A DNA stretch of 64,000 bases from a virus, in IMG/VR virus record IMGVR_UViG_3300049460_000196, positions 49,104-113,103 of that record. One strand, 5' to 3'. The notes under the pieces are model-generated. The model was not told the origin of the DNA. It did no database searches and saw nothing but the letters and a program-made list of their open reading frames with translations. Both the position numbers and the translations under genes were made by a program. Shown here in pieces: positions 1-64,000 of the stretch; positions within the stretch are counted from its first letter, which is position 1, and each line of letters opens with the position of its first letter.

Positions 1-56
1 CCATGTGAAAACTTGATTACAAGGCTTTCGATAAATACTGTTTTAATGAGGTATTC

Positions 57-521
57 ATGCGAGCTATCGAAATCTTCCAAAATTCAGTATTGAACGAATC
101 AGTTACTGAACAAATAATCGCCAAAGCACAGTCATTTGTTAATGCGGTAAAACGCATGAGTGGTATGGAGACCGCAATGGTGCAAGCTAATAGCTATCAG
201 CAAGAATTGTTGAATATTTTTGAGAACTGCGTAGATGCCGAAGATCTCAAAATGAAGATTCAGCAACTTGGTCAAACCATCACGATGTCACAAGTACATG
301 AAGGTGTGGGATCCAAGATTGCCAAGGCATCACTGTTGACTCTGGCTGGTGTTGGTGCGGTAGTATGTGCCAAACTGGTCGGCATCTACAATCAAATGGG
401 CCAACCAGATGTTATTGACGGCAGTCATTTGAACATGGTTGGAGGTGTACTGTTTGGTGTTATTCCAGCCGTGTTATGTGCGATGCTGGCTATCTTTATC
501 GCCCTTGACAGCCGGGCTTGA
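57..521 (+). CDS. hypothetical membrane protein
   Basis: 154 aa, two C-terminal hydrophobic segments, TAAATA and GAGG upstream. Confidence 0.7.
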   Translation: MRAIEIFQNSVLNESVTEQIIAKAQSFVNAVKRMSGMETAMVQANSYQQELLNIFENCVDAEDLKMKIQQLGQTITMSQVHEGVGSKIAKASLLTLAGVGAVVCAKLVGIYNQMGQPDVIDGSHLNMVGGVLFGVIPAVLCAMLAIFIALDSRA

Positions 522-634
522 TGGCAAACAACCAATAAAATCAGGACACACTTGTTCTTCTTTTGGTGGATGAGTGGCCGAAAAATTAGTGCGGAAGATC
601 ATTGGTCGTCCGCACTTGATGCAAGTATAACCCA

Positions 635-1009
635 TTAAATGGATACCGCCAACAGGTCAGTGGCCACAACATGTGGCGGCACGTTTGCACGTACATGATG
701 CTGAATCAACAGCATACCAATGTATTTGTCGAAGTTGCCGTCATCCGCGTCGTCTACCCAGCCGTTGTAAGGATACGTGGTTTCGTCGTATCCCTCTTCA
801 CCTTCCTGAAACTTCACTAATTCACTTACTGGCGTGGGATCGTCAATCTTCAGACTCAGCTTGTACTTAAAGTCACCGTCCTGATAGTCCAGCATCTTGT
901 AGTCGTACTCCAATGCATCATCACGAAGCATCTGATACATCCAATCTGGCAAGTCATAGCCACGGATAGTGTGAATATAAGCTGGGCTGTGATCAGTTAT
1001 TGCCAACAT
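635..1009 (-). CDS. hypothetical protein
   Basis: 124 aa acidic ORF in a co-directional run. Confidence 0.65.
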   Translation of the reverse strand: MLAITDHSPAYIHTIRGYDLPDWMYQMLRDDALEYDYKMLDYQDGDFKYKLSLKIDDPTPVSELVKFQEGEEGYDETTYPYNGWVDDADDGNFDKYIGMLLIQHHVRANVPPHVVATDLLAVSI

Positions 1010-1012
1010 GAA

Positions 1013-1621
1013 TTATCCTTCAGATATTAAGCGCTTGATGGTCGCTGTGACCAATTGTGGATCGGCCTTCATTTGACGCATAACTTGCCCCATGAGCGAG
1101 CCGATTGCTTTGTCCTTACCAGACTTAAATTCCTGGACTGCCTTGGCATTCTGCGCCAAGACTGTTTTTACAATCGCATCCAGTTCACTCGTATCTGCCT
1201 CATCCAGTGCCGTAGAGGTCACCAAAACGTCTTCCAGCAAAAGTCCGATGTTGGACGTCAGCAGCACATCTTTCAGCAGCAAACGCGCCTGGTCTTTGCG
1301 AATCAGGTTTTTGTCGAGGAGCTGGGCAATTGCGAACAACGAACGCCCAGCACCATAGTGGTATTCTGGAATGTCGGTCAAGACCAAACCTGATTGACTC
1401 AGTTGGCCTGACACGTCGTTGATCATGAACTTGTGGAAAACATCCAGATCAGAACTGAGGGTGAAACTTGCCGCATCTTTGCCGTGGAGATTAGCCATGA
1501 CAGCACGGTACATGAGTTCCTGATCTTTCATCACATTGATGTTTTGGTACAGTTTCAGCACCTCGGTATCATCAATGTGGGCAATACTGGCCACAACAGC
1601 GGCAATTTCTAATTGTTTCAT
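1013..1621 (-). CDS. GatB/Yqey C-terminal tRNA-binding domain protein
   Basis: C-terminus AVQEFKSGKDKAIGSLMGQVMRQMKADP typical of GatB tail; start moved to MKQLEI because the upstream part overlaps a tRNA-like RNA. Confidence 0.8.
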   Translation of the reverse strand: MKQLEIAAVVASIAHIDDTEVLKLYQNINVMKDQELMYRAVMANLHGKDAASFTLSSDLDVFHKFMINDVSGQLSQSGLVLTDIPEYHYGAGRSLFAIAQLLDKNLIRKDQARLLLKDVLLTSNIGLLLEDVLVTSTALDEADTSELDAIVKTVLAQNAKAVQEFKSGKDKAIGSLMGQVMRQMKADPQLVTATIKRLISEG

Positions 1622-1634
1622 ATACGTTAAATTC

Positions 1635-1865
1635 TGGTGGACGCGACGGGACTTGAACCCGCGTATTTCCTTGTACCCGGGCATTACTCCGGGATCTAAC
1701 ACAACTTGGAAAATCCGCTTCCCTTGCTGTTTATCGCCACCTGTTGCCAGGCCGCTATAGGTGCGGGGTAAAACCATGCGTTATGCCAGACTTGCGACTT
1801 GGAACCCATTTTATTGGAACCCCTGCCTATTTTTAGGAGTGCATCGCCCTCTTTGCTACGCGCCC
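1635..1865 (-). ncRNA. tRNA-like RNA (G3.U70, A73, CCA) with ~160-nt insert replacing the anticodon loop
   Basis: GGGCGCG/CGCGTCC-ACCA acceptor, D arm, T arm GCGGG-TTCAAGT-CCCGT. Confidence 0.75.
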
Positions 1866-2042
1866 ATGTTCATATGGTATTGCCAGTTTACCGGGAAGTC
1901 AAGCGATCTATTACCGCCCAAGCTTTTAGCCGATCAATCTCGAGTGAAATTTCAAGATCCGTGTAACCTTCCAGTTCCATCACGGTGGCGATGTAGAAAT
2001 ATGGATCAGGCTGTAACGAAGCCCAGATTTTCTTGAGCCAAT

Positions 2043-2267
2043 TCATGATATCAACACTGCATTGGTGGAGATAACTTCGTTAATCAGTTCACGCTGTTTA
2101 TCAGCCAAAGCCAAGGGAAACATGGGCGAATCGTATTGCTTCTGGGTTAAGTTGAAGGTTAGCTCAGCGGTCATCAACACACCAACACCCAACCCTTCCT
2201 GAAATTCTTTGGTGGCCCCGTTTACCACTACGGATAGCTTGTAGACTCGCTTGATCGTTTCGGTCAT
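2043..2267 (-). CDS. hypothetical protein
   Basis: 74 aa, AGGAG RBS. Confidence 0.6.
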   Translation of the reverse strand: MTETIKRVYKLSVVVNGATKEFQEGLGVGVLMTAELTFNLTQKQYDSPMFPLALADKQRELINEVISTNAVLIS

Positions 2268-2276
2268 AGCCAGCTC

Positions 2277-2525
2277 CTAGTGAACAGTGTTGTTGCCAGG
2301 CATTACCAGCGCATGATTGTTCCGGTACAGCAAGCCAGCATGAATCATATTCACTTCTTCCACAAACGCACGGATCTTTTCAGGCGATACCATGTCCTCT
2401 TCATGCGACTTGATATCTAGGACAAAAACTTCGACATCAAAGTCTGGTTTAGGCGGAAGAACTTCAGTCCGCTCACTCATGAATTTTTTCAACAGGTCAC
2501 GCCATTCCAATTTCTTGTCGTCCAT
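2277..2525 (-). CDS. hypothetical protein
   Basis: 82 aa, AGGAG RBS. Confidence 0.6.
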   Translation of the reverse strand: MDDKKLEWRDLLKKFMSERTEVLPPKPDFDVEVFVLDIKSHEEDMVSPEKIRAFVEEVNMIHAGLLYRNNHALVMPGNNTVH

Positions 2526-2579
2526 GATTGCTCCTTTTCTGATGTTTCATTTTACACGCAAGTGAACAATCATGCAAGC

Positions 2580-2954
2580 CTATTCTGGGAGATCGCTTGG
2601 GTGCATGCCATAGAGGTCAGCTACTGGTTCACGTAAGACAGTTTTGAGGTTGGCAACCAAATCTTCCAGATAAGCGAGGCGAGCTTCCAACTCGCTCTTT
2701 TGCTCTTTGTGCATGGCATGAGCAGTTGCATAAGTGTAGTCATCAGCATACGATAAACTACCGTAACCAGAAAGACTGTAACCAATCAATTGTGCGAACT
2801 GATTTTGATCATCTTTGTCAACATCATCCATACAGGCGATGTCATTGAGGTTGATCACGTTGGTGTCAACTAACTGACGAATGATCTTATTGGCTTTGAA
2901 GCGAAGGGTGCCGTGCTGGTCGAGTTCCAGCGGCTGAATTGGATGTTTGGACAT
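2580..2954 (-). CDS. hypothetical protein
   Basis: ORF restarted at MSKHP, after the tRNA. Confidence 0.65.
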   Translation of the reverse strand: MSKHPIQPLELDQHGTLRFKANKIIRQLVDTNVINLNDIACMDDVDKDDQNQFAQLIGYSLSGYGSLSYADDYTYATAHAMHKEQKSELEARLAYLEDLVANLKTVLREPVADLYGMHPSDLPE

Positions 2955-2959
2955 GTTTT

Positions 2960-3031
2960 TGGTCCCTCGTACTGGAGTCGAACCAGTCAAGCACGCTTAG
3001 GAGGCACGCTGCTCAATCCCTGAGACGAGAG
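2960..3031 (-). tRNA. tRNA-Arg(CCT), compact fold
   Basis: no 8-9 linker, 6-bp anticodon stem, loop CT-CCT-AA, T arm, CCA. Confidence 0.75.
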
Positions 3032-3111
3032 GTAATGGTTAAGATATTGCCACTCTACTGGCAATACTTGATGCACACAATAATCTAAATACCAGTCATT
3101 GGAGACATTAT

Positions 3112-3654
3112 ATGAAAATTCTTATCACAGGTGCAAGTCGGGGTATTGGTCTTGCCACAGCGTCTTTGCTGACGTCTATGGGGCATACCGTGATTGATGC
3201 TAGTCGGAGTACCGGCCATGACATTCGTCGCCCACAATCATTCTTGAATCTACTGCGCGACTGCGATGTATTCATCAACAACGCATATTCATTCCAGGCA
3301 CATTTCGCACAAACGGAAGTGCTATATGGCGCATATGATCTCTGGAAGGATACCAATAAACACATCATCAGTATTGGATCAAACTCAGCAGATGGCATTA
3401 AGAATCATCCGCACCTATACGCCGTAGCCAAACATGCGTTGGATAAAGCATCCGAGCAATTGGCCAACACTGGATCGAAATGCCGTGTGACCAATGTGAG
3501 GTTTGGATTAGTTGACACCCAAATGAGTGCCAGTATTGTGGGATATCCTGGGCAGCGTCGTATCACTCCCCAGGAAGCCGCAGAGACGATTGTGTGGGCT
3601 ACGAATCAGCCAAGTGGATTGCTGATGAAAACCACTACAGTGCAACCGTGTTGA
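3112..3654 (+). CDS. short-chain dehydrogenase/reductase
   Basis: TGASRGIG, INNA and YAVAK motifs. Confidence 0.9.
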   Translation: MKILITGASRGIGLATASLLTSMGHTVIDASRSTGHDIRRPQSFLNLLRDCDVFINNAYSFQAHFAQTEVLYGAYDLWKDTNKHIISIGSNSADGIKNHPHLYAVAKHALDKASEQLANTGSKCRVTNVRFGLVDTQMSASIVGYPGQRRITPQEAAETIVWATNQPSGLLMKTTTVQPC

Positions 3655-4026
3655 ATTACTGACGTGGCATTTTGCTGGTTTTGGTAGGCCAGGCAGCGGG
3701 ATTACGGGCGGTATTGTACTTCTGTTCAGGAGCTGATTCGCGGATCATATTGATCGTCGTTGTCAGTGGAGATTCATGGCCGGGGGCAAACAACTTGCTA
3801 ACTTTTACAACAACCGAGTTAATAAAGTTTTGTTTGGAAGTGTTTGGCATGATGGTCATCCAGCTAGTTAAGATAACGCAGTATAGTACCAAATGAACAA
3901 AAGATCAACTTCTATTTGAAGACAGCCACCAACCCTGATCACAAAGTTGGTGCTGCGGAGAATCAGACCACCATCCAGAATAAACCAGATAGCCTGGGGA
4001 ACGAGTGCTCCCGGGTCATTGAATTT

Positions 4027-4104
4027 TGGTGGTGATAGGCGGGATCGAACCGCCGACCTGCGGGTTATGAATCCGCCGCTCTAACCAGTCTGAGCTATAT
4101 CACC
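4027..4104 (-). tRNA. tRNA-Met/Ile2(CAT)
   Basis: canonical cloverleaf, CCA. Confidence 0.9.
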
Positions 4105-4106
4105 TT

Positions 4107-4191
4107 TGGTGTCCTGGGCGGGACTCGAACCCGCACGCCTTTCGGCACCACCCCCTCAAAGTGGCGAGTCTACCAATTTCTCCACCAGGAC
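4107..4191 (-). tRNA. tRNA-Leu(GAG)
   Basis: class II cloverleaf, CCA. Confidence 0.9.
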
Positions 4192-4236
4192 ATTTTGTAT
4201 TGCATGTATTATAGAACCTATTTACTAGTCTTGCAA

Positions 4237-4632
4237 CTACAGCCGTTTGAAAATTCCTTCCAGGGCCTGATATTCAGTACCCTTCAGATCTTTTGTTGCC
4301 TTATTGGCTGCACGAATTGCTGAACGGCTACTCTTAACCTGATTGATCAACTCTGCCAATACCTTCGGATCCAAGCATTCAAATTCATGAAGAGCCATGA
4401 TACGGCTGCACCCATATTTACCCGTGAAAGAAGTGGTAACATGCAGATGCACGGCATCCAGATTTGCATTATAGCCAGCGAGGAAAATCCGGAAGACGAC
4501 ATCGTGATTCTTTTTCGTTCTCGCAAGCAGGTATGGGCTCCATTGTGTTGGCTCAGTGACGGCGAGGTTCAACATATTGGCTTTCGCGACAAAGCGATTC
4601 GCAACATCTTGTTGCACAGGATTGAGAATCAT
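4237..4632 (-). CDS. hypothetical protein, paralog of 4641..5066
   Basis: shared EFExxDPKxLA...SRxAxRAAxKA motif. Confidence 0.7.
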   Translation of the reverse strand: MILNPVQQDVANRFVAKANMLNLAVTEPTQWSPYLLARTKKNHDVVFRIFLAGYNANLDAVHLHVTTSFTGKYGCSRIMALHEFECLDPKVLAELINQVKSSRSAIRAANKATKDLKGTEYQALEGIFKRL

Positions 4633-4640
4633 GTTGTACC

Positions 4641-5066
4641 TTAAATCAGCTTATTGATCAAGTCGTTGATCTTCACACCTTCAGCGCCGATGGCAACCTG
4701 TAGGGCTTTCTTGGCTGCACGGTGAGCCGTACGACTGTCAGTGATTTGTTGGTGGAGCGCAGCCAAAGCCTTGGGATCAATGCGCTCAAATTCTTCAATC
4801 GTGATGTACTTGATCGACTCATGGATGCCCGAAATACTTGATTGGACATGCTGGGTGATCTTTGGGCCGTTCGCACTCAATGGATCAGCACTCACATTGA
4901 ATTGGAACAGGATAGAACGGTTCTTGGCATGCCGGGCTTCGTGCGTCCAAGTATTCCACCAATTCATGGTTGATGTTGGATTACGAAAATCCAGAACGAA
5001 GCCAATGTGTTCAGCTTTAAGGATAAAGCGATCGGCTAGTGCCTGCATGGCGGGATGAATGTTCAT
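4641..5066 (-). CDS. hypothetical protein, paralog of 4237..4632
   Basis: shared motif with neighbour; start MNIHP. Confidence 0.7.
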   Translation of the reverse strand: MNIHPAMQALADRFILKAEHIGFVLDFRNPTSTMNWWNTWTHEARHAKNRSILFQFNVSADPLSANGPKITQHVQSSISGIHESIKYITIEEFERIDPKALAALHQQITDSRTAHRAAKKALQVAIGAEGVKINDLINKLI

Positions 5067-5139
5067 GTGAATACAAAAAGATTGACAATACCACATGGTA
5101 CTGCCAATCTGGCAACTACTCTACTGGGGAGTTTTCACA

Positions 5140-5373
5140 TTATTGGAAAACTTTGGTGACGATCAGCATACGACCTGGATACTTGACCGAGCGAGTGGCG
5201 CCATCCAGATAGACTTTGCCATTTTTGATCTCAGTTACTTCCTTGATCTCGATGTCATACGACGTTGCGATTTTACCCAACACAACGCCACGGACGACTT
5301 TGTCGCCAACCTTGTAGTCGTTACCCAGCATGTCTTTGGCTTCGGTACCGAGGAAATCGCTCTGGATGGTCAT
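5140..5373 (-). CDS. hypothetical protein
   Basis: 77 aa, downstream of a sigma70-like promoter. Confidence 0.6.
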   Translation of the reverse strand: MTIQSDFLGTEAKDMLGNDYKVGDKVVRGVVLGKIATSYDIEIKEVTEIKNGKVYLDGATRSVKYPGRMLIVTKVFQ

Positions 5374-5404
5374 CTGCTACTCCGTGTTCGTTTATCTTGT
5401 TCCT

Positions 5405-5433
5405 ATTATAGGCGTAGATGAACAAACAATCAA
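5405..5433 (-). promoter_or_regulatory. sigma70-like early promoter
   Basis: TTGATT-17nt-TATAAT, TGTTCAT in spacer. Confidence 0.75.
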
Positions 5434-5436
5434 GTA

Positions 5437-5649
5437 TTAGTCACGTTTGTTTGCCAGTTCGTTCAACTGTTTGCTGAGGTCGGCGTCGGTTTCGGCGGTG
5501 ATCACGCCCAGCTTAACCATGTTGTTCATGGTACCACGATACACTTCAAACTCGCGGTTATCGAACGACTCAACCATCACGTGCTCGCGACCAGTGTCGC
5601 TGTCGAAGGTGTCGTAGTTGTGTTTGATCTGCGCGTTGATGATATACAT
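5437..5649 (-). CDS. hypothetical protein
   Basis: 70 aa, AGGAG RBS. Confidence 0.6.
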   Translation of the reverse strand: MYIINAQIKHNYDTFDSDTGREHVMVESFDNREFEVYRGTMNNMVKLGVITAETDADLSKQLNELANKRD

Positions 5650-5677
5650 GGTCGCTCCTGCATTTGTGTAGAATCAC

Positions 5678-5706
5678 ATTATAGACGCAGATGAACAGAA
5701 AATCAA
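5678..5706 (-). promoter_or_regulatory. sigma70-like early promoter
   Basis: TTGATT-17nt-TATAAT, TGTTCAT in spacer. Confidence 0.75.
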
Positions 5707-5714
5707 GTAATATT

Positions 5715-5985
5715 TGGTGGACCAGAGCGGAATTGAACCGCCACGACGTCGCGAACGTCTTTCCCAGTGCGGAGGACTTGTACTCACCTGAGTAGCCCAG
5801 CGAAGCACCAATACATGATGCTTTGGTGGACTATGGGGACTCGAACCCCCTCTCCCTGGCCCGTAATGATCAGCCTCGTGGGGCTTGTCCCACAATCTCC
5901 GCCATTAGATGTAGCGGTGCTGAATCACGCTTCTGAAGCTACTCGCTTGAAGCCGATCATTACGAGCGACTGTTGCCAGTCACCC
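5715..5985 (-). ncRNA. structured tRNA-like RNA with two T-arm/CCA ends
   Basis: T arm+ACCA at 5715 and 5824, 18-bp upstream helix, GCAA tetraloop hairpin. Confidence 0.65.
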
Positions 5986-5992
5986 AGCTGGT

Positions 5993-6277
5993 TTAATGGT
6001 CTTTGCAGTGACTCAGGTCGCCACGTGATGGCTTTGCACCAGCACGATGTTGTTTCGACCAGTCGTAATCTGCACCCGCGGAGGTAGCACCAGCTTTACC
6101 AACGCTGTTTGGGTTCTCGGATACCATAGTCACGAAACGAATCTTACCCGTTTCTTCACCTTCGCGGCGCAGAGCAGCCTGAAACTCCAGTGGCTCTGCC
6201 AACAGTACGGTATCAAACACGCGGGATTTTGCTTCCAGGCCGTCTTCGTGAACTTCCGACCAATAAATCATAAACAT
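5993..6277 (-). CDS. hypothetical protein
   Basis: 94 aa ORF with RBS. Confidence 0.65.
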   Translation of the reverse strand: MFMIYWSEVHEDGLEAKSRVFDTVLLAEPLEFQAALRREGEETGKIRFVTMVSENPNSVGKAGATSAGADYDWSKQHRAGAKPSRGDLSHCKDH

Positions 6278-6393
6278 TTTACTTCCTCTCTCTTTTCATC
6301 TTTATATTTACAAGAGAGTATATGGTAAAATGGCCACATTTTCAACTGTTATTTCAGATGGGTGGGGAAAGTTGACTTTCCCCAGTTTACGCA

Positions 6394-7041
6394 CTATGCA
6401 GCCTCACGCTCCAATTCGGCCATAGCCGTCTGGTATTCGTCATCGCTGTAGTAATGATTGCCCAGAACGTCTATCCAAACATTGGTAGTAGCATACTGAT
6501 TGTTGTCGCAGAATTGAGCATCGACTTTGAATTGTTCACCATCAACCGAATAGGTTTTCGGTACAGTCACGTTATTGCAATAACGATCGACATGAAGGAA
6601 CATTTGAGACAAGCGGGCATGACTTGCGACACGCGCTTTGGTGATGTCGCGAGTGAACTCAGTTACCTTCGCATCAACGGCATAAATGGGCTCCACGCCT
6701 TTATGATAAAACTTGACCAAGTATGCAGTCTTGGCTGGCTCGTAACGGAGTCGAGCATCGCGTCCGAGAACTTTCGTTTGACGAAACATGGTGGACACAC
6801 ATTCGATAACCTCTGGTTTGAATCCTTCAGGGCCCACCAGTTTAACGTTCATCAAAAGCTCGCCTTTGTATTGGAGCCCGACCATATTATGACCGTGGGT
6901 ATCAAGCAGCTTGCGAACGGCTTTGGCATGATGCTTGGTGCCCGTATATAGCGTCAATAGCGTATTGGGTTTGAACCCACGCTCCATCAATGCTGTAACG
7001 GCCCGAACTGGATCTGAATCTACAATACGATGCGAAATCAT
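6394..7041 (-). CDS. hypothetical protein
   Basis: 215 aa ORF. Confidence 0.7.
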   Translation of the reverse strand: MISHRIVDSDPVRAVTALMERGFKPNTLLTLYTGTKHHAKAVRKLLDTHGHNMVGLQYKGELLMNVKLVGPEGFKPEVIECVSTMFRQTKVLGRDARLRYEPAKTAYLVKFYHKGVEPIYAVDAKVTEFTRDITKARVASHARLSQMFLHVDRYCNNVTVPKTYSVDGEQFKVDAQFCDNNQYATTNVWIDVLGNHYYSDDEYQTAMAELEREAA

Positions 7042-7102
7042 GTGCTTCCCCGGTGCGTTAAAAAAAACACACTATACTGTAATTAATACAATGTTCAAAG
7101 CT

Positions 7103-7405
7103 CTACACTACTAAAACATCAATGAAGGCAGTTGGGGTATTGGTGGGTTCAGGAGGAAAGACGGCGGCCCATTGTGCGGCATAGCGCTCAATAGATTCGC
7201 CTAGAATGAATTTATAGCCAACCACACAACCATCACCAGTAAACGCATTCAGCGTCGTGATCAGGAGTTCATTGGTTGGTGTTTCTTCGTAGTCATCACT
7301 CAATGAATATGAGTCGATGTTGTGTGATTCGAGCCATGACTTTGCTTCCGGGTAATCACCGAACCAGAGTCCGTAAATGGCAATGCCCGTGTATGCAACT
7401 GTCAT
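7103..7405 (-). CDS. hypothetical protein
   Basis: 100 aa ORF. Confidence 0.6.
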   Translation of the reverse strand: MTVAYTGIAIYGLWFGDYPEAKSWLESHNIDSYSLSDDYEETPTNELLITTLNAFTGDGCVVGYKFILGESIERYAAQWAAVFPPEPTNTPTAFIDVLVV

Positions 7406-7454
7406 AGTCTTTTATGTGGTAGGGAGAGGGGGACTTGAACCCCCACGCCACTAT

Positions 7455-7539
7455 TGGTACCCTGAGCCGGAATCGAACCGGCACGCCTCACGGCGCTTGA
7501 TTTTGAGTCAAGTGCGTCTACCAGTTCCGCCATCAGGGC
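7455..7539 (-). tRNA. tRNA-Leu(CAA), nested in split tRNA
   Basis: class II cloverleaf, CCA. Confidence 0.92.
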
Positions 7540-7988
7540 TCATTCTGTTTATATTGACTGCGTTTCTTACCAGTAAGAGCTTGAGCAATTTTCGCTCTAT
7601 GTTCGGGAGATTTTGGCTTCCCTGCATTACCCTTACCAGCTTTACGTGCTTGCTCTACACCTCTACTCTGTGAGGCACATGCAGCTTCGTATCCATTCTT
7701 AGCGACATTCTGTTCCCAAAGCGTCATACCCGTATGGTCTACACGATCAATATAATTGTCTTTGTGCGTACCCCAATACAAATGATTGGGGTTACTGCAT
7801 TTTTCATTATTGCAAGCATGACACAACAAAGTTGTGTGAGTTTCGGGTATGGTAGTTCCCAAAGTTGCTGCCAACAATCCGCGAAATTCAACTGATTTGC
7901 CACCACGTTCAACACATGGAAGTTCAAGAGCTAAATGACTACGGCGTTCTTCTCTACTCAGAAGCATATGGTCGATGATATTCATCAT
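7533..7988 (-). CDS. HNH/His-Cys homing endonuclease with NUMOD3-like tail
   Basis: CHACNNEKCSNPNHLYWGTHKDN and KSPEHRAKIAQALTG motifs. Confidence 0.85.
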   Translation of the reverse strand: MMNIIDHMLLSREERRSHLALELPCVERGGKSVEFRGLLAATLGTTIPETHTTLLCHACNNEKCSNPNHLYWGTHKDNYIDRVDHTGMTLWEQNVAKNGYEAACASQSRGVEQARKAGKGNAGKPKSPEHRAKIAQALTGKKRSQYKQNEP

Positions 7989-8049
7989 CTATTTAGTAAA
8001 CACGGCTGCTGTGTCTACCAATTCCACCATCCCCCATAAGCGTATATTT

Positions 8050-8134
8050 TGGTGCCCAGAGCCGGAATCGAACCGGCACGCCTTGCGGCAGCGGATTTTG
8101 AGTCCGCCAAGTCTACCAGTTTCATCATCTGGGC
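8050..8134 (-). tRNA. tRNA-Leu(CAA)
   Basis: class II cloverleaf, CCA. Confidence 0.9.
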
Positions 8135-8207
8135 GACAAAATATAAGTTCACGTGCTGCTAGTGCTCCGCATTATACATATCGGAGCCCAGTATGCCAAA
8201 TGTTTTT

Positions 8208-8286
8208 TGGTGGATGCGGTGGGCATCGAACCCACAAAGCCCAAGATTTTAAGTCCCGGAGGTATGCCATTTCCCGTCACGCATCC
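8208..8286 (-). tRNA. tRNA-Leu(TAA), short variable loop
   Basis: cloverleaf, loop CT-TAA-AA, CCA. Confidence 0.8.
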
Positions 8287-8312
8287 ATGGGATGACGCAC
8301 GTCATCCATGTA

Positions 8313-8711
8313 TTACAGATACAGCCTGGTGTTCCAGTCGTTGTACTGGTCACCATCATAGGTGGTATTCCACCTAAACGAACGTTTAACCAGCTTCTTG
8401 TCCCACGTATATTCCACGCGATCAAAACTGTATTCAAACGAACTTACTACCGACTCGCCATCAACCAATACTGCTTGGCCATAGCGAACCTTATTGAGCA
8501 TCTGATCAGGCTCAAAGAAAATTGTTCTCACTTCGTTATGCCAATCCGCAGGCACATAAAGGTCAATCAACTTCTGGACATTCTCAAATGTTGCATCCCA
8601 TTGTTCAGGTATGCGAATGGTCTCCATGGCCATGTGTGTGCCATTCCAAGCCGCATACCGTATCTCAACGGACGGTTTGATTCTATATTGGGGAAGGGTT
8701 ATGGGAAACAT
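8313..8711 (-). CDS. hypothetical protein, paralog of 8719..9132
   Basis: ITLPxYxxKPSV and DQxxxK motifs shared. Confidence 0.7.
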   Translation of the reverse strand: MFPITLPQYRIKPSVEIRYAAWNGTHMAMETIRIPEQWDATFENVQKLIDLYVPADWHNEVRTIFFEPDQMLNKVRYGQAVLVDGESVVSSFEYSFDRVEYTWDKKLVKRSFRWNTTYDGDQYNDWNTRLYL

Positions 8712-8718
8712 CGTCTAT

Positions 8719-9132
8719 TTACCGAACATAGAAATACTTGGCATGATCTTCACCATTTGCACCAGTTCGACGTGAGCGTTTGGTGATCTTACCTGCAACT
8801 CCCTTATTCATCGCAACATCAACTTGTTCATACGAGTATGACTCAACGTGCATAACCAGATCACCATCGTCGCTCAAATAGGCTTGATCATATTGAAGCT
8901 TGGGAATCAACTGGTCAGAAATGAAGGCCACATACGATACGGTATCATGAAATTGTGGAGGAACATGCTTGTGCATGAATGCTACTGCATTGTCGCGTGT
9001 TGGCGCAAGCTCAACGTCCTCGGACACCAGGATAGCCATGTTGCCACGAGTGTGCGACAAGCCATCGTCATACACCAGAAAAACGCTTGGCTTGTAGGCA
9101 TACTTGGGTAAAGTGATCGACAAATCCATCAA
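8719..9132 (-). CDS. hypothetical protein, paralog of 8313..8711
   Basis: shared motifs with neighbour. Confidence 0.7.
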   Translation of the reverse strand: MMDLSITLPKYAYKPSVFLVYDDGLSHTRGNMAILVSEDVELAPTRDNAVAFMHKHVPPQFHDTVSYVAFISDQLIPKLQYDQAYLSDDGDLVMHVESYSYEQVDVAMNKGVAGKITKRSRRTGANGEDHAKYFYVR

Positions 9133-9506
9133 ACACCCTTTGCGATGTCAGGATGTTTTGCCAGCAAAGTAGCCAACAGTTCTTTCTCTGCCGCCTCGTC
9201 TTTGGCTTTCTTCTTCAGTGCCTTTTCCTTACGGGTGAGATCAGCTTTTGCTTTACGTTGACGTTCTGCTTCTTCTTCCTTAGCAATAATATCCACGTAG
9301 TCGCGAACAGTTTTCTTGATGAAAGCTGCTTCGTCTGCTGGACGTTCAATGATCGAAAAGTTCATACGATGCGATGCACCATACAGCTTGTTATAGGTAT
9401 CTTCGTCAACTTCAGTCCACTCAGTGATTGAATTTACGATCTGATCGCAATCATCACCATAATTATAGTAGAAGTCGCGAGTGGTTATAATGGCAATTTT
9501 TCTCAT
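9129..9506 (-). CDS. hypothetical coiled-coil protein
   Basis: 125 aa, overlapping stop/start with neighbour. Confidence 0.65.
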   Translation of the reverse strand: MRKIAIITTRDFYYNYGDDCDQIVNSITEWTEVDEDTYNKLYGASHRMNFSIIERPADEAAFIKKTVRDYVDIIAKEEEAERQRKAKADLTRKEKALKKKAKDEAAEKELLATLLAKHPDIAKGV

Positions 9507-9522
9507 TTGCTCTTGTTATTGT

Positions 9523-9593
9523 TGGACCCACCTGCTGGGCTCGAACCAGCCTCACAGAGGTCGGAGCTCTGTGGCGTCTCCCTACGAGGTGAG
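9523..9593 (-). tRNA. tRNA-Arg(CCG), compact fold
   Basis: 6-bp anticodon stem ACAGAG/CTCTGT, loop CT-CCG-AC, CCA. Confidence 0.75.
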
Positions 9594-9600
9594 TTATGTT

Positions 9601-9684
9601 TGGTCTCGGTGACAGGAGTCGAACCTGCAAAAGCCTGGGGTCTAGACCCAGTAGGTGTACCTGATTTCCATGAGCCACACCGAG
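9601..9684 (-). tRNA. tRNA-Leu(TAG), expanded D region, short variable loop
   Basis: acceptor, anticodon and T stems intact; loop TC-TAG-AC. Confidence 0.7.
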
Positions 9685-9693
9685 GTAATTCTA

Positions 9694-10324
9694 TTATTCA
9701 ACTATTTGATTTGCAGCCATCGTGGCATCGATTTTTCGTTGTTGATCCTGATCATATAATCGAACAAAAATTAGTTCAATACGTTGACTCCATTGCTGAT
9801 CACGAATTTCCTTTTCAGTCTTCTCCGCTGAAGCAATGGCGAGATCAACAGCACGATCATCTGGAAAAATATGGACCACAGATGACGAAGCAAAATCACC
9901 ACCATTGACATGCTTGGTTATAATCAATACCGGACAAGTCATTTTCGTTTTTGTTGTTGATAAGCCAGGGTCATCACGTGTGTGATTTCGTCATCGTCGG
10001 TGTGATATACCTCACTACCATCTGCATACTTGACTTTACAATATTTCTTGCGGGAATCAAGTAAGTGGAGATCACCATACTCAACTGAAAGCATGATGCG
10101 ATTGCTCGTGATTTCAATCATACCGGATAGCGGATGACTTCACCTGCCGCCAAGGCTTTAACTTGCTCAGCCAACTGTTCTTGAATCAGCAACAGCTCTG
10201 CTTTTGTGGTGATGTGTTTTTTGCTGTCGTCAGCAAAGATCACCATACAATCAACATTTTCTGGATGATCGTAATTGTAGTCTACCGACTTGATGTACAG
10301 CGGATATTTGTCCATGTAAGCCAT
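9694..10324 (-). other. three small overlapping hypothetical ORFs (9694-9942, 9939-10121, 10118-10324)
   Basis: 4-nt stop/start overlaps; the last two share CxVx(Y/F)ADxS. Confidence 0.6.
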
Positions 10325-10386
10325 TCAAATGCTCCTCGAAAGCATTATGGTAACAAGACAAATACTTGATGTCTAATTATGAATTC

Positions 10387-10462
10387 TGGTGCTGATGAAG
10401 GGGATCGAACCCTTGACCTCTTCCTTACCGAGAAAGTGCTCTTCCAACTGAGCTACATCAGC
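10387..10462 (-). tRNA. tRNA-Thr(GGT)
   Basis: cloverleaf, C33, CCA. Confidence 0.9.
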
Positions 10463-10493
10463 GTTGAAGGGACGGGAAGAACTCCCGTCCCTT

Positions 10494-11063
10494 TTAGTTA
10501 CCTGGCAACAGGCGACTTTTCTTCTGCACACCAGCCAGCAAAAATTCCATCTGGTCAGCCAGGATGTTGCGGTTACGCATGATCAATCCTTCGTTACGGT
10601 CAGGTACGTATGGTACGTACAAGAGTGGCATTTTTGCTTCTTCAGGAGTACGGTCAGCTTTACGACTGTTGCATGGCTCGCAAGCCGCAACAATGTTCTG
10701 CCATGTGAATGGACCACCACGCGAGTCTGGCATGATGTGTTCCATGCGCAGGTCATCTTTATGGAACTGACCACCGCAGTAAGCACAGGTGTGACGGTCA
10801 CGAAGAACCAGAGCATCCTTGCTCAAAGCAATCGACAAGCGGTGACGCTGATCGCTCTTGCCCTTTACTGCGATAATGGTTGGCACTCGCATGGTGGACT
10901 GGTCACCATCACGATTGTGACCTCCGCGCAGAGTGATCTGCTCATCGCCCATTTCCCAAAGAATCTTACCCAGCGATTGCAGGTAAGCGTAGTGTTCAAT
11001 ATCTGACCACTGGGTTGGCGTACCATACGCATCCAGTGTCAATATCCGTATCCGATCCAACAT
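10494..11063 (-). CDS. HNH endonuclease
   Basis: RDRHTCAYCG...EHIMPDSRGG...NIVAACEPCNSRK. Confidence 0.9.
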   Translation of the reverse strand: MLDRIRILTLDAYGTPTQWSDIEHYAYLQSLGKILWEMGDEQITLRGGHNRDGDQSTMRVPTIIAVKGKSDQRHRLSIALSKDALVLRDRHTCAYCGGQFHKDDLRMEHIMPDSRGGPFTWQNIVAACEPCNSRKADRTPEEAKMPLLYVPYVPDRNEGLIMRNRNILADQMEFLLAGVQKKSRLLPGN

Positions 11064-11101
11064 ATCGTACCTCCTTTCAGTTATCAGTTATTTAATCAAA
11101 C

Positions 11102-11129
11102 AAAAGGCCCAGGAATTCCTGGGCCTTTT
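11102..11129. terminator. palindromic intrinsic terminator
   Basis: AAAAGGCCCAGGAATTCCTGGGCCTTTT. Confidence 0.75.
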
Positions 11130-11145
11130 CAATTGTGTGTATCGC

Positions 11146-11550
11146 TTAGAGTGCAAGTAAGGGTGGTAAACCTATTCCTGCTCGCAACCTCTGACAATCT
11201 GGATTCGGCGTACCATCATCCATCCAGACTGGAAATTCCCTACATACTGATGGACGGTTGGTGTAAATTGCACAACCGATACCACCGACACCAATCTCAC
11301 CCTGGAGTGCAGAGCAGCGACCATTACCACATTCAGTACCAGTCATGCACGCCATGAAATCATTGACCTTAGATGTCAATGCAACGGGCACCGTACCACC
11401 AACATCAGTCGTTTCACCCTGGTAGAATGAAACCCGGTAATGGGAGCAGCAAATGCCGCAAGTCAAGCATGGATTGTCTGGGCCGTCAGGCATGTCAATA
11501 AAGACCTTGCCGTCATCCTGAACCCTGGATATTTGTTTGATCGTTTCCAT
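11146..11550 (-). CDS. YkgJ-family cysteine cluster (Zn/Fe-chelating) protein
   Basis: CLTCGICC...CSAL...CAIYTNRPSVCREF. Confidence 0.85.
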   Translation of the reverse strand: METIKQISRVQDDGKVFIDMPDGPDNPCLTCGICCSHYRVSFYQGETTDVGGTVPVALTSKVNDFMACMTGTECGNGRCSALQGEIGVGGIGCAIYTNRPSVCREFPVWMDDGTPNPDCQRLRAGIGLPPLLAL

Positions 11551-11560
11551 GACGGCCTCG

Positions 11561-11863
11561 TCAGACCTTAATAGCAATGTTGACGTTATCCATTTCCATA
11601 AGACCCTGGTGATACACATCTTCGCTATCGATGTACAGGCGAATTTCTTGGTTGTTCATGTTTGTGTCAACTTCCATCCACCAAGCTTCTTGGTCGCGTG
11701 GTGGATAACCAAATACACGAACAATCTCATGACTGATTTGCAGAATGTTGTGGGTATAAAAGTTGAAGCGGAAACCGAATTTGGATTTCTTGGGCTTGAA
11801 TTCGTGCATGGCAACCTCGTGATTAGAAGTTGCCAGTTTAACTGGCAGAATGCTATTTTGCAA
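11561..11863 (-). CDS. hypothetical protein
   Basis: 100 aa ORF. Confidence 0.55.
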   Translation of the reverse strand: MQNSILPVKLATSNHEVAMHEFKPKKSKFGFRFNFYTHNILQISHEIVRVFGYPPRDQEAWWMEVDTNMNNQEIRLYIDSEDVYHQGLMEMDNVNIAIKV

Positions 11864-11883
11864 ACGGCATTCTTCAGGTATAC

Positions 11884-12444
11884 TTAGATATATGCCGAAC
11901 GAATCTGATCGTACAATTCAGCTTTGGCCTTTTGCTTACCGATTGGTCCAAGCTTGTTGATGGTGCGCAGATATGCGTTGAATGGCTGCAATACCGATTC
12001 ATATTTGTCTTCCACGTCCGGGCCTGGATTCGTCAATGCTTCAATGAGGACGGACAATACGGCATCTGCACCAGTGCCAACATGGTTGATCAAGGCAGTC
12101 ATTACCGTATTTGGAGTTACACCCGCCATATCACCAACATAATCGGAAACGTTATCTGGGTTTGCAACCAAGAAGTCATACATTGAATCGCAGTAGTCTT
12201 TCATGAACGCTGGCAGATCAATACCGAACGACTCAAAAGTTCTCGGCTCAAAATTCTTTCGATCACCACGACGTTCAGCTGCTGCTTGTTTGTTACGGGT
12301 TCTGATGTTTTCAATCTCGCGGAATGCCGCATCGCGTGCTTTCGCATTTACTTCAGGACTGAATTCATCACTGTATTGCCACAAGCTCGAGAGCTTTGGG
12401 ACTGGTTCAGCTTCCATTAATTGTTTGATTTCGTTGAATCGCAT
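11884..12444 (-). CDS. hypothetical late protein
   Basis: MRFNEI start, ATAAATA upstream. Confidence 0.7.
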   Translation of the reverse strand: MRFNEIKQLMEAEPVPKLSSLWQYSDEFSPEVNAKARDAAFREIENIRTRNKQAAAERRGDRKNFEPRTFESFGIDLPAFMKDYCDSMYDFLVANPDNVSDYVGDMAGVTPNTVMTALINHVGTGADAVLSVLIEALTNPGPDVEDKYESVLQPFNAYLRTINKLGPIGKQKAKAELYDQIRSAYI

Positions 12445-12479
12445 AAGATACTCCCATTAAGAGAGTATTTATCTTGTGG

Positions 12480-12555
12480 TGGTGCCCATTACCAGAATCG
12501 AACTGATGGCCTCCTGATTACGAAACAGGCACTCTTCCAACTGAGCTAAATGGGC
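12480..12555 (-). tRNA. tRNA-Thr(CGT)
   Basis: cloverleaf, CCA. Confidence 0.88.
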
Positions 12556-12556
12556 T

Positions 12557-12877
12557 TTAAACTTTGGCGCGAGCTACAAAGAGCTGCATGGCTTTCTGAA
12601 TATCAATGCTGTACAGGTTAGGCCCAATCAACTCACTCATTGGTAAGTTGCGGCCAGGAGCCCGGTAGGCTTTGATCTGATGTACGTTATTGGCACTGAG
12701 GAATTGAATCAACTCAGCCAACAATCGACGAGTGATTACACCGTGAAGACCAGTCACCCAGACTACATGGGGTGTTTCCCACATGAGCGTACAAATGGCG
12801 TCATATGGTGCATACGGGTCGGTGGATGACTCGTTGAAGAATCGAACTTGCGAGGTTACCGTAGTGTGTCGAATCAT
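12557..12877 (-). CDS. hypothetical protein
   Basis: 106 aa ORF. Confidence 0.6.
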   Translation of the reverse strand: MIRHTTVTSQVRFFNESSTDPYAPYDAICTLMWETPHVVWVTGLHGVITRRLLAELIQFLSANNVHQIKAYRAPGRNLPMSELIGPNLYSIDIQKAMQLFVARAKV

Positions 12878-12921
12878 ATTTCACCATAAATGTATTCCTG
12901 TATTTATGGTGAATCTATGGT

Positions 12922-13197
12922 TCATTTACTACATGTAATTGGCTGAACTGGATTGCCACGGAAACCTGGTTGATACACTTGCACCAAGGCCACGCCACCA
13001 GCACCATTACTGGTATTCGACTTTTCCTGCGAAGCAACAGCAAACACGAAGCCACTCAAGCATACCGTGTTGACTGTTACCGTTGCATTGTTGTTAGTCT
13101 TAGTTGATACCGACTCTGGGCGAAACACAGGAGCAACGGCATCAGCCGCAAATGCGGTACTGGCGAGCAACAGGGTAGTGAGGATTACTTTTTTCAT
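12922..13197 (-). CDS. small exported protein
   Basis: signal peptide MKKVILTTLLLASTAFA. Confidence 0.7.
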   Translation of the reverse strand: MKKVILTTLLLASTAFAADAVAPVFRPESVSTKTNNNATVTVNTVCLSGFVFAVASQEKSNTSNGAGGVALVQVYQPGFRGNPVQPITCSK

Positions 13198-13209
13198 ATT
13201 TGATATTAT

Positions 13210-13962
13210 TGGGGGCGGGTGGAGGACTCGAACCTCCGACAACGTCCTTACAAGGGAATTGAGGGTTATGCTGTGACTATCCTGATCAGGATCGTGCCTT
13301 TCGGCTTCTACAGCTAAATAAGGTCGCGAGATTGCAGTCTCCACCTTTCTAACGCTTTCAAGGAGCATCAGCATGGATATTTATCCGCCAACTTTTCTTT
13401 ATATAAAACAACACGCAATTACTGGCAAACTTTACTTTGGCAAAACCGCAAAGGACCCAGAAACTTATTTGGGATCAGGCACTTATTGGCGCAAGCATAT
13501 CAAAAAACATGGAACAGAACATGTCATTACTGTGTGGTATTGTTTGTTTTATGACACGACAACAATAAGTGAATTTGCATTATCATTTTCGGCAATGCAC
13601 AACATTGTTGAATCTACAGATTGGGCAAATCTTAGGCCTGAAAATGGTCTAGATGGTAACCTTCCTGGAAATGTCCCGTGGAATGTCGGACTAGAAGCAC
13701 ACAATAAAGGCACAACCAGTCCAAACAAAGGGCGAACTTTGTCAGTTCGTTCTCAAGAACATAAAGACAAAATATCAGCAAGCTTAACTGGTAAAACCAA
13801 GTCTAGTAAACCTCAACCCAATCGAAAAGCACGGGTACATGTAAAACACGACACCGTAATCTGCCCTCATTGCGGAAAAACTGGCGGAAGTAATATAATG
13901 GGTAGGTGGCATTTTTCTAATTGTCCAGCTAAGACGTGCTCTACCAACTGAGCTAACCCGCC
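13210..13962 (-). pseudogene. split tRNA-Thr(TGT) (5' half 13932-13962, 3' half 13210-13254)
   Basis: GGCGGGT/ACCCGCC acceptor and CGTCT/GGACG anticodon stem across a ~680-bp insert. Confidence 0.85.
13373..13951 (+). CDS. GIY-YIG (Seg-like) homing endonuclease
   Basis: FLYIKQH...LYFGKT...YLGSG, NUMOD3-like segment, CPHC zinc knuckle. Confidence 0.85.
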   Translation: MDIYPPTFLYIKQHAITGKLYFGKTAKDPETYLGSGTYWRKHIKKHGTEHVITVWYCLFYDTTTISEFALSFSAMHNIVESTDWANLRPENGLDGNLPGNVPWNVGLEAHNKGTTSPNKGRTLSVRSQEHKDKISASLTGKTKSSKPQPNRKARVHVKHDTVICPHCGKTGGSNIMGRWHFSNCPAKTCSTN

Positions 13963-13972
13963 CAAAAACTGT

Positions 13973-14308
13973 TTAGCAGCCTGCCGCAGGGCCGCGATGT
14001 GCCATGCCGTAGGCAATGTGATCGGAATTACTACCCGCCTCTGCAAGCATTTTGGCCATGCGAGCGCGAGTCATATCATCTTCGAGACGTTTAGCTTCAG
14101 CTTCAGTCTGGATGGCAAGTTGCAGGTGATTGCCGATGATGTTCAGCTTTTCTTGAGTAATGCCGGTCGGTTTACTGACTTCCAGATAACCACGGAGCCA
14201 GTAAACGAAATCGCGAGAATTCATTGGAGTTAATCCTTGTTGTTGTTCAATAGCTAGACGTCGAATCCCGTCTACCAGTGCCTGTAATAAGACTTGTTTG
14301 CTCATCAT
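13973..14308 (-). CDS. hypothetical protein
   Basis: ORF with FVYWLRGYLE segment. Confidence 0.6.
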   Translation of the reverse strand: MMSKQVLLQALVDGIRRLAIEQQQGLTPMNSRDFVYWLRGYLEVSKPTGITQEKLNIIGNHLQLAIQTEAEAKRLEDDMTRARMAKMLAEAGSNSDHIAYGMAHRGPAAGC

Positions 14309-14346
14309 GTGGCAACTATACAACAACAAGGTGGTACCATGCAAGC

Positions 14347-14763
14347 TTACATGATATCCAGATAATCAAACCGTTCGTCAGGAGACATTGGCGCTTCTTC
14401 GCTCAACATCTTGGGATTGAACGCCTTCAGGAAAGCCTGAATGTCGGCTTGGGAAATGCTTGTGATCTCGTCGTAAACCTTGTACTGCCATTCCACGAGT
14501 TCACGCTCGGAGAGGCGATCAGGCATGACCACAACGTCGCAAGCATCGAAGCTCGACGCTGGGTTGCTCCAACCGAAGTCGTTTATCCTAGGACGAATCT
14601 CGGCGAGAACGCTCGCAACATCGGACAGCTTAACGTTGCAGACCACAAGCTCGGTATGCGAACCTTTTGGACGCCAGCTTTGAGGCACTTCTCCGGTGCC
14701 GTCCCAATCCTCAACACCCTTGTTGATCCAGTACTGACCCGTTATCGCGATTTGAACCAGCAT
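14347..14763 (-). CDS. hypothetical protein
   Basis: start MLVQI after AAGGAG. Confidence 0.65.
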   Translation of the reverse strand: MLVQIAITGQYWINKGVEDWDGTGEVPQSWRPKGSHTELVVCNVKLSDVASVLAEIRPRINDFGWSNPASSFDACDVVVMPDRLSERELVEWQYKVYDEITSISQADIQAFLKAFNPKMLSEEAPMSPDERFDYLDIM

Positions 14764-14773
14764 CGAGTGCTCC

Positions 14774-15139
14774 TTAAGATTGGAAGATCGTGGTGCCGTA
14801 CAGTTCATCGATGGTAAGGAAATCTACCACTGGCCGTCGGCCATTAACGAAGCCAAAAATCAGGCTGATGTATTTGAAACCGTTGACCAGTTCGCGGTTC
14901 ACGTCGACCGTGCATGGGTAACCAGCAGCACGAAACTTAGCTGCCAAGCGTTTCGCTGGCAACAGCTCGGATTTGTAGGGGTCAATCGTCAGGCGAGTAA
15001 AACCACCTTGCACAATCGACACATCACTTTTGTCGAACGTGTAACCAGCTGTTTGCATGAGTGCGACCATGTTGTTGATCGTCTTCTGTGCTTTTTTGCT
15101 TGGCTGTTTCATCTTCTGCTCCGCTTGTCTGTTTACCAT
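14774..15139 (-). CDS. hypothetical protein
   Basis: 121 aa ORF downstream of a promoter. Confidence 0.6.
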   Translation of the reverse strand: MVNRQAEQKMKQPSKKAQKTINNMVALMQTAGYTFDKSDVSIVQGGFTRLTIDPYKSELLPAKRLAAKFRAAGYPCTVDVNRELVNGFKYISLIFGFVNGRRPVVDFLTIDELYGTTIFQS

Positions 15140-15145
15140 GTTCCT

Positions 15146-15174
15146 ATTATAGGTTCATTTGAAACATGAATCAA
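15146..15174 (-). promoter_or_regulatory. sigma70-like early promoter
   Basis: TTGATT-17nt-TATAAT. Confidence 0.7.
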
Positions 15175-15192
15175 GCAAAAGATGAAAATATT

Positions 15193-15271
15193 TGGTAGCT
15201 GTGGTCGGCCTCGAACCGACAGAACCCTTTGTTTTGAGCAAAGGAGGTATTCCAATTCCCTTCACACAGCC
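15193..15271 (-). tRNA. tRNA-Leu(CAA), short variable loop
   Basis: cloverleaf, loop CT-CAA-AA, CCA. Confidence 0.8.
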
Positions 15272-15277
15272 ATTGTT

Positions 15278-15352
15278 TGGTGGAGCTAGTGGGACTCGAA
15301 CCCACGACCTACGACATGCCATGCCGCCGCTCTCCCTCTGAGCTATAACCCC
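15278..15352 (-). tRNA. tRNA-Ala(GGC)
   Basis: cloverleaf, G3.U70, CCA. Confidence 0.92.
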
Positions 15353-15358
15353 ATTGTT

Positions 15359-15442
15359 TGGTCCCCTGGGCGAGATTCGAACTCGCAAAAGCCTGCCTTC
15401 TGACGACAGTAGGTGTACCAGATTTCCACTAGCCACCAGGGG
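15359..15442 (-). tRNA. tRNA-Leu(CAG), expanded D region, short variable loop
   Basis: paralog of 9601..9684; loop GT-CAG-AA. Confidence 0.7.
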
Positions 15443-15451
15443 TAAAAATAC

Positions 15452-15624
15452 GTATTAGGGAAGGCAGGTTGGATTCAGGGATTGCCGCCCCTTGCACCAA
15501 CTTTCGGACTTGGCCCATTAGCCGCACAGACAGGGAACGTCGACTCCCCTATCCAGCATCCGACACTACCGTTCGACTTCCACATCAGTGCCTGTTCCTA
15601 CCAGGTTGCTGCCTTCTCTAATAC
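15452..15624 (-). ncRNA. structured RNA closed by a 16-bp terminal helix
   Basis: GTATTAGAGAAGGCAG / CTGCCTTCCCTAATAC, between tRNA genes. Confidence 0.55.
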
Positions 15625-15653
15625 ATACTTGGTATTTCATACTTGAAAAACTT

Positions 15654-15731
15654 TGGTGGATATGGGGAGACTCGAACTCCCACACGACGGTCTCTGAAAC
15701 CGCCAGGTATACCAATTCCCTTCACATATCC
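15654..15731 (-). tRNA. tRNA-Leu(CAG), short variable loop
   Basis: cloverleaf, loop TT-CAG-AG, CCA. Confidence 0.8.
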
Positions 15732-15733
15732 TT

Positions 15734-15809
15734 TGGTGCTGTTAGTTGGACTCGAACCAACCACCTCATACCTACCAAGTATGTGCTCTGCCAGATGAGC
15801 TATAACAGC
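15734..15809 (-). tRNA. tRNA-Thr(GGT)
   Basis: cloverleaf, CCA. Confidence 0.9.
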
Positions 15810-15810
15810 A

Positions 15811-15886
15811 TGGACCCACCAACACGACTCGAACGTGCGACCTCCTGAGTCGAAATCAGGCGCTCTTCCAACTGAGCTACGGTGGG
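15811..15886 (-). tRNA. tRNA-Arg(TCG)
   Basis: cloverleaf, CCA. Confidence 0.88.
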
Positions 15887-15887
15887 A

Positions 15888-16172
15888 TTAACTTTTGAAC
15901 ACGGAGTCTAACCACCAATGTGGGAACAAACCGTCCTCATACAACTCTTGCTTGAACAACGTGCCCAAGCACATATCCTCTTTCCACATTTTCACATGGA
16001 CATTCAGATACATTTTACCAACAGCATAACCATTATTGCCTGACACTGGTGTGCCAAATGATTCGCCGTTAAACAACTCCAACATAGCGTCATCGCTATG
16101 ATCTAACACATGATCCCAGTGACGAGAAAAGACTCTGTACACTTCGCACATGCGTTTGAACTTCTTACTCAC
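15888..16172 (-). CDS. hypothetical protein
   Basis: 94 aa ORF. Confidence 0.6.
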   Translation of the reverse strand: MSKKFKRMCEVYRVFSRHWDHVLDHSDDAMLELFNGESFGTPVSGNNGYAVGKMYLNVHVKMWKEDMCLGTLFKQELYEDGLFPHWWLDSVFKS

Positions 16173-16278
16173 ACCGTTGATGGTTAGCTTTGGCTGACCT
16201 TTGTTGCGTTTAGCTGTGACATGGCATCCTCCAGGGTTATTATTCGATTTCTATAGTCACGACGAAAGACGATGAGTC

Positions 16279-16392
16279 TTAGATTGCCAGTGCTGCCAGG
16301 CGCAAGGTGGTCGTGGTTGCCAAACCCAGAGTCAGAGCGGTTGCGGTAACGGTTAGCGATAAGTCAGCTTTTACGTAAGTGCGGTTGCTCAT
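16279..16392 (-). CDS. 37-aa Thr/Ala/Leu-rich peptide
   Basis: MSNRTYVKADLSLTVTATALTLGLATTTTLRLAALAI, GGAG RBS. Confidence 0.45.
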   Translation of the reverse strand: MSNRTYVKADLSLTVTATALTLGLATTTTLRLAALAI

Positions 16393-16414
16393 ATGAGACT
16401 CCATGGGTTAAAAG

Positions 16415-16490
16415 TGGTGGTGATGAAGGGATTCGAACCCCCGGTCCTCTCCGTATGAAGGAGTTGCTTTACCAACTAAGCTACATCACC
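16415..16490 (-). tRNA. tRNA with CAT anticodon (Met/Ile2)
   Basis: cloverleaf, loop TT-CAT-AC, CCA. Confidence 0.85.
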
Positions 16491-16770
16491 GTATTGATTG
16501 TATTGCATAAACCAAGCTGGGCAGCGTTGCCCGCAAAGTCCATTCAAATTCAGGTCTTGTTTGATTCAAGCTTATTATATCACCCAAAGGAAATACTCGA
16601 CCGTCTGGGTGCAAATAAGTGAATCGCATTTTGTTTGGATACCATTGGTAGAAAGTAGCTGGGCAAACCTTTGGATCATCCCTTGGGATCAGTATGCCAG
16701 TCACACCGCAGTCGCACAGGCGATGCGTCATAACTGCTGCAACTATCTTCTTAAATGTCTCTACCGTCAT
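16486..16770 (-). CDS. hypothetical protein
   Basis: start MTVET, between tRNAs. Confidence 0.5.
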   Translation of the reverse strand: MTVETFKKIVAAVMTHRLCDCGVTGILIPRDDPKVCPATFYQWYPNKMRFTYLHPDGRVFPLGDIISLNQTRPEFEWTLRATLPSLVYAIQSIR

Positions 16771-16781
16771 GGTATCATGTT

Positions 16782-16858
16782 TGGTTGCGGATGGGTGGAT
16801 TCGAACCACCGACGTAGAGGTTATGAGCCTCCTCTTCTGACCACTGAATTACACCGCA
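16782..16858 (-). tRNA. tRNA-Met(CAT), initiator-like body
   Basis: cloverleaf with bulged acceptor stem, CCA. Confidence 0.8.
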
Positions 16859-16948
16859 TTTGTTTGATCGACCCTCTTGCGAGGATGGCACTTTCTACAG
16901 CAGCCACTCCGTCTGTGAGCTTACGCTCGATCACTAAGCCGAAACCTG

Positions 16949-17257
16949 TTATCGTTTGACCAACTTACCGTCAACGACTTTAAATTCTTCATCTTCGAGT
17001 GGATGTGGCTCATCCACTTTGCTATCTGGGGTTGCCAATGCAGGATTGAGAACCTTTACTGTCTCCCAGAGCTTCCAGTCTATCGAATCAATTTTGGTTT
17101 GCATCTGTGCCAACTTATCGTTGATGCCCTGGAGGCCATATGCCATCACACGAAACATCTCAAGTTGAACTTCAATTTGCAAACGCTGCAATATTACGGG
17201 ATCTTCTGAATCCAAAGCATTCCGGTAACTCTTTACTGTATTTTCTATATCGCTCAT
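16949..17257 (-). CDS. hypothetical protein
   Basis: 102 aa ORF. Confidence 0.65.
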   Translation of the reverse strand: MSDIENTVKSYRNALDSEDPVILQRLQIEVQLEMFRVMAYGLQGINDKLAQMQTKIDSIDWKLWETVKVLNPALATPDSKVDEPHPLEDEEFKVVDGKLVKR

Positions 17258-17325
17258 ATGTCTCTCGCAGGATCAAGTCCTTTCTTGTTATTATACGGAC
17301 AAGAGACAACAGTGCAATATATGAT

Positions 17326-17402
17326 TGGTGGACAAGACCAGGAATCGAACCCGGCTTCCTCCGCCCTACTTCCAAGGCGACTGATTAGCGGATCACTTGC
17401 CC
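17326..17402 (-). ncRNA. tRNA-like RNA, G3.U70 acceptor, non-canonical anticodon loop
   Basis: GGGCAAG/CTTGTCC-ACCA, T loop TTCGATT. Confidence 0.65.
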
Positions 17403-17408
17403 AATGAC

Positions 17409-17484
17409 TGGTTGTTGAGAACGGGATCGAACCGTTGACCTGAGGTTTATCGAACCCCTGCTCTACCGACTGAGCTACTCAACA
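17409..17484 (-). tRNA. tRNA-Ile(GAT)
   Basis: cloverleaf, C33, CCA. Confidence 0.9.
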
Positions 17485-17492
17485 TCATATAA

Positions 17493-17554
17493 CTGGATGC
17501 CATTCTTTGGTTTTCGGAAAAGGAAAATTTAGAAAGGTTTGCTGTTGGCATCCA
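17493..17554 (-). ncRNA. stem+CAGCAA repeat RNA, copy A (CT-TTT-CC loop)
   Basis: TGGATGCCA/TGGCATCCA stem, ACAGCAA, hairpin TTTTC-CTTTTCC-GAAAA. Confidence 0.7.
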
Positions 17555-17621
17555 AAACTTGGTAGGATAAGTCAAGTATTCCCTTTGGCGGGGAACGTAG
17601 TTTATCAAACTTATCCAAAAC

Positions 17622-17706
17622 TGGTACCCTGGGCGAGACTCGAACTCGCAAACCTTACGGCACATGGACCTGAACCATGCGTGTCTTCCAATTCCACCAC
17701 CAGGGC
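17622..17706 (-). tRNA. tRNA-Leu(CAG)
   Basis: class II cloverleaf, CCA. Confidence 0.92.
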
Positions 17707-17721
17707 ATTACTGTATTACTA

Positions 17722-17924
17722 TCAAGTCGCGTGCTGCTACGCCAAAGGAGAGCTGCCCATACGCCGCCCAAGACGACTTTTGGCTACATGCTTCTATCAA
17801 CATTTATCCCTGCCACATCACCATTCTATACCACCACTAGGGTTCGGCATTATGGCATTTCGCGGCTCGGGTGCTTCGCTCCACTCATTAAGGATGGCTG
17901 CTTCTAAGCCAACCACAAGCTTGA
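17722..17924 (-). ncRNA. 23S rRNA L11-binding domain (H43/H44) mimic RNA
   Basis: GGTTGGCTTAGAAGCAGCCATCCTT then, after an insert, GGCGTAGCAGCAC; closed by TCAAG/CTTGA. Confidence 0.75.
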
Positions 17925-17960
17925 CTCAAGTACCTGACTGGCTGTCAGGATTTGGAGAAA

Positions 17961-18036
17961 TGGTAGTTCCTGACGGGTTCGAACCATCGACATCCACTTT
18001 GTAAGAGTGGCGCTCTACCAGCTGAGCTAAGGAACC
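17961..18036 (-). tRNA. tRNA-Val(TAC)
   Basis: cloverleaf, CCA. Confidence 0.92.
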
Positions 18037-18038
18037 AT

Positions 18039-18114
18039 TGGGGTGAAGGATGGGGATCGAACCCACGACGACCGGAATCACAATCCGGGACTCTACCACT
18101 GAGCTACCTACACC
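18039..18114 (-). tRNA. tRNA-His(GTG)
   Basis: cloverleaf, G-1/C73, CCA. Confidence 0.92.
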
Positions 18115-18124
18115 ATTGAAACTG

Positions 18125-18793
18125 TTACGGAAACTTCATCTTTCGACCAAGCTTCCAATTTCGAGAAAGCCACAAATCAATGTCTTCTCGATTTATCTTT
18201 ATCGTGCGCTTTTCTATTTCAGAAAATATCCACATAGTGCCATACTGCGAGTTACCAGTACCGCGTGCGCTTTTTGATACGTTATCTCCAATTTTCTTCT
18301 TGGTTTCTTCGGTATGATTTTTACCTTTAAAACTGGGAGGCGGCGTGCCTGGTAAATTGGCTATGCCTGCTGATGATCTATTGGTTTTTGTTTGTTTTGC
18401 CCATTCGGGGTCATTATCTCTCAACCATTGCTGCCTTTGTTGACTGATCTTATTCTTGGCAGTTTGACGACATGAATCGGCATTAATGATATTGTTAGGC
18501 CAACTGCTACCACCTAAAGATATGTTCATACACATCGGATCAGTTAGCATTTCGGCACACACCAATTCTGCTTCGCGTTCTCTCAACCACTCCCTACTGA
18601 AGTAATGCTCGAGAATCGCACATACGTGATTTTCCTTACCGTGAACATTAACTGATCGCCCAAGCAGTTTGCCAGAACCAATATAACCGTCATTCAGGTC
18701 ATAAGTGCTGTGCATACCCAAGTAATATTTTCCAGTCACAATGCACGTGGTGCGATATATGTAATGATACTGTCTGTTGGTCATATCCGCCAT
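18125..18793 (-). CDS. GIY-YIG homing endonuclease (Seg-like) with NUMOD3
   Basis: YIYRTTC...YYLGMH...YIGSG and GKNHTEETKKKIG motifs. Confidence 0.9.
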   Translation of the reverse strand: MADMTNRQYHYIYRTTCIVTGKYYLGMHSTYDLNDGYIGSGKLLGRSVNVHGKENHVCAILEHYFSREWLREREAELVCAEMLTDPMCMNISLGGSSWPNNIINADSCRQTAKNKISQQRQQWLRDNDPEWAKQTKTNRSSAGIANLPGTPPPSFKGKNHTEETKKKIGDNVSKSARGTGNSQYGTMWIFSEIEKRTIKINREDIDLWLSRNWKLGRKMKFP

Positions 18794-18822
18794 TGTATAT
18801 GACCATTGATATGGTGCAATAA

Positions 18823-18915
18823 AGTATTAAGGGGTGGCCACCGAGAATTGAACTCGAGTAAACGGGATCACAACCCGCGTCATTAACCACTATGATATGG
18901 CCACACCTTAATACT
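18823..18915 (-). tRNA. tRNA-His(GTG) with extended acceptor helix, no CCA
   Basis: ends CCT; flanks AGTATTAAGG/CCTTAATACT pair. Confidence 0.8.
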
Positions 18916-18977
18916 CTAAAGTGACGGTTACGAGCTCCGTCAATCGCTCTATATTGCGCTCGCTTTCTACTACTGTT

Positions 18978-19051
18978 TGGCAGGCCATGAGGGAATCGAA
19001 CCCCCGTCCTTGGTTTTGGAGACCAGTACACTACCGTTGTGCTAATGACCT
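18978..19051 (-). tRNA. tRNA-Trp(CCA)
   Basis: cloverleaf, CCA. Confidence 0.9.
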
Positions 19052-19057
19052 AATGTA

Positions 19058-19140
19058 TGGCAGGAGCTGTGGGACTCGAACCCACGTGGATTTCTCGACG
19101 GCTTTGGAGACCGTTGCAATCGCCGCTATGCGAAACTCCT
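19058..19140 (-). tRNA. tRNA-Trp(CCA), long variable region
   Basis: loop CT-CCA-AA, ~12-nt variable region, CCA. Confidence 0.8.
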
Positions 19141-19222
19141 GTTGAAACTAATTGTACCTGAGCCTCGAATTCCACGACGCCAGTCTATCCTTCAGGTACG
19201 TTTTGACGTATTGCTTGGCAGC

Positions 19223-19555
19223 TTACGCTGCTTTGTCTGGATATTGCTCATCCAGAATATCGATGTAATACAGTGGGCTCATGCCAGGTTCCAGGAAATG
19301 GACCTTGCTGAAGCCGTTTGCTTCATCGATCATGCTATCTTGTGGCTGGATGGCGCCGGCATACTTACGGAAGCCTGGCTTGTTCATCATCTTGCCTGTT
19401 GCTGGATCAATGGAACCCCATTCAGTCCAGTCTGTTTTACTACGACCATCAATCGGTTCAACGAAGTAGCGTTTGCCAGTACGTTGCGAGTTGACGATAA
19501 AACGACCAGTGTCGTCTGTGTTGGTAAGGAACCGTTTAAGGAAGTCGGCATTCAT
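19223..19555 (-). CDS. hypothetical protein
   Basis: start MNADF, 110 aa. Confidence 0.7.
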   Translation of the reverse strand: MNADFLKRFLTNTDDTGRFIVNSQRTGKRYFVEPIDGRSKTDWTEWGSIDPATGKMMNKPGFRKYAGAIQPQDSMIDEANGFSKVHFLEPGMSPLYYIDILDEQYPDKAA

Positions 19556-19666
19556 GTTATTATTCTCGGGTTGATTTAAAATCTCCGAGACATTGTCATC
19601 GGAGCAGCTTAGATTGTGATGACAAAGTGGTACATGATAGCCTCCATGGCTGGTTAATAAAATGTT

Positions 19667-19743
19667 TGGAGCGGATAGCGAGGTTCGAACTCGCGACATT
19701 CACGTTGGCAACGTGATGCTCTACCAGACTGAGCTATATCCGC
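19667..19743 (-). tRNA. tRNA-Gly(GCC)
   Basis: cloverleaf, U73, CCA. Confidence 0.92.
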
Positions 19744-19749
19744 ATTGTT

Positions 19750-19824
19750 TGGCGACGCCTAGGGGGATCGAACCCCTGACCTTCGGATGGACAATCCACT
19801 GCTCTTCCGCTGAGCTAAGGCGCC
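19750..19824 (-). tRNA. tRNA-Asp(GTC)
   Basis: cloverleaf, G73, CCA. Confidence 0.88.
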
Positions 19825-19877
19825 AATTTGTTAGGAAATTTCCTTAAAGATGATTTGCATTCATGTTTAAAGAAACT

Positions 19878-19953
19878 TGGTGGACGCGGTGGGGTTCGAA
19901 CCCACGACCTTCGGATTAAGAGTCCGTTACTCTACCAGCTGAGTTACACGTCC
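19878..19953 (-). tRNA. tRNA-Lys(CTT)
   Basis: cloverleaf, CCA. Confidence 0.92.
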
Positions 19954-19959
19954 GTACTG

Positions 19960-20035
19960 TGGTGGAAGTGGAGGGACTCGAACCCCCGTCGCACCGGTTA
20001 AGAGCCGGGCCTCTAGCCTGTTGAGTTACACTTCC
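19960..20035 (-). tRNA. tRNA-Lys(CTT)
   Basis: cloverleaf, CCA. Confidence 0.88.
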
Positions 20036-20048
20036 AAGTGTATTTGAT

Positions 20049-20136
20049 TGGTGGGAGCAGTGGGGATCGAACCCACTCTGGACTTTCGTCTCGCCGGATT
20101 AAAAGTCCGGTGCCTACCCAATTCGGCATTACTCCC
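20049..20136 (-). tRNA. tRNA-Lys(TTT), long variable arm
   Basis: loop CT-TTT-AA, GAC-GAAA-GTC variable hairpin, CCA. Confidence 0.8.
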
Positions 20137-20146
20137 TGTGAAACAA

Positions 20147-20221
20147 TGGTAGGGCCGCAGGAGCTCGAATCCTGTTTGTCTGGTTAAAAGCCAGATACTT
20201 CACCATTAAAGTTTCAACCCC
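20147..20221 (-). tRNA. tRNA-Lys(TTT)
   Basis: divergent cloverleaf, CCA. Confidence 0.8.
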
Positions 20222-20367
20222 TTTGATTTGACGTGGCACACGTCGATCTCGGGGGTGGCAGGAGCAATCCAATCAAACAACTACACTTGGAATTACTTAG
20301 TCACCCCCGAAAGTTTGCCAGATTTGTCACTTTCCATGACAGGCTCCTTTCAGAAATGTAATTTGGA

Positions 20368-20490
20368 TATTGCGATTTACCAGGTATCCCAATGACGAGA
20401 CCAATCGCTCCAACAGGCTGGAGTTCCAGATGATGCGCATTCAACTCGCGTTGACCATACGTGCCACTCACGGCATAACACCTCGCAATA
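20368..20490 (-). ncRNA. putative structured RNA
   Basis: TATTGCGA/TCGCAATA terminal stem, internal hairpins, within the tRNA array. Confidence 0.4.
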
Positions 20491-20495
20491 AAACT

Positions 20496-20571
20496 TGGTG
20501 GAGGATATCGGGATCGAACCGATGACCTTTAGCTTGCAAAGCTACTGCTCTCCCAGCTGAGCTAATCCCCC
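20496..20571 (-). tRNA. tRNA-Ala(TGC)
   Basis: cloverleaf, G3.U70, CCA. Confidence 0.93.
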
Positions 20572-20661
20572 AGGGTGGCAATGTTTGTACCGGTATGGCA
20601 AACATCACCCGCACATGCCGACTAGAACCTTTTCAGGGGATGAGGACATGAACGTTTAACT

Positions 20662-20738
20662 TGGTCTCCAGTGCAAGATTCGAACTTGCGCCCCATGGTC
20701 CCAAACCACGTGGATTAACCTGACTTTCCTAACCGGAG
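20662..20738 (-). tRNA. tRNA-Pro(TGG)
   Basis: cloverleaf, CCA. Confidence 0.88.
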
Positions 20739-20787
20739 ATAAAAACTTGGTATCTAGTACTGGTCTCGAACCAGTGACCTCATCGAT

Positions 20788-21045
20788 TTAATCGATTGTA
20801 CCGTTGACTTTTATTTGTACAAGATCGCTAAACATTTTAGAGATCCCACTCAACTCATTCAAATAATCTTCCGTCAACTTATCGTCTTCGGTTAATTCAA
20901 CTTTTAAATTAAGTTCAGCTCTTTGTTCTTGTACTTGTTTGTGAATAAGTGCAGTGGCCACTTGCAATGTGTCGATTGGTAAACTACTCGCCAACATAGC
21001 TACTGCATTCCGAAGTGCCAATATTTGTACTTGAGTTGATGACAT
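20788..21045 (-). CDS. hypothetical protein inside split tRNA
   Basis: 85 aa, start MSSTQ after AGGAG. Confidence 0.65.
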   Translation of the reverse strand: MSSTQVQILALRNAVAMLASSLPIDTLQVATALIHKQVQEQRAELNLKVELTEDDKLTEDYLNELSGISKMFSDLVQIKVNGTID

Positions 21046-21104
21046 ATGATTCTCCTTTAGAACAAACAGGATGCACATGTTTTTGTCATACCGCAATATT
21101 ATTC

Positions 21105-21179
21105 TGGTACTCACGGAAGGAATTGAACCTTCGACCCTCTCCACGTCAAGGAGGCATTCTACCACTGAACTACGTGAGC
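21105..21179 (-). tRNA. tRNA-Val(GAC), nested in split tRNA
   Basis: cloverleaf, CCA. Confidence 0.9.
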
Positions 21180-21180
21180 A

Positions 21181-21534
21181 TTATCTTTTCTTGTTACCCC
21201 AGGTAGGGGTCTGTCTGTGGCAGTTTGGACACAGAAATCTCAAATTATCTGGATGATTGTTGGTCTTTACCCCATCCATATGGTCGATATCCAAACTAAG
21301 TGGTTTACCGCACCAGTCACTTACTGCACAACATGAACAGGCATAACCGTCGCGTTCCGTTAAGAACTTGATCATCGCCGGGCTATTATAATGAACAGCA
21401 CCTTGCAATATTTTCGGTTTGGTAACCGATATCCAGGTAAATGCGTGTTGGCATTTGTTCGAGCAGTATTTGCCATTAAATGCTGGCGGTTTATACTTTG
21501 TTGGTTTACCACAATTGATACATGATCTTTCCAT
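21181..21534 (-). CDS. HNH endonuclease
   Basis: LDIDHMDGVKTNNHPDNLRFLCPNCH; TATAAATA at 21552-21559. Confidence 0.9.
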   Translation of the reverse strand: MERSCINCGKPTKYKPPAFNGKYCSNKCQHAFTWISVTKPKILQGAVHYNSPAMIKFLTERDGYACSCCAVSDWCGKPLSLDIDHMDGVKTNNHPDNLRFLCPNCHRQTPTWGNKKR

Positions 21535-21616
21535 ATAAGCACCTTTTCAGGTATTTATAAGAGCGATCTGGTTCAACGATGTGCTCTACCAACTGAGCTA
21601 ACTAGATATTGAAACT

Positions 21617-21691
21617 TGGCAGCGAATCTAGGGCTCGAACCTAGGACCTTGAGATTCAAAATCTCCTGCTCTACCTCTGAGCTAATCCGCA
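21617..21691 (-). tRNA. tRNA-Gln(TTG)
   Basis: cloverleaf, CCA. Confidence 0.88.
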
Positions 21692-21700
21692 ACTGAAACT

Positions 21701-21780
21701 TGGCGACCTAGATGGGTATCGAACCCACCTGAATATCTTCCGTGACAGGGAAGTGACCACTCCATGCAGTCCCCTAGGCC
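21701..21780 (-). tRNA. tRNA-Asp(GTC)
   Basis: divergent D arm, loop CT-GTC-AC, CCA. Confidence 0.82.
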
Positions 21781-21797
21781 ATATTACTAATTGTCAA

Positions 21798-21869
21798 TGG
21801 TCCCTCGTGATGGAGTCGAACCACCCTATTAGCGTTCGTAGCGCCAATGCCGTATCCCACGGACGAGAG
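21798..21869 (-). tRNA. tRNA-Arg(ACG), compact fold
   Basis: 6-bp anticodon stem TTGGCG/CGCTAA, CCA. Confidence 0.75.
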
Positions 21870-21872
21870 AAA

Positions 21873-21977
21873 TATTCTTAGTTGCGGGCCCTGGATTTGA
21901 ACCAGGACAAGCATTAGATGTCTCGGGATTATGAGCCCCGCGTGTTACCAGGTTACACTAACCCGCGACTAAGAATA
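21873..21977 (-). tRNA. initiator-type tRNA(CAT) with long variable region and extended acceptor helix, no CCA
   Basis: C1.A72, G-rich anticodon stem, flanks TATTCTTAGT/ACTAAGAATA. Confidence 0.75.
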
Positions 21978-21997
21978 CTTGGTATTACATACTTGAA

Positions 21998-22076
21998 TGG
22001 TGCGTCAGGCAGGGTTCGAACCTGCATGTGTCCAGTTACCTTTCGCCTGGTTCGTAGCCAAGGGGGATACTGACGC
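21998..22076 (-). tRNA. tRNA-Arg(ACG) lacking a D arm
   Basis: GCGTCAG/CTGACGC, loop CT-ACG-AA, T arm, CCA. Confidence 0.7.
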
Positions 22077-22078
22077 TT

Positions 22079-22153
22079 TGGTAGTTCCTGTTGGGATCGA
22101 ACCAACGACCTTCGCCTTGTAAGGGCGCTGCGCTACCTCTGCGCCAAGGAACC
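22079..22153 (-). tRNA. tRNA-Val(TAC)
   Basis: cloverleaf, CCA. Confidence 0.92.
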
Positions 22154-22169
22154 ATTGCATTGTTGATTG

Positions 22170-22246
22170 TGGTCGCTTCTGATAGTATCGACGTATCGTC
22201 TACCCCTCTTCACGGGGCCGCTAGTACCATTCTCAGCTAAGAAGCA
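22170..22246 (-). tRNA. tRNA-Phe(GAA), degenerate T loop
   Basis: loop GT-GAA-GA, T loop GTCGATA, CCA. Confidence 0.65.
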
Positions 22247-22279
22247 AGTTTTTATCAACAACGATTTACTACAAAAATC

Positions 22280-22354
22280 TGGCAGGGAATGTTGGGCTTG
22301 AACCAACGACCTTCGGATTCAGAATCCGCTGCTCTACCTCTGAGCTAATCCCCA
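22280..22354 (-). tRNA. tRNA-Gln(CTG)
   Basis: cloverleaf, CCA. Confidence 0.88.
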
Positions 22355-22371
22355 ACTGTGTACTACTAAAC

Positions 22372-22446
22372 TGGTGCCCCAGGATGGAATCGAACCACCG
22401 CACGCTGCTTACAAAACAGCACCTCTACCATTAAGGATACAAGGGC
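22372..22446 (-). tRNA. tRNA-Thr(TGT)
   Basis: cloverleaf, CCA. Confidence 0.85.
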
Positions 22447-22450
22447 GTAA

Positions 22451-22554
22451 TATCGTTTGCTCCGAGAGCTGGATTCGAACCAGCGGCGGCCTTTACGGCG
22501 ACGGATTAACAGTCCGGTCTCTGCTACCACTCGAGTACCTCGGAGCAAACAATA
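22451..22554 (-). tRNA. tRNA-Asn(GTT), long variable arm, extended acceptor helix, no CCA
   Basis: loop CT-GTT-AA; flanks TATTGTTTGC/GCAAACGATA. Confidence 0.75.
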
Positions 22555-22563
22555 CTACCTATA

Positions 22564-22655
22564 AATCATATGCTGTCAAGACTGGGCTCGAACCAGTGAC
22601 CCGATGATTAACAGTCATCTGCTCTACCAACTGAGCTACATGACAGCATATGATT
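22564..22655 (-). tRNA. tRNA-Asn(GTT), extended acceptor helix, no CCA
   Basis: flanks AATCATATGC/GCATATGATT. Confidence 0.82.
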
Positions 22656-22663
22656 CATAAACT

Positions 22664-22741
22664 TGGTGGTGTTGGGCGGCCTCGAACCGCCAAGCAACAG
22701 GATCTCGACCTGTTAGGTATACCAATTCCCTTCACAACACC
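22664..22741 (-). tRNA. tRNA-Leu(GAG), short variable loop
   Basis: loop TC-GAG-AT, CCA. Confidence 0.78.
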
Positions 22742-22742
22742 T

Positions 22743-22819
22743 TGGTAGTCCCTGTTGGATTTGAACCAACGACCTATGCGTTATCAACACATTGCTCTAA
22801 CCAGCTGAGCTAAGGAACC
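22743..22819 (-). tRNA. tRNA-Ile(GAT)
   Basis: cloverleaf, CCA. Confidence 0.92.
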
Positions 22820-22829
22820 TTCGTATTAA

Positions 22830-22886
22830 CGGGATGACTTTTGGTTTCTGTTTTCAAAAGAAGTTTTTAGTTGCTGTACGCATCCC
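22830..22886 (-). ncRNA. stem+CAGCAA repeat RNA, copy B (TT-GAA-AA loop)
   Basis: GGGATG/CATCCC stem, GTACAGCAA. Confidence 0.7.
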
Positions 22887-22909
22887 ATAAGTCTTGCGAC
22901 TCATTTTCT

Positions 22910-22985
22910 TGGCTAGGGTTGATGGACTCGAACCACCGACATACGGGATCAAAACCCGCTGTTCTACCAACTGAACTAAACCCCA
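22910..22985 (-). tRNA. tRNA-Gln(TTG)
   Basis: cloverleaf, CCA. Confidence 0.9.
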
Positions 22986-22996
22986 ACTGTAAACCA

Positions 22997-23071
22997 TGGT
23001 CGTTGATATTGGTATCGAACCAATCTCTATGCCTTATCAAGACATTGCTAATCCATCTCAGCTAATCAACG
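22997..23071 (-). tRNA. tRNA-Ile(GAT)
   Basis: cloverleaf, CCA. Confidence 0.85.
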
Positions 23072-23081
23072 ATTTAATACT

Positions 23082-23158
23082 TGGCGGAACAGACGGGGCT
23101 CGAACCCGCGACCTTCGCCGTGACAGGGCGACGCTCTAACCAACTGAGCTACTGCTCC
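23082..23158 (-). tRNA. tRNA-Asp(GTC)
   Basis: canonical cloverleaf, CCA. Confidence 0.95.
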
Positions 23159-23202
23159 AACGACATGCAGGGCAGTTTTGCCTCACATCATGTTATGAAA
23201 TC

Positions 23203-23273
23203 TGGTGGACCGTACGGGACTCGAACCCGTGATAGAGCATTGCAAGTGCCCCGCCAACCCCTGAAGACAGCCC
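23203..23273 (-). tRNA. tRNA-Ala(TGC), reduced D arm
   Basis: G3.U70, loop CT-TGC-AA, CCA. Confidence 0.75.
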
Positions 23274-23293
23274 AGAAATCTTATTACTAAACT

Positions 23294-23369
23294 TGGTGCA
23301 GTCAACTGGTATCGAACCAGTATCCCCGGACTTTCAAACCGTCGCATAGACCATCTTTGCTATGACTGC
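23294..23369 (-). tRNA. tRNA-Phe(GAA)
   Basis: cloverleaf with weak anticodon stem, CCA. Confidence 0.78.
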
Positions 23370-23399
23370 ATGAAACTTGATTGCTCAAGTTCTAAAACT

Positions 23400-23474
23400 T
23401 GGTGCCCCCGGTTGGTATCGAACCAACCTCTACGACTTTTCAGGCCGTCGCTAATCCATCTCAGCTACAGGGGC
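23400..23474 (-). tRNA. tRNA-Phe(GAA)
   Basis: cloverleaf, CCA. Confidence 0.88.
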
Positions 23475-23479
23475 ATATT

Positions 23480-23598
23480 CACATTATTCAAATTCACTAT
23501 GTCAGATGTGAAGGGATCGAACCTTCGACCTCATGGTCCCAAACCACGCGCTCTCCCTGGCTGAGCTAACACCTGACATAATAAACTTGAATAATGTG
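23480..23598 (-). tRNA. tRNA-Pro(TGG) with 23-bp extended acceptor helix, no CCA
   Basis: flanks pair fully, with three G.U pairs. Confidence 0.8.
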
Positions 23599-23771
23599 TG
23601 TAAATGAATGTCGATGAACTGATCTTCATTTACACACATGAACTTGATTTTACTATCCGCGTTATCGCCGCGTGTTCATCCCAAGTTCCGCCCATTTGAC
23701 TCTCTTTTAAGTGTGAGCCGAGGATCTCGTTCCCTCATTTTCACTGTACTGCTTGCTGCTTTTCGTGTCCC

Positions 23772-23810
23772 AAAACAAAAAACCCCGGGACTTTTCAGTT
23801 TCCCGGGGTT
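23772..23810 (-). terminator. intrinsic terminator / attenuator upstream of the tRNA array
   Basis: AACCCCGGGA...TCCCGGGGTT followed by TTTTGTTTT. Confidence 0.85.
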
Positions 23811-23829
23811 CTGTGGAGGAGCTTAGACT

Positions 23830-23976
23830 TTACATCTTCGCTCGTCCCTTAATCCCGGGCACGGTAATATTAAACAACTTCGCATCAATCGCCAGCGGCC
23901 AGACAGCCATACGCACGGTCGCTGGAAGGCGGCGTGTCGCTTGCTGTTTAGGTTGATGGAAATTGAAGGCGTTCAT
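23830..23976 (-). CDS. putative 48-aa leader peptide
   Basis: MNAFNFHQPKQQATRRLPATVRMAVWPLAIDAKLFNITVPGIKGRAKM, stops ~20 nt before the terminator. Confidence 0.55.
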   Translation of the reverse strand: MNAFNFHQPKQQATRRLPATVRMAVWPLAIDAKLFNITVPGIKGRAKM

Positions 23977-24104
23977 TTTAATTTACTCGTTTCTCTCGAA
24001 AAGTTTATGCAGGGAACAACATTGCTCTCTGCTTCATATCTATTTAGTTAAGTGACTCAAATCCCTGCACAAAAGCACAGAAAACTGAGGTTTTAACAAA
24101 TAGC

Positions 24105-24239
24105 AACAAGTTTTAAGCCGTTCACTGTGGAAATTCGCATCCCACGTAATCGCCGCTGTACTATCCCCGCCGCCCCAGCACTACAAGAGCGCCTCAAATG
24201 CGATTCACCGGCAGGAAACATGAAAGCTTAAAACTTGTT
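24105..24239. ncRNA. putative structured RNA
   Basis: 14-bp terminal inverted repeat AACAAGTTTTAAGC/GCTTAAAACTTGTT. Confidence 0.5.
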
Positions 24240-24315
24240 ACCACTTAGTTTGTAACACTCTACAGCATAATTTATAAATGTCAAGAATTATTTTTGCCTT
24301 CTTGTCATTTATTTT

Positions 24316-24426
24316 CAGCTGTTAGGTTTGCCCCTGTCTGTTACCCAGGACTACTAGGCTATCGACCTGCGAACAAGTCTAAGCGCTCCATCTCGGGCGG
24401 ATGATCAGAGGCAAACCTAACAACTG
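24316..24426. ncRNA. putative structured RNA
   Basis: terminal inverted repeat TGTTAGGTTTGCC/GGCAAACCTAACA. Confidence 0.5.
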
Positions 24427-24602
24427 GCAATTTACTGCGTGCCACTTTGTTGCTGCATCATGTGTTGAACTTTACAGAACTAATTTCGTAAAGTCAAACA
24501 CTTTTTGAAATCTTTTTACAACAACGACATCTTGCTGTTTTGCTGCAACAGAAGCCACTTTACATGGCTTCCTGTGTCTGGTCAAATATGCTTTGACTTT
24601 AA

Positions 24603-24847
24603 CTGGATGGTCCGACGGTCGTTTTTACTGTTTATCGTGGAGTCCTCAGTAACGTAACTGTTGATGTCTTCCCCGGATCTAACCGAGCGTCAATCAACCA
24701 GCCCTTTATAGTTACTGCCATCGACTACACTATGGCACCTCGCTGCACCATGCGTCTAGTTCACGTCCTACTAGCAAATAGTTGAGTCTCAAGTATTGCT
24801 ACAATCTCCCAACACATCATTTTTAGGTGAGTTGCTGTACCCATCCA
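24603..24847 (-). ncRNA. stem+CAGCAA repeat RNA, copy C (long insert)
   Basis: TGGATGG/CCATCCA stem, GTACAGCAA. Confidence 0.65.
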
Positions 24848-24918
24848 AGGGTGTCAGATCGTTGATGCTTGCGTGATAGTTGCCTATCCCATGTGGTCCA
24901 ACGATCCAACAAATTTAA

Positions 24919-25231
24919 CAGGATTAGCTGTTTCCCTTTTCATTTAAGCGCACGTCAGGATCCATATACGCCGAGATGGATTACCATCATCATCTAGGTT
25001 TCTGTCTAGCCCATACAGGGTTCTCGTCCCCGACACAGTGTGAAGAACAGGTGGTTTTCACAACCCATTCGATCTTGTCACACGCACAGTTCTCCTCGTC
25101 CTCAACAATCCGCTTCAAAGCCACAGACAACTTCCGGCTCCACGAACTTTCCCACGCTGTCATAGTAGTTGAGGTGGAAAACAACACTTTTAAAGTTGGC
25201 TTTTTTAGTGTGTTTTGCTGTATCTAATCCT
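24919..25231 (-). ncRNA. stem+CAGCAA repeat RNA, copy D (long insert)
   Basis: AGGATTAG/CTAATCCT stem, ATACAGCAA. Confidence 0.65.
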
Positions 25232-25321
25232 ACCAGCGATTTCCGGATTAACGTTGTCGCCAGGTCACTAATATAACGTACTGGTACTCGTGATGCAATA
25301 ACTTTTTGAATTCTTTTTGAA

Positions 25322-25804
25322 TTATTCGGTCTGGCTCTCGTAAGGCATCTTGCCAGCTGCCAGACGGCGCATGATGTGGCGCATTTCAACAGGCTCAAAC
25401 ATGCGATCTTGCGCGTCCAGTGACGCATCCTTGAATGCAGTCATCTTGTACTCTTTGCCGCCCAGGAAGATACGATTCATAGCTCCCTCTGGGTTATTGG
25501 GCAAGTAACGATGCCATACCAGTTTAGTGCCAGTGTCGTCACCAGCAACAACCACGAAGGAGCCAGCTGACGACATATAACCGTCGCGCAGGGCGGCGCC
25601 TATTACAATGTGGGTGAGGCCTTGACGCTCACACAGCGCCTTGACAGCAAGCCAGTGCTTTTCCATCACAGACGAACTGAACTGGAAGCTGTCTGGATGG
25701 CCGTAGAAATAGGAGGTGGGGAAGGTGATGGTTTGGTCACCGATGCCGGTCAATACACGGTTTGGAATTCCGTTCGCATCGTAGGTGATTTTGCGCTTGG
25801 CCAT
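25322..25804 (-). CDS. hypothetical early protein
   Basis: 160 aa, GGAG RBS, promoter upstream. Confidence 0.7.
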   Translation of the reverse strand: MAKRKITYDANGIPNRVLTGIGDQTITFPTSYFYGHPDSFQFSSSVMEKHWLAVKALCERQGLTHIVIGAALRDGYMSSAGSFVVVAGDDTGTKLVWHRYLPNNPEGAMNRIFLGGKEYKMTAFKDASLDAQDRMFEPVEMRHIMRRLAAGKMPYESQTE

Positions 25805-25833
25805 TCATTGCTCCGTTGTGTTCAGATGTTCCT

Positions 25834-25862
25834 ATTATAGACACAAATGAACAAAGGATCAA
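25834..25862 (-). promoter_or_regulatory. sigma70-like early promoter
   Basis: TTGATC-17nt-TATAAT, TGTTCAT in spacer. Confidence 0.75.
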
Positions 25863-26786
25863 CTAGAAGGACCAGGTTTGTCCAACCAATTTTGCAAGCC
25901 AGACGTGACATTCACGCGCCAGACCAACCTCCATGGCATCGATCATCTTTTGCATATGAGCATCGCCGTGCTGTTCACGGAAATATGCAAACACATCAGC
26001 TTTGCGGATCAATGAGTAGTATTCGCCGCTTCCAAGATGATTTTTACTGTCTTTCAAGGCCGCAAAGCGCTGAGCCCATTCGCTTACGGGCAATAGCGAA
26101 ATCTTACCGGTTATGATATACTGAGCAATTAATTCAGAGAAACAATCAGCTGTATTGTTTAACGCAATCTTACGGGCGCACCTGGTATTTTGCAGCACCA
26201 TCAGGGTTGGTCGCCATGCATCTGGATACATATCGCACTCTTCTGGCGGGCTCTCAAATTCTGCCTGTCGAGCTTTTCCAGTTTCAATTTCATAACGATA
26301 CTGCCGTGGTTGGCCATCTGAGGCTAGCTGACAATATTCGATCATACATTCACGTACTACTTGAAAGACATGACCATTCTCCAGACGGCGACCGATAGCT
26401 TGGTTGGGGCGATAGATTAAGTTCAGATGCCCAATACGATGGGCCAGCATCCATGCTGTGAACGGCATGTAATTGCTTATGCCCGTTATATTATTGCAAT
26501 AAATGAGCTGAATACTGTTGGGGGCTTCCTGCTGTTGTTCAAGTTCAGCAGCTTTGAAGAACTCGTGATCAAGGCCCATCATGGCCTTGTTGTTTGCCAA
26601 CGGATGAATTTTGAAGCGAAAATCGAAGGGAGTTTTGTTAAACGAACTGAGAATCTTTGCTCTCCCAGAGCTAGATACTATGGGCAGTATGTCGTCAGTT
26701 GTAAGCTGGGCGGAGCTCATCTTACCATCTTCCCGGTAACGAGGAGTGTTTATTTCACCACATACTTGTAAGGACGATATGCTCAT
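25863..26786 (-). CDS. hypothetical protein
   Basis: 307 aa ORF with AHRIGH segment. Confidence 0.7.
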   Translation of the reverse strand: MSISSLQVCGEINTPRYREDGKMSSAQLTTDDILPIVSSSGRAKILSSFNKTPFDFRFKIHPLANNKAMMGLDHEFFKAAELEQQQEAPNSIQLIYCNNITGISNYMPFTAWMLAHRIGHLNLIYRPNQAIGRRLENGHVFQVVRECMIEYCQLASDGQPRQYRYEIETGKARQAEFESPPEECDMYPDAWRPTLMVLQNTRCARKIALNNTADCFSELIAQYIITGKISLLPVSEWAQRFAALKDSKNHLGSGEYYSLIRKADVFAYFREQHGDAHMQKMIDAMEVGLARECHVWLAKLVGQTWSF

Positions 26787-26895
26787 AAGCGACTTTCATT
26801 TAAGATATGCCATTATAGCAAGATCTCATAATCAAGTCAACAAATGAAAAAGCCCCAGGAATTCCTGGGGCTGATGATCCGAAGATCAGTACAGC

Positions 26896-27342
26896 TTAGA
26901 AGCCGTAACGAACGCCGACAGCAACTTGATTGCCGCCCAGAGCGCGGATTTGGCTTTCGGTACGCAGGTAACCGTATTCACCAACAACGCTGACATGCTT
27001 GGTCAGTGGGTAAGCGGCTTCCAGAGCCACTTTCGCACCGTAGCCATTCAGACCCTTGGTTGCATCCAGGTAATTGACACCAGCTTTGGCGGTCACGACA
27101 GTCGAACCCAGTTTTGCTACCGGATAGCCAACAGCTACACCATAGTTGGTTACACGGTGGGTACCAGTAACATCACGGGTGACCGATGCTTCGCCTTTCA
27201 GCGGGCCAAAGGTTTCACCAACGACAACACCAGCGTTGTTGGTTTCGGTACCGTAGTTACGACCACCAACAGCGGTCAGTTCGGTTGCGGATGCTGCGGT
27301 TGCAGCCAGGATCAGGGCGGTTGCCAGAATAGTTTTAGTCAT
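26896..27342 (-). CDS. small outer-membrane beta-barrel protein
   Basis: signal peptide, amphipathic strands, C-terminal VGVRYGF. Confidence 0.8.
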   Translation of the reverse strand: MTKTILATALILAATAASATELTAVGGRNYGTETNNAGVVVGETFGPLKGEASVTRDVTGTHRVTNYGVAVGYPVAKLGSTVVTAKAGVNYLDATKGLNGYGAKVALEAAYPLTKHVSVVGEYGYLRTESQIRALGGNQVAVGVRYGF

Positions 27343-27469
27343 TTTGTAGTTTCCTATTGTACGGCTGAAGCTAATCTTCAGCACGGCCATCATTGTACTG
27401 GTCTGGCCCTAATAGTCAAAATAATAATGGCGAGGATCTCCTCGCCATTTTGTTACAGCATGTTACTTA

Positions 27470-29074
27470 TTACTTGAACACAGCAACACTAGCCTTGACA
27501 TTGAGACCAATATCATTGACCTTGTCAACAATCTCACCATCACGGAAGCCAACAATATTGAGTACCTTGTAATAGCCTTTGCTCGCCTGGGTTTGATCAT
27601 GGAAACATTCATGAGTGGTATTCAATTCACCCATCCAATTCTTCGACGGTCCACTGCTAGCCAGGAAGGTAATGCGCTCATCATCCACCTTCATACACAC
27701 CAAAATCGTCTCGTCATGTGGGGCCCACTCACTTGCGGCAGTCTTGATGTCAACCACTCGTTTACCATAAAGAACCATGGTGGCGGGCAAAATGGCCCAA
27801 CCCTTACTCCGACGATAATCAGCCATCGAATTGCGAGCTTCATCCACTTCCTGATCTTCACTGACACTTTGGACTAATACGTGACGACCTGGTGGCAAAT
27901 TGCATTCTTCCACTATTGGATCCATATCATCAGTCTCAAACACATAGACAGTTGCTCCAACGGGCTTCTGCTCATCAAAGACCGTAGGCGATGGAGTATG
28001 ACCTTCAGCCATTGATTTCACGGAAGCAGACGGCATACCACCAATCATAGCACTATAGACAGCCGCCGCACAACGACGTAACTCTGAACTTGAGAAACCA
28101 CCCATCGACAACGCACCACGCAAAGCCTCAGCACCCTTACCAAGCTGTGTCTGACTAGGCGTCAACTTCACCATCTTCTCTGGTGTCGCAACCATGACAT
28201 CCTCGTCAATTGCCTGACCTTTCCTCATAGCATCTAATGCGGAAAGAATGGCAGTATGTTCTGCTTGTACTTGTGGATCAAAGTAATCACGATAACATCC
28301 AGAACCAATATCTGAATGTACAACCGGCGGCATTTGACCCGACCGAATCGCATTAGCGGCCATGGCCATCATCGCCGAATCCGGACCATTCCAACGCTCG
28401 TCTGGATCATCATACTCAGGATCATAGTCAGCTGCAAGCTTGGCATAGTTGCCCAAGAATGTATCAATACGGTCAGCCAAATCCTGACCGGCTATTGACT
28501 CATCAACAATGGCAGCTTCTGGAGCCACAGCACCTGCCATAAAATCTTCATCAGTGGTCTTTGGTAACTTGTCATTGTAGAACGTACCAACACCATCCAT
28601 AAACGAACCCACCTTCTCACCCTGCGCATTCAGGGCAATATAGCAACGCGATCCAATACCCACAGGATCACGCTCAATAGTGAAACCATAATGATCGCAC
28701 ATATGACGGAAGGCAGCAGTGGTATGAGTGGTGGTGAATCGACCAACCTGATAGGTGTTTTCCATGGACTCCTTGACACTCGGCTGCAAATCCTCAACAG
28801 TTACATTACCTGGTGTAATCTTGGCCTTGTAATGATACCAAATATGATTGAACGTTTCCTCATCAGGAAAGTACATGCAGGTATCCTCAACATCCAATGC
28901 AACACCATCACGCTTGGCCGCAATATCACGAACTTTATTCGCCAACTCCGCATTGGCAAACTTCAAATACTTGGTGTAACGAACACCAGCATCCTCGATA
29001 ATCTGATTGGCTTCATCCGACTCATAAATGGATGACTCAATCTCACGAAGACTCTCTTGAATTGTTTTATACAT
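27470..29074 (-). CDS. hypothetical protein (possible virion/internal protein)
   Basis: 534 aa acidic ORF downstream of a late-type gene. Confidence 0.7.
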   Translation of the reverse strand: MYKTIQESLREIESSIYESDEANQIIEDAGVRYTKYLKFANAELANKVRDIAAKRDGVALDVEDTCMYFPDEETFNHIWYHYKAKITPGNVTVEDLQPSVKESMENTYQVGRFTTTHTTAAFRHMCDHYGFTIERDPVGIGSRCYIALNAQGEKVGSFMDGVGTFYNDKLPKTTDEDFMAGAVAPEAAIVDESIAGQDLADRIDTFLGNYAKLAADYDPEYDDPDERWNGPDSAMMAMAANAIRSGQMPPVVHSDIGSGCYRDYFDPQVQAEHTAILSALDAMRKGQAIDEDVMVATPEKMVKLTPSQTQLGKGAEALRGALSMGGFSSSELRRCAAAVYSAMIGGMPSASVKSMAEGHTPSPTVFDEQKPVGATVYVFETDDMDPIVEECNLPPGRHVLVQSVSEDQEVDEARNSMADYRRSKGWAILPATMVLYGKRVVDIKTAASEWAPHDETILVCMKVDDERITFLASSGPSKNWMGELNTTHECFHDQTQASKGYYKVLNIVGFRDGEIVDKVNDIGLNVKASVAVFK

Positions 29075-29082
29075 GTTTCCCC

Positions 29083-29562
29083 CTAGAAACCATTATCTGT
29101 GATTTTAGTATGCTCCGGAATACTTGATACAATGAATAACGAATTATCCGTCAGATCACCAACTCTCTTGTAGGTGGGATACTTGGTCAATAGCGAACTG
29201 ACTAGACGACGATACAACGATTGACGGCTAACCTCATCAGCACTAAATGCCAAATACTCAGGCTTCACGGCAATCATAAACTCATCAATGACCCGCAACA
29301 CACAAGCGAATACCTGAGCAGCATTCCCGGTATTGGTAACGCTAGTATCAAACACTTGACCAGATGCAGACTCAACCAATAACTCGAAACGGACATCCCA
29401 TCCAGGACCAAACTCAGTCAAGTTCTCATCATCCCGGCTAAACGTAATCTGATACCGCTTATCAGTTACCTGAAACGCAGCAACATGACGCTTCGATGTG
29501 CTGACCTCCCACGTATACGGAACACGACTGTCAAATAACTCCAAGAGAGAACTATACCTCAT
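29083..29562 (-). CDS. hypothetical late protein
   Basis: MRYSSLLE start, TATAAATA upstream. Confidence 0.7.
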   Translation of the reverse strand: MRYSSLLELFDSRVPYTWEVSTSKRHVAAFQVTDKRYQITFSRDDENLTEFGPGWDVRFELLVESASGQVFDTSVTNTGNAAQVFACVLRVIDEFMIAVKPEYLAFSADEVSRQSLYRRLVSSLLTKYPTYKRVGDLTDNSLFIVSSIPEHTKITDNGF

Positions 29563-29602
29563 AAATATCCCCAATTAACAACATACTTAAAAGGGTATTT
29601 AT

Positions 29603-30112
29603 ATGCGTGGCGATATCGTGGCAATGCTCCACTACGAAGCAAAAGTGAAACCTGAAGTCAAAAAATTGGTCGACAATATAATGAACATGACCACTCAAGA
29701 CATCGAAAACGCCCAAGTACCACTGCCCTGGTACAGACAAGCCCTCCTGATCCTGAAAAACAGAACCACAATCCAATCAACTATTACATTCGGGGAAAAT
29801 GCAGATCCCTTGGGATGGATCGCAAGATGGCATGACGTGGACTCCGACCTGATGATCGATCGAAATAACACAATTGAAATAAAAACTAATACCCTGGTAT
29901 GGTTCCCAGACTCAGGTGGCGTCTGGATCGAATCACTGTTCAGCCAAATAATCGACCCACGACTCTCAACACTACATCAAACCGAAATCCTAACAAAGAG
30001 CCAATACATGATACGATACCGCGAACGACTCAACGGCCTCGTACCAGAATCAATCATCGACCTCACAAACGGTGCCAGCACAGCTCCAAGATTCACTATC
30101 ACACGACACTAA
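29603..30112 (+). CDS. hypothetical protein
   Basis: 169 aa ORF. Confidence 0.6.
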   Translation: MRGDIVAMLHYEAKVKPEVKKLVDNIMNMTTQDIENAQVPLPWYRQALLILKNRTTIQSTITFGENADPLGWIARWHDVDSDLMIDRNNTIEIKTNTLVWFPDSGGVWIESLFSQIIDPRLSTLHQTEILTKSQYMIRYRERLNGLVPESIIDLTNGASTAPRFTITRH

Positions 30113-30124
30113 ATCGTCACACAA

Positions 30125-30616
30125 TCAACGAACACGAGTCAACATCGCACCTACATCATCCACCGGACCACGCCACAACCATACACGATCCCTGGTACTA
30201 ATGAGACCAGGTAACCCCAACTCCAACACCCGCTTGGTGAAATCAACAAATAAACTAGGCAACCAACTCCACTGATTACCCGGAATACTCTCCCCAATAC
30301 CAGGTAATTCACTCATCTCCTGATACGCTGAAGTGACATTGCATGCACCAAAGGGAATCAAATACTCCTCAGGTCCATAATTACGAGTTACATATAATAT
30401 CTCCCACTCCTGACGAAACCTCTTATCCACTACCATACGCAACTCAATACGAGGAACAGGCAAACCACTTCCATCCTCACAACGATGACGACACCACGAC
30501 CAATCACGATCATCTATCAACTTGTCCCGTCTCGCTATCTCATTCCGTAATCCCTCCAACTCCTGATCACGTATGTCCATCAACTCCTGCATACGAGCTA
30601 ATACCCTATCACTCAC
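30125..30616 (-). CDS. hypothetical protein
   Basis: 163 aa ORF. Confidence 0.6.
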   Translation of the reverse strand: MSDRVLARMQELMDIRDQELEGLRNEIARRDKLIDDRDWSWCRHRCEDGSGLPVPRIELRMVVDKRFRQEWEILYVTRNYGPEEYLIPFGACNVTSAYQEMSELPGIGESIPGNQWSWLPSLFVDFTKRVLELGLPGLISTRDRVWLWRGPVDDVGAMLTRVR

Positions 30617-30789
30617 ACTATACCCCCTTGTAAAAACTTACTCACCTATTGCCATATGATTAATACCTTCATGAGGAAGGAAGAGATCATGAAATATGAT
30701 TCTTGAAGAATTATGTCAGAAATGACACACCTGATGTCGTAAACTCCAGGTAGGTATTTCAAAACTTGATCGATTTCTGCTTGATTTCG

Positions 30790-32272
30790 TCAAGAATCAC
30801 AAAAATGCAGTTTCCTAAATTTCGCGTCAGGCTTGTTATGGCACATGCGAATCGTCCATTCGCCCATAGCGTCTTTCCTTATCAACTTGTGATAACTTAC
30901 CTTAATCATATCCCCACCAACTTCCACATAGACGCGATATCGCTCACTCGCGAACTTCTCCATGGCCATACATGCTTCTGTGAACTGAACCAGTCCCAGG
31001 TGTAAGTGCATGAACTCTTCATCCTCCAGCATGGTGTCAGGAAACGACAGTCGGTGGTCGCATTTGAGTTTTTCGTGCCAGGTGCGAGGTGGCTTAGGAT
31101 CGAAGATTGAAGGCGATTCTGGCCAGCGGCCATTCGATAAGCGTTTGTATGTCATGTTGATAATGGTACACTGCTGTTCATCTATGTGCAAGCCTAGTCG
31201 TAAAAAAGCCCACACGATGTGGGCTTACTGGGAGTCATCCAGCAGTCGTTTGACTTACTGGTGACCTCTGGTGACGTCCGTGGCGACATCCAGCATCTGG
31301 AGATCGTGGCCGTATTCTGGACGGATAACATTCATGCCATCGCGAGTCCATTCCACTTCTTTACCATTGACCGTGCCATACACGGAAGTGGCATTGAAGC
31401 CCAGGATTGTCGGCCGGCCACCACCACGAGTTACTACTGGGTGGCCTTGCTGCCAGAGCAAAAGATCGAACGGTGCGTTCATGATTAGTTGATCGTCCGT
31501 TTGATTGGATTGACTGGTACTGAGTTTGGTGCATGCGAAGCCTCGTAGGCTTCGCAGCGTTTTGCAAGCTGCGAATAGTAGTCGGCTTTGGCGTTGGCCT
31601 CGCGTTCCATCTTGTAGATGGATTCCAGACTTACCACCAGGCCGGTGCGCTCGCGGAAGTTGGTCTGGATCGCATCCAGCAGCCGAGCTTCAAATCGCGT
31701 GTAGCCTTCTTCCGTGATCTTGAACGCATCGTGTTGGCGTTCGTTTGCCGTCACAGCGTCTGTGATGAAAAATAACCAGCCGTCGTTCGGGTTGATCGTG
31801 CCCGTATAACGAGCGACCATGCCGATGTCGCGGGCATCAACGTGCATGTTGCCCGAAACTTCGTGGTTGTTCAGGTTGAAGAAGGTATCGTGAAAACGCT
31901 TGGCCAGCTCTTGAATGCGAATCATAGCATTGTTCCTTGTTGTTTACCAATAACGCAATGGTAACACCAAATGGTTAAAAAGCAAACAGCTGATATTCAG
32001 TTGTGGTTTGCCACACTAACCAGAACATGACGATTCAATATATCCATTAGTAAACCCACATACGAGCCATATTTTTGACGAGCATGGCTGTGGTTGATTG
32101 GATAGGCGCGATGAATCAAGCGCACATGGGCGCGATATTGTTCAGCACAGCAATGGCGGAAAATTTCCTTGCTGTCAGCCATAGTGACTCCTGGTATGTC
32201 GTCTCCGTTGTAGATTGCACGGAACAACAGCAGGATGCGATCGTCATATGGTGACGGCAGGTCAACGTTCAT
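30790..32272 (-). other. four hypothetical ORFs (30790-31155, 31255-31482, 31485-31925, 31997-32272)
   Basis: co-directional, closely spaced ORFs. Confidence 0.6.
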
Positions 32273-33111
32273 TTATGATTCCAATGCAATTTTGTGGTCA
32301 GCAGGTCGAAGAAGTTCCACTCTGGGGCATGAAGGAGGGTGACTTTCTTTTCCAGGCGGTTCACTTCAACGGTATATTGGGTTGCATCGTCAGGCCAACA
32401 TTGCTCGATATTGACGCCGTCTGCCTTGATAGACAGGTCTCGGCCCGGCTTGCGCTTTACTTGGACCTTGATCGTATTCTTGCCACCTACCACCATAGGG
32501 CGAGCACTCATGCTCATTGCGGCCAAGTGTATGATTTCTACAACATCAAGATCTGGTTCAATTATAGCACCACCACTGAATAACGCATAAGCGGTCGATC
32601 CTGTCGGCGTGGAGATGATTACGCCGTTGCTTTTGTGATTGCCCGCATAAGAGTCGCCCACATGAAGATCGTAGTCCACGATCGAGTCGCTGTAACGGTC
32701 ACTAACCACGATTTCATTCATAGCCACATACTCTTTGCCGCAAATGTTCACGGTGAGCAGTGTGCGACGATCTCGCTTGAAAGCTTGTGGATTGCGCAGC
32801 CGTTCAAAGAACTTGTGCGAGTCTTCACGGTCAAGCGGCAACAGGTCAGTGAGGAAGCCCAAGTTGCCAATGTTCACGCCGATGATTGGAATATCCAGCT
32901 CGACTGCTTTCTTGGCTGCAACCAGAACCGTACCATCGCCGCCGATGGGGATCATGACGGTATGGGCTGAATCGGTTACTTGATCGAGATCGCGGATTAC
33001 TTGGAATCCATGAATCTTTGCATGACGTTCGAGGTCATCTGCAATGCGTAGCGAATCTTCGACGCGATTGCCGCCGACTTTTGTTTGTATCAGTATTGTG
33101 GTGAATGTCAT
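32269..33111 (-). CDS. nadK: NAD kinase
   Basis: IGGDGT, GNLGFL, NE and STPTGSTAY motifs. Confidence 0.93.
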   Translation of the reverse strand: MTFTTILIQTKVGGNRVEDSLRIADDLERHAKIHGFQVIRDLDQVTDSAHTVMIPIGGDGTVLVAAKKAVELDIPIIGVNIGNLGFLTDLLPLDREDSHKFFERLRNPQAFKRDRRTLLTVNICGKEYVAMNEIVVSDRYSDSIVDYDLHVGDSYAGNHKSNGVIISTPTGSTAYALFSGGAIIEPDLDVVEIIHLAAMSMSARPMVVGGKNTIKVQVKRKPGRDLSIKADGVNIEQCWPDDATQYTVEVNRLEKKVTLLHAPEWNFFDLLTTKLHWNHK

Positions 33112-33173
33112 GATGACCTCATAAAAAATCCTTGTTCATTATAACACGAACAAGGATTTGGTTCAATGCCGTT

Positions 33174-33548
33174 TTACCAGTCCCAAGTCCAACGGCCAAT
33201 CAGTTCCAACATGGCTTCTTCCATACAGGCATTCACATCGTCTTGTGTGAACTTATGCTTACCTGAGTCTGCCTTATCTTGCAAGCGCTCTATGATGTCA
33301 TCAATGCTTTTGGATTGATGACGGTCGATATCAAAATCATCGTACGGCGAATCAAAGATACAGCTTGCATGGTTGAGTGGAACCTCGCTGTCGTCGACAT
33401 CACGCCGCCAGTCGTCTGGAGCCAGCAGGAAAGTGCGCCACCGTTCAGCGAGTGGATGATCTTTATTGGTGATGAAGGTGTACCAATCAGTCTTGATTGT
33501 TGAAGCAGATTTGACGTATTCGTGAATACGAGTTTCAATTTCGTTCAT
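33174..33548 (-). CDS. hypothetical protein, paralog of 33604..33975
   Basis: shared RWxxFLxAPxDWR, FDSPYD and NACxEEA. Confidence 0.75.
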   Translation of the reverse strand: MNEIETRIHEYVKSASTIKTDWYTFITNKDHPLAERWRTFLLAPDDWRRDVDDSEVPLNHASCIFDSPYDDFDIDRHQSKSIDDIIERLQDKADSGKHKFTQDDVNACMEEAMLELIGRWTWDW

Positions 33549-33603
33549 GTTATTGTTATTATGGTGAACGTTAAAAAGCCCGGACCAGCCGGGCGCTTAC
33601 GGG

Positions 33604-33975
33604 TTACTGATCGTAAAACCAGGAACCCAGATTCTTTTTGATTGCTTCTTCCTTGCAAGCGTTCAGTTCTATCTCCGTGAATTCGCCGTCTTCAACGAAC
33701 TCTTCCAGCTTGTCGAAAAGCTCTTTGACAGTCATGGTCTGTTCCAGGTCCATATGGAAGTGATCATACGGGCTGTCGAACTTCTTGTAGGCAGTTGGCA
33801 ATGGAACACCGCCGTCGCTGTGTTTTTTGCGCCAATCAGATGGTGCTGCCAGGAACGCTTCCCAACGATCATCCAGCGGTTGTTTCTTGTCGTTGATGAA
33901 CTTTGTCCAATCAGGGACAATAGTCTTGCTCAATGCCACGTAAGTGTTGATGCGTTCCAGAACAGTTTGGGTCAT
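33604..33975 (-). CDS. hypothetical protein, paralog of 33174..33548
   Basis: shared motifs with neighbour. Confidence 0.75.
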   Translation of the reverse strand: MTQTVLERINTYVALSKTIVPDWTKFINDKKQPLDDRWEAFLAAPSDWRKKHSDGGVPLPTAYKKFDSPYDHFHMDLEQTMTVKELFDKLEEFVEDGEFTEIELNACKEEAIKKNLGSWFYDQ

Positions 33976-34026
33976 GTTTTGCTTTCGATAGTCACAAAAA
34001 GGGCCACTTGCGTGGCCCCCAAGGTA

Positions 34027-35601
34027 TTACTGATTTGCGCGAGCGCGGACTTCTTCCAGATCGTATTCTTTCAGGATTTGACCGTTGTACCACACGTCTT
34101 GCATGACTTCGGTGTGATCCTCGGTCATGTCTTCGATACGGATGGTCATGTACTCGCCGACCTTGCTTTGCACCACGGTCAAGCGACCTGCTTTGCTACG
34201 CTTACCCGAGTCGGTGATTGGATCCTTGAACACGTCGACCCATACGCCGTCAACTTCGGCCGCGCACGTCTTTTCAGCGAACTTGTAGGTATCGCGGTTG
34301 ACTTGTTGCAGCAGACCACCACCCTGACCGAAGACCATGTTTTCGATCGAGAAGCCGGCCGATTTCACTGCCATGCAAATGCGCTCGAAATCTTCAGGTT
34401 TCGACAAGCCGTCACCTTGCAGGATGCGGACAACGTTCAGGACTTTGTAGCCCTTGCTGTTGACCGTAACGCCGAAGCCTTCTTCGAAGATCTTCAGCAG
34501 TTCCAGGATGACCGTGACTGCGTCGCCGCTGTCTGGACGAACAACCAGCTTGATGCCTTTGTCCAGGATCTTTTGGCGCAGATCGCCTTTCGCGAATTCA
34601 CGTGCCAGGTTGAAGATGTCGTAGCCGTCGCTGACGATCGAGATCAACGTACCGACACCAAAGCGGCCGAATTCGTCGATGATGTCGTTCACGGTTTTCA
34701 GCTCGCCGTCACGACCACGCATGGTCATGATGCTGTGTTCAGTTGCGAACACGCTGTAGGCCGACATTTCGCTGTTGTAGTACGTGTTCGCGAACAGCGC
34801 ACCCGTGATAGTGTCGGTGCCCATTGCACCCGTTGCCAGGTGAGCGGCGCCGCCGATACCAGCCGATACGATGCTCGAAACGCCGCGGGCGCCGAAGTCG
34901 TGGAACATGAACGCAATTGCTTCAGCGATCGACAGATCCGAGGTTTCGCTGATGTACTTCTTCAGGATGTTACGAACGGTCATGGAACGCGACGCAACCG
35001 TCGTTGGGTACCAGACTGCACGCAGCATCGAGGTCTCGAAGTATGCGACCATCCAGGCGAGTTCTGGGTCGGTGCTTTCGATGGTGACCAGCGCATTGCG
35101 GGAGTCGATCACCATACCTTCTGGCAGAGCGCGGATGCGCAGTGGCAGGTGGCCGCCGTAGACGTTGACCACTTTTTCCCAGTCTGCGCGGGGGAAGATT
35201 TCTTTGCCGCCGATGATGTGCTTCTCGAAGAACGCTTCAGCCTGATCGATCATTTCCATGGTGATCGGGCGCAGACGTTTGATCCAGATTTGCAGACCGA
35301 AGAACAGCACTTTCTCCGCAAACGAACGCGGTTCGATGTAGCTGAACGCACCGGTCACGCCCAAACGGCCGTACATTGCTTGGTGGCACAGCTTGTACGA
35401 GTCAACGTCCAGGATGACGTTGTCTTCAGGCTTTTCGATCGTGCGGGGATCACCCAGCAGTTTCAGATCAGCCCACAGTTTAGCGCGACGGATGGAGTCG
35501 GCGATGAACTGGTCAGCTTGTGCTTTAGCGGCATCCAGGGTGGCTACCGATACGGCTTGTTTGGTATAGCTGGTTTCGATTACGTTGTCTTCAGTTTTCA
35601 T
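34027..35601 (-). CDS. nadV: nicotinamide phosphoribosyltransferase
   Basis: DSYK, WYPTTVA, HDFGARG, ATEHS, RPDSGD, QGDG and KDPITD motifs. Confidence 0.95.
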   Translation of the reverse strand: MKTEDNVIETSYTKQAVSVATLDAAKAQADQFIADSIRRAKLWADLKLLGDPRTIEKPEDNVILDVDSYKLCHQAMYGRLGVTGAFSYIEPRSFAEKVLFFGLQIWIKRLRPITMEMIDQAEAFFEKHIIGGKEIFPRADWEKVVNVYGGHLPLRIRALPEGMVIDSRNALVTIESTDPELAWMVAYFETSMLRAVWYPTTVASRSMTVRNILKKYISETSDLSIAEAIAFMFHDFGARGVSSIVSAGIGGAAHLATGAMGTDTITGALFANTYYNSEMSAYSVFATEHSIMTMRGRDGELKTVNDIIDEFGRFGVGTLISIVSDGYDIFNLAREFAKGDLRQKILDKGIKLVVRPDSGDAVTVILELLKIFEEGFGVTVNSKGYKVLNVVRILQGDGLSKPEDFERICMAVKSAGFSIENMVFGQGGGLLQQVNRDTYKFAEKTCAAEVDGVWVDVFKDPITDSGKRSKAGRLTVVQSKVGEYMTIRIEDMTEDHTEVMQDVWYNGQILKEYDLEEVRARANQ

Positions 35602-35624
35602 GATAATTCCTATCAATGTTAAAA

Positions 35625-35647
35625 CCCGACTGGTCTATCCTGTCGGG
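35625..35647 (-). promoter_or_regulatory. GG-ATAGA-CC leader hairpin before nadV
   Basis: motif repeated before three consecutive genes. Confidence 0.55.
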
Positions 35648-35709
35648 GGTGCTACGGTTTAAATTAATGCCATATTGTGGCGCAATGGCTTCTACGAGTC
35701 AAGCACTGA

Positions 35710-36858
35710 TTACTGATATTTTTTCAACTGGCTCAGTGCGTACAGGAGCATGTCGTAGTGATCTTCGAAGAACTGGATGCGCGACAGCATGTGAACAGGA
35801 ACCCAGATTGCTTCTTTGGCGTCGTCACTGCCTTTTACTTTAGGCAGACCTTTGCCATCGCTTGGCAGCACGATGATTTGTGCAGTAGTGATGACGCGAC
35901 CACGGCGGGAACGGTTGACGGCGTCGAAGACTTTTTCTTCCTTGATGCAGCCGCGAATCAGTGCTTCGGGCAGCTTGATCTTGGTTTCTTCGAACAGTTC
36001 ACGGATGCCGCATTCGAGCATGCTTGCATCAGCTTTGATCAGCTCGCCCTTCTTGTTCGTGTAGGTCTTGGCGTTGACGAATCCGCCTGGGAATGCCAAC
36101 AGGTTTTTGCCTGGATTGGACTTACGGCGGATCAGCAGGACGTGACCATCTTTGAACACGATTGCGTCGCCGGTGTTGAACGTGATCGGATATGGCAGGT
36201 GCTCGAATTGCTTGCGATAGTCCCGGATGTACTTGGCTTCGTCAACCACGTATTGGTAGTTGGTCGAAGTCAGGAAGCGTTCCAGGAAACGCGCAGTTGC
36301 GCTTGGTACAACACCTTTGAACAGGTTCAGATTGCACTTCGGGCTGAAGTACAGTTCGCGGATAGTGGTTGCATCCAGGATTTCCACCAGCGGCATTTCG
36401 ATCGGCTCGCCCCACTGCGGGAACATCTTCAGGTAGAAGCTCGAATCGTCTTTGCTGTGGCCGATCAACTTCACGTTGTCGCCGAGCAGCAGCGGCTGAA
36501 CTTGTGCTGCGACGTCCATGCCCCAGCCTGCATTGCTGTAACGTTGGTTTTCTACAGAGATGAACTTCAGGCGGTCGTCCAGATCATCGACTGGAATGTT
36601 GCGAGCGATGCATGCGTCGTGGATGCTTTCGCGGATCACTTCCATGCGTTCGTCTTGCGTGAACGGATTGTCTTCGTCACGCGGTTCGTTCGCAGAACCC
36701 ACTGCCACGATCACACGGTAGGCCAGCGTCATGGCGTGCATGATCGTTTCCAGGTGTGCATTATGGAATGGTTGGAAGCGGCCAATGTAGATGACCGTGT
36801 CATACGCATATTTGATAGCCTGCGCAATAGGCTTGAGGGTTGGTGCTGCGGTTGTCAT
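35710..36858 (-). CDS. nadM: bifunctional NMN adenylyltransferase / Nudix hydrolase
   Basis: IGRFQPFHNAH, Nudix box PGGF...RELFEET, GSDDA and FFEDH motifs. Confidence 0.93.
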   Translation of the reverse strand: MTTAAPTLKPIAQAIKYAYDTVIYIGRFQPFHNAHLETIMHAMTLAYRVIVAVGSANEPRDEDNPFTQDERMEVIRESIHDACIARNIPVDDLDDRLKFISVENQRYSNAGWGMDVAAQVQPLLLGDNVKLIGHSKDDSSFYLKMFPQWGEPIEMPLVEILDATTIRELYFSPKCNLNLFKGVVPSATARFLERFLTSTNYQYVVDEAKYIRDYRKQFEHLPYPITFNTGDAIVFKDGHVLLIRRKSNPGKNLLAFPGGFVNAKTYTNKKGELIKADASMLECGIRELFEETKIKLPEALIRGCIKEEKVFDAVNRSRRGRVITTAQIIVLPSDGKGLPKVKGSDDAKEAIWVPVHMLSRIQFFEDHYDMLLYALSQLKKYQ

Positions 36859-36879
36859 GATAATTCCTATCAAGTTATG

Positions 36880-36902
36880 CTCAACTGGTCTATCCGGTCG
36901 AG
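36880..36902 (-). promoter_or_regulatory. GG-ATAGA-CC leader hairpin before nadM
   Basis: CTCGAC/GTTGAG lower stem. Confidence 0.55.
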
Positions 36903-36964
36903 GTACTACTGGTGGGTTTATTGCCACACCGTCATGCTACTGGCTTCAGGCCAGTTACGCAAGA

Positions 36965-37351
36965 TTACTTGGCAATTTGCTCGTCGAGTGCTGCGACTTG
37001 TGCAAGCAATGCCGTACGTTCTGTGATCAGTTTTTGGTTATCTGCTTCTTCAGCAGCACGGATGCGTTGAGCTTTGAGCTCTGGATCGTGTGCAATGACA
37101 GTAACTTCTCGCAGGACGATTTCCCCGCCGCTACCCCAGCTCCAGAAGTCTGGATGGGCGATAGCCATATAGATCACATCTTCCAGCATACCGGAAAACA
37201 GACCAATTTTGGTACCATTGTAGCCACGGTCATCACCCTCGCCAATGACTTCCCAGACGCCAATAGTGTCGAGTGGGATATGCGCGAGGTGCCGCTTAAA
37301 AAAGTTACCGCTGATGAAACTTTGAAGACGCTTGTGCGTGGTAATACTCAT
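36965..37351 (-). CDS. hypothetical protein, first gene of the NAD block
   Basis: 128 aa, preceded by the same hairpin (37381-37404). Confidence 0.65.
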   Translation of the reverse strand: MSITTHKRLQSFISGNFFKRHLAHIPLDTIGVWEVIGEGDDRGYNGTKIGLFSGMLEDVIYMAIAHPDFWSWGSGGEIVLREVTVIAHDPELKAQRIRAAEEADNQKLITERTALLAQVAALDEQIAK

Positions 37352-37544
37352 GATTAATATGAATCCCATATTAAAGTTGATAGCGTCGGGTCTATCCCTT
37401 GCTAGTTGTATTTAGGATACTGGCTTACCAGATAAAAGTCAAATACTTTATGACTAGTTAACCTACTTGTATATGTCAATAACCGCCGTGTATAGGACAA
37501 ATCTCAAATGAATAAATATTGAAAAATAATCCAGGTGCATTGAT

Positions 37545-37907
37545 ATGAGTTACACTCCTCTTAAGTTGATTGAAAATCTCACAGTTAAAGATATCAATCT
37601 CACTTCGTCCGTCACTATGACCACAACCGAAGACCCCGTTGTGGTTGACGAATTTCCGATTGGTACTTATCGATCAGCAAAATACGAAACCCAAGTCAGT
37701 GACGGGACCAATTTCCAAATATCCGAAATTAGAGTGTTACACGATGGAGCCCTCGCCTACATGACTGAGTACGGCGTGATCACGAACGCTTCCTTGATGG
37801 GGACGTTTGTGGTAACTATATCAAATGGATTATTGCAGTTGATGTTCACTCCGGTGGACGCATCAAGCAAAACCATCAAGATTGCTCGATCAACAATAAC
37901 AATCTAA
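37545..37907 (+). CDS. virion structural protein (related to C-terminus of next ORF)
   Basis: RSAKY...HDG domain shared with 37918..39450; TAAATA upstream. Confidence 0.7.
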   Translation: MSYTPLKLIENLTVKDINLTSSVTMTTTEDPVVVDEFPIGTYRSAKYETQVSDGTNFQISEIRVLHDGALAYMTEYGVITNASLMGTFVVTISNGLLQLMFTPVDASSKTIKIARSTITI

Positions 37908-37917
37908 AGGAAACGTT

Positions 37918-39450
37918 ATGTCGATCAATAAAGATCTCGTATTAAAAACCGGGCTTGCTCTCGGTACCACTATCACTAAAGTTAACGGAGTCGCGTTGAC
38001 CGACGGCCAATTACTTATTGGCAATTCTGCAACTGGCGCTATGTCAGTTGCCACTCTGGCATCATTAAATGGGGCATCCATCACGAACGGCAATGGCACC
38101 ATTTCGGTGTCCACGAATGCTACCAATCTCAATACAGTTTCAACCATTGTTGCCCGTGATGGCTCTGGTAATTTCTCTGCTGGTACAATTACCGCTGCAC
38201 TGACTGGTAATGCTACCTCGGCAACCACAGCAGCGGCACTCACAACCGCCCGCACAATTAATGGTACGGCATTTGACGGTACTGCCAATATCACATTTAC
38301 GACTGATGCTACCGCCGAGGGTACCACGAACAAATACTACTTGGATTCGCGTGCGCGTGCTGCAATCTCTGTATCGGGTTCGTTGGCGTACAACTCGTCC
38401 ACTGGTGTGCTTTCATACACCACACCAGTAACCACGGTGTTTGGACGTACTGGTGCGATTGTGATGTCGTCAAGTGATGTTACCACGGCACTGGGCTATA
38501 CTCCAGTGAATGCCGCTTTGTTGGGTGCAAACAGTGGTGTCGCAACGCTTGATAGTACGGGCAAATTGACGACTAGCCAGATGCCAGCCGCATTGGTTGG
38601 TGCTGTGGTTTATCAAGGTACATGGAATGCAAATACCAACACACCAACTCTTGCGAGTGGTACTGGCACGAAAGGTCAGTATTACAAGGTATCGGTTGCG
38701 GGCTCTACCAGCATCGATGGTATCACGAACTGGCAAGTCAACGATTCCATTATCTTCGATGGTACAACTTGGGACAAACTCGATGGTGATACGAATGAAG
38801 TATATTCCTTCAACACTCGTACGGGCGCAGTAACTCTGACCTCTGGTGATGTCACCACAGCTCTGGGTTTCACACCATACAATTCAACCAACCCATCGAA
38901 CTTCATCACCTCAGCTGGCGCACCTGTTCAAACTGTTGCGGGTCGTACTGGCGCTGTAGTTCTTGCCAATACTGATATCTCGGGGTTGGGTACAATGTCA
39001 ACCCATAATGCAACCGCAATTGCTGTTACGGGCGGTACAATCAATGGTACGACTATTGGTGCCACTACGCCATCAACAGGTGCGTTTACGACATTAGCAG
39101 TTATTTCACAAACCCTGAACAGTGTCGCTGCCAAAGCTGCATCGTCAACTGCGGTAACAACCACCTCTGCCACTGCGGTTGATTCATGGCCAGTAGCTTC
39201 GTTCCGCTCAGCTAAGTATGTGATTCAGGTTACGGATACAACAAACTCTGCCTATGAAGCAATCGAGATGTTGGTCATCCATGATGGTACCAACGTGCAT
39301 GCTGTGACTTATGGCGACGTATTCACTGGTGCTGCTTCGATGGGGACATTCGATGCCACCATCTCGGCTGGTACTCTGACGCTCACATTTACTGCTCTGG
39401 TGGCATCAACCAAAGCCGTTAAGGTGAGTCGAGACGCGATCGCGGTTTAA
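37918..39450 (+). CDS. tail fibre-like structural protein
   Basis: Thr/Gly/Ala-rich, GRTGAV repeats, RDGSGNFSAGTIT. Confidence 0.8.
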   Translation: MSINKDLVLKTGLALGTTITKVNGVALTDGQLLIGNSATGAMSVATLASLNGASITNGNGTISVSTNATNLNTVSTIVARDGSGNFSAGTITAALTGNATSATTAAALTTARTINGTAFDGTANITFTTDATAEGTTNKYYLDSRARAAISVSGSLAYNSSTGVLSYTTPVTTVFGRTGAIVMSSSDVTTALGYTPVNAALLGANSGVATLDSTGKLTTSQMPAALVGAVVYQGTWNANTNTPTLASGTGTKGQYYKVSVAGSTSIDGITNWQVNDSIIFDGTTWDKLDGDTNEVYSFNTRTGAVTLTSGDVTTALGFTPYNSTNPSNFITSAGAPVQTVAGRTGAVVLANTDISGLGTMSTHNATAIAVTGGTINGTTIGATTPSTGAFTTLAVISQTLNSVAAKAASSTAVTTTSATAVDSWPVASFRSAKYVIQVTDTTNSAYEAIEMLVIHDGTNVHAVTYGDVFTGAASMGTFDATISAGTLTLTFTALVASTKAVKVSRDAIAV

Positions 39451-39511
39451 GCCCTCGGTAATGTAATCAAGGGGAGCCGTGCTCCCCTTCTTTGATGGAT
39501 AGTGAAATCAA

Positions 39512-40444
39512 ATGGCAACAAATAAAGACTTCTTGGTGAAAAATGGCCTGACGTTAGGTGGCACAATCACTAAGGTAAATGGGGCGGCTCCCACTAATGG
39601 CCAACTCTTGATTGGTAATACCACCAATTCAAATTTCTCAGTTGGTACACTTACGGTATCAAACGGAGTACTGATTGTCAATGGTGCAGGCACTATTAGT
39701 CTCAGTACCAATGCAACTTCTAATAATACTGCTTCAACTATTGTATCTCGTGATGCCACTGGGAACTTTTCGGCTGGCACGATCACCGCTGCATTGTCAG
39801 GTAATGCGTCGACGGCAACCAAATTACAAGTTAGTCGAAATATGTCTATAACTGGCGATATTGTCCCAGTATCTAACCAAGTTGATTGGAGCACTGACTA
39901 CGTCTTCGATTTACAATTGACTGCTACTGGTGTGGCTGCGGGTACATACAATACGGTAACCCTTGATACCTCGGGCCGGGCAACTGCCGCACAGAATGCC
40001 AATGGAACAGTGGCACAAAAAATTATTGGCGAAGTCGCACAGGTATCAGGCACCAGTCAGATCGCATATGGTAATACTGCACCGGTATCTACCGCAGGCA
40101 CACAGATATGGTCTCAAGCATTTACGCCAAAGTCGGCGACCTCTGATATCGCAATTGAGTTTTCTGGGTTTGTTGACTCAGGTACCAACAATCGCTATGT
40201 GACGCTTACCTGCTTCCGTGGTACAACCTTAATTGGGCTTACTTCTGCATATATCGCATCTACCAATAGTCCCAATGCGGTTTGTTTGCGATTGATGGAT
40301 AATCCAAATACCACATCCAGTGTTACCTATTCTATGCGGATAGGCATATCAACATCTGGCAATACTTGGTATTTGGGTAAAAGTCAGGGCGCCACCTTTG
40401 GTGGTACTAATTGGTCTGGTTGGAGTATTACGGAGATTTATTGA
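39512..40444 (+). CDS. tail fibre-like protein
   Basis: N-terminal ~110 aa paralogous to 37918..39450. Confidence 0.8.
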   Translation: MATNKDFLVKNGLTLGGTITKVNGAAPTNGQLLIGNTTNSNFSVGTLTVSNGVLIVNGAGTISLSTNATSNNTASTIVSRDATGNFSAGTITAALSGNASTATKLQVSRNMSITGDIVPVSNQVDWSTDYVFDLQLTATGVAAGTYNTVTLDTSGRATAAQNANGTVAQKIIGEVAQVSGTSQIAYGNTAPVSTAGTQIWSQAFTPKSATSDIAIEFSGFVDSGTNNRYVTLTCFRGTTLIGLTSAYIASTNSPNAVCLRLMDNPNTTSSVTYSMRIGISTSGNTWYLGKSQGATFGGTNWSGWSITEIY

Positions 40445-40941
40445 TGGATTACATTTTAACACTTAGTCGCAAATTCCCTAACGTTCAAGCAACATGCTTT
40501 GGGGATCCTGAAACATACGATCATATCATTTGGGAAGATGGCGATCCGCTTCCATCTGAAGAAGTCATGCAGACTGCTTGGCTCCAGGTAATGAAGGATC
40601 TCATGTGGGAATCAATCAAAGGCGAACGCGATCGCCGTAAAGCGGGTGGCGTGAAAGTTGGCAACTATTGGTTCCACTCAGACGATACCTCTCGTATTCA
40701 ACAAATAGCATTGGTCATGTTGGGCGCCAACATTCCCGCAGGCTTGCAATGGAAAACCATGGATGGCACATTCACCACCATGACGCAAACACTGGCGGGA
40801 CAAATCTTCGGAGCAATCGTTATGAGTGACCAGAATGTTTTCGCAATTGCGGAACAAAAGAAAGCAGCTATGGAAACTCTTGAAGATCCATTGTCGTATG
40901 ACTATTTGTCTGACTGGCCCATTATTTACGGCGAGCAATAA
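40444..40941 (+). CDS. DUF4376-like tail fibre-associated protein
   Basis: ERDRRKAGGVKVGNYWFHSD...WKTMDGTF. Confidence 0.75.
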   Translation: MDYILTLSRKFPNVQATCFGDPETYDHIIWEDGDPLPSEEVMQTAWLQVMKDLMWESIKGERDRRKAGGVKVGNYWFHSDDTSRIQQIALVMLGANIPAGLQWKTMDGTFTTMTQTLAGQIFGAIVMSDQNVFAIAEQKKAAMETLEDPLSYDYLSDWPIIYGEQ

Positions 40942-40970
40942 ATACTAAAATTAACCATTTGAGGTGACTC

Positions 40971-41588
40971 ATGTTTTATAAAATAGTATCGTTTTTTGCC
41001 AAGATCATTGGCAAAATCAACTGGGGTGGCAATCGATACAAGATGACCAACGCCGAACTTGAACTGATCCGTAATATGTTGAAAGACAATTACTACATCA
41101 TTTTGACTCGCCACGATGGTCACCTGTCAACCTATGCCATCTCTTTGGCACACAAGTACCTGACTGGTAACTGGGGTCATTACGCTCACGCACTTATGAA
41201 TCTGGAAGGCAATGATGTATCTGCCGACTCAGATTATCGCTTCATTGAAGCTACGGGCAAAGGCGTTCATTACTCGTACTTCATGGATGTATTTGATTGC
41301 GACTCCGTGGCATTGCTGAAGCCAAAGAGTATGACTATCGAACGTTGGAGTATTGTGATGGAAAAATTGAAGGACAACTTAGGTAAGCCATATGACACCA
41401 TGTTTGACTTGGCAGACGAATCCAAGATGTCATGTGTTGAATTGATCCGTAGCGCACTCATGAGTGAGCCCAACTACGCGGTCGACTATGCAAACTTCGA
41501 GGCAATGATCCAGAAGAGCAGTAACTTGGATCCAAATATGTTCTACGAATGTCCTGACTTCGAGCTTGTTTGGGAGTCACGCCACTAA
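40971..41588 (+). CDS. permuted papain-like (YiiX/YaeF NlpC/P60) enzyme
   Basis: His motif HYAHAL precedes LGKPYD...SCVELI. Confidence 0.75.
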   Translation: MFYKIVSFFAKIIGKINWGGNRYKMTNAELELIRNMLKDNYYIILTRHDGHLSTYAISLAHKYLTGNWGHYAHALMNLEGNDVSADSDYRFIEATGKGVHYSYFMDVFDCDSVALLKPKSMTIERWSIVMEKLKDNLGKPYDTMFDLADESKMSCVELIRSALMSEPNYAVDYANFEAMIQKSSNLDPNMFYECPDFELVWESRH

Positions 41589-41612
41589 TAATAAAGCCCG
41601 GAATTCCGGGCT

Positions 41613-42557
41613 TTATGCTGGGATCTTACCAACCACACATATGATGTAATTCATCGCCATATATGGTGGCAAAACAGCGGGCATCGTCACACTGACGGGC
41701 ACATTGATAGGTTGTGACGAACCGGTACTGACGATGGTTGGAGCACCACCCGTAAATTGGACGCTTTCGTCAAAAGGCTTTAATGTGGCATTCGCAGCGT
41801 TGGTGCTATATATTCTATTTGCTGGACCGGCAGCAGACGCTAATACCAAGGTATTGTTGGGACTTAGATCTGTGGCTGAGCCAGTATTTACTGGTATGTG
41901 GATGGTAACCGTGCCAGTAAGTGTCCCAGCCAAAGCATTGTGAGTATGTGATGGTAATTGCGAGGGATCGGTCAGTGTGAAGGTACTCGTTGAATTCAAT
42001 GTGGTGCTATTGGTGCCACCAATTGATCCGAACGTATAGGTATCAAGTGGCCCCGTTCCTTGTTGGATTACAACTCGACCACGGAGATCTGGTAATGAAA
42101 ATGTAGTTATACCATCTCCACCAAATTGGTTTCCGATCACATTGAATAGAGCTGAATGGTCATTGATCAGTAGTGATTGACCTTGGCACAGCATCCAGTT
42201 GGTAGGAGCAAAATTAAAGGCAATTGCCTTCATTTCCCCAATAAAACTGACAGCATTGAGTGCTTGATCGACATATGACTTGGTGGACGCATGTAGGGGT
42301 GCGGTTGGTAGGCCGCTTAAGGTAAGCGAGCCTGTCATGGTGTCGCCAGCCCGGTTGACAGGAATCAAATTTAAGGCCGTGGTTATGGTTGTGAAATTTA
42401 ACTCGGTTAGCTCAACTATTGATTGATTTCCATCGTCCTTGATGAAAAACATCTTGCCGTCATACGTATTGATAGCTACTTCGCCAAGATGCAAATCGCT
42501 CAATACTGGTTTTTTGTTTTGAACAGCTGACTTCTTTAATACAATACGTATAGCCAT
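41613..42557 (-). CDS. phage tail collar domain protein
   Basis: IGEMKAIAFNFAPTNWMLCQGQ...FSLPDLRGRV and PPYMAMNYII. Confidence 0.88.
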   Translation of the reverse strand: MAIRIVLKKSAVQNKKPVLSDLHLGEVAINTYDGKMFFIKDDGNQSIVELTELNFTTITTALNLIPVNRAGDTMTGSLTLSGLPTAPLHASTKSYVDQALNAVSFIGEMKAIAFNFAPTNWMLCQGQSLLINDHSALFNVIGNQFGGDGITTFSLPDLRGRVVIQQGTGPLDTYTFGSIGGTNSTTLNSTSTFTLTDPSQLPSHTHNALAGTLTGTVTIHIPVNTGSATDLSPNNTLVLASAAGPANRIYSTNAANATLKPFDESVQFTGGAPTIVSTGSSQPINVPVSVTMPAVLPPYMAMNYIICVVGKIPA

Positions 42558-42568
42558 ATATTACCTCG

Positions 42569-43057
42569 TTAAATGCAATGCCACCCATCCCCAAATACTA
42601 GTGTGATACTATATCGTGGTGTCGAGACCACATATGTGGTCTCGCCATCAATTGTCTCGCTGCCATAAGGATGCAATGTGATGGTTTTTGTCTCTGAGAC
42701 ATTGCCACCCTCGTCCTTGATCACGAAACTTTTATTCTCTATACCTGGTGGCAAGTAGATATCCACCGAACCGTTACGATTGACACCCAGGTAATATTGT
42801 TGATTAGTAGCAGTGAATTCGGCGGTGGTAATTACGGTACGATTCAAGGAAACGTTTCCTTGTTCAAGCCATACACCAGAACGCATTTGAAATAAACTGG
42901 GCGAAGATCCATAGCGAATAAAGAGATCGCCATCGTTGCCTGACACTGAATCCTCATCGGGATTACCTGTTCCTTGACGGATTGTTGGGCCGACTTGTCC
43001 TATACGGAAATAGGGCATGATCGTGCCTGCCAATCTCTGAAATACTGATAAACCCAT
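42569..43057 (-). CDS. putative virion structural protein
   Basis: 162 aa, VIKDEGG...ETIDG segment. Confidence 0.65.
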   Translation of the reverse strand: MGLSVFQRLAGTIMPYFRIGQVGPTIRQGTGNPDEDSVSGNDGDLFIRYGSSPSLFQMRSGVWLEQGNVSLNRTVITTAEFTATNQQYYLGVNRNGSVDIYLPPGIENKSFVIKDEGGNVSETKTITLHPYGSETIDGETTYVVSTPRYSITLVFGDGWHCI

Positions 43058-43235
43058 TTACACCCTCGTCATGTTCTTGTTGTTGGTCGTGATACCTTTT
43101 GTGACATTTTAATAACATCCGCGCAACATATCAAAATGATATGGCGAAAAATCGACTTTGGTATTTATGAAACATGGAACCTCAAAATATTCACCTGCAC
43201 GCTAAATACGTTTGTTCACTTCCTGAGGTCTTCCC

Positions 43236-44459
43236 ATGTTCATTATTCCTATCCTGGTCATGTTGGTGGCCAGTTATATTGGATACCGTCTGTACCAATC
43301 ACATCTGCAAGATAGTATTCATCCACCAACCAAACCCGAAATCCCAAACGTACCATTTGACAAGTCAGTCAAAGTTCAATTCATCCTCAAACAACGCGAA
43401 ACACTCTACGTTGATGAAAAAGAAGGTGATGGTAACTATTCATACGGCGTGCTGCACTCTGGTCTCTACAACAGTGCCAAGTTCATGAACGATATGCTGC
43501 TTGACCAAGGTTATCAGTCTGAAATCATTCACGTATTCGATAACAGTTTTATCGATCGCGAAGTAACACGTTTCCGCCCAAACATTGTCGTCATTGAAGC
43601 CTTCTGGGTGGTTCCAGAAAAGTTCGATGTGCTGGTCAAACTGCATCCGAAAGTTAAATTCATCATTCGCAATCATAGCAAGACTCCATTCTTGGCAAAT
43701 GAGGGCATCGCGTTTGACTGGATCATGCGTTACAGCAATACGCCAAACGTCTACGTGAGTTCCAACTCACTCGACACAAACGAAGAAGTAATCGAGCTGC
43801 TCCACAGCATGCACGGCGATTGGTCATACGAAGATGCCGCTGCTCGTTGCCCATTCCTGCCAAACTATTATCCAGTTGAATTCAACACCAAGTTGCATGA
43901 AGAACGTATCAAGACCCCAGGTGTTATCAACATTGGTTGCTTCGGTGCCATTCGTCCATTGAAGAATCAGATGATTCAAGCAATCGCGGCAATCGCATTT
44001 GCGGAACGTCATAGCTTGAAATTGCGTTTCCACATTAATGGCAACCGTATCGAAGGCAATGGCAATCAAGTTCTGAAAAATCTGCGTAATCTGTTCAGCC
44101 ACCTGGAACATGAACTGGTTGAAAACGCATGGATGCCACATGACAAGTTCATGACTCTGGTGGCAAGCATGGATATGGGCATGCAAGTCAGCTATACGGA
44201 GACATTTAATATCGTGGCTGCTGATATGATTGCTCAAGGTGTGCCTGTTGTGGTGAGCAAGGAAATTGATTGGGTTGATCCACAATTCTATGCTGATCCA
44301 AATAGCTGCGATGATATCGTGCGAGTAATGGATCATATCTTTGAATGTGCGCAAACACAGGATAGTTTCAAGATGCTCAAGAGCACATTTGATAACATTC
44401 ACTACTACGACGAAAAGACCATCTATCATTGGAAGACAATGATAGAACAGTTGAAATAA
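43236..44459 (+). CDS. GT-B glycosyltransferase with N-terminal membrane anchor
   Basis: FGAIRPLKNQ and SYTETFNIVAAD motifs. Confidence 0.75.
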   Translation: MFIIPILVMLVASYIGYRLYQSHLQDSIHPPTKPEIPNVPFDKSVKVQFILKQRETLYVDEKEGDGNYSYGVLHSGLYNSAKFMNDMLLDQGYQSEIIHVFDNSFIDREVTRFRPNIVVIEAFWVVPEKFDVLVKLHPKVKFIIRNHSKTPFLANEGIAFDWIMRYSNTPNVYVSSNSLDTNEEVIELLHSMHGDWSYEDAAARCPFLPNYYPVEFNTKLHEERIKTPGVINIGCFGAIRPLKNQMIQAIAAIAFAERHSLKLRFHINGNRIEGNGNQVLKNLRNLFSHLEHELVENAWMPHDKFMTLVASMDMGMQVSYTETFNIVAADMIAQGVPVVVSKEIDWVDPQFYADPNSCDDIVRVMDHIFECAQTQDSFKMLKSTFDNIHYYDEKTIYHWKTMIEQLK

Positions 44460-44561
44460 AAAACAGGGGGAGCATCTGCTCCCCTTATTCATACAGGTTA
44501 ACTTAGTTGTTCATCTGTTAGAAACTCAGATAAATATTGGTCTCTAACATAGGAGACATTT

Positions 44562-46376
44562 ATGGCTAATACAAAGAATTTTGGATTAGACGGCGTTGCT
44601 TCATCCTTGCAATTGGGCAAGGGTGGCCAGCATGTGGTCAGCGAGGGTGGTAAGATTTCCGCCAAGTCTGCTGATGGCACAACTCTGGTTAACGTGCAAG
44701 CTGCTGATCCAGTAGCACCTAGCGACGTAGTCACCAAGCAGGTCCTCGATGCAGTTGATGGTGCTGCAATCAAACTCGGTAACCCTACCGATGCAAGTCT
44801 GGCTGATGGCGCAGTGCCACTCACCAGCACAACAACCGTGGTTAATGCGGTTGATCAACTGAACGAAATCTTGGGTAAACTCGTTCCAGTAGCACCAACT
44901 AACTTCCCTGCTGGTCAAACACTGACTGTTACTAGCGTGGGTACTACACCATTGCTGGCTTCTGGTTCAGTTCCAGATAATACTTCAGGTGGCACTTTGC
45001 CTGTTGTGGCTGGTGCTTCGGTCACTCGTATTACTGCTGCTACTGTTTCGTCGAACGTAATTGGCGACAACGGTACAACTGGTTTCGTGGGTCCAGGTGA
45101 CTCCGGTACCCTGCAAGCTTTGGTAAACAATGCCGTTGCTGATTCACAAGTTATGGCAACTGGCTCACAAAACAAGTCAGGTGTTCTGACCATCAGTAAT
45201 GATCAAGCATATCCACTGGCAACTCCTGGTTTCTGGGAGAGCTTCCGTGCGCAAGTCGCAGGTGCTGCTGCAACTCAAGGTTGGAACCGCATCAAGTTGA
45301 ATCACACTGGTGCCGGTGCAACCAACGATGTGTACTTTGTTCGTGACAACATTACCGCCAACCCAGTAGTATCGGCTGGTACCGTTGTTGAAGGCACGGC
45401 TGGTACATTGGCTTACTCGTCAGGTGTTCCACACTATGGCACAGGCGCAAGTTTGACAATTGGTTTCACTGCATCGAATCTGGCTGGTGAGACTTACAAG
45501 AGTGGCACAATCTTGTCGACAGCGCCAACAACCGCTGGCGCATTCACAACCGTTAATTATGCTGCTGGTTCGGGTGGTCTGCCTGCAATCCTGGCTCGTC
45601 AAACTACTTCGTTCACCGCATCTGGTTTGTCATTGCCAATCGATGGTACCAACTTCCACAACACTACCCAAGTTTCGGCTTTGGCAAGCAATGTGAACGG
45701 TACAGGTTCGACCACTATTGGTCCAATCGTACTGGTTAAACGTGGTACAACTAGTCGTGTTGACGAACTGTCCTTCCCAGTATCGATTGCTGTCAACGGT
45801 GGCGTCACTGGTAACGGTTTCCGCGTCGTAATGGGCAACAATGATAATCCGGCTGACGACAAGTCCGGTTTGACTGCCACTGACTGGATCCAAGCAAATG
45901 CGATTTCAGCATGGGATGCAACTGTAGTGGGCGGTGTTCTGAAAAATGACACCACGAACTACACAACTGGTTATCTGCCAGTTGGTCCTAACCTGTCAAC
46001 CCAAAATGCAAGTCAGTACATCACTATCGCCGTGCGTCGTACTGCTGTGTCGAAGTTTGATATCGCGGTAACTGGTTCATATGCGGGTATGTGGGTTAAA
46101 CTGCCAGGCGTAACTGATAGCAAGACTACAAGTGCAAATGGTTGGTACTCGATGTCAACTCTGTACGGTGGTGCTGGTTTCCCAGGTGATACTGGTGGTG
46201 CTAACGGTTCGTTGGGTTGCGCTTTGGGTGCGGTTGCAAGCGGTAGTGGTTCGTTCACTTGCACATTCGGTACTCTGAGTTCCACCTCATCCGCAAATAA
46301 CCTGATCTTGGTTCGCATCAAGCTGAACGCTGGTCAGAGTATTTCGGCATTGAGCTTTGTTCCAGCCACACGCTAA
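44562..46376 (+). CDS. virion structural protein
   Basis: 604 aa, G/T/S-rich, TAAATA and AGGAG upstream. Confidence 0.75.
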   Translation: MANTKNFGLDGVASSLQLGKGGQHVVSEGGKISAKSADGTTLVNVQAADPVAPSDVVTKQVLDAVDGAAIKLGNPTDASLADGAVPLTSTTTVVNAVDQLNEILGKLVPVAPTNFPAGQTLTVTSVGTTPLLASGSVPDNTSGGTLPVVAGASVTRITAATVSSNVIGDNGTTGFVGPGDSGTLQALVNNAVADSQVMATGSQNKSGVLTISNDQAYPLATPGFWESFRAQVAGAAATQGWNRIKLNHTGAGATNDVYFVRDNITANPVVSAGTVVEGTAGTLAYSSGVPHYGTGASLTIGFTASNLAGETYKSGTILSTAPTTAGAFTTVNYAAGSGGLPAILARQTTSFTASGLSLPIDGTNFHNTTQVSALASNVNGTGSTTIGPIVLVKRGTTSRVDELSFPVSIAVNGGVTGNGFRVVMGNNDNPADDKSGLTATDWIQANAISAWDATVVGGVLKNDTTNYTTGYLPVGPNLSTQNASQYITIAVRRTAVSKFDIAVTGSYAGMWVKLPGVTDSKTTSANGWYSMSTLYGGAGFPGDTGGANGSLGCALGAVASGSGSFTCTFGTLSSTSSANNLILVRIKLNAGQSISALSFVPATR

Positions 46377-46387
46377 GGAGATAATAT

Positions 46388-47413
46388 ATGTCAATTCTTG
46401 ATACATCAAAAGTAGACTTCTTGTGGAAGAAGGTTATCTACGGCGTTGGTAAAACTGACGGCTCCGGTGCTAAGTCGGGTTCAAATGAAACAGTGGCAAG
46501 CCCACTGCCAGTATTTGCTAGTCAAATCTGGGCACAAGCTAGCAACATTCCTGCTTCGCCACCAGCATCGACTGGTGGCGTGGTTCAAGTGTACACGGGT
46601 GCTGCCCGTATTGCTGCAACCAAGGATGCAACTTCGACCCTGAACGTAACCTGGATTTCTGGTCTTACCGACTGGATCCCAGCAACATTCAGTGCGAACT
46701 ACAGCGTGAAAGTTTATGCTGGTGATCCACAGACGACTGGTGTTCAGATCTTCCCAGACACCAACAATGAAGAGTATGTGTTCGACTACGCTTCCGGTAC
46801 TCTGCATTTCCCTAACACGGTTCCAGCAGGCGTTGTTGCTAACGGCGTGTACTTGGTTGGTTATCGTTATGTTGGTACCAAAGGTCTGACTGGTGCTGGT
46901 GGTGCGTCGAAGGTAACCGTGGTTGCTAACATCGCAGCACGTGATGCTCAGACTGGCTTGGCTATTGGCGACATGACTTTCGTGACTGATGCTTCGGCAA
47001 ATGGCGCGGATGCAGGCGCGGGCGAGTTTGCTATGTATATCTGGAACGGCTCTGCTTACACGGTAGTCGCAACTCAGGATAGTGCAAATGGCGATGCAAA
47101 AACCAACAGCGTGGCATTGACTGCCGCTTCAACGGGTACAATCGCGTTGAGTCGTGCTGGTAATGGTTCGCGTATTGTTGAATGCACAGTTGAAGTCACA
47201 ACTCCGTTTGACGGCACGTTTGACTTTACGATTGGTCAAGCTGGTCAACAGGCTTGGGTAATGAGCGTCAACGACCACGACGTGAAAGAAAACGGCGTGT
47301 ACTACATCACTTCGTCAACTCAGCTGTCCCTGTCACAAGAAACACAGATCAACGTGTATGTGAGCGGTACTGCAACGGTCGGTAATGCTGTTGTAACTTT
47401 GACATACGCCTAA
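46388..47413 (+). CDS. virion structural protein
   Basis: 341 aa, AAGGAG RBS, follows a structural gene. Confidence 0.75.
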   Translation: MSILDTSKVDFLWKKVIYGVGKTDGSGAKSGSNETVASPLPVFASQIWAQASNIPASPPASTGGVVQVYTGAARIAATKDATSTLNVTWISGLTDWIPATFSANYSVKVYAGDPQTTGVQIFPDTNNEEYVFDYASGTLHFPNTVPAGVVANGVYLVGYRYVGTKGLTGAGGASKVTVVANIAARDAQTGLAIGDMTFVTDASANGADAGAGEFAMYIWNGSAYTVVATQDSANGDAKTNSVALTAASTGTIALSRAGNGSRIVECTVEVTTPFDGTFDFTIGQAGQQAWVMSVNDHDVKENGVYYITSSTQLSLSQETQINVYVSGTATVGNAVVTLTYA

Positions 47414-47429
47414 TCTTAGGTAACGTCTT

Positions 47430-47455
47430 AAAAGCCTCCTTCGGGAGGCTTTTTT
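47430..47455. terminator. bidirectional intrinsic terminator
   Basis: AAAAGCCTCC-TTCG-GGAGGCTTTTTT between convergent genes. Confidence 0.9.
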
Positions 47456-47476
47456 ACGACTTATCGACTTCAAGTC

Positions 47477-47836
47477 CTAGAGCGCTTTATTGCCAAGAGC
47501 ATTTTTCATGTTATAGAAACGATCTGATTGTACGGCCCTAAATTCATTTAGCCAATGCTGTTCGCGTGCTTTAATTGATGTATTGGCATCAACGTATTCG
47601 AGGATGACTCGCTGGAATTGGGTTATGCCATAGTATTCAAATACGCGTCTGAACATGCGCCCAGAACCCCGGTATTCGTCATTTGCAATCCCAAGATGCG
47701 ATCCGATGTAGTACCGATCTTCCGGGATACATTTCCACATGTAGATGAAGCCCTGATATGCTTCAGGCTTCTCGGCGTTGAGTGCTGGAAAGTCTTCCAG
47801 CAGAGGATTAGTGTGAGTGAGTATGATTGGTTTCAT
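47477..47836 (-). CDS. GIY-YIG domain protein (catalytic domain only)
   Basis: GFIYMW...YYIGSH...YRGSG...REQHWL...FYN. Confidence 0.8.
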   Translation of the reverse strand: MKPIILTHTNPLLEDFPALNAEKPEAYQGFIYMWKCIPEDRYYIGSHLGIANDEYRGSGRMFRRVFEYYGITQFQRVILEYVDANTSIKAREQHWLNEFRAVQSDRFYNMKNALGNKAL

Positions 47837-47871
47837 GAGAACATGATAGCGAAATCATGTTCTTCATGCAA

Positions 47872-48787
47872 TTAATGGCAGTACACCATCTCTTGTTTGT
47901 TGGTCAGTACACCGAACAAAATGTCAGCGAAACGGTATGCCCACTTGCCGCCCTTCCAAGCCTTGACGTTGTCTGGATGAGTAGCAACCGGATGACGCAC
48001 ACTTGGATCTTGCCCGAAGTTCCAGTGATTGAACTCCATTTCCTTCTTGTCGTTCAGACGATACCAGATAGTGATTCGACCACAGTGCTTCAATTCTTCA
48101 AGTGATCGGAAACCATAGCGTGCCAGTACTGCACGCCCAGCATCATTGGCACCTTTAATACCACCACCGGGCCCACCTGGAATGAAAGAGGGAATATCGC
48201 TCATATGTGCTCCTGATCCATAAAGCCATGATAGTACAGGAGCACAACCAGTTAGTCAACTGGTGGGGTCACTCGAGTGACGATAAGCTTTGCGAGTTCC
48301 TTCAATACATCAACTTCGTAAAGTTGTTCTTGTGTGAAACCATTCTTGTCGATGAATTGCACCATCTTGTGCCTGTCATCGTAGTCGTAAACTGCCACTT
48401 TGCGTCCATCAGGAAACATTTTGGTGCTGCCAATCATGATTCACCTCATAGGTTGAACTTCTTGATCACACGAGATACCGCATATTCGGCTAGGAATTCT
48501 GGCATCCCCATTTGACTACTAATCGTCACAGCAACTTGCTGGAAGAATTCAGTACGGCGCTCTGGTTCCTGATACGCAGTCACGCCACGCAGGACCATCT
48601 CCTTGACAGTACGATAGTCCATGTAAATCATCACTGGAATAGTGAACACAACAATGCCCAGCATGATCAAACCGCACACAACTGGCACAATACCGTCGGT
48701 TGCGTAAATGGCCACAATCCAGGCCACTAAGGCGATGATGATTGCAGTAAGGTATGGTACGATGTACCACGAAATAAGATGTTTCAT
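47872..48787 (-). other. three hypothetical ORFs (47872-48204, 48252-48437, 48446-48787 membrane protein)
   Basis: co-directional ORFs; the last has two TM segments. Confidence 0.6.
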
Positions 48788-49107
48788 TAGTCTTTCTTTC
48801 CATGCTCAAGAATGAAGGCACGCTTCTCTTCTCGAGTCATATTATTGGGCATCTGTATTGATGGGCTATCAAGTGCTTCCTGAATGCGTTTGATATTCAG
48901 GTCGAGTTCAACATCGATTAAATGTTCAGGGGTGGGATGACCTCGATATTGCTCTAGTTCACGTTCATCCCATTCGGCCCTGATTTCGTTCTGGTATGTC
49001 AGACCATCAATTGGACCACCTTCGCGATTCTTCCACAGACCGAATAAAGACTCAATCGCTTTACGTCGACGCTCAAGGCGTTCATCGTAGTCGGTAAGGT
49101 CGCTCAT
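48787..49107 (-). CDS. VapB/CopG-antitoxin-like protein
   Basis: FGLWKNR...DGLTYQNEIRAEWD resembles antitoxin C-termini (recognised by eye). Confidence 0.55.
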   Translation of the reverse strand: MSDLTDYDERLERRRKAIESLFGLWKNREGGPIDGLTYQNEIRAEWDERELEQYRGHPTPEHLIDVELDLNIKRIQEALDSPSIQMPNNMTREEKRAFILEHGKKD

Positions 49108-49283
49108 TTGCGCTTTGCTCGTTGGATGGTCTTCTCGGCCATTGCAATCAGTCGGTCATCGCCACTTTTAAGCGCTTCAGCCATGTAGGCATTGATGCTG
49201 GCCTTACTGTTCAGATAATCTTCGGGTTTGAATTCCGGGAGATCATGGATCGACTGCAATTCGTCTTTGTAACGTTTACTCAT
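49104..49283 (-). CDS. addiction-module antidote (HI1420-like) N-terminal domain
   Basis: FKPEDYLNSKASINAYMAEALKSGD...IQRAK. Confidence 0.55.
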   Translation of the reverse strand: MSKRYKDELQSIHDLPEFKPEDYLNSKASINAYMAEALKSGDDRLIAMAEKTIQRAKRK

Positions 49284-49461
49284 ATGGTTTATGAACCTCC
49301 CCATTACTTTTAATGATGGGTGGCAATCCATCTTTTGTGACTCGATTGCCCCACTTTTTTGCTTCTCGTGTGATCGAGTCAAGGTCAATGTCGACAGTGG
49401 TATTCACACCTTTGACTATCTTACCTAGTTCATCCAACCGAATCAATTCGTTGTATCTCAT
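49276..49461 (-). CDS. small late protein
   Basis: MRYNEL start, AAGGAGG RBS, TAAATA upstream. Confidence 0.65.
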   Translation of the reverse strand: MRYNELIRLDELGKIVKGVNTTVDIDLDSITREAKKWGNRVTKDGLPPIIKSNGEVHKPYE

Positions 49462-49755
49462 AGACACCTCCTTCGCGTTATTTACACCAAATGAAGATAT
49501 GGGATAAATACTAGACAACGGAGGATATCATGTTTGAGCTTATTGGATACTTGATCTTTATGCTGCTGGGTTTGACCTTAGATCAAACAGCGAAAACCTT
49601 CAGACAGGCCGTGATTGCCATATTCATTCTGTTTGCTGCCACGTTCTGCTTCATGGAAACTTTGGTGATCCAGGGTGTCAAACTGTTATGGTACATTGTG
49701 GCATAGGCATTGTGCCACATCAACAGCTTAGTGGTATTGTTGATAAATAATCATC

Positions 49756-50316
49756 ATGAGATTATACGAATTCGACCTTTCCCAAGCCAATACACCAATG
49801 AGCTTCTGGGGCCTTGCTGACCTCCTAGGCCTCAAACAATATGCTGAAAATATGGATGACCTTGCTTTGCCATGGCTCAACCATAATAAGCCAGCATGCA
49901 TCAACAAGATGCTGAATGATACGAAATACCATCAAGCCTCGTTGTTGAAGCTGTATTGGGATACTCAGTTCAAACACAAAAGCTGGACAGATCCTATTGG
50001 GTCATATGCGGGATTAAAGGCATTTTTAGCGTCACCAATGACGTTCTGGCGCGGTGGCGGAGGGGAATATGACCCCAACTATACCGGCAATGGTTGGTTC
50101 GCTTATACGTACAGCCGTGACCGTGTCCAGACATTCACTGACTACGATGGCACGTATGCCAGCAAAAGCCAGTTTCTTAGCAAACGCCAGGGAGAGAGTT
50201 GGGTAGTTGAATTGACGATTCCAGTCGGTGAGATTGGACTATACCTGCACAATAGTATGGACTCAGAAGTGATTATTCCTGCCCATTTGTCCGCTACGGC
50301 GCGTCAGATCAAATAA
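49756..50316 (+). CDS. hypothetical late protein
   Basis: 186 aa, TAAATA upstream. Confidence 0.7.
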   Translation: MRLYEFDLSQANTPMSFWGLADLLGLKQYAENMDDLALPWLNHNKPACINKMLNDTKYHQASLLKLYWDTQFKHKSWTDPIGSYAGLKAFLASPMTFWRGGGGEYDPNYTGNGWFAYTYSRDRVQTFTDYDGTYASKSQFLSKRQGESWVVELTIPVGEIGLYLHNSMDSEVIIPAHLSATARQIK

Positions 50317-50345
50317 AAAAGCCCGAGATTGCTCTCGGGCTTTTT
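50315..50345. terminator. bidirectional intrinsic terminator
   Basis: AAAAAAGCCCGAGA...TCTCGGGCTTTTT. Confidence 0.85.
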
Positions 50346-50383
50346 CACGATTCTAACAACTGGAGGAAGTAAGAATTGTGAAC

Positions 50384-50457
50384 TGGAGTCCTAGGATGGA
50401 TTCGAACCACCCTACATGCCTTTGCAAGGCACTACATAACCACTCTGCCACCAGGAC
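50384..50457 (-). tRNA. tRNA-Cys(GCA)
   Basis: cloverleaf, U73, CCA. Confidence 0.9.
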
Positions 50458-50463
50458 TTTGAC

Positions 50464-50538
50464 TGGAGTGATACCAGGGAATCGAACCCCGCTGGACGCC
50501 TTTGCAGGGCGTTGCCTAAACCGATCGGCCAATATCAC
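50464..50538 (-). tRNA. tRNA-Cys(GCA)
   Basis: cloverleaf, U73, CCA. Confidence 0.88.
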
Positions 50539-50550
50539 ATAAAACTTTAA

Positions 50551-50658
50551 CGGAATAGCGTCATCTAAAGCCCGGGAGTCGAACCCTTATCGATGACTTG
50601 TCCCCATTGGACTAGGCTGGAAAGGTTGGCTCCATAAGTTGTTTGCTGAATCTATTCC
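50551..50658 (-). ncRNA. stem+CAGCAA repeat RNA, copy E (contains T-loop hairpin)
   Basis: GGAATAG/CTATTCC stem, TTCAGCAA, GGG-TTCGACT-CCC. Confidence 0.65.
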
Positions 50659-50675
50659 AAAACTTTACAATTTAC

Positions 50676-50868
50676 TTAAAGCTGAATCCCACAGTCGATG
50701 GTAAACGAATCCCATTCCTCCGATAGACTCGGTGCTCTGGCCGTCTGAGCTACTGCCACCTCAAAATTCCACCTTGCCGGATCACCCCACTGGGTTTACC
50801 GCGGAATTCCAATTATAAGTGTTGAGACCCATGCCTGCGTACTTAGCGGCAAGACCTTTCAGCTTTAA
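50676..50868 (-). ncRNA. structured RNA containing a degenerate tRNA body
   Basis: 11-bp terminal repeat; TA-GCTC-AGACGGCCA-GAGC D arm. Confidence 0.5.
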
Positions 50869-50874
50869 ATAAAC

Positions 50875-50951
50875 TGGATGCGGGGGATGGATTTGAACCA
50901 TCGACCTTCGGATTATGAGCCAGACGAGCTACCAGACTGCTCCACCCCGCA
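50875..50951 (-). tRNA. tRNA-Met(CAT), initiator-like body
   Basis: cloverleaf, CCA. Confidence 0.88.
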
Positions 50952-50993
50952 CTGTCAAGTACACATTCTATGTACTTTTTACCACATGGTCAA

Positions 50994-51335
50994 TTACTTT
51001 TCAAACTTCTTTTTCAACTTCAAATACTCTTGATACTGCGGATCTTTATCTCTGGCATGCTCATCAAGTATCTTTTGATAATCGCCTGCATCTCCACCTT
51101 TGCCGAAAGCATAGCCGGTAAGGAAATGCTTCAACTTATCCACCGATGAACTGGCGCCACCATCATCATGGCTTCCAGAATAACCAGCATTCAGACTACG
51201 TTCAGCTGCACTATGTAATACTGCATCGATGATGATTTTAAGATCAGGATTATCATCCTGATAACCAACAGACCCTAAACGTGAACGATAACGAGGTACT
51301 TCATTGTCCACTTGACGATCCCAATCTGCACTCAT
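50994..51335 (-). CDS. hypothetical protein
   Basis: 113 aa ORF. Confidence 0.65.
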   Translation of the reverse strand: MSADWDRQVDNEVPRYRSRLGSVGYQDDNPDLKIIIDAVLHSAAERSLNAGYSGSHDDGGASSSVDKLKHFLTGYAFGKGGDAGDYQKILDEHARDKDPQYQEYLKLKKKFEK

Positions 51336-51342
51336 ACGCACT

Positions 51343-51635
51343 TTCTGAAATGATGTTTACTGGCTTTCTCATCCTGCACCACTAGGCCGTTGGAACTGGT
51401 GTAGACATCCACCTTTGATGTCTCATGCAACGTGTTGTTGACTTATTGGTCCCCTACGATGACCGCTCATCTAGTCACTTCGTGGCAAACACCATATAGA
51501 GTCGCACATCTAAATTCCACATTTCGACGACTGGGGATCTTTACGACCTCTTTCATCCTGAACATAATGCCATCTGTAGCCTCGGGAGCTCCCGAAATTT
51601 AATACGGGCCTATGTGGCACTATGGATTTTCAGAA
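51343..51635 (-). ncRNA. putative ~290-nt multi-hairpin RNA
   Basis: terminal TTCTGAAA/TTTCAGAA, several internal stems, no ORF. Confidence 0.5.
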
Positions 51636-51697
51636 CTATCCAGCAGTATTGGAACGCCGCTGAGCGAATGTACGACCGTATATGGGTTCGCGGTTAA

Positions 51698-51764
51698 CAG
51701 GATGCGGTTTTTAACGTGGTCAAATTTAAAGTTTGAATGTTTTGTAATTTGCTGTACGCATCCT
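51698..51764 (-). ncRNA. stem+CAGCAA repeat RNA, copy F (CT-TTA-AA loop)
   Basis: AGGATGCG/CGCATCCT stem, TCAAA-CTTTAAA-TTTGA hairpin. Confidence 0.7.
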
Positions 51765-51820
51765 AGTTCCTAGTATAGCTCGCCACTTCCAAGCCATCAA
51801 TACTTTTTACGATGGCTATT

Positions 51821-52036
51821 TCAACTTGGCAATCGGTACTTCTTCAGAGCTGCATTTGCCAAATCATACGATGGCATGCGACTGACGGCAACGTCAACAA
51901 GTTCTACCGCAGCCATTGCAAACAATTCCTGTGAATAAAGCAGATCATCAGGAGTTGCGGTTGCCCGCCATTTGGCCAACTCTTCAGGAGTTGATTCCAT
52001 CAAAAATTTCAAGTTGTTCAGGTCGTGTTGATTCAT
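51821..52036 (-). CDS. hypothetical protein
   Basis: 71 aa, AAGGAA RBS. Confidence 0.6.
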   Translation of the reverse strand: MNQHDLNNLKFLMESTPEELAKWRATATPDDLLYSQELFAMAAVELVDVAVSRMPSYDLANAALKKYRLPS

Positions 52037-52338
52037 ACTTGTTCCTTGGAGGACTTCTCATTATAGACTGGACCTGCACGCTGTCTTGCCACACTTCTGA
52101 TGTCTAATATTAGAAGTAAGTTTATCAAGGCAAAACTTGATGCACCCAAGATCAACTCAGTCATCTTAGTATATAAGAGTTGATTACTTGGAAATCCATT
52201 GATGATTTAAGCTTCTGACCCTTATGTCATACGCCGATCACCCAAGGTCAGTATAGACTTCATAGTTGAATGGCACAAATAGGATTTACCAGATATAAAA
52301 AAAGCGCCCGAAGGCGCTAAAGGGTGCTACGGAACTTG

Positions 52339-52848
52339 TTAGCGAGTCACCGCATCAATCGTCGCCTGCGTCATATACGGGATGCCGTTCAGTGTGTAGG
52401 TGCAGCAAGTGCAACCAAAACACTCCTTGTTGATGTCGCCGGAGCAAAGGTCAGGCTTGACCTTCTGAAGCTTATTCTGGTCATCCACGTAGAGGCCACT
52501 GTAGTACGAAGTTTCACCAGCACGGAAGAACATTTCCCGATCTTCTTCACGGATGGCAACCATGTGGAAGATAGGGTCAGTGCGATCCAGACGTGACACT
52601 GCTTCGCTGTGAACAGCCGGCCAGTCTTGGCCCACATTGCTCAACAGGAAGCGATACAGTGGTGTATAGTCGAGGCCACGCTGCACGTTGCCGTTCATAC
52701 TACCCCGCGTCACACCTTCTTCCAAAAGACGCTTGGATGACTTGGTATGACGTTCATGACGATGCTCGCCACCGAAATCCAAATAGCTACCGCACCGACG
52801 AACACGTTTGTTCTCTTTGCGATACAGGGGTTCTTTAACTTTGTTCAT
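52339..52848 (-). CDS. hypothetical protein
   Basis: 169 aa, coupled to the GluRS-like gene by an ATGA overlap. Confidence 0.7.
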   Translation of the reverse strand: MNKVKEPLYRKENKRVRRCGSYLDFGGEHRHERHTKSSKRLLEEGVTRGSMNGNVQRGLDYTPLYRFLLSNVGQDWPAVHSEAVSRLDRTDPIFHMVAIREEDREMFFRAGETSYYSGLYVDDQNKLQKVKPDLCSGDINKECFGCTCCTYTLNGIPYMTQATIDAVTR

Positions 52849-53732
52849 CCTTGCTCCTTGGCTTTAGCGGCTTTGTACTTTTTGTCGTAGTGGGCCAGTT
52901 TGCTGAAGTCCACTTTGGAGTGAACGCCGCGCAGATTGCCGCCATCCAGGAACAGTTCCAGGGCACGATCACGGCCAATTATCGCAGCAGTTTTGTCATC
53001 GACCTTGGGCCCCCAGCCCAAGCGCAACAGGAAGTTCAGCATGGCGTCAGGATCGATGCCTTGATCCTGGTAGTCCAGAAGCGACGTGGCGCCGTCAGAC
53101 TTCGACAGTTTCTTGCCGGTCGTCAGATCGCACAACAGGCCCACGTGTGCGTAGTCAGGCAGACGAACTTGCGTACCTTCAGCAGCATGAATGGCTTCGT
53201 AGAGCGCTACTTGCTTCATGGTGTTGTTGGTGTGATCGTTGCCACGAATGATCATGTTGATGCCATGATCTATGTCGTCCACGACATTGGCGAAGTGATA
53301 GGTTGGCATGCCGTCGCTTTTGCGCAGCACCATGTTCTGGATGAAGTCGGTGTCGATCTTCGTGACCTTCACATTTTTCAACGCCCGGTCATCGAACGAG
53401 TCGCGTTCCAGCGAGTGCTTCAGGAACACCGCGCCGTCGCGGACTTCAGCCTTATCCGCCTTGACCATCATTTCCAGGCAGGTATTGTAACGATCCAGCC
53501 GGTCGCTTTGCTTGAACGTGTGGTCGAAGTTCAGTCCCAGGTAGTCCATGGCACGATAGATCACATCGATGTATTCCTGGGACGACTTTTCCGTGTTGGT
53601 GTCATCGATGCGCAGCAAGAAGGAACCGCCAGTTGCACGGGCAGCCAGCCAGTTAAAATAAGCCGTTCGAGCGGTTCCTAGATGGAAGTGCCCTGATGGA
53701 CTCGGTGCGATGCGCGTATGTTTACGATACAT
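52845..53732 (-). CDS. glutamyl-tRNA synthetase catalytic-domain-only protein
   Basis: RIAPSPSG-HLGT (HIGH), LRIDDT, PTYHFANVVDD, IRGNDH, KLSKS; ends before the anticodon-binding domains. Confidence 0.9.
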   Translation of the reverse strand: MYRKHTRIAPSPSGHFHLGTARTAYFNWLAARATGGSFLLRIDDTNTEKSSQEYIDVIYRAMDYLGLNFDHTFKQSDRLDRYNTCLEMMVKADKAEVRDGAVFLKHSLERDSFDDRALKNVKVTKIDTDFIQNMVLRKSDGMPTYHFANVVDDIDHGINMIIRGNDHTNNTMKQVALYEAIHAAEGTQVRLPDYAHVGLLCDLTTGKKLSKSDGATSLLDYQDQGIDPDAMLNFLLRLGWGPKVDDKTAAIIGRDRALELFLDGGNLRGVHSKVDFSKLAHYDKKYKAAKAKEQG

Positions 53733-53816
53733 GATATGCTTTCATTTGAATGATGCGCCATTCTACGTGAATATTGGTCTGGTTTCAAGCATAAATATGA
53801 TTTCAAGGAGAACAGT

Positions 53817-54248
53817 ATGCGCTACAATGAATTGCTGGAATACAAGAAATACTCAGATGATGGGCGTGATTTCGATTATGTGGATTCGCCATTGCATCGA
53901 GGCACCAACGAACTGTTGAGAAATCGTCCTGATACCGATCGTGGTCCACATCAAAACAAAGAGTTGAATATGATGTTGGCTGGGGTTAAACCAGCTGCAT
54001 TAATCGACGTTGACGAGTATGATTTACTGTGGAAACCTTATGTGGACCAAGGCAAATTTATTGCTCGGAAATTTACCAATATCGCTGGGTGGGACAACTA
54101 TATCGTTGCATTACCTGGAGAGGAACAACGTATCGATCGTATGATAAAAATGTTGACTGATACCGGCCCCGCATCCGACGTATATCATGTGAAACTTGGT
54201 CGGATGTTGGGCTATACCAAGGATCAAATCCGCAAGTTTATTGGCTAA
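53817..54248 (+). CDS. hypothetical late protein
   Basis: MRYNELLE start, TAAATA upstream. Confidence 0.7.
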   Translation: MRYNELLEYKKYSDDGRDFDYVDSPLHRGTNELLRNRPDTDRGPHQNKELNMMLAGVKPAALIDVDEYDLLWKPYVDQGKFIARKFTNIAGWDNYIVALPGEEQRIDRMIKMLTDTGPASDVYHVKLGRMLGYTKDQIRKFIG

Positions 54249-55643
54249 GTTTTGGCGTGAGCAAGTCTATATAGCGCGGCATCTGCTTCAGTTTCAAACA
54301 ACCAGAACGCGCTATGCCACCAAGCTTTATTGGCGCAATGCTGCTTGATCCATTCCCATTCTTCCATGTGATCTTTTTGCCGAGATTTAACCTGAACTGG
54401 ATCGTCAGTTCGCATATGGGATATCATGTACCCGCTGATATGACTGGTCTTCACAGTTGGCATATAATCAACTAATGGATTCCAGTCATATTTGCGACAC
54501 AGTTCATCCCATTGGAACATGAACATCTGTTTGGTCATCTGACCTCGGGCCAATAGCCATCCCGTACCTTTGACTTCGGGCATGAATGTATTCATGTTTG
54601 TGGTAAAACTAGCATCAGTCAAGATAATTGTATTCTCACTGAGATTGCCACGACAACGTATTGTTTCTATATTTTGTCGTGCTGGACCAGACACATCAAA
54701 GGTCATCACCACTATCAGTTCGGAGTTTACCCCAATTGGTTCATGTTCTGGAACTTGATATGGTGGTGCTTCGCGTTTCACTCGTCAAACTCCGCGATCA
54801 CATCCGCAACATCCATAGCATCGTCAGGATTAATGATTCCGCCGCCTTCACTCAGGTCGTACGAATACCTTTCAGCTTCCAGTTTTTCCAGGAAGAGATT
54901 GAGTGCTTCTTGTGATTTGAACAAGCGAATGTTTGCGGAGCCATCGCCGGAGTCAGTGATGCAATAGAACAGCGGGTCTTGTTGTTGTGCCATCTTGTTT
55001 CCCCTTCAGAGTGGTTATTATGCCACCATGATAGAAAGAAAAGATGATGTGGTAAATTTATCCCCAGCGTGGTTTGCCAAGTAATTTGATCATAACGATT
55101 GCTTGATCAGCTGAGTCATATGGGCCTATAAGCTCCATCTTATCTCTATCCCAGATATCATTCGCGCCAATCCACCATTTGTACGGCTCTTTGGTTGCCG
55201 AAAATGCGAATACGCCAATCCCATTAATCATAAAAGGCGGATCTGGATCACTGTATTGGAAAAGTTGAAGATTCAAGGACAGCTTGAAACTACGATAGTA
55301 TCCATGACCATCGATTTTGAAATCAGTTTGTGTCTGGACAATGGCCGTCATATTAACGACGTCGCTGCTGACGATAAGCCGCTATAGCTTGGGTTTCTGG
55401 AAATGGCTTCAAACCTGTACGCAAGTAGAAGACAAGTGGATCTTCATTACCAAAGGCGACTTCATATAAGTCGCCTTTGCTTATCTTGGCTAAGTCGTTA
55501 CATATGAACTTGACTCTGTTAACGTTAAGTTCAATTTCCAATACTCGTTCGATGTCTTTACCAAGAGACCAATTTGTCTTGCGGTCGTATGGGACATCAA
55601 TGTACAGCATGGGCTTCTTACGCCAAAAGTTTAATACATTCAT
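54245..55643 (-). other. four hypothetical ORFs (54245-54781, 54778-54993, 55058-55351, 55353-55643)
   Basis: co-directional, overlapping or adjacent ORFs. Confidence 0.6.
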
Positions 55644-56485
55644 TCTGATAGATAACGAAAAGTCGATGAAGTTGACCGTATGCGTTGACGTATTGCTTCA
55701 ACAGTCAACTTATAATGTTTAGCAGCATCAGTCAATGACGCGAACACATTGCCAGCACCATCTGAAATTTTCTTACTGTTGCCCTTTAGTATACACGACT
55801 TATTTGAACAATATTTTCTTTTGTTATCAACACTTTCAAATATGGCATTACAGTTAGCACATGAGTACGTATACACTGGCTTAGTCTGTTCAGGCTTGGG
55901 TGATTTGATACTTTTTGGTTTCGTATTCTGTTTTACATATTCGATACAACTAGGGCATTTCTTTCTGGACTCAACTTTAGACGTTTGAAATTCAACTAAA
56001 CATCGCTCGCACTTTGATAAAATTTGGTTGCGGCCCCATAGACATCCGTCAGGTAAATCACCTCTGATTTTATATGTAACGCTAGTAGTAATATTGGTTA
56101 CCCATTTGCTACCGAAATTATTATTCTTGCTACCAGATTGATCCATTGATTTCTTTATGCTATATGCTTCTCGTAATGTGGCATATAGTCTATTATTGAT
56201 ATAGCGAGACATCTTTGAGTTTGACGCCCTCATGATGATGGTCGCATTTACCATTTTATGATAATTTGGCGTATTTGGCACTTGCATTTTGACAAGAAGC
56301 ATATGACAAATGAAGTGCTCTCGGGCGGTAAGTCTTACCAAGTTTTCAGCAACATCCGTGCCACCAAGACTTCTTGGGATTATATGATGACGTTCAACAT
56401 AACCAATTGGTGGATTTTGAATCCGATTGTTGATGATGGTGTGATAGATCTTTTGATAGGCCAAAACAAGAAATCCTAAAAGCAA
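55640..56485 (-). CDS. HNH homing endonuclease
   Basis: ERHHIIPRSLGG...NLVRLTAREHFICH, Cys clusters, C-terminal HTH-like segment; start uncertain. Confidence 0.88.
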   Translation of the reverse strand: MLLGFLVLAYQKIYHTIINNRIQNPPIGYVERHHIIPRSLGGTDVAENLVRLTAREHFICHMLLVKMQVPNTPNYHKMVNATIIMRASNSKMSRYINNRLYATLREAYSIKKSMDQSGSKNNNFGSKWVTNITTSVTYKIRGDLPDGCLWGRNQILSKCERCLVEFQTSKVESRKKCPSCIEYVKQNTKPKSIKSPKPEQTKPVYTYSCANCNAIFESVDNKRKYCSNKSCILKGNSKKISDGAGNVFASLTDAAKHYKLTVEAIRQRIRSTSSTFRYLSE

Positions 56486-56533
56486 TCAGCTTAAAGGATT
56501 TGAGCAAAAGATCAATATTGGAATAAAACAGAT

Positions 56534-56628
56534 TGGCAGAAGCAGTCAGATTCGAACTGACGGAGCGTGTGTCTAGCACGCTCGGCGGTTTTCAAGACCG
56601 CTGGGTTCAACCACTCCCCCATGCTTCC
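56534..56628 (-). tRNA. tRNA-Ser(TGA)
   Basis: class II cloverleaf, G73, CCA. Confidence 0.92.
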
Positions 56629-56665
56629 ATTCTAGTATTTATAGACCGCAAATGACGCGGGTTAA

Positions 56666-56786
56666 CTGGATCATCTTTTTATGTCACCGCTCTACCAACT
56701 GAGCTATGAGCAGCTTTATCCAAACTGCTCAGAAGGATTCGAACCTCCGACAAACGACTTGTATTAGATTTTGCTGAACTGATCCA
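56666..56786 (-). ncRNA. stem+CAGCAA repeat RNA, copy G, carrying a circularly permuted tRNA
   Basis: order T arm, acceptor closed by loop, D arm; TGGATCA/TGATCCA stem. Confidence 0.8.
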
Positions 56787-56855
56787 ACGTTGCTCGTCAC
56801 GGCCAGTGCATCACAACAATTCCAGTATAGAGTACTGGCACCAAAACCGCAAATT

Positions 56856-57807
56856 TTAATAATCGGGTTTCTGGTCGCCAGTTATCTTATTCAACGAATT
56901 CTTGCCAATATGATAGCCATTGCAATACAGACACTTCCAATTGCTGAAATGCACACCGCGCTTCTTGCCCATGGCTTCAGCAGATTTGAGTGCAGTGGCT
57001 TTGGTGTTGTACATGATCTTGGGCGTACCCTCTTTAGTAATATGCGACCTGATACTGAACCATCCTTTCAAATGGCCAGCACGCCAGTTCCGGATAAACC
57101 GGGACAGCGGAAATTGATCTTTTATGCCAAGATAGAGATTGCGTAGTGTGATTTTCATGATGGTTCATGGTAGCATGAACCAGTCATTGATTCAATATTA
57201 CTTGATACGACGAATGGTTCTGTCGACCATATCGGGGTCGGTTAGTTCAGTAAGTTGTGGCTTCGGGCGGAAATATTCTCTCAACTGATTCCGTAGCTCA
57301 ACGGCTTCTTGCGTTTCTGTATGTTGGGTGGTTTGTTCGCGGTGATTATACCACGACGTCCAACGAATACGAATGACTTTTTTGAAACGATACCATGCCT
57401 TAAAATGCAGTGTCACCTTGGTGTACACGCCATCATCAAGGATCTTTTCAGAGGTGTCTTCGTAGTATTCGACTTGCTTCAACAAATTTTCAGGCAGCAG
57501 CATCGTTATCCCTTTCGGCACGTTTAGCTTTTGCTCGTTCAAGAGCGCGTTCCAGAATTTCAACCGCACCAGGCCAGCTTCCATCGTGGATGACCTTGTA
57601 ATAATCCAGATCGAATTTGGTATTCTGGAGGTCGTCATACACGACATCGAAGAACTGTTGCTGCTCCAAGGGAATCAATGCCATGTGCTTTTGGAAAGCA
57701 CGATAGTTATTGCAGATGTCGCATTCACATCCGTTATGCTTGTGTGTTTCACTTGCTGTGTTCATATATGACCTTGCTATTGATTGAAGCCAGTATAGCA
57801 AGGTCAT
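56856..57807 (-). other. three hypothetical ORFs (56856-57158, 57198-~57506, 57490-57807)
   Basis: co-directional ORFs; two have CxxC motifs. Confidence 0.55.
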
Positions 57808-57822
57808 ACTCAGGATACAATA

Positions 57823-59376
57823 CTAGCAAGCATTTTGTGCGGCACATATACACCCGCCGTTCTTTGGACCACAACTCCAGCAAGGATTCACACATGCACC
57901 ACACGTTGCACCACTACATGTCAACAGCGTAATGTCAACCGGAGTATCATTGGGGGCGGTACCCGCCTTTGCCAAATGCAATGTCAATGGGAAGGTATTT
58001 GTTGCTCCAGATGCAAAGGTAAGTGTTACCAGATATGACAGTGTTGTGGTTGATTCTGGAGCAGTATCCAGTTTGCCCACTAGCCACCCATTACTCAAAC
58101 TCAAGCCAGATGGCAAGTCGTTATCGAGTTCGATCTTCGTCGTGTAACTGCCGTATGCAATGAAACCATGAATCTCCGTGTTGTCATAGGCAATACGGGT
58201 CATTGAATAATTGCCGGTATCAACACCTACGGGCATGTCCATGAAGAAGGTAGAAATCACGTTGATGCTTGTTTTATAGCGAGCATCACTCAAGTTGAGC
58301 ATGTTGGTTCTGAACAGCGAGAATGCACGCAGGTGATCCAAGTATTGGGCCGTGAAGCCATCATTTGAGTACAGGAAGTCACTATTGTAGGCCAAGCACG
58401 CAGTCATGATTGCGGCTGCAACGGAAGTGCCAGATGCTGAACCCATTGTACCATCAATACTTGCAACCTTGATGTTGGTACCAGGAGACCAGCAATCCAG
58501 CGCACCGGAGTTTGTTGCCTGTTGAGTGTTTGAAATATCGCTCGAGTAGTTGGAGAAGTCAGCTGGCTTGAATTCATCAGTGTATGCGCCAACTGTCAAT
58601 ACTGCTTCCATTGACGCTGGTGTGACATTCGCAATAGCCACACCGCTATTGCCAGCCGCAGCAACAACAAAGGCACCGGTATCAATCAAACCTTGAATGC
58701 GAGTTTCCACATAGGTGTTCTTGGGGATCGACCAACTCATATTCACGATTGCAACCGCACCTGGATTAGCCAACATGTCAATCAGAATCGCATCTAAGGC
58801 GCGAACGATATCAGAGACCATGGTTGCTGTGTTGGGATCAAAGATCTTCACGGCTTTTAGGGTTGAATCGCTGATGCCCAATGTGGTACCAACCACCAAG
58901 CTACTGAGTGCGGTACCATGACCGGATACGTCAGTATGATCGTCATTGAACGCAAACAAACGTTGAACTGTTGCATTGACTAAATCAGGATGATCCACCT
59001 TCACACCTGAATCGACCAGATAAACATTGGTCTTCTTACCGCGCTTCTGGAAGGTAGACGAATCTGCATTGAAGTCTACCACATTCGAACATGCAGTTTT
59101 CCACCAATCAGAGTCATGATCAAACGACGTTGTCTCGCCGGTGCTGGCAGGCAGGATTTCAACCACACCCAAAAGTTGGGCAGAGATATTTTGATCCTCA
59201 TGAACCTCAATGGCAAGCCCATCAATAGGTGGAACCGTGGCGCTGACCACCTTGTAGATGTTGACTGTGCTGGTCAATTTTTCAAAACTGATTGTATTGT
59301 CAGTCAACCATGTATCGATGCTCTCTTGGGTGGCATCAGCCCTAAATTCAACAATGTACGTCATCATAAACCTCAA
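57823..59376 (-). CDS. subtilisin-like (S8) serine protease with Cys-rich tail
   Basis: VDSG, HGT, AAGN and SGTS catalytic motifs. Confidence 0.9.
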   Translation of the reverse strand: MRFMMTYIVEFRADATQESIDTWLTDNTISFEKLTSTVNIYKVVSATVPPIDGLAIEVHEDQNISAQLLGVVEILPASTGETTSFDHDSDWWKTACSNVVDFNADSSTFQKRGKKTNVYLVDSGVKVDHPDLVNATVQRLFAFNDDHTDVSGHGTALSSLVVGTTLGISDSTLKAVKIFDPNTATMVSDIVRALDAILIDMLANPGAVAIVNMSWSIPKNTYVETRIQGLIDTGAFVVAAAGNSGVAIANVTPASMEAVLTVGAYTDEFKPADFSNYSSDISNTQQATNSGALDCWSPGTNIKVASIDGTMGSASGTSVAAAIMTACLAYNSDFLYSNDGFTAQYLDHLRAFSLFRTNMLNLSDARYKTSINVISTFFMDMPVGVDTGNYSMTRIAYDNTEIHGFIAYGSYTTKIELDNDLPSGLSLSNGWLVGKLDTAPESTTTLSYLVTLTFASGATNTFPLTLHLAKAGTAPNDTPVDITLLTCSGATCGACVNPCWSCGPKNGGCICAAQNAC

Positions 59377-59388
59377 ATGGATTGAGCA

Positions 59389-60285
59389 TCAACCCAATGG
59401 GCATGTCACAGAAACAAAAGGAGGTTTTTCGTAAAAATCCTTGTTGTATGTGAGTTTGATGCTGTAATGATTGCGAAATGCAATCAGATATTTATTCCGG
59501 AAGAGTTGGTCGAAAACTCGTTGAGATGGCAAATGAGCATACATTAACTTCATCGCCGAAGTTACTCGCTTGGTGCATGAATCATATGACAATTTGATTT
59601 GCTCAAAGCCAGTATATTTCTCCGGCTGACGTATGATTGGAAATCCCAAACGTTCATAGTGCTCACACTTGATTTCGTACGTCATCGCGATTCCATTTAG
59701 TGGAACACTTGCTACCAAACTGGCACGAGTGCTTTTATCGGTGCCATGTAGAAAGAACGGGATGATCGACCGGCCACGCATGGTCGCATATCTCTGAAGA
59801 CCATAGATGGTATTGTCGATAGACAATCCATTGATGTTTGGTAGATTACCAGAGAATATGCAGGTACCCGATGCCATAGTTGATATCGCCATATGGGTAC
59901 AGATTTGCGGACTTGCACACTCGTATCGGGTGGCGTATGAATCCAAGTTGTGCTCTAGAAATCGCACGATATCAAACATCTGAACTACCAGTTCGATACC
60001 TTCTCGTTCGCAGAACTGCTGTATTTCCTGATAGTCATGATGATTCAATCCCATATAGTTGACATGTAGGGCAGTGAATGGCACTTTAGCTTTATGCCAA
60101 ATATATGCCATAGCCTGGCTATCAACTCCACCAGAAACAAATAGAGTATAGGGAGCGGGATATGTGGCAACTATATGATGAACATACGCAACCAATTCAT
60201 CCATACAATTGAGGGTAAGGTCAGCATCATGCAGTGTGATGTGACACTCGCGATTCAAATTGAGGTTGTCGTCTGATAAGTTCAT
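59389..60285 (-). CDS. PP-loop (adenine nucleotide alpha-hydrolase) superfamily protein
   Basis: LFVSGGVDS motif. Confidence 0.65.
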   Translation of the reverse strand: MNLSDDNLNLNRECHITLHDADLTLNCMDELVAYVHHIVATYPAPYTLFVSGGVDSQAMAYIWHKAKVPFTALHVNYMGLNHHDYQEIQQFCEREGIELVVQMFDIVRFLEHNLDSYATRYECASPQICTHMAISTMASGTCIFSGNLPNINGLSIDNTIYGLQRYATMRGRSIIPFFLHGTDKSTRASLVASVPLNGIAMTYEIKCEHYERLGFPIIRQPEKYTGFEQIKLSYDSCTKRVTSAMKLMYAHLPSQRVFDQLFRNKYLIAFRNHYSIKLTYNKDFYEKPPFVSVTCPLG

Positions 60286-60346
60286 GGCATTACTATAAAA
60301 GTAATGCCATGCTGACGCAATTTAAATCGTTACATGAATTGCAAAT

Positions 60347-62346
60347 TCATTCCAGGTTACGATTGTCAAACAGTTCTGGGTCACGATCTTCGCGCAGAAT
60401 GACTGCATACTCACCACTTGACGTGGTATCGCATTGCCACAAGCCATCGACAAACTCAGCATCGCTGTATGCCTTATAGCTGTCCGTTAGGTCGTAGACG
60501 ACGTCCCCACGCTTCATGTCTTTGATTTGGATTTCCATTATTCGTCGTTGTCGCAGTAGATGACAGTCATGACGAGCAAGATAATACTGGTCACCACTCC
60601 CGCCAGCACAAATGCAAAATGACCGCCATTCGACCATATACAGGCTGTGGCCCAAACCATTGCCAGGGCGGCAATGAGAAACATTTTCCAGAATCGATTG
60701 AGCAAGAGGTCGAGCATAGTGGTCTCCAAAGTAATTGAAGCCACTATACTGGCACAGTTGACGAACGTCAACTGGAGGTGATTATTCTTTAATCAGCAAC
60801 ATCAGCGTGCCTTCGTGCAAGCCACGCGCAATGTGTTCAACCGACCAACCCATTTTCTTCTTGTACTCGCGGCCGGTTTTGCTCACCAGCACCATGTCGT
60901 AAACCAGGTCAGCGGTGGCCGTGCTGTTGCCGATGAACGAAGGGCGGCAGCCGACGATCTTGAACGAGTTACCGGCACGGACCGAACACGCGAGCGAAGT
61001 GCCCAAATACGGCTCCACCCAGGTGATAACGGTTCCATCTGGAAAAGGGGTCAGGGATGCACGCCAAGCCTTGTAACCGTGGAGGCTGGTAGCTGCCGTT
61101 ACATGAACGATGCCTTGAGTCATTTCTTCTCCTGCGACATTTTGGTGACGATCTCGTCAATGGTTGGGGATGGATCCACGTATCGAACAAGCTTGTGACC
61201 CATGTTACGGGGAGCACCAATGCGCTCCAGGCTTGGCCGTTTGTAGCGATTGTGATCGTCCAGCTGAACTTCACGAGCGGTGACCTTGACAACTTTGCGC
61301 AGATATTCACCACGTGGCAGATACATGGTTTGAACCACCACAGTTTCGCCTTCGCGGGGAACCCAGGTGGGCTTTTGATCGAAGCCAAGCGCACGTTCAA
61401 TGGCGTGCCCGATCATGTCGTCGTGGTTACTCATTTCATGCACTCTTTGTGGTAATAATCCCTCAAAGCTTCTTTGCCGCCGGTATTGTACAGGGCGAGC
61501 TTCAAGCGAATTTCCTTATCGTTCTGCACCACTATGCCACAGTGATACAGATCGCAATTGCCAATCTTGCCGGTCAGGATCGATTGCACGGACATGTCAC
61601 CCGAATTGCGGTCAACATTCAAAACATGGCCGATATGCAGATCGCAGGATTCCACAATCGAGCCGACTTTCACGTCTTTGCGCACGCCGCGATTCCAGAT
61701 GCGATGCATGCGAGCTTTCCAGTCAGCAGCGATTTTCAGCTTCTTTTTCTTTTCGCGCGTTTTCATTTGGTCTCTATTAATCGTGGAGCCACTTCAGGCA
61801 CTGGCCCAGCATCTTGATCGACACCATGACTGCTTGACCGAAGTCATCCATCAGGTACATGGGGCCGATGTCTTCCAGTTCGGTGGTGTAAAAGAGCCCA
61901 GTTTTATGCGTGATCTGAGCTGCTTCGTAGCCACCAGTGTTGTAGGTGGCGATAAGGTGTGCGACGCGTTCGTTGCTCATAGTCACTCCTTAGCGATTGT
62001 GCAACCCGTTGTCCATGTAGTCATCAAACCATTTCATGTGTTGACCCATTTGCAGACGAACCGCCGCCAGACGGCCCACGTTGAACACGTCGCCAGCAGC
62101 GATGAAGATCAGGTCAGTACGACGACCGGTTTTGTTTTCGTACTTGCGCACGCTCGACCACATTGCTTCTGGAGTGGCGATGCCCGCGTTGGCGCATTTT
62201 TCGGTGATCAGGAAGTCGGTAACTTGCTGGATATATTCAGCATCTTTCTCGGGGGTCGAGACGTCGCAACCCAGAACAACGATGCCCAGCCCTTGTTCGC
62301 GTTCGAACTTAGCCAGTTCGTTTTTGGCAATCGGTTCAGTGTTCAT
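60347..62346 (-). other. run of small early hypothetical ORFs (incl. 60782-61123, 61120-61443, 61431-61766, 61777-61986, 61990-62346)
   Basis: co-directional ORFs downstream of promoter 62378-62406. Confidence 0.6.
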
Positions 62347-62377
62347 GTTTGACTTTCTGTAAGTTCACAATACAGTC

Positions 62378-62406
62378 ATTATAATGACTAATGAACAAGA
62401 GATCAA
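62378..62406 (-). promoter_or_regulatory. sigma70-like early promoter
   Basis: TTGATC-17nt-TATAAT, TGTTCAT in spacer. Confidence 0.75.
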
Positions 62407-62563
62407 GTCTTAAATGAACTAACGGCCTTGAGGTCAGCAATGACGCGTTCCAATACATCGCGCCGTGCCTGATATGCATCAGGAGGCATTGCATCGTCCG
62501 TGCGTTGGTCGATGCCGATCATGCGCAGCTCTGCTTCGTATTTTTGGATCAAGTCTTGGATGC

Positions 62564-62827
62564 TCATACGTCCTCCCGGTTACGCCATGTTGCTTGTGGC
62601 AAAATATCGTCGAGCGTTTGCTTCTCTTTAACCAGTGTTTGATTCAACATCGCCTGCAATACCGTTACGGTAAAGCCTGATGCCAATGCGGCAAAAATGC
62701 ACTGGTCCAATACTTCAAGGATTTGCAGTGATGTTGGTTCCTCGTCCCATTTCTCAATCAGGGGGAACATACTGTGGTCCAGTTGACTATCGGGTGCCTG
62801 GAGCAGCATTGCTTTGATATTCTGCAT
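62564..62827 (-). CDS. hypothetical protein
   Basis: 87 aa, GAGGA RBS. Confidence 0.6.
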   Translation of the reverse strand: MQNIKAMLLQAPDSQLDHSMFPLIEKWDEEPTSLQILEVLDQCIFAALASGFTVTVLQAMLNQTLVKEKQTLDDILPQATWRNREDV

Positions 62828-62910
62828 AATGAATCCTCAAAAATTCATTATAACATATGGTGGGATGGTGGTGGCTGATTTTCTCTACGCCCAGCCACCT
62901 GAAGCGACTA

Positions 62911-63276
62911 CTATTTCATCCAGATTTTGAACTGAAGGAACGTCTTTTTGCCAGCCTTATATTCATCACTCAAGGTCTGGCTGTATATCAATTGTTCGTT
63001 GAGGGTTGGCAACGTGGCCAATTCGCCATCAAGCTTGTCGCGGAAACGATTTGCAAACTTAACAGCGCGTTCCTTTGAATCATCATCGGCCAATTCCATA
63101 TCTAGGCGTGGAGCCAAAATGGCAGCAATGTCCAGGAACAGGTTGAACAACAGGTCGTCATCCGTGTACGAACGACGTGGGGTAGCGGCCAGAAACTTAC
63201 GACGTGAACTTGATTGGCGGATGTTCTGGATTGGACCAAGACCGCGAATAGGGAACAAGCTCAATGGATCTGACAT
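62911..63276 (-). CDS. hypothetical protein
   Basis: start MSDPL, after the tRNA. Confidence 0.6.
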   Translation of the reverse strand: MSDPLSLFPIRGLGPIQNIRQSSSRRKFLAATPRRSYTDDDLLFNLFLDIAAILAPRLDMELADDDSKERAVKFANRFRDKLDGELATLPTLNEQLIYSQTLSDEYKAGKKTFLQFKIWMK

Positions 63277-63292
63277 AACACCCTTTAAATTC

Positions 63293-63384
63293 TGGCAGAG
63301 AGTTAGGGATTCGAACCCTAGATGCAGCTTACGCCGCATGCTTCCTTAGCAGGGAAGTGCCTTCGACCGCTCGGCCAACTCTCC
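63293..63384 (-). tRNA. tRNA-Ser(GCT)
   Basis: class II cloverleaf, G73, CCA. Confidence 0.93.
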
Positions 63385-63433
63385 GTATCTTTAACGGGCT
63401 CTATTGTAGCATCACACTGGCAATACCACAAGA

Positions 63434-64000
63434 CTACTCGTCAACCATAATGCCAGCTTTAGAACTTGCTACTTTGGGCGAATCCCCCTTCCAACGATAG
63501 CGGTAATATTGACATGCCGCTTTATCGTTTTCATTCAAGCCCTCAGCATTTTGTTCACCGATGCCAATCTGATAATACATGATTGACTTTGAATTACGGC
63601 TGTGATCCAGAGCTATGACGTGCCCCATCTCGTGCATTACAACCAAGTTGAATATCTGATCACGATAACGACGATCTGCGAATGAATTCTCACTCAAGGT
63701 CATGGTGAATTCATATTCAGGACCACGAGCCGAACCTTGAGTTGCTTCCCCCAATGTCGCAGCATCCTCAAATGTGCCCCAATGAATTAAGCCAACATCA
63801 CTATTATTGCGCGACGAATAATCGCTTGACCGATTACCCATATACTTGAATGTTATGTTGCAGCCATTACCCCATTCACGATTGGCATTATCGATCGCTT
63901 CCAAGAATCGAGCTTGACTGATGCCCGCTGGCGCATTTGTCTTATCGTAATAGAACGGAATCTCCAGATGTTTGAATTGGCTGACCGGAGCGGGGGTGGG
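63434..64000 (-). CDS. matrixin/M10-type zinc metalloprotease (5' end probably outside window)
   Basis: HEMGHVIALDHS zinc motif and SIMY Met-turn. Confidence 0.85.
   Translation of the reverse strand, partial: PTPAPVSQFKHLEIPFYYDKTNAPAGISQARFLEAIDNANREWGNGCNITFKYMGNRSSDYSSRNNSDVGLIHWGTFEDAATLGEATQGSARGPEYEFTMTLSENSFADRRYRDQIFNLVVMHEMGHVIALDHSRNSKSIMYYQIGIGEQNAEGLNENDKAACQYYRYRWKGDSPKVASSKAGIMVDE

Follow-up and report, generated by a model that had tools for sequence, protein, structure and literature searches.

Introduction

To our knowledge, the 5′ ends of tRNAs are attributed almost universally to RNase P. The closest described relatives of the structures reported here are found in several kinds of stable RNA. 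Eukaryotic nuclear pre-tRNAs pair their 5′ leader with their 3′ trailer and so lengthen the acceptor helix, and in bacterial rRNA stems, RNase III cuts tens of nucleotides from the mature ends, with other nucleases finishing the work. The phage T4 tRNA cluster has, as far as is known, an RNase III site in its leader, while its individual tRNAs are unwrapped and obtain their 5′ ends by RNase P. E. coli RNase III reportedly takes part in T4 tRNA maturation, according to a passage of PMC4810235 that refers to its references 47 and 48. The minimum substrate of the E. coli enzyme is an 11-bp helix, in which the proximal box holds a GC pair at position 1, AU or UA at position 2, AU at position 3 and, beside the scissile bond, AU or UA at position 4, GC being excluded at position 2, and in which the distal box is UA followed by UG (PMC1540722). 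A single set of boxes is enough to specify an RNase III site, and the products carry 2-nt 3′ overhangs; the same study cautioned that distal-box preferences may be different among bacteria (PMC1540722).

Here we describe phage tRNAs flanked by a helix of leader and trailer, termed a clamp, that extends the acceptor stem. Like the T7 RNase III substrate, the clamp has an 11-bp helix with a proximal box at the predicted cut and, nine to ten pairs away, a distal U:A/U.G, and it would be a phage RNA made for cutting by a host enzyme, with one box set serving as the site; unlike that substrate, a simple hairpin between mRNAs, the clamp is open on its "loop" side, with a whole tRNA beyond the predicted cut, and this cut would create functional tRNA ends. 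With the 16S and 23S pre-rRNA stems it shares the pairing of the flanks of one stable RNA and a predicted RNase III excision from a polycistronic transcript, whereas the cuts predicted for clamps fall at the mature 5′ end and at C74 or C75, leaving only CCA completion to be done. The T4 cluster resembles this locus in its multimeric tRNA transcripts, in having some genes without CCA and in the contribution of host RNase III, but clamps wrap individual tRNAs. Leader/trailer pairing lengthens the acceptor helix in eukaryotic nuclear pre-tRNAs as in clamps, although the eukaryotic helices are short, are broken beside the RNase P site so as to let RNase P act and carry no RNase III signal. Finally, YrlA-type Y RNAs, which are tRNA-like and bound by Ro60/Rsr, likewise combine a tRNA shape with a helix formed from distant segments, whereas a clamped tRNA is whole, anticodon arm included, and its extra helix is a continuation of the acceptor stem. 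A literature search found no paper describing such clamps or the tRNA maturation route proposed below.

Five CCA-less tRNAs are enclosed by leader/trailer helices

ARAGORN located 53 tRNAs in the window, that is, the whole 64,000-nt stretch of giant-phage DNA analyzed, all on the minus strand. An encoded CCA follows 48 of them, and the five without it are His, initiator-type Met, two Asn and Pro, exactly the genes that a preliminary description of this DNA had singled out as exceptions among tRNAs nearly all encoding CCA. Among the 53, leader/trailer pairing of 13 to 23 bp occurred only around these five, counting the short Asn, which has 10 Watson-Crick pairs and up to 17 with G.U pairs included. 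Their leader/trailer duplex energies ranged from −13.0 to −27.3 kcal/mol, while every CCA-bearing tRNA of the contig had an energy no better than −11.3 kcal/mol. Counted from position −1:73, the extensions were 13 bp for His (beyond a U−1 x C73 mismatch), 13 bp for initiator-type Met (in which the initiator C1 x A72 mismatch is retained), 14 bp for the long Asn and 23 bp for Pro, and the 10 to 23 bp given in the preliminary description was thereby borne out. All five extended helices were present in both the minimum-energy and the centroid folds, with z-scores of −4.8 to −9.1, and none of 200 shuffles folded as well. Thus, the clamps around the five tRNAs are confirmed as a real observation.

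The tRNAs themselves appear complete: they scored 46 to 66 bits against the Rfam tRNA model (cut-off, 29), with a full cloverleaf, an intact anticodon arm and no CCA after the discriminator, the 3′ ends reading CCCU (His), ACU (Met), GCA (both Asn) and ACA (Pro). As had been proposed, the G.U pairs favor pairing at the RNA level, lying on the transcribed (tRNA-sense, minus) strand, and both Asn genes are clamped; this pair represents the only Asn tRNAs of the contig.

All features lie on the minus strand. tRNA-His(GUG) occupies 18831..18904 (G1 at 18904, C72 at 18834 and C73 to C75 at 18833-18831, followed by U), with its leader arm (−1 to −14) at 18905..18918 and its trailer arm (76 to 86) at 18820..18830. 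The initiator-type tRNA-Met(CAU), which has a long variable arm, is at 21881..21967 (C1 at 21967, mismatched A72 at 21883, A73 at 21882 and C74 at 21881), between a leader arm at 21968..21980 (−1 to −13) and a trailer arm at 21870..21880 (75 to 85). The long-variable-arm tRNA-Asn(GUU), 86 nt by ARAGORN, lies at 22459..22544 (U1 at 22544, A72 at 22461, G73 at 22460 and C74 at 22459), its arms being at 22545..22558 (−1 to −14) and 22447..22458 (75 to 86). The standard-length tRNA-Asn(GUU) is at 22572..22645 (U1 at 22645, A72 at 22574, G73 at 22573 and C74 at 22572); its leader arm spans 22646..22662 (−1 to −17), the first 10 pairs being the Watson-Crick ones, and its trailer arm (75 to 89; 22557..22571) abuts the leader arm of the long Asn clamp. 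tRNA-Pro(UGG), the first gene of the main array, is at 23501..23575 (C1 at 23575, G72 at 23503, A73 at 23502 and C74 at 23501), flanked by arms at 23576..23598 (−1 to −23) and 23480..23500 (75 to 95).

Clamps recur in other phages

Clamps were found on 49 of 2036 phage tRNAs, comprising 32 His, 9 Asn, 3 Pro and a single case of each of five further identities. The extension score was bimodal, as 1427 of the first 1457 phage tRNAs scored 5 or less and 29 scored 8 or more. In an alignment of the 13-pair extension of 18 tRNA-His genes, 8 pairs had changed on both sides and 95.7% of the cells were paired, compared with 39 to 54% in slid controls, and none of 500 shuffles matched the whole-structure measures. 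On the tRNA strand, the paired arms of the first 29 clamps contained 41 G.U and 6 A.C, and homologues with wholly different arm sequences retained the pairing. These comparative data indicated that the clamp is a conserved, selected RNA element rather than chance pairing.

When the trailer alone was used as bait, 42 tRNAs were retrieved from viral contigs, 15 of which had a complementary leader (His 11/15, Asn 3/5, Arg 1/1 and all others 0/21), while the same bait yielded a complementary leader in 0 of 46 cases in cellular genomes. The cultured T4-like phages examined, Escherichia phage ECO78 and Citrobacter phage Merlin, had no clamp. C74 was present in 30 of 30 clamps, and clamped tRNAs retained their discriminators (G73 in Asn, A73 in Pro and Met and C73 in His).

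The preliminary description had the extended helix standing instead of CCA, and this held only as a tendency. In the non-bait set, 14 of 20 clamped genes were CCA-less, versus 380 of 1897 unclamped tRNAs, but relatives also clamp CCA-bearing His, Asn and Ile genes, such genes accounting for 13 of the 32 His clamps. Conversely, most tRNAs of relatives G003 and G005 are without CCA, yet just one Asn and one Pro are clamped there.

Clamps resemble E. coli-type RNase III substrates

The clamp trailer arm follows the consensus 5′-W-A-A-G-NNNN-U-U-N-3′, which we compared with the RNase III boxes, bearing in mind that the box rules were worked out with E. coli RNase III and a T7 substrate and that those of this phage's host may differ. 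The DNA run matching the phage sequence best, probably its source sample, is a rhizosphere metagenome, and the sequence was found in no RNA run. The boxes were numbered as pairs 1 to 4 and 9 to 10 from what we take to be the sequence of the 28-nt product, a string that turned up in a single, unrelated paper; this numbering fits every positional statement of the T7 substrate study. In the 32 His clamps (trailer base first), pair 76 was U:A in 19, A:U in 11 and A x C in 2; pair 77 was A:U in 29, pair 78 A:U in all 32 and pair 79 G:C in 20; and the distal box consisted of U.G (24) or U:A (7) at 84 followed by U:A (32) at 85. The 16 non-His clamps displayed a His-like pattern one position nearer the tRNA, with U.G at 83 in 9 and U:A at 84 in 11. 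Neither G:C nor C:G occurred at proximal box position 2 in any of the 48 clamps, and a distal-box U.G was present in 33 of them, versus 2.4% elsewhere in the helices. All 18 of the His clamps compared fitted best with 76 as the first pair; of 11 non-His clamps, 8 fitted best with 75 and the other three in another register. In most clamps the helix runs from 75 or 76 to 85 or 86, most ending at 85 to 87, and the distal-box U belongs to the strand running into the helix from the predicted cut.

All five clamps of the window have at least 11 bp beyond the predicted cut. The Met trailer arm (UAAG AAUA UU U) matches the RNase III boxes in full, with proximal U:A, A:U, A:U and G:C and distal U83.G−11 and U84:A−12. 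The proximal boxes of the long Asn (trailer AAAC GAUA UU AC; U83.G−11, U84:A−12) and of Pro (U83.G−11, U84:A−12, the helix running on to its 23 bp) are near-full matches, while those of His and the short Asn are off at position 1. The His proximal box has A:U at position 1 and U:A at position 3 within an 11-bp proximal-box/distal-box helix that pairs U84 with G−12 and U85 with A−13. For the short Asn, the register is ambiguous, scoring 3.0 with the first pair at 75 and 5.0 with the first pair at 76. U.G was found in all five clamps (U83.G−11 in the short Asn), and the adjoining pair was U:A in four of them and A:U in the short Asn. As judged from these sequences, clamps show the helix, proximal-box and distal-box properties of E. 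coli-type RNase III substrates.

A predicted maturation route

We consider it fairly probable that the clamps are RNase III processing signals, each built round a working tRNA, with CCA completion afterwards. In a polycistronic transcript, leader and trailer would pair, and the resulting helix would stack on the acceptor stem. An 11-bp element starting at position 75 (76 in tRNA-His) would be enough to direct E. coli RNase III, comprising, from the scissile bond outwards, a proximal box (W:W′, A:U, A:U and G:C), four variable pairs, a distal box (U.G, then U:A) and one closing pair. The host RNase III is predicted to make a staggered cut at the clamp; no RNase III copy was found in the phage. 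For Asn, Pro and Met, the leader would be cut between −1 and +1 and the trailer between C74 and N75 (21968/21967 and 21881/21880 in Met, 22545/22544 and 22459/22458 in the long Asn, 23576/23575 and 23501/23500 in Pro), giving a mature 5′ phosphate and a 2-nt 3′ overhang, N73-C74. tRNA-His typically carries an extra 5′ nucleotide. With the His signal lying one base pair farther out, the predicted cuts are at −2/−1 (18906/18905) and 75/76 (18831/18830), and the product would retain the extra 5′ nucleotide and end in C73-C74-C75. A CCA-adding enzyme, either the host's or the phage's own as in relatives, would then supply CA, or A only for His. A nucleotidyltransferase of this type (PF01743) was identified in G001, G002 and G003, the relatives with CCA-less tRNAs or clamps, and was not found in the 113 kb of this phage, rated 27% complete by CheckV.

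RNase P and 3′ exonucleases would then be unnecessary at clamps, whose purpose may be to bypass RNase P for awkward 5′ ends, namely position −1 of His and the pyrimidine that Asn, Pro and initiator Met have at +1. The stronger claim, that a single RNase III cut makes both ends of certain phage tRNAs, including the −1 nucleotide of His, without RNase P or a 3′ exonuclease, we advance tentatively, doubting it slightly more than we believe it. Some features sit uneasily with RNase III cutting. The tRNA side of the predicted cut is formed by the acceptor and T stems, which make no regular 11-bp duplex, and its terminal pairs are G:C. Position −1 is U rather than G in 23 of the 32 clamped His genes, so the predicted His product would mostly carry U−1, and A76, encoded in 13 of 32 His clamps, would be removed by the predicted cut.

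If true, such a natural route in a bacterial virus, in which RNase III makes the 5′ end and trims the 3′ end back to C74 in advance, would break clearly with the rule of RNase P and be a form of tRNA maturation independent of that enzyme and tuned to unusual 5′ ends. It would explain why CCA is dispensable, why the His signal is shifted by one base and why it is mainly His, Asn, Pro and initiator Met tRNAs that are clamped. Phage tRNA supply would hinge on host RNase III, which has a bearing on host range and the timing of phage translation. The predictions are exact and cheap, involving five transcripts, one enzyme and single-nucleotide mapping, and the clamp would offer cell-free and synthetic systems a portable design by which arrays release precise tRNAs.

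Alternative explanations

The helix could instead be a folding or protection device that acts without RNase III, keeping the acceptor strands together in an array crowded with similar tRNAs or shielding a CCA-less 3′ end from exonucleases, and is later opened and processed by ordinary enzymes (RNase E, RNase P of the host or the phage's own, and RNase Z/BN plus a CCA-adding enzyme). The enrichment of CCA-less genes among clamped tRNAs agrees with this idea, as do the RNase P RNA-like gene that the phage has immediately upstream of the window and the precedent of T4, whose CCA-less tRNAs (Pro, Ser and Ile genes) mature via RNase BN and a CCA-adding enzyme. Moreover, unclamped CCA-less tRNAs of relatives likewise retain C74, and thus C74 alone is no argument for RNase III. 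Nevertheless, a folding device leaves unexplained the fixed 11-bp module with its conserved U.G/U:A at a set distance, the W-A-A-G block, the absence of G:C where RNase III rejects it and the His signal displaced by one base. By what is established for RNase P, that enzyme should be impeded when −1:73 and −2:74 are paired and the 3′ end is sequestered, and most CCA-less tRNAs of G003 and G005 do without a clamp. We therefore regard this explanation as unlikely.

The preliminary description had offered two options, precursors freed by RNase III and then CCA-completed, or decoys. The box consensus, the register and the relatives' nucleotidyltransferase point to the former, whereas we find it very improbable that clamped tRNAs are non-chargeable end products serving as decoys for anticodon nucleases or other tRNA-directed defences and never entering translation. 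Their ends are indeed buried inside a stable helix, and tRNA-cleaving toxins attack some of the same identities (colicin E5-type enzymes His and Asn, VapC initiator Met), but a decoy would hardly account for identity elements needed only for charging that are kept across diverged relatives (the Asn, Pro and His discriminators, the initiator mismatch and the invariant C74), for the clamping of the contig's only Asn tRNAs or for a nuclease-recognition signature in place of arbitrary pairing. Least credible of all is that the arms are DNA-level inverted repeats of a mobile tRNA cassette (homing-endonuclease "cut and replace" or a miniature transposon) with no RNA role. Homing-endonuclease cassettes that split and replace tRNA genes do lie in the same array, and the clamped genes look foreign in style, having C74 but no CCA like the tRNAs of G003 and G005 and unlike most window genes; against this, the excess of G.U over A.C holds on the tRNA strand only, pairing outlasts complete divergence of the arms among homologues, no remnant of an older gene copy lies beside the five clamps, and the arms are not common to the five loci.

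Other features of the array

Two further candidates were rejected. Only RF00005 (tRNA), and no Rfam Y RNA, matched the region, and the anticodon arms are intact, unlike in Y RNA/YrlA tRNA mimics, where the Ro-binding helix takes their place; intrinsic terminators, which need a G+C-rich hairpin with an unpaired U tract directly after it, were discarded, as U83 to U85 are paired with leader A/G in a distal helix rich in A+U that has no U tract behind it. A CCA-bearing Leu tRNA (8050-8134) has a weak leader/trailer pairing of 9 bp, and immediately beyond the window there is a sixth CCA-less tRNA, Arg(UCU)-like, whose extension measures 8 bp. An HNH ORF (21180-21540) is situated between the two halves of a tRNA.

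CCA-less tRNA genes of the window carry extended leader-trailer helices

The 113-kb viral contig that contains the window was estimated by CheckV to be 27% complete; of the 55 tRNA genes that ARAGORN called on it, all on the minus strand, 53 lie in the window. The scanned contig proteins were mostly of unknown family, with a few matches to phage tail, protease, and homing-endonuclease families. The best-matching DNA run was a rhizosphere metagenome, which is probably the source sample; contigs from four runs gave related DNA variants only, none of the RNA runs searched for the window stretch was listed as containing it, and megablast found no close relatives among deposited phages.

CCA was encoded after 48 of the 53 window tRNAs, and the five exceptions were exactly those named in the preliminary description: a tRNA-His (18831–18904), an initiator-type tRNA-Met (21881–21967), a long and a short tRNA-Asn (22459–22544 and 22572–22645), and a tRNA-Pro (23501–23575). 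The duplex formed by leader and trailer had an energy of −13.0 to −27.3 kcal/mol in these five genes versus −11.3 kcal/mol or weaker in every CCA-bearing gene, giving a clean separation, and the extended helices that had been proposed for them were present in both the minimum-energy and the centroid folds (z-scores between −4.8 and −9.1). With the acceptor stem explicitly placed and pairs counted from −1:73 (leader:trailer), the extension, termed here the clamp, measured 13 bp in tRNA-His (beyond a U−1 x C73 mismatch), 13 bp in tRNA-Met, 14 bp in the long tRNA-Asn, 10 to 17 bp in the short one, and 23 bp in tRNA-Pro.

Clamps recur in phage tRNA arrays beyond chance

The survey of phage tRNA arrays, both related and unrelated, was partly baited and drew on four sources: relatives of a small protein encoded within the array, further stretches of five genomes from those relatives, a pattern for Asn tRNAs with a long variable arm, and a pattern for the body of the window tRNA-His, flanking sequence being excluded from both patterns. 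The extension score was bimodal among the 1457 distinct tRNAs (5 or less in 1427, 8 or more in 29). Inside the clamp helices, 41 G.U pairs versus 6 A.C mismatches were counted on the tRNA strand, a bias already noted for the window; such an excess suggests that the RNA, and not a DNA palindrome, is under selection. When 18 clamped His genes were aligned, 95.7% of the cells in the 13 extension pairs were paired, compared with 39 to 54% in slid controls, both-side changes were seen in eight pairs, and none of 500 shuffles reached the whole-structure measures. Pair −4:76, for example, is A:U where the gene ends in CCCU and U:A where it ends in CCCA. The corresponding paired-fraction shuffle for non-His clamps (97% versus 66%) is biased and does not constitute independent evidence, since those clamps were chosen for pairing.

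Clamp architecture resembles the RNase III box consensus

Clamps of all identities shared a helix ending 13 to 14 pairs out, a G−2:C74 pair, an A/G-rich leader end paired with a U83–U85 run, and a wobble pair whose position is constant. For Escherichia coli RNase III, the shortest reactive helix is 11 bp; the proximal box comprises four pairs (GC at position 1, AU/UA at 2, AU at 3, and AU/UA at 4, the last adjoining the scissile bond), with G:C at position 2 blocking binding; the distal box is U:A followed by U.G; one box set is enough to specify the cut site; and the products bear 2-nt 3′ overhangs (PMC1540722). In a 34-nt RNA whose leader is 6 nt long, the variant C9:G30 alters position 2 of the proximal box (PMC1540722). 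From the position of this variant we assigned the proximal box to pairs 1 to 4. By the 28-nt product, which we take to be AAAGGUCAUUC-GCAA-GAGUGGCCUUU-AU, the distal box occupies pairs 9 and 10, and pair 11 is the closing pair. Placing the distal box at pairs 10–11, as the wording “directly adjacent to the tetraloop” had suggested, was ruled out by the numbering of C9:G30 and the 28-nt product. The 28-nt sequence itself appears as a stem-loop RNA (PMC10359600).

With the trailer base given first, the 32 His clamps carried U:A (19), A:U (11), or A x C (2) at position 76, A:U at 77 (29) and 78 (32), G:C at 79 (20), variable pairs at 80–83, U.G (24) or U:A (7) at 84, and U:A at 85 (32), position 86 being usually paired and the strands unpaired from 87. 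This series recurred one position earlier in 16 non-His clamps: A:U (12) or U:A (2) at 75, A:U (12) at 76, A:U (13) or U:A (3) at 77, G:C (5) or G.U (4) at 78, U.G (9) at 83, and U:A (11) at 84. Scored against the E. coli rules, which may not be those of the host, the consensus peaked with its first pair at 76 in 18/18 His and at 75 in 8/11 non-His clamps, and the distal-box position was U.G in 33/48 clamps versus 2.4% of other helix positions. In the window, the Met trailer (UAAG-AAUA-UU-U) matched the E. coli consensus completely; the long Asn, Pro, and His trailers matched save for one or two proximal-box positions, and the short Asn was ambiguous, as two registers fit.

Leader-trailer pairing of other kinds was also observed. 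A tRNA-Leu(CAA) with encoded CCA (8050–8134) has ~9 bp (−10.8 kcal/mol) between its leader and C75-A76 plus trailer, without the proximal-box/distal-box pattern. A sixth CCA-less gene, Arg(UCU)-like (contig 45779–45867, L473:281–360; Rfam tRNA, 33 bits), lies ~3.3 kb before the window start; it lacks C74, has an odd insert 3′ of the anticodon, and carries an 8-bp extension (GGTCATTA/TAATGACC) that does not belong to the RNase III box type.

Predicted cuts and products

Under release by RNase III followed by CCA completion, the trailer would be the strand entering the box helix from the cut, which would place one scissile bond immediately 5′ of position 75 (position 76 in His), and the second would lie two nucleotides 3′ of the leader partner. 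The predicted cuts for Asn, Pro, and Met, −1|+1 in the leader and 74|75 in the trailer, would make the mature 5′ end directly and leave a 3′ end of N73-C74. Those for His, −2|−1 and 75|76, would retain one extra 5′ nucleotide and leave C73-C74-C75. This one-base shift in His, the sole tRNA that bears a −1 nucleotide, is the strongest single argument for the RNase III reading. The predicted positions would also explain why A76 is dispensable and why C74 (in His also C75) is invariably encoded. The predicted His product would be unusual, since −1 is U in most clamped His genes.

CCA-less phage tRNAs in the survey nearly always retained C74 (CA 68, CT 56, CG 40, CC 13), and most tRNA genes of two relatives, G003 and G005 (loci L027–L029 and L032–L033), end in N73-C74-A/T rather than N73-CCA, with one C kept. 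Retention of C74 alone was rejected as proof of a 2-nt overhang, because unclamped CCA-less tRNAs keep it too. In the literature, RNase III stems are known for rRNA, and RNase III is reported to have a part in T4 tRNA maturation (PMC4810235); no description of clamps of this kind around tRNAs was found in the literature searched.

Clamp occurrence tracks tRNA identity

With a third viral scan included, the enlarged set held 2036 tRNAs and 49 clamps, distributed over His (32), Asn (9), Pro (3), and Met, Ile, Arg, Gly, and Leu (one each); the 14 remaining identities had no clamp in ~1000 tRNAs of this set. When bait tRNAs were left out, 10/51 His, 3/46 Asn, and 3/94 Pro tRNAs were clamped. The preliminary description had the helices standing instead of CCA, and this held as a tendency, clamps being enriched on CCA-less genes (odds ratio, 9.3), but not as a rule, since 13 of the 32 clamped His genes encode CCA. 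The tRNAs of G003 and G005 are mostly CCA-less, and clamps are confined there to one Asn and one Pro. Clamp occurrence tracks tRNA identity more than missing CCA. A pyrimidine at +1 was found in 14/16 non-His clamped tRNAs versus a background of 23%, an association that is largely identity bias restated; a clamp on every pyrimidine +1 tRNA proved false, as the window Gln, Arg, and another Pro are without one. Nesting of a new gene in a wrecked older copy was likewise dismissed, no remnant exceeding generic tRNA similarity.

Independent searches of viral, cellular, and cultured-phage DNA

A bait made of the T loop and trailer consensus, with the leader absent, retrieved 42 tRNAs from viral contigs, of which 15 had a complementary leader (His 11/15, Asn 3/5, Arg 1/1, others 0/21), and in most of them the G on the leader side of the U.G pair, a base not contained in the bait, was present. 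The same bait in cellular DNA, at one genome per prokaryote species, gave 46 tRNAs, none clamped and none His or Asn. The only clamp in 92 sampled cellular tRNAs was on a CCA-bearing tRNA-Thr of Candidatus Doudnabacteria (L381), with a leader-trailer helix of ~21 positions.

A BLAST search of cultured phages with the two Asn clamps returned ~1500 tRNA hits; the four records inspected among them (Acinetobacter phage Mystique, Aeromonas phage LAh_6, Salmonella phage SP1, and Ralstonia phage FLC4-3B) showed no clamp, and we therefore regard the flank overlap as chance. A clamped His gene matched 345 cultured phages, mostly T4-like, and tRNA-His was unclamped in the two that were inspected, Escherichia phage vB_EcoM_ECO78 (L350:1502–1577) and Citrobacter phage Merlin (L351:1502–1577), so that these records yielded no cultured example of a clamp. 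In both of these T4-like phages, position −1 of tRNA-His is T instead of G.

Candidate processing enzymes

The search for a phage CCA-adding enzyme, proposed in the preliminary description, found PF01743 (CCA-adding type) in three relatives but not on the 113-kb contig itself; it is also absent from one completely assembled relative, in whose examined stretches clamps and CCA-less genes are both lacking. A phage-encoded RNase III was rejected, PF14622 being absent from this contig and four relatives, so the host enzyme would act. A class A RNase P RNA-like gene lies on the minus strand ~50 nt before the window start (contig 48692–49052, L472:1193–1553). It scored 48.7 bits (E = 2e-13), under the Rfam gathering score of 100, with the catalytic-core strands conserved and most of the specificity domain unaligned. 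GGU is kept in the alignment and may be read as the CCA-binding motif; such a gene would suit the majority, which bear CCA, rather than the clamped genes.

Other features of the tRNA array

Long variable arms or inserts bring five window tRNAs to 83 to 88 nt, namely initiator Met (21881–21967), Asn (22459–22544), Trp (19058–19140), Lys (20049–20136), and Arg (15359–15442), identities whose variable regions are normally short; the pattern for the long-arm Asn form had 80 matches, spread over many viral contigs. At 20748–21607, a tRNA is split into a 5′ half near 21600 and a 3′ half near 20790, between which lie an HNH endonuclease ORF (21180–21540), an intact tRNA-Val(GAC) (21105–21179), and a small ORF; one tRNA gene seems to have been split by an endonuclease cassette that brought in another. 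Two stretches (22010–22075 and 22170–22240) are tRNA-like, with ACCA at the end and irregular D or T arms, and neither ARAGORN nor Rfam, at the gathering threshold, called them; they may be degenerate or mimic tRNAs. Finally, the trailer CCA-AGTTT is repeated in intergenic spacers after many CCA-bearing tRNAs (e.g., 23395–23403 and 22657–22666) and may be a common 3′ processing signal.

Follow-up and report, generated by a model that had tools for sequence, protein, structure and literature searches.

The stretch of DNA considered here (the window) makes up the final 64 kb of one IMG/VR virus record of 113,103 bp, with a CheckV completeness of approximately 27%. All ARAGORN calls, 55 tRNA genes and a doubtful tmRNA, fall on the minus strand, and most of the tRNA genes form a dense array at 4–24 kb of the window. 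A conserved 604-aa structural protein is about 45–48% identical to proteins of 200–350-kb siphophages of Caulobacter and Brevundimonas, and a structural-protein search of IMG/VR found no close relative of the phage; the record is therefore regarded as a fragment of a jumbo phage without close sequenced relative.

Within this array, one gene for tRNA-Phe(GAA) is present as two halves separated by 784 nt. The 5′ half (minus strand, 21572..21607; 36 nt, tRNA positions 1–36) comprises the acceptor 5′ strand, the D arm, the 5′ strand of the anticodon stem and the loop through the anticodon, ending in TTGAA; read from 21607 to 21572 it is ATCTAGT-TA-GCTC-AGTTGGTA-GAGC-A-CATCG-TTGAA. The 3′ half (minus strand, 20748..20787; 40 nt) resumes with loop positions 37–38 and continues through the 3′ strand of the anticodon stem, the variable loop, the T arm, the acceptor 3′ strand, A73 and CCA; from 20787 to 20748 it reads AT-CGATG-AGGTC-ACTGG-TTCGAGA-CCAGT-ACTAGAT-A-CCA. 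Joined, the halves form a 76-nt molecule which ARAGORN identifies as tRNA-Phe(GAA), with 7 + 4 + 5 + 5 = 21 Watson-Crick pairs and not one mismatch or G-U pair; U8, A14, the GG of the D-loop, U33, A37, a TTCGAGA T loop, A73 and the encoded CCA are all there. No decay is apparent in either half. The same pair was recovered independently by a scan for orphan T-arm/acceptor modules, and we estimate the chance of finding 12 specified stem bases together with a correctly spaced T arm in 128 kb at well under 0.01. Because of two A residues at the junction (TTG/AA) its placement is ambiguous by 2 nt, and position 34, 35 or 36 may be the last one before the break.

Following the minus strand from the anticodon, the insert starts with a 12-nt filler, CCAGATCGCTCT (21560..21571), which separates the anticodon from the conserved leader. 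Only then follows the promoter-like box of the cassette leader, TATAAATA (21552..21559), and the Shine-Dalgarno sequence AAGGTG of the nuclease gene (21540..21545). The leader is predicted to fold into a hairpin; its 5′ strand shares bases with the TATAAATA box, and its 3′ strand contains, and thus pairs, this Shine-Dalgarno sequence. The nuclease gene itself (21181..21534) encodes an HNH (His-Me finger) endonuclease of 117 aa with an N-terminal CxxC zinc ribbon. One nucleotide past its stop codon begins a nested tRNA-Val(GAC) gene (21105..21179; Rfam, 63.3 bits), which is the only gene for this tRNA in the record. A 59-nt spacer (21046..21104), with the Shine-Dalgarno sequence AAGGAG at 21057–21052, leads to ORF85 (20788..21045; 85 aa), the TAA stop codon of which (20790–20788) abuts the 3′ half. 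In sum, the 784 nt consist of a 37-nt leader, the HNH ORF, 1 nt, tRNA-Val(GAC), the 59-nt spacer and ORF85; only 97 nt are non-coding. A preliminary description of the locus had noted a tRNA-Phe split into perfect halves around an HNH gene, a tRNA-Val and a small ORF with its stop codon directly at the junction, all of which is confirmed; its statement that the insert begins with TATAAATA was wrong, the box (21559–21552) lying 12 nt inside.

At 40.3% GC the insert is poorer than the 45 longest ORFs of the genome (mean 48.9%), and GC3 is 0.42 for the HNH gene and 0.31 for ORF85 against a mean of 0.53 (sd 0.095) in the same 45 ORFs; the other two nuclease genes of the array are equally AT-rich. 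Neither a terminator nor a strong promoter was seen inside the unit, so that it is probably co-transcribed with the array. The use of a T4-type late promoter was considered and rejected: TATAAATA occurs three times in the window where 1.24 occurrences are expected, which is no enrichment, and for this reason the box is termed promoter-like only. One of the other occurrences, at 56636–56643 (minus strand), lies 7 nt upstream of a gene for tRNA-Ser(UGA) (56534–56628), placed as if it were its promoter.

The 117-aa protein carries the HNH/His-Me finger signature, as judged from its sequence and a structural model: a ββα-metal core, the catalytic histidine, the metal ligands and CxxC zinc ligands are all predicted. 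Invariant among 42 homologues are D82, D84, H85, D87, N97 and H106 as well as the two CxxC pairs, C66/C69 and C102/C105. The Pfam profiles HNH_3 and HNH match with 24.2 and 19.4 bits, both slightly below their cut-offs. The AF2 model (pLDDT 88.8) places a ββα element at residues 82–107, and its best Foldseek matches in the PDB are all HNH nucleases (McrA, PacI, Cap5, GVE2 HNH and I-HmuI), with E-values of only about 0.01. The gene is single-copy in the record, its closest homologue (P0001) is 79% identical, and the protein is likely a homing endonuclease.

ORF85 does not belong to the conserved cassette and is an orphan here. Its product is helical, and the ORF is AT-rich. No homologue was found in viral contigs or in a set of 5.8 billion proteins, and a structure search of the Atlas returned generic helical look-alikes only. 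That its 3′ end might be a decayed second copy of the tRNA 5′ half was rejected, as the alignment score of 16 is matched by 28% of shuffles. Where ORF85 meets the 3′ half (20781–20796, minus strand), its final codons and the first bases of the half make up a palindrome, ATCGAT-TAA-ATCGAT, which forms a 6-bp hairpin competing with the anticodon stem of the tRNA; this could be chance, a trace of insertion or a functional hairpin.

The tRNA-Phe gene is, as the preliminary description had it, the third tRNA of this array broken at the anticodon arm. A tRNA-Thr(UGU) gene is split at 13962/13237 by another nuclease gene, which lies on the opposite strand, and its halves still fit. A tRNA-Leu gene is split at about 8034/7444 by yet another, and here the 3′ strand of the anticodon arm is gone; perfect halves are thus not a property of all three, while matching acceptor strands have been kept in three out of three. 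A fourth nuclease gene of the array, encoding a GIY-YIG/NUMOD3-like protein of 222 aa (18125–18793, minus strand), is apparently intergenic, between two different tRNA-His(GUG) genes.

The same array contains two tRNA-Phe(GAA) genes without interruption, detected with both Rfam and ARAGORN on the minus strand 2.5 kb from the split copy (23294–23369, 51.5 bits, and 23400–23474, 56.1 bits), which makes the latter dispensable. Several tRNAs of the array are oversized, namely Lys(UUU) (88 nt; 20049–20136), Trp (83 nt; 19058–19140), Met (87 nt; 21881–21967), Asn (86 nt; 22459–22544) and Arg(CCU) (84 nt; 15359–15442), all on the minus strand. Their length is due to long variable arms, not to insertions in the anticodon loop, and hence there is no sign of a general habit of removing introns. 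These arms, which are partly paired, are abnormal for the isotypes concerned; such tRNAs might be variants escaping variable-loop or anticodon nucleases. Three further tRNAs (16786–16857, 22375–22446 and 20150–20221, minus strand) are found by the Rfam model with 47–52 bits and were overlooked by ARAGORN; in the one at 20150–20221, which resembles tRNA-Lys(UUU), the acceptor stem is rich in G-U pairs and the D arm is reduced. The tmRNA call (5435–5914, minus strand) covers two separate T-arm/acceptor modules, at 5719–5742 and about 5830–5862, and has no Rfam confirmation as tmRNA; tRNA-like RNAs have probably been miscalled here.

The context of the nuclease was then compared across 171 loci with HNH relatives from viral and metagenome contigs, all treated with one scoring script, by which 89 loci were scorable. 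Fourteen full-length relatives are the closest (≥105 bits) and derive from unrelated phage contigs; in 12 of them a tRNA-Val(GAC) gene starts between −10 and +7 nt from the HNH stop codon, and these partner tRNA genes are quite divergent among themselves. Another subclade is coupled in like manner to tRNA-Leu(TAG) (13 loci); no tRNA lies close to the genes of more distant HNH proteins. Over all scorable loci, a tRNA lies within 15 nt of the HNH gene in 40 of 89, and the family is scattered across unrelated contigs beside many tRNA isotypes. Together with the adjoining tRNA-Val(GAC), the HNH gene is therefore an old, co-inherited and conserved mobile unit, and the tRNA is not a spare for the broken tRNA-Phe. 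This nuclease subfamily sits habitually in or beside tRNA genes, and its linkage to tRNA-Val(GAC) is a long-term one.

The leader belongs to the unit as well. The motif (T)ATAAATA, in a leader with a Shine-Dalgarno sequence, is found 19–37 nt before the start codon in seven of the closest relatives, compared to a background of 0.057 per window. The motif mostly lies within the 5′ strand of a hairpin which has the Shine-Dalgarno sequence in its 3′ strand, and the leader in the window folds alike; in several relatives, the outer strand of the hairpin is GGTAGAGC, a D-loop/D-stem sequence of tRNA. In most of the tRNA-Val(GAC) loci (L003, L094, L096, L097, L099, L100, L107 and L120), the HNH ORF extends 10 nt into the tRNA, and its stop codon thus falls in the acceptor/U8-A9 region. 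By analogy to SegB of phage T4, RNase P cleavage in such overlapping loci would leave a nuclease mRNA without stop codon and thereby act as a brake.

Upstream of the nuclease, many relatives retain 5′ tRNA pieces of varied length (L094, L096, L027, L014, L003/L097, L099 and L100). In L094 and L096 (Val) and in L027 (Leu) the acceptor strand of the stump is complementary to the 3′ acceptor strand of the cassette tRNA; there, the nuclease lies inside a tRNA gene and the cassette brings a new 5′ part. In L027 (2262–2860, identical to L009/L010/L180), where a tRNA-Leu(GAG) lies beside the HNH gene, the upstream stump pairs with the 3′ acceptor at 7/7 positions and the downstream 5′ part at 5/7, the latter with a poor D stem. 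The longer stumps of L003/L097, L099 and L100 are unpaired, the stump of L014 ends at GGTAG, and in L002 and L093 only GGTAGAGCA remains. The breaks thus fall at various positions between about 21 and 38, with stumps at differing stages of decay, which is unlike a precise intron. Most relatives from the same nuclease subfamilies are either intergenic or preceded by a decayed 5′ stump only. In each of three short contigs from metagenomes, a lone HNH ORF with no tRNA nested beside it occupies the anticodon loop of a frame that is complete in all other respects: a tRNA-Arg(GCG) broken near the canonical position 37/38 (L130:17–620), a tRNA of no assigned isotype (L117:555–1130) and a tRNA-like RNA (L103:545–1150), the HNH stop codon lying inside the 3′ half in the latter two. 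For the L130 nuclease, the relatives proved to be intergenic, and no orthologous split that would permit a covariation test of the halves came to light.

Elements of this kind have precedents in phage tRNA clusters. SegB of T4 is a free-standing homing endonuclease encoded in a tRNA cluster; it recognises the TψC motif of tRNA genes and is co-inherited with the tRNA genes surrounding it (PMC2330249). It cuts inside many tRNA genes, and a statistical link to tRNAs exists across phages (PMC13096335). The segB ORF ends at a tRNA, and maturation of that tRNA cuts between the last and the stop codon, which is thought to limit expression; in the passage concerned, the same is said of F-TflI and F-TflII of T5 (PMC2330249). 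SegB of T4/T6 and the present cassette have in common a nuclease gene that is part of a phage tRNA array and stops directly at a tRNA (PMC2330249; PMC13096335), here with the stop codon 1 nt before tRNA-Val. However, SegB is a GIY-YIG nuclease and the present one an HNH nuclease; segB lies between tRNA genes while the present cassette lies inside an anticodon loop with both tRNA halves surviving; and the present nuclease, unlike SegB, keeps a stable partner, tRNA-Val(GAC). [quoted passage not shown] In the T5-like Escherichia phage HdH2, a homologue of theirs, an HNH protein with 37% identity to the present one over 95% of the protein, is encoded in the tRNA region, its stop codon overlapping the start of tRNA-Thr. 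Yet the T5-family and HdH2 genes lie between other genes and are not flanked by the halves of a tRNA, whereas the present gene lies inside a split tRNA-Phe.

Lak megaphages contain unexplained conserved insertions in tRNA-Phe(GAA), tRNA-Gly and tRNA-Tyr, as well as one in tRNA-Thr(TGT) which itself contains a tRNA (10.1101/356790). As in the present case, tRNA genes of a huge phage, Phe(GAA) included, are interrupted near the anticodon; but the Lak insertions, compared by their description only, are short, have no reported nuclease gene and are identical across cohorts (10.1101/356790). With the exception of this preprint, a literature search returned no paper on a nuclease cassette inside the anticodon loop of another tRNA, with intact halves and a fixed tRNA partner. 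The present element belongs with SegB and the tRNA-region HNH genes of T5, and it differs from the known systems in its location inside the anticodon loop of another tRNA, in the integrity of both halves and in its one fixed tRNA partner.

We consider the locus to be most likely the product of a recent insertion (probability about 0.72), by which a homing-endonuclease cassette put out of action a tRNA-Phe gene that was redundant, the jumbo-phage array having three genes for tRNA-Phe(GAA). A recent anticodon-targeted insertion was among the readings offered in the preliminary description, and the conserved mobile unit of HNH gene and tRNA-Val(GAC), the AT-rich insert and the undecayed halves speak in its favor, as does the other cassette of the window, which destroyed tRNA-Leu with loss of sequence. 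On the other hand, flawless halves would also be expected under selection for pairing, matching acceptor strands persist in all three split tRNAs, lone HNH ORFs lie in complete frames in L130, L117 and L103, and the tRNA carried along is Val, not a spare Phe. The Tpt1/KptA gene of the phage and the conserved tRNA insertions of Lak megaphages (10.1101/356790) likewise count against this reading. Exact searches of viral contigs with the joined junction and with each half, and of metagenome contigs with the junction, gave nothing, and neither an uninterrupted copy of this tRNA-Phe nor a close relative of the phage was found in viral contigs, metagenome contigs or IMG/VR; the recency of the insertion is therefore deduced from the state of the locus itself.

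The following course of events may be envisaged. The free-standing cassette would consist of the promoter-like TATAAATA leader, the hairpin-masked ribosome-binding site, the HNH gene and tRNA-Val(GAC), here with ORF85 in addition. Its nuclease would cut tRNA genes of genomes free of the cassette, and repair of the break would copy nuclease and tRNA-Val across. In the present case the break would have occurred in tRNA-Phe, perhaps, as we speculate, because its loop, TTGAAAT, differs at a single base from TTGACAT, the loop sequence of many of the partner tRNA-Val genes. Cleavage by RNase P at the 5′ end of tRNA-Val might then terminate the nuclease mRNA, as proposed for SegB of T4, and the split tRNA-Phe would be a young pseudogene, its loss covered by the two other Phe genes. 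Ectopic homing owing to a special similarity between the split tRNA-Phe and the partner tRNA-Val was considered as well and rejected; the best matches of the tRNA-Phe are ordinary tRNAs of many isotypes, with at most 58 of 76 positions identical.

A functional split of tRNA-Phe is, by comparison, improbable. It could take the form of a tRNA-shaped frame, the halves being selected not for tRNA-Phe but for pairing as acceptor stem, T arm and D arm; RNase P and 3′ processing would then excise the unit from the long array transcript, and the frame would protect the mRNAs of the nuclease and ORF85. The engineered “tRNA scaffold” used for RNA expression in E. coli may be likened to such an arrangement. 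The flawless halves, the exact end of ORF85 at the 3′ half, the probable co-transcription with the array and the complete frames around HNH ORFs in L130, L117 and L103, the ORF stopping within the 3′ half in the latter two, would all be accounted for. However, most relatives of the same subfamilies have no such frame but are intergenic or have a decayed 5′ stump only, no orthologous split is conserved, the nuclease gene in the split tRNA-Thr is on the opposite strand, and the fold of the whole precursor singles out only the acceptor stem, all of which makes the frame an unlikely explanation.

Still less probable is a true intervening sequence or two-piece tRNA, as raised in the preliminary description. 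RNase P and RNase Z would free tRNA-Val, an endonuclease would trim at the anticodon loop and a ligase, either RtcB of the host or a phage ligase encoded on the missing 73% of the genome, would restore tRNA-Phe, with Tpt1 removing the 2′-phosphate. Perfect halves with an encoded CCA, the interruption of L130 near the canonical 37/38 and the conserved “enigmatic introns” in huge-phage tRNAs, including Phe(GAA) and one intron containing a tRNA (10.1101/356790), are consistent with this. Moreover, a gene for Tpt1/KptA (PF01885; 145 bits), an enzyme of one tRNA-ligation pathway, is encoded at C1:38850–39353 of the genome, about 9.8 kb before the start of the window; no gene for an RNA ligase was detected alongside it in the record.

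Group I introns with homing endonucleases do occur in anticodon loops of bacterial tRNAs, e.g., the intron of Synechocystis tRNA-fMet which encodes I-Ssp6803I. They share with the present case the nuclease gene inside the anticodon loop, but they are self-splicing ribozymes, for which there is neither a match nor space here. Rfam detects no intron of any class over 20400–22000 at E-values up to 10, or over the whole window at gathering score. Group I boundaries require a 5′ exon ending in U and an intron ending in G; at the three possible junctions, the 5′ exon ends in G, A or A and the insert in T, A or A. With 97 non-coding nt left for a ribozyme, group I and group II introns were rejected. 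Archaeal split and intron-containing tRNAs, as in Nanoarchaeum and Caldivirga, need a bulge-helix-bulge, the splicing endonuclease and RtcB (PMC3400036). Like the halves of these tRNAs, the present ones could pair via acceptor and anticodon stems; none of the three requisites was found for the present tRNA-Phe in the record, and the archaeal-type motif was rejected since no bulge-helix-bulge appears when mini-precursors or the full 860 nt are folded. Nor did the 113-kb record (about 27% of the genome) yield RtcB or Rnl and Pnk, to which the preliminary description had pointed: RtcB, Rnl1/Rnl2, a Pnkp-like (AAA_33) kinase, RtcA and the splicing endonuclease were all looked for in it and not found, Tpt1/KptA being the only enzyme of this kind that was found. 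The profiles PF01974, PF01139, PF09414, PF09511, PF13671 and PF01137 gave no match in the record, although for PF09511 (Rnl1) the positive control did not match either. In the sequence at hand, about 27% of the genome, no splicing apparatus was thus found.

The relatives point in the same direction. The preliminary description had taken halves decaying in relatives as the mark of simple disruption, and decayed 5′ stumps indeed lie beside nucleases of the same family, with breaks anywhere from position 21 to 38. As, in addition, the Phe function is redundant, a spliced or ligated two-piece tRNA finds no support and we regard it as very unlikely. The more general proposition that nuclease cassettes in tRNA genes of huge phages are protein-dependent or scaffold-type intervening sequences, the tRNA frame being processed and possibly religated via a phage or host pathway involving Tpt1, is doubtful too, its odds lying only a little above those of the two-piece tRNA. 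Finally, mis-joining at repeated tRNA sequence, conceivable for an uncultured-virus contig rich in similar tRNA genes, can practically be dismissed, as it would not flank a complete conserved nuclease and tRNA unit with two exactly complementary halves, and the same architecture is present in independent assemblies.

If the intervening-sequence reading were true, the “enigmatic introns” of megaphage tRNAs would be explained, and bacteria-infecting viruses would have a new route of RNA processing. The preferred reading, recent insertion into a redundant gene, provides a concrete and testable account of interrupted tRNA genes in very large phages, namely nuclease-plus-tRNA cassettes homing into tRNA genes. 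Split tRNA genes of this type are overlooked by tRNA finders, which calls for caution among annotators. Beyond this, a single tRNA species, Val(GAC), has remained the companion of one nuclease subfamily in phages that are distant from each other, which is of relevance to the assembly, reshuffling and spread of phage tRNA arrays.
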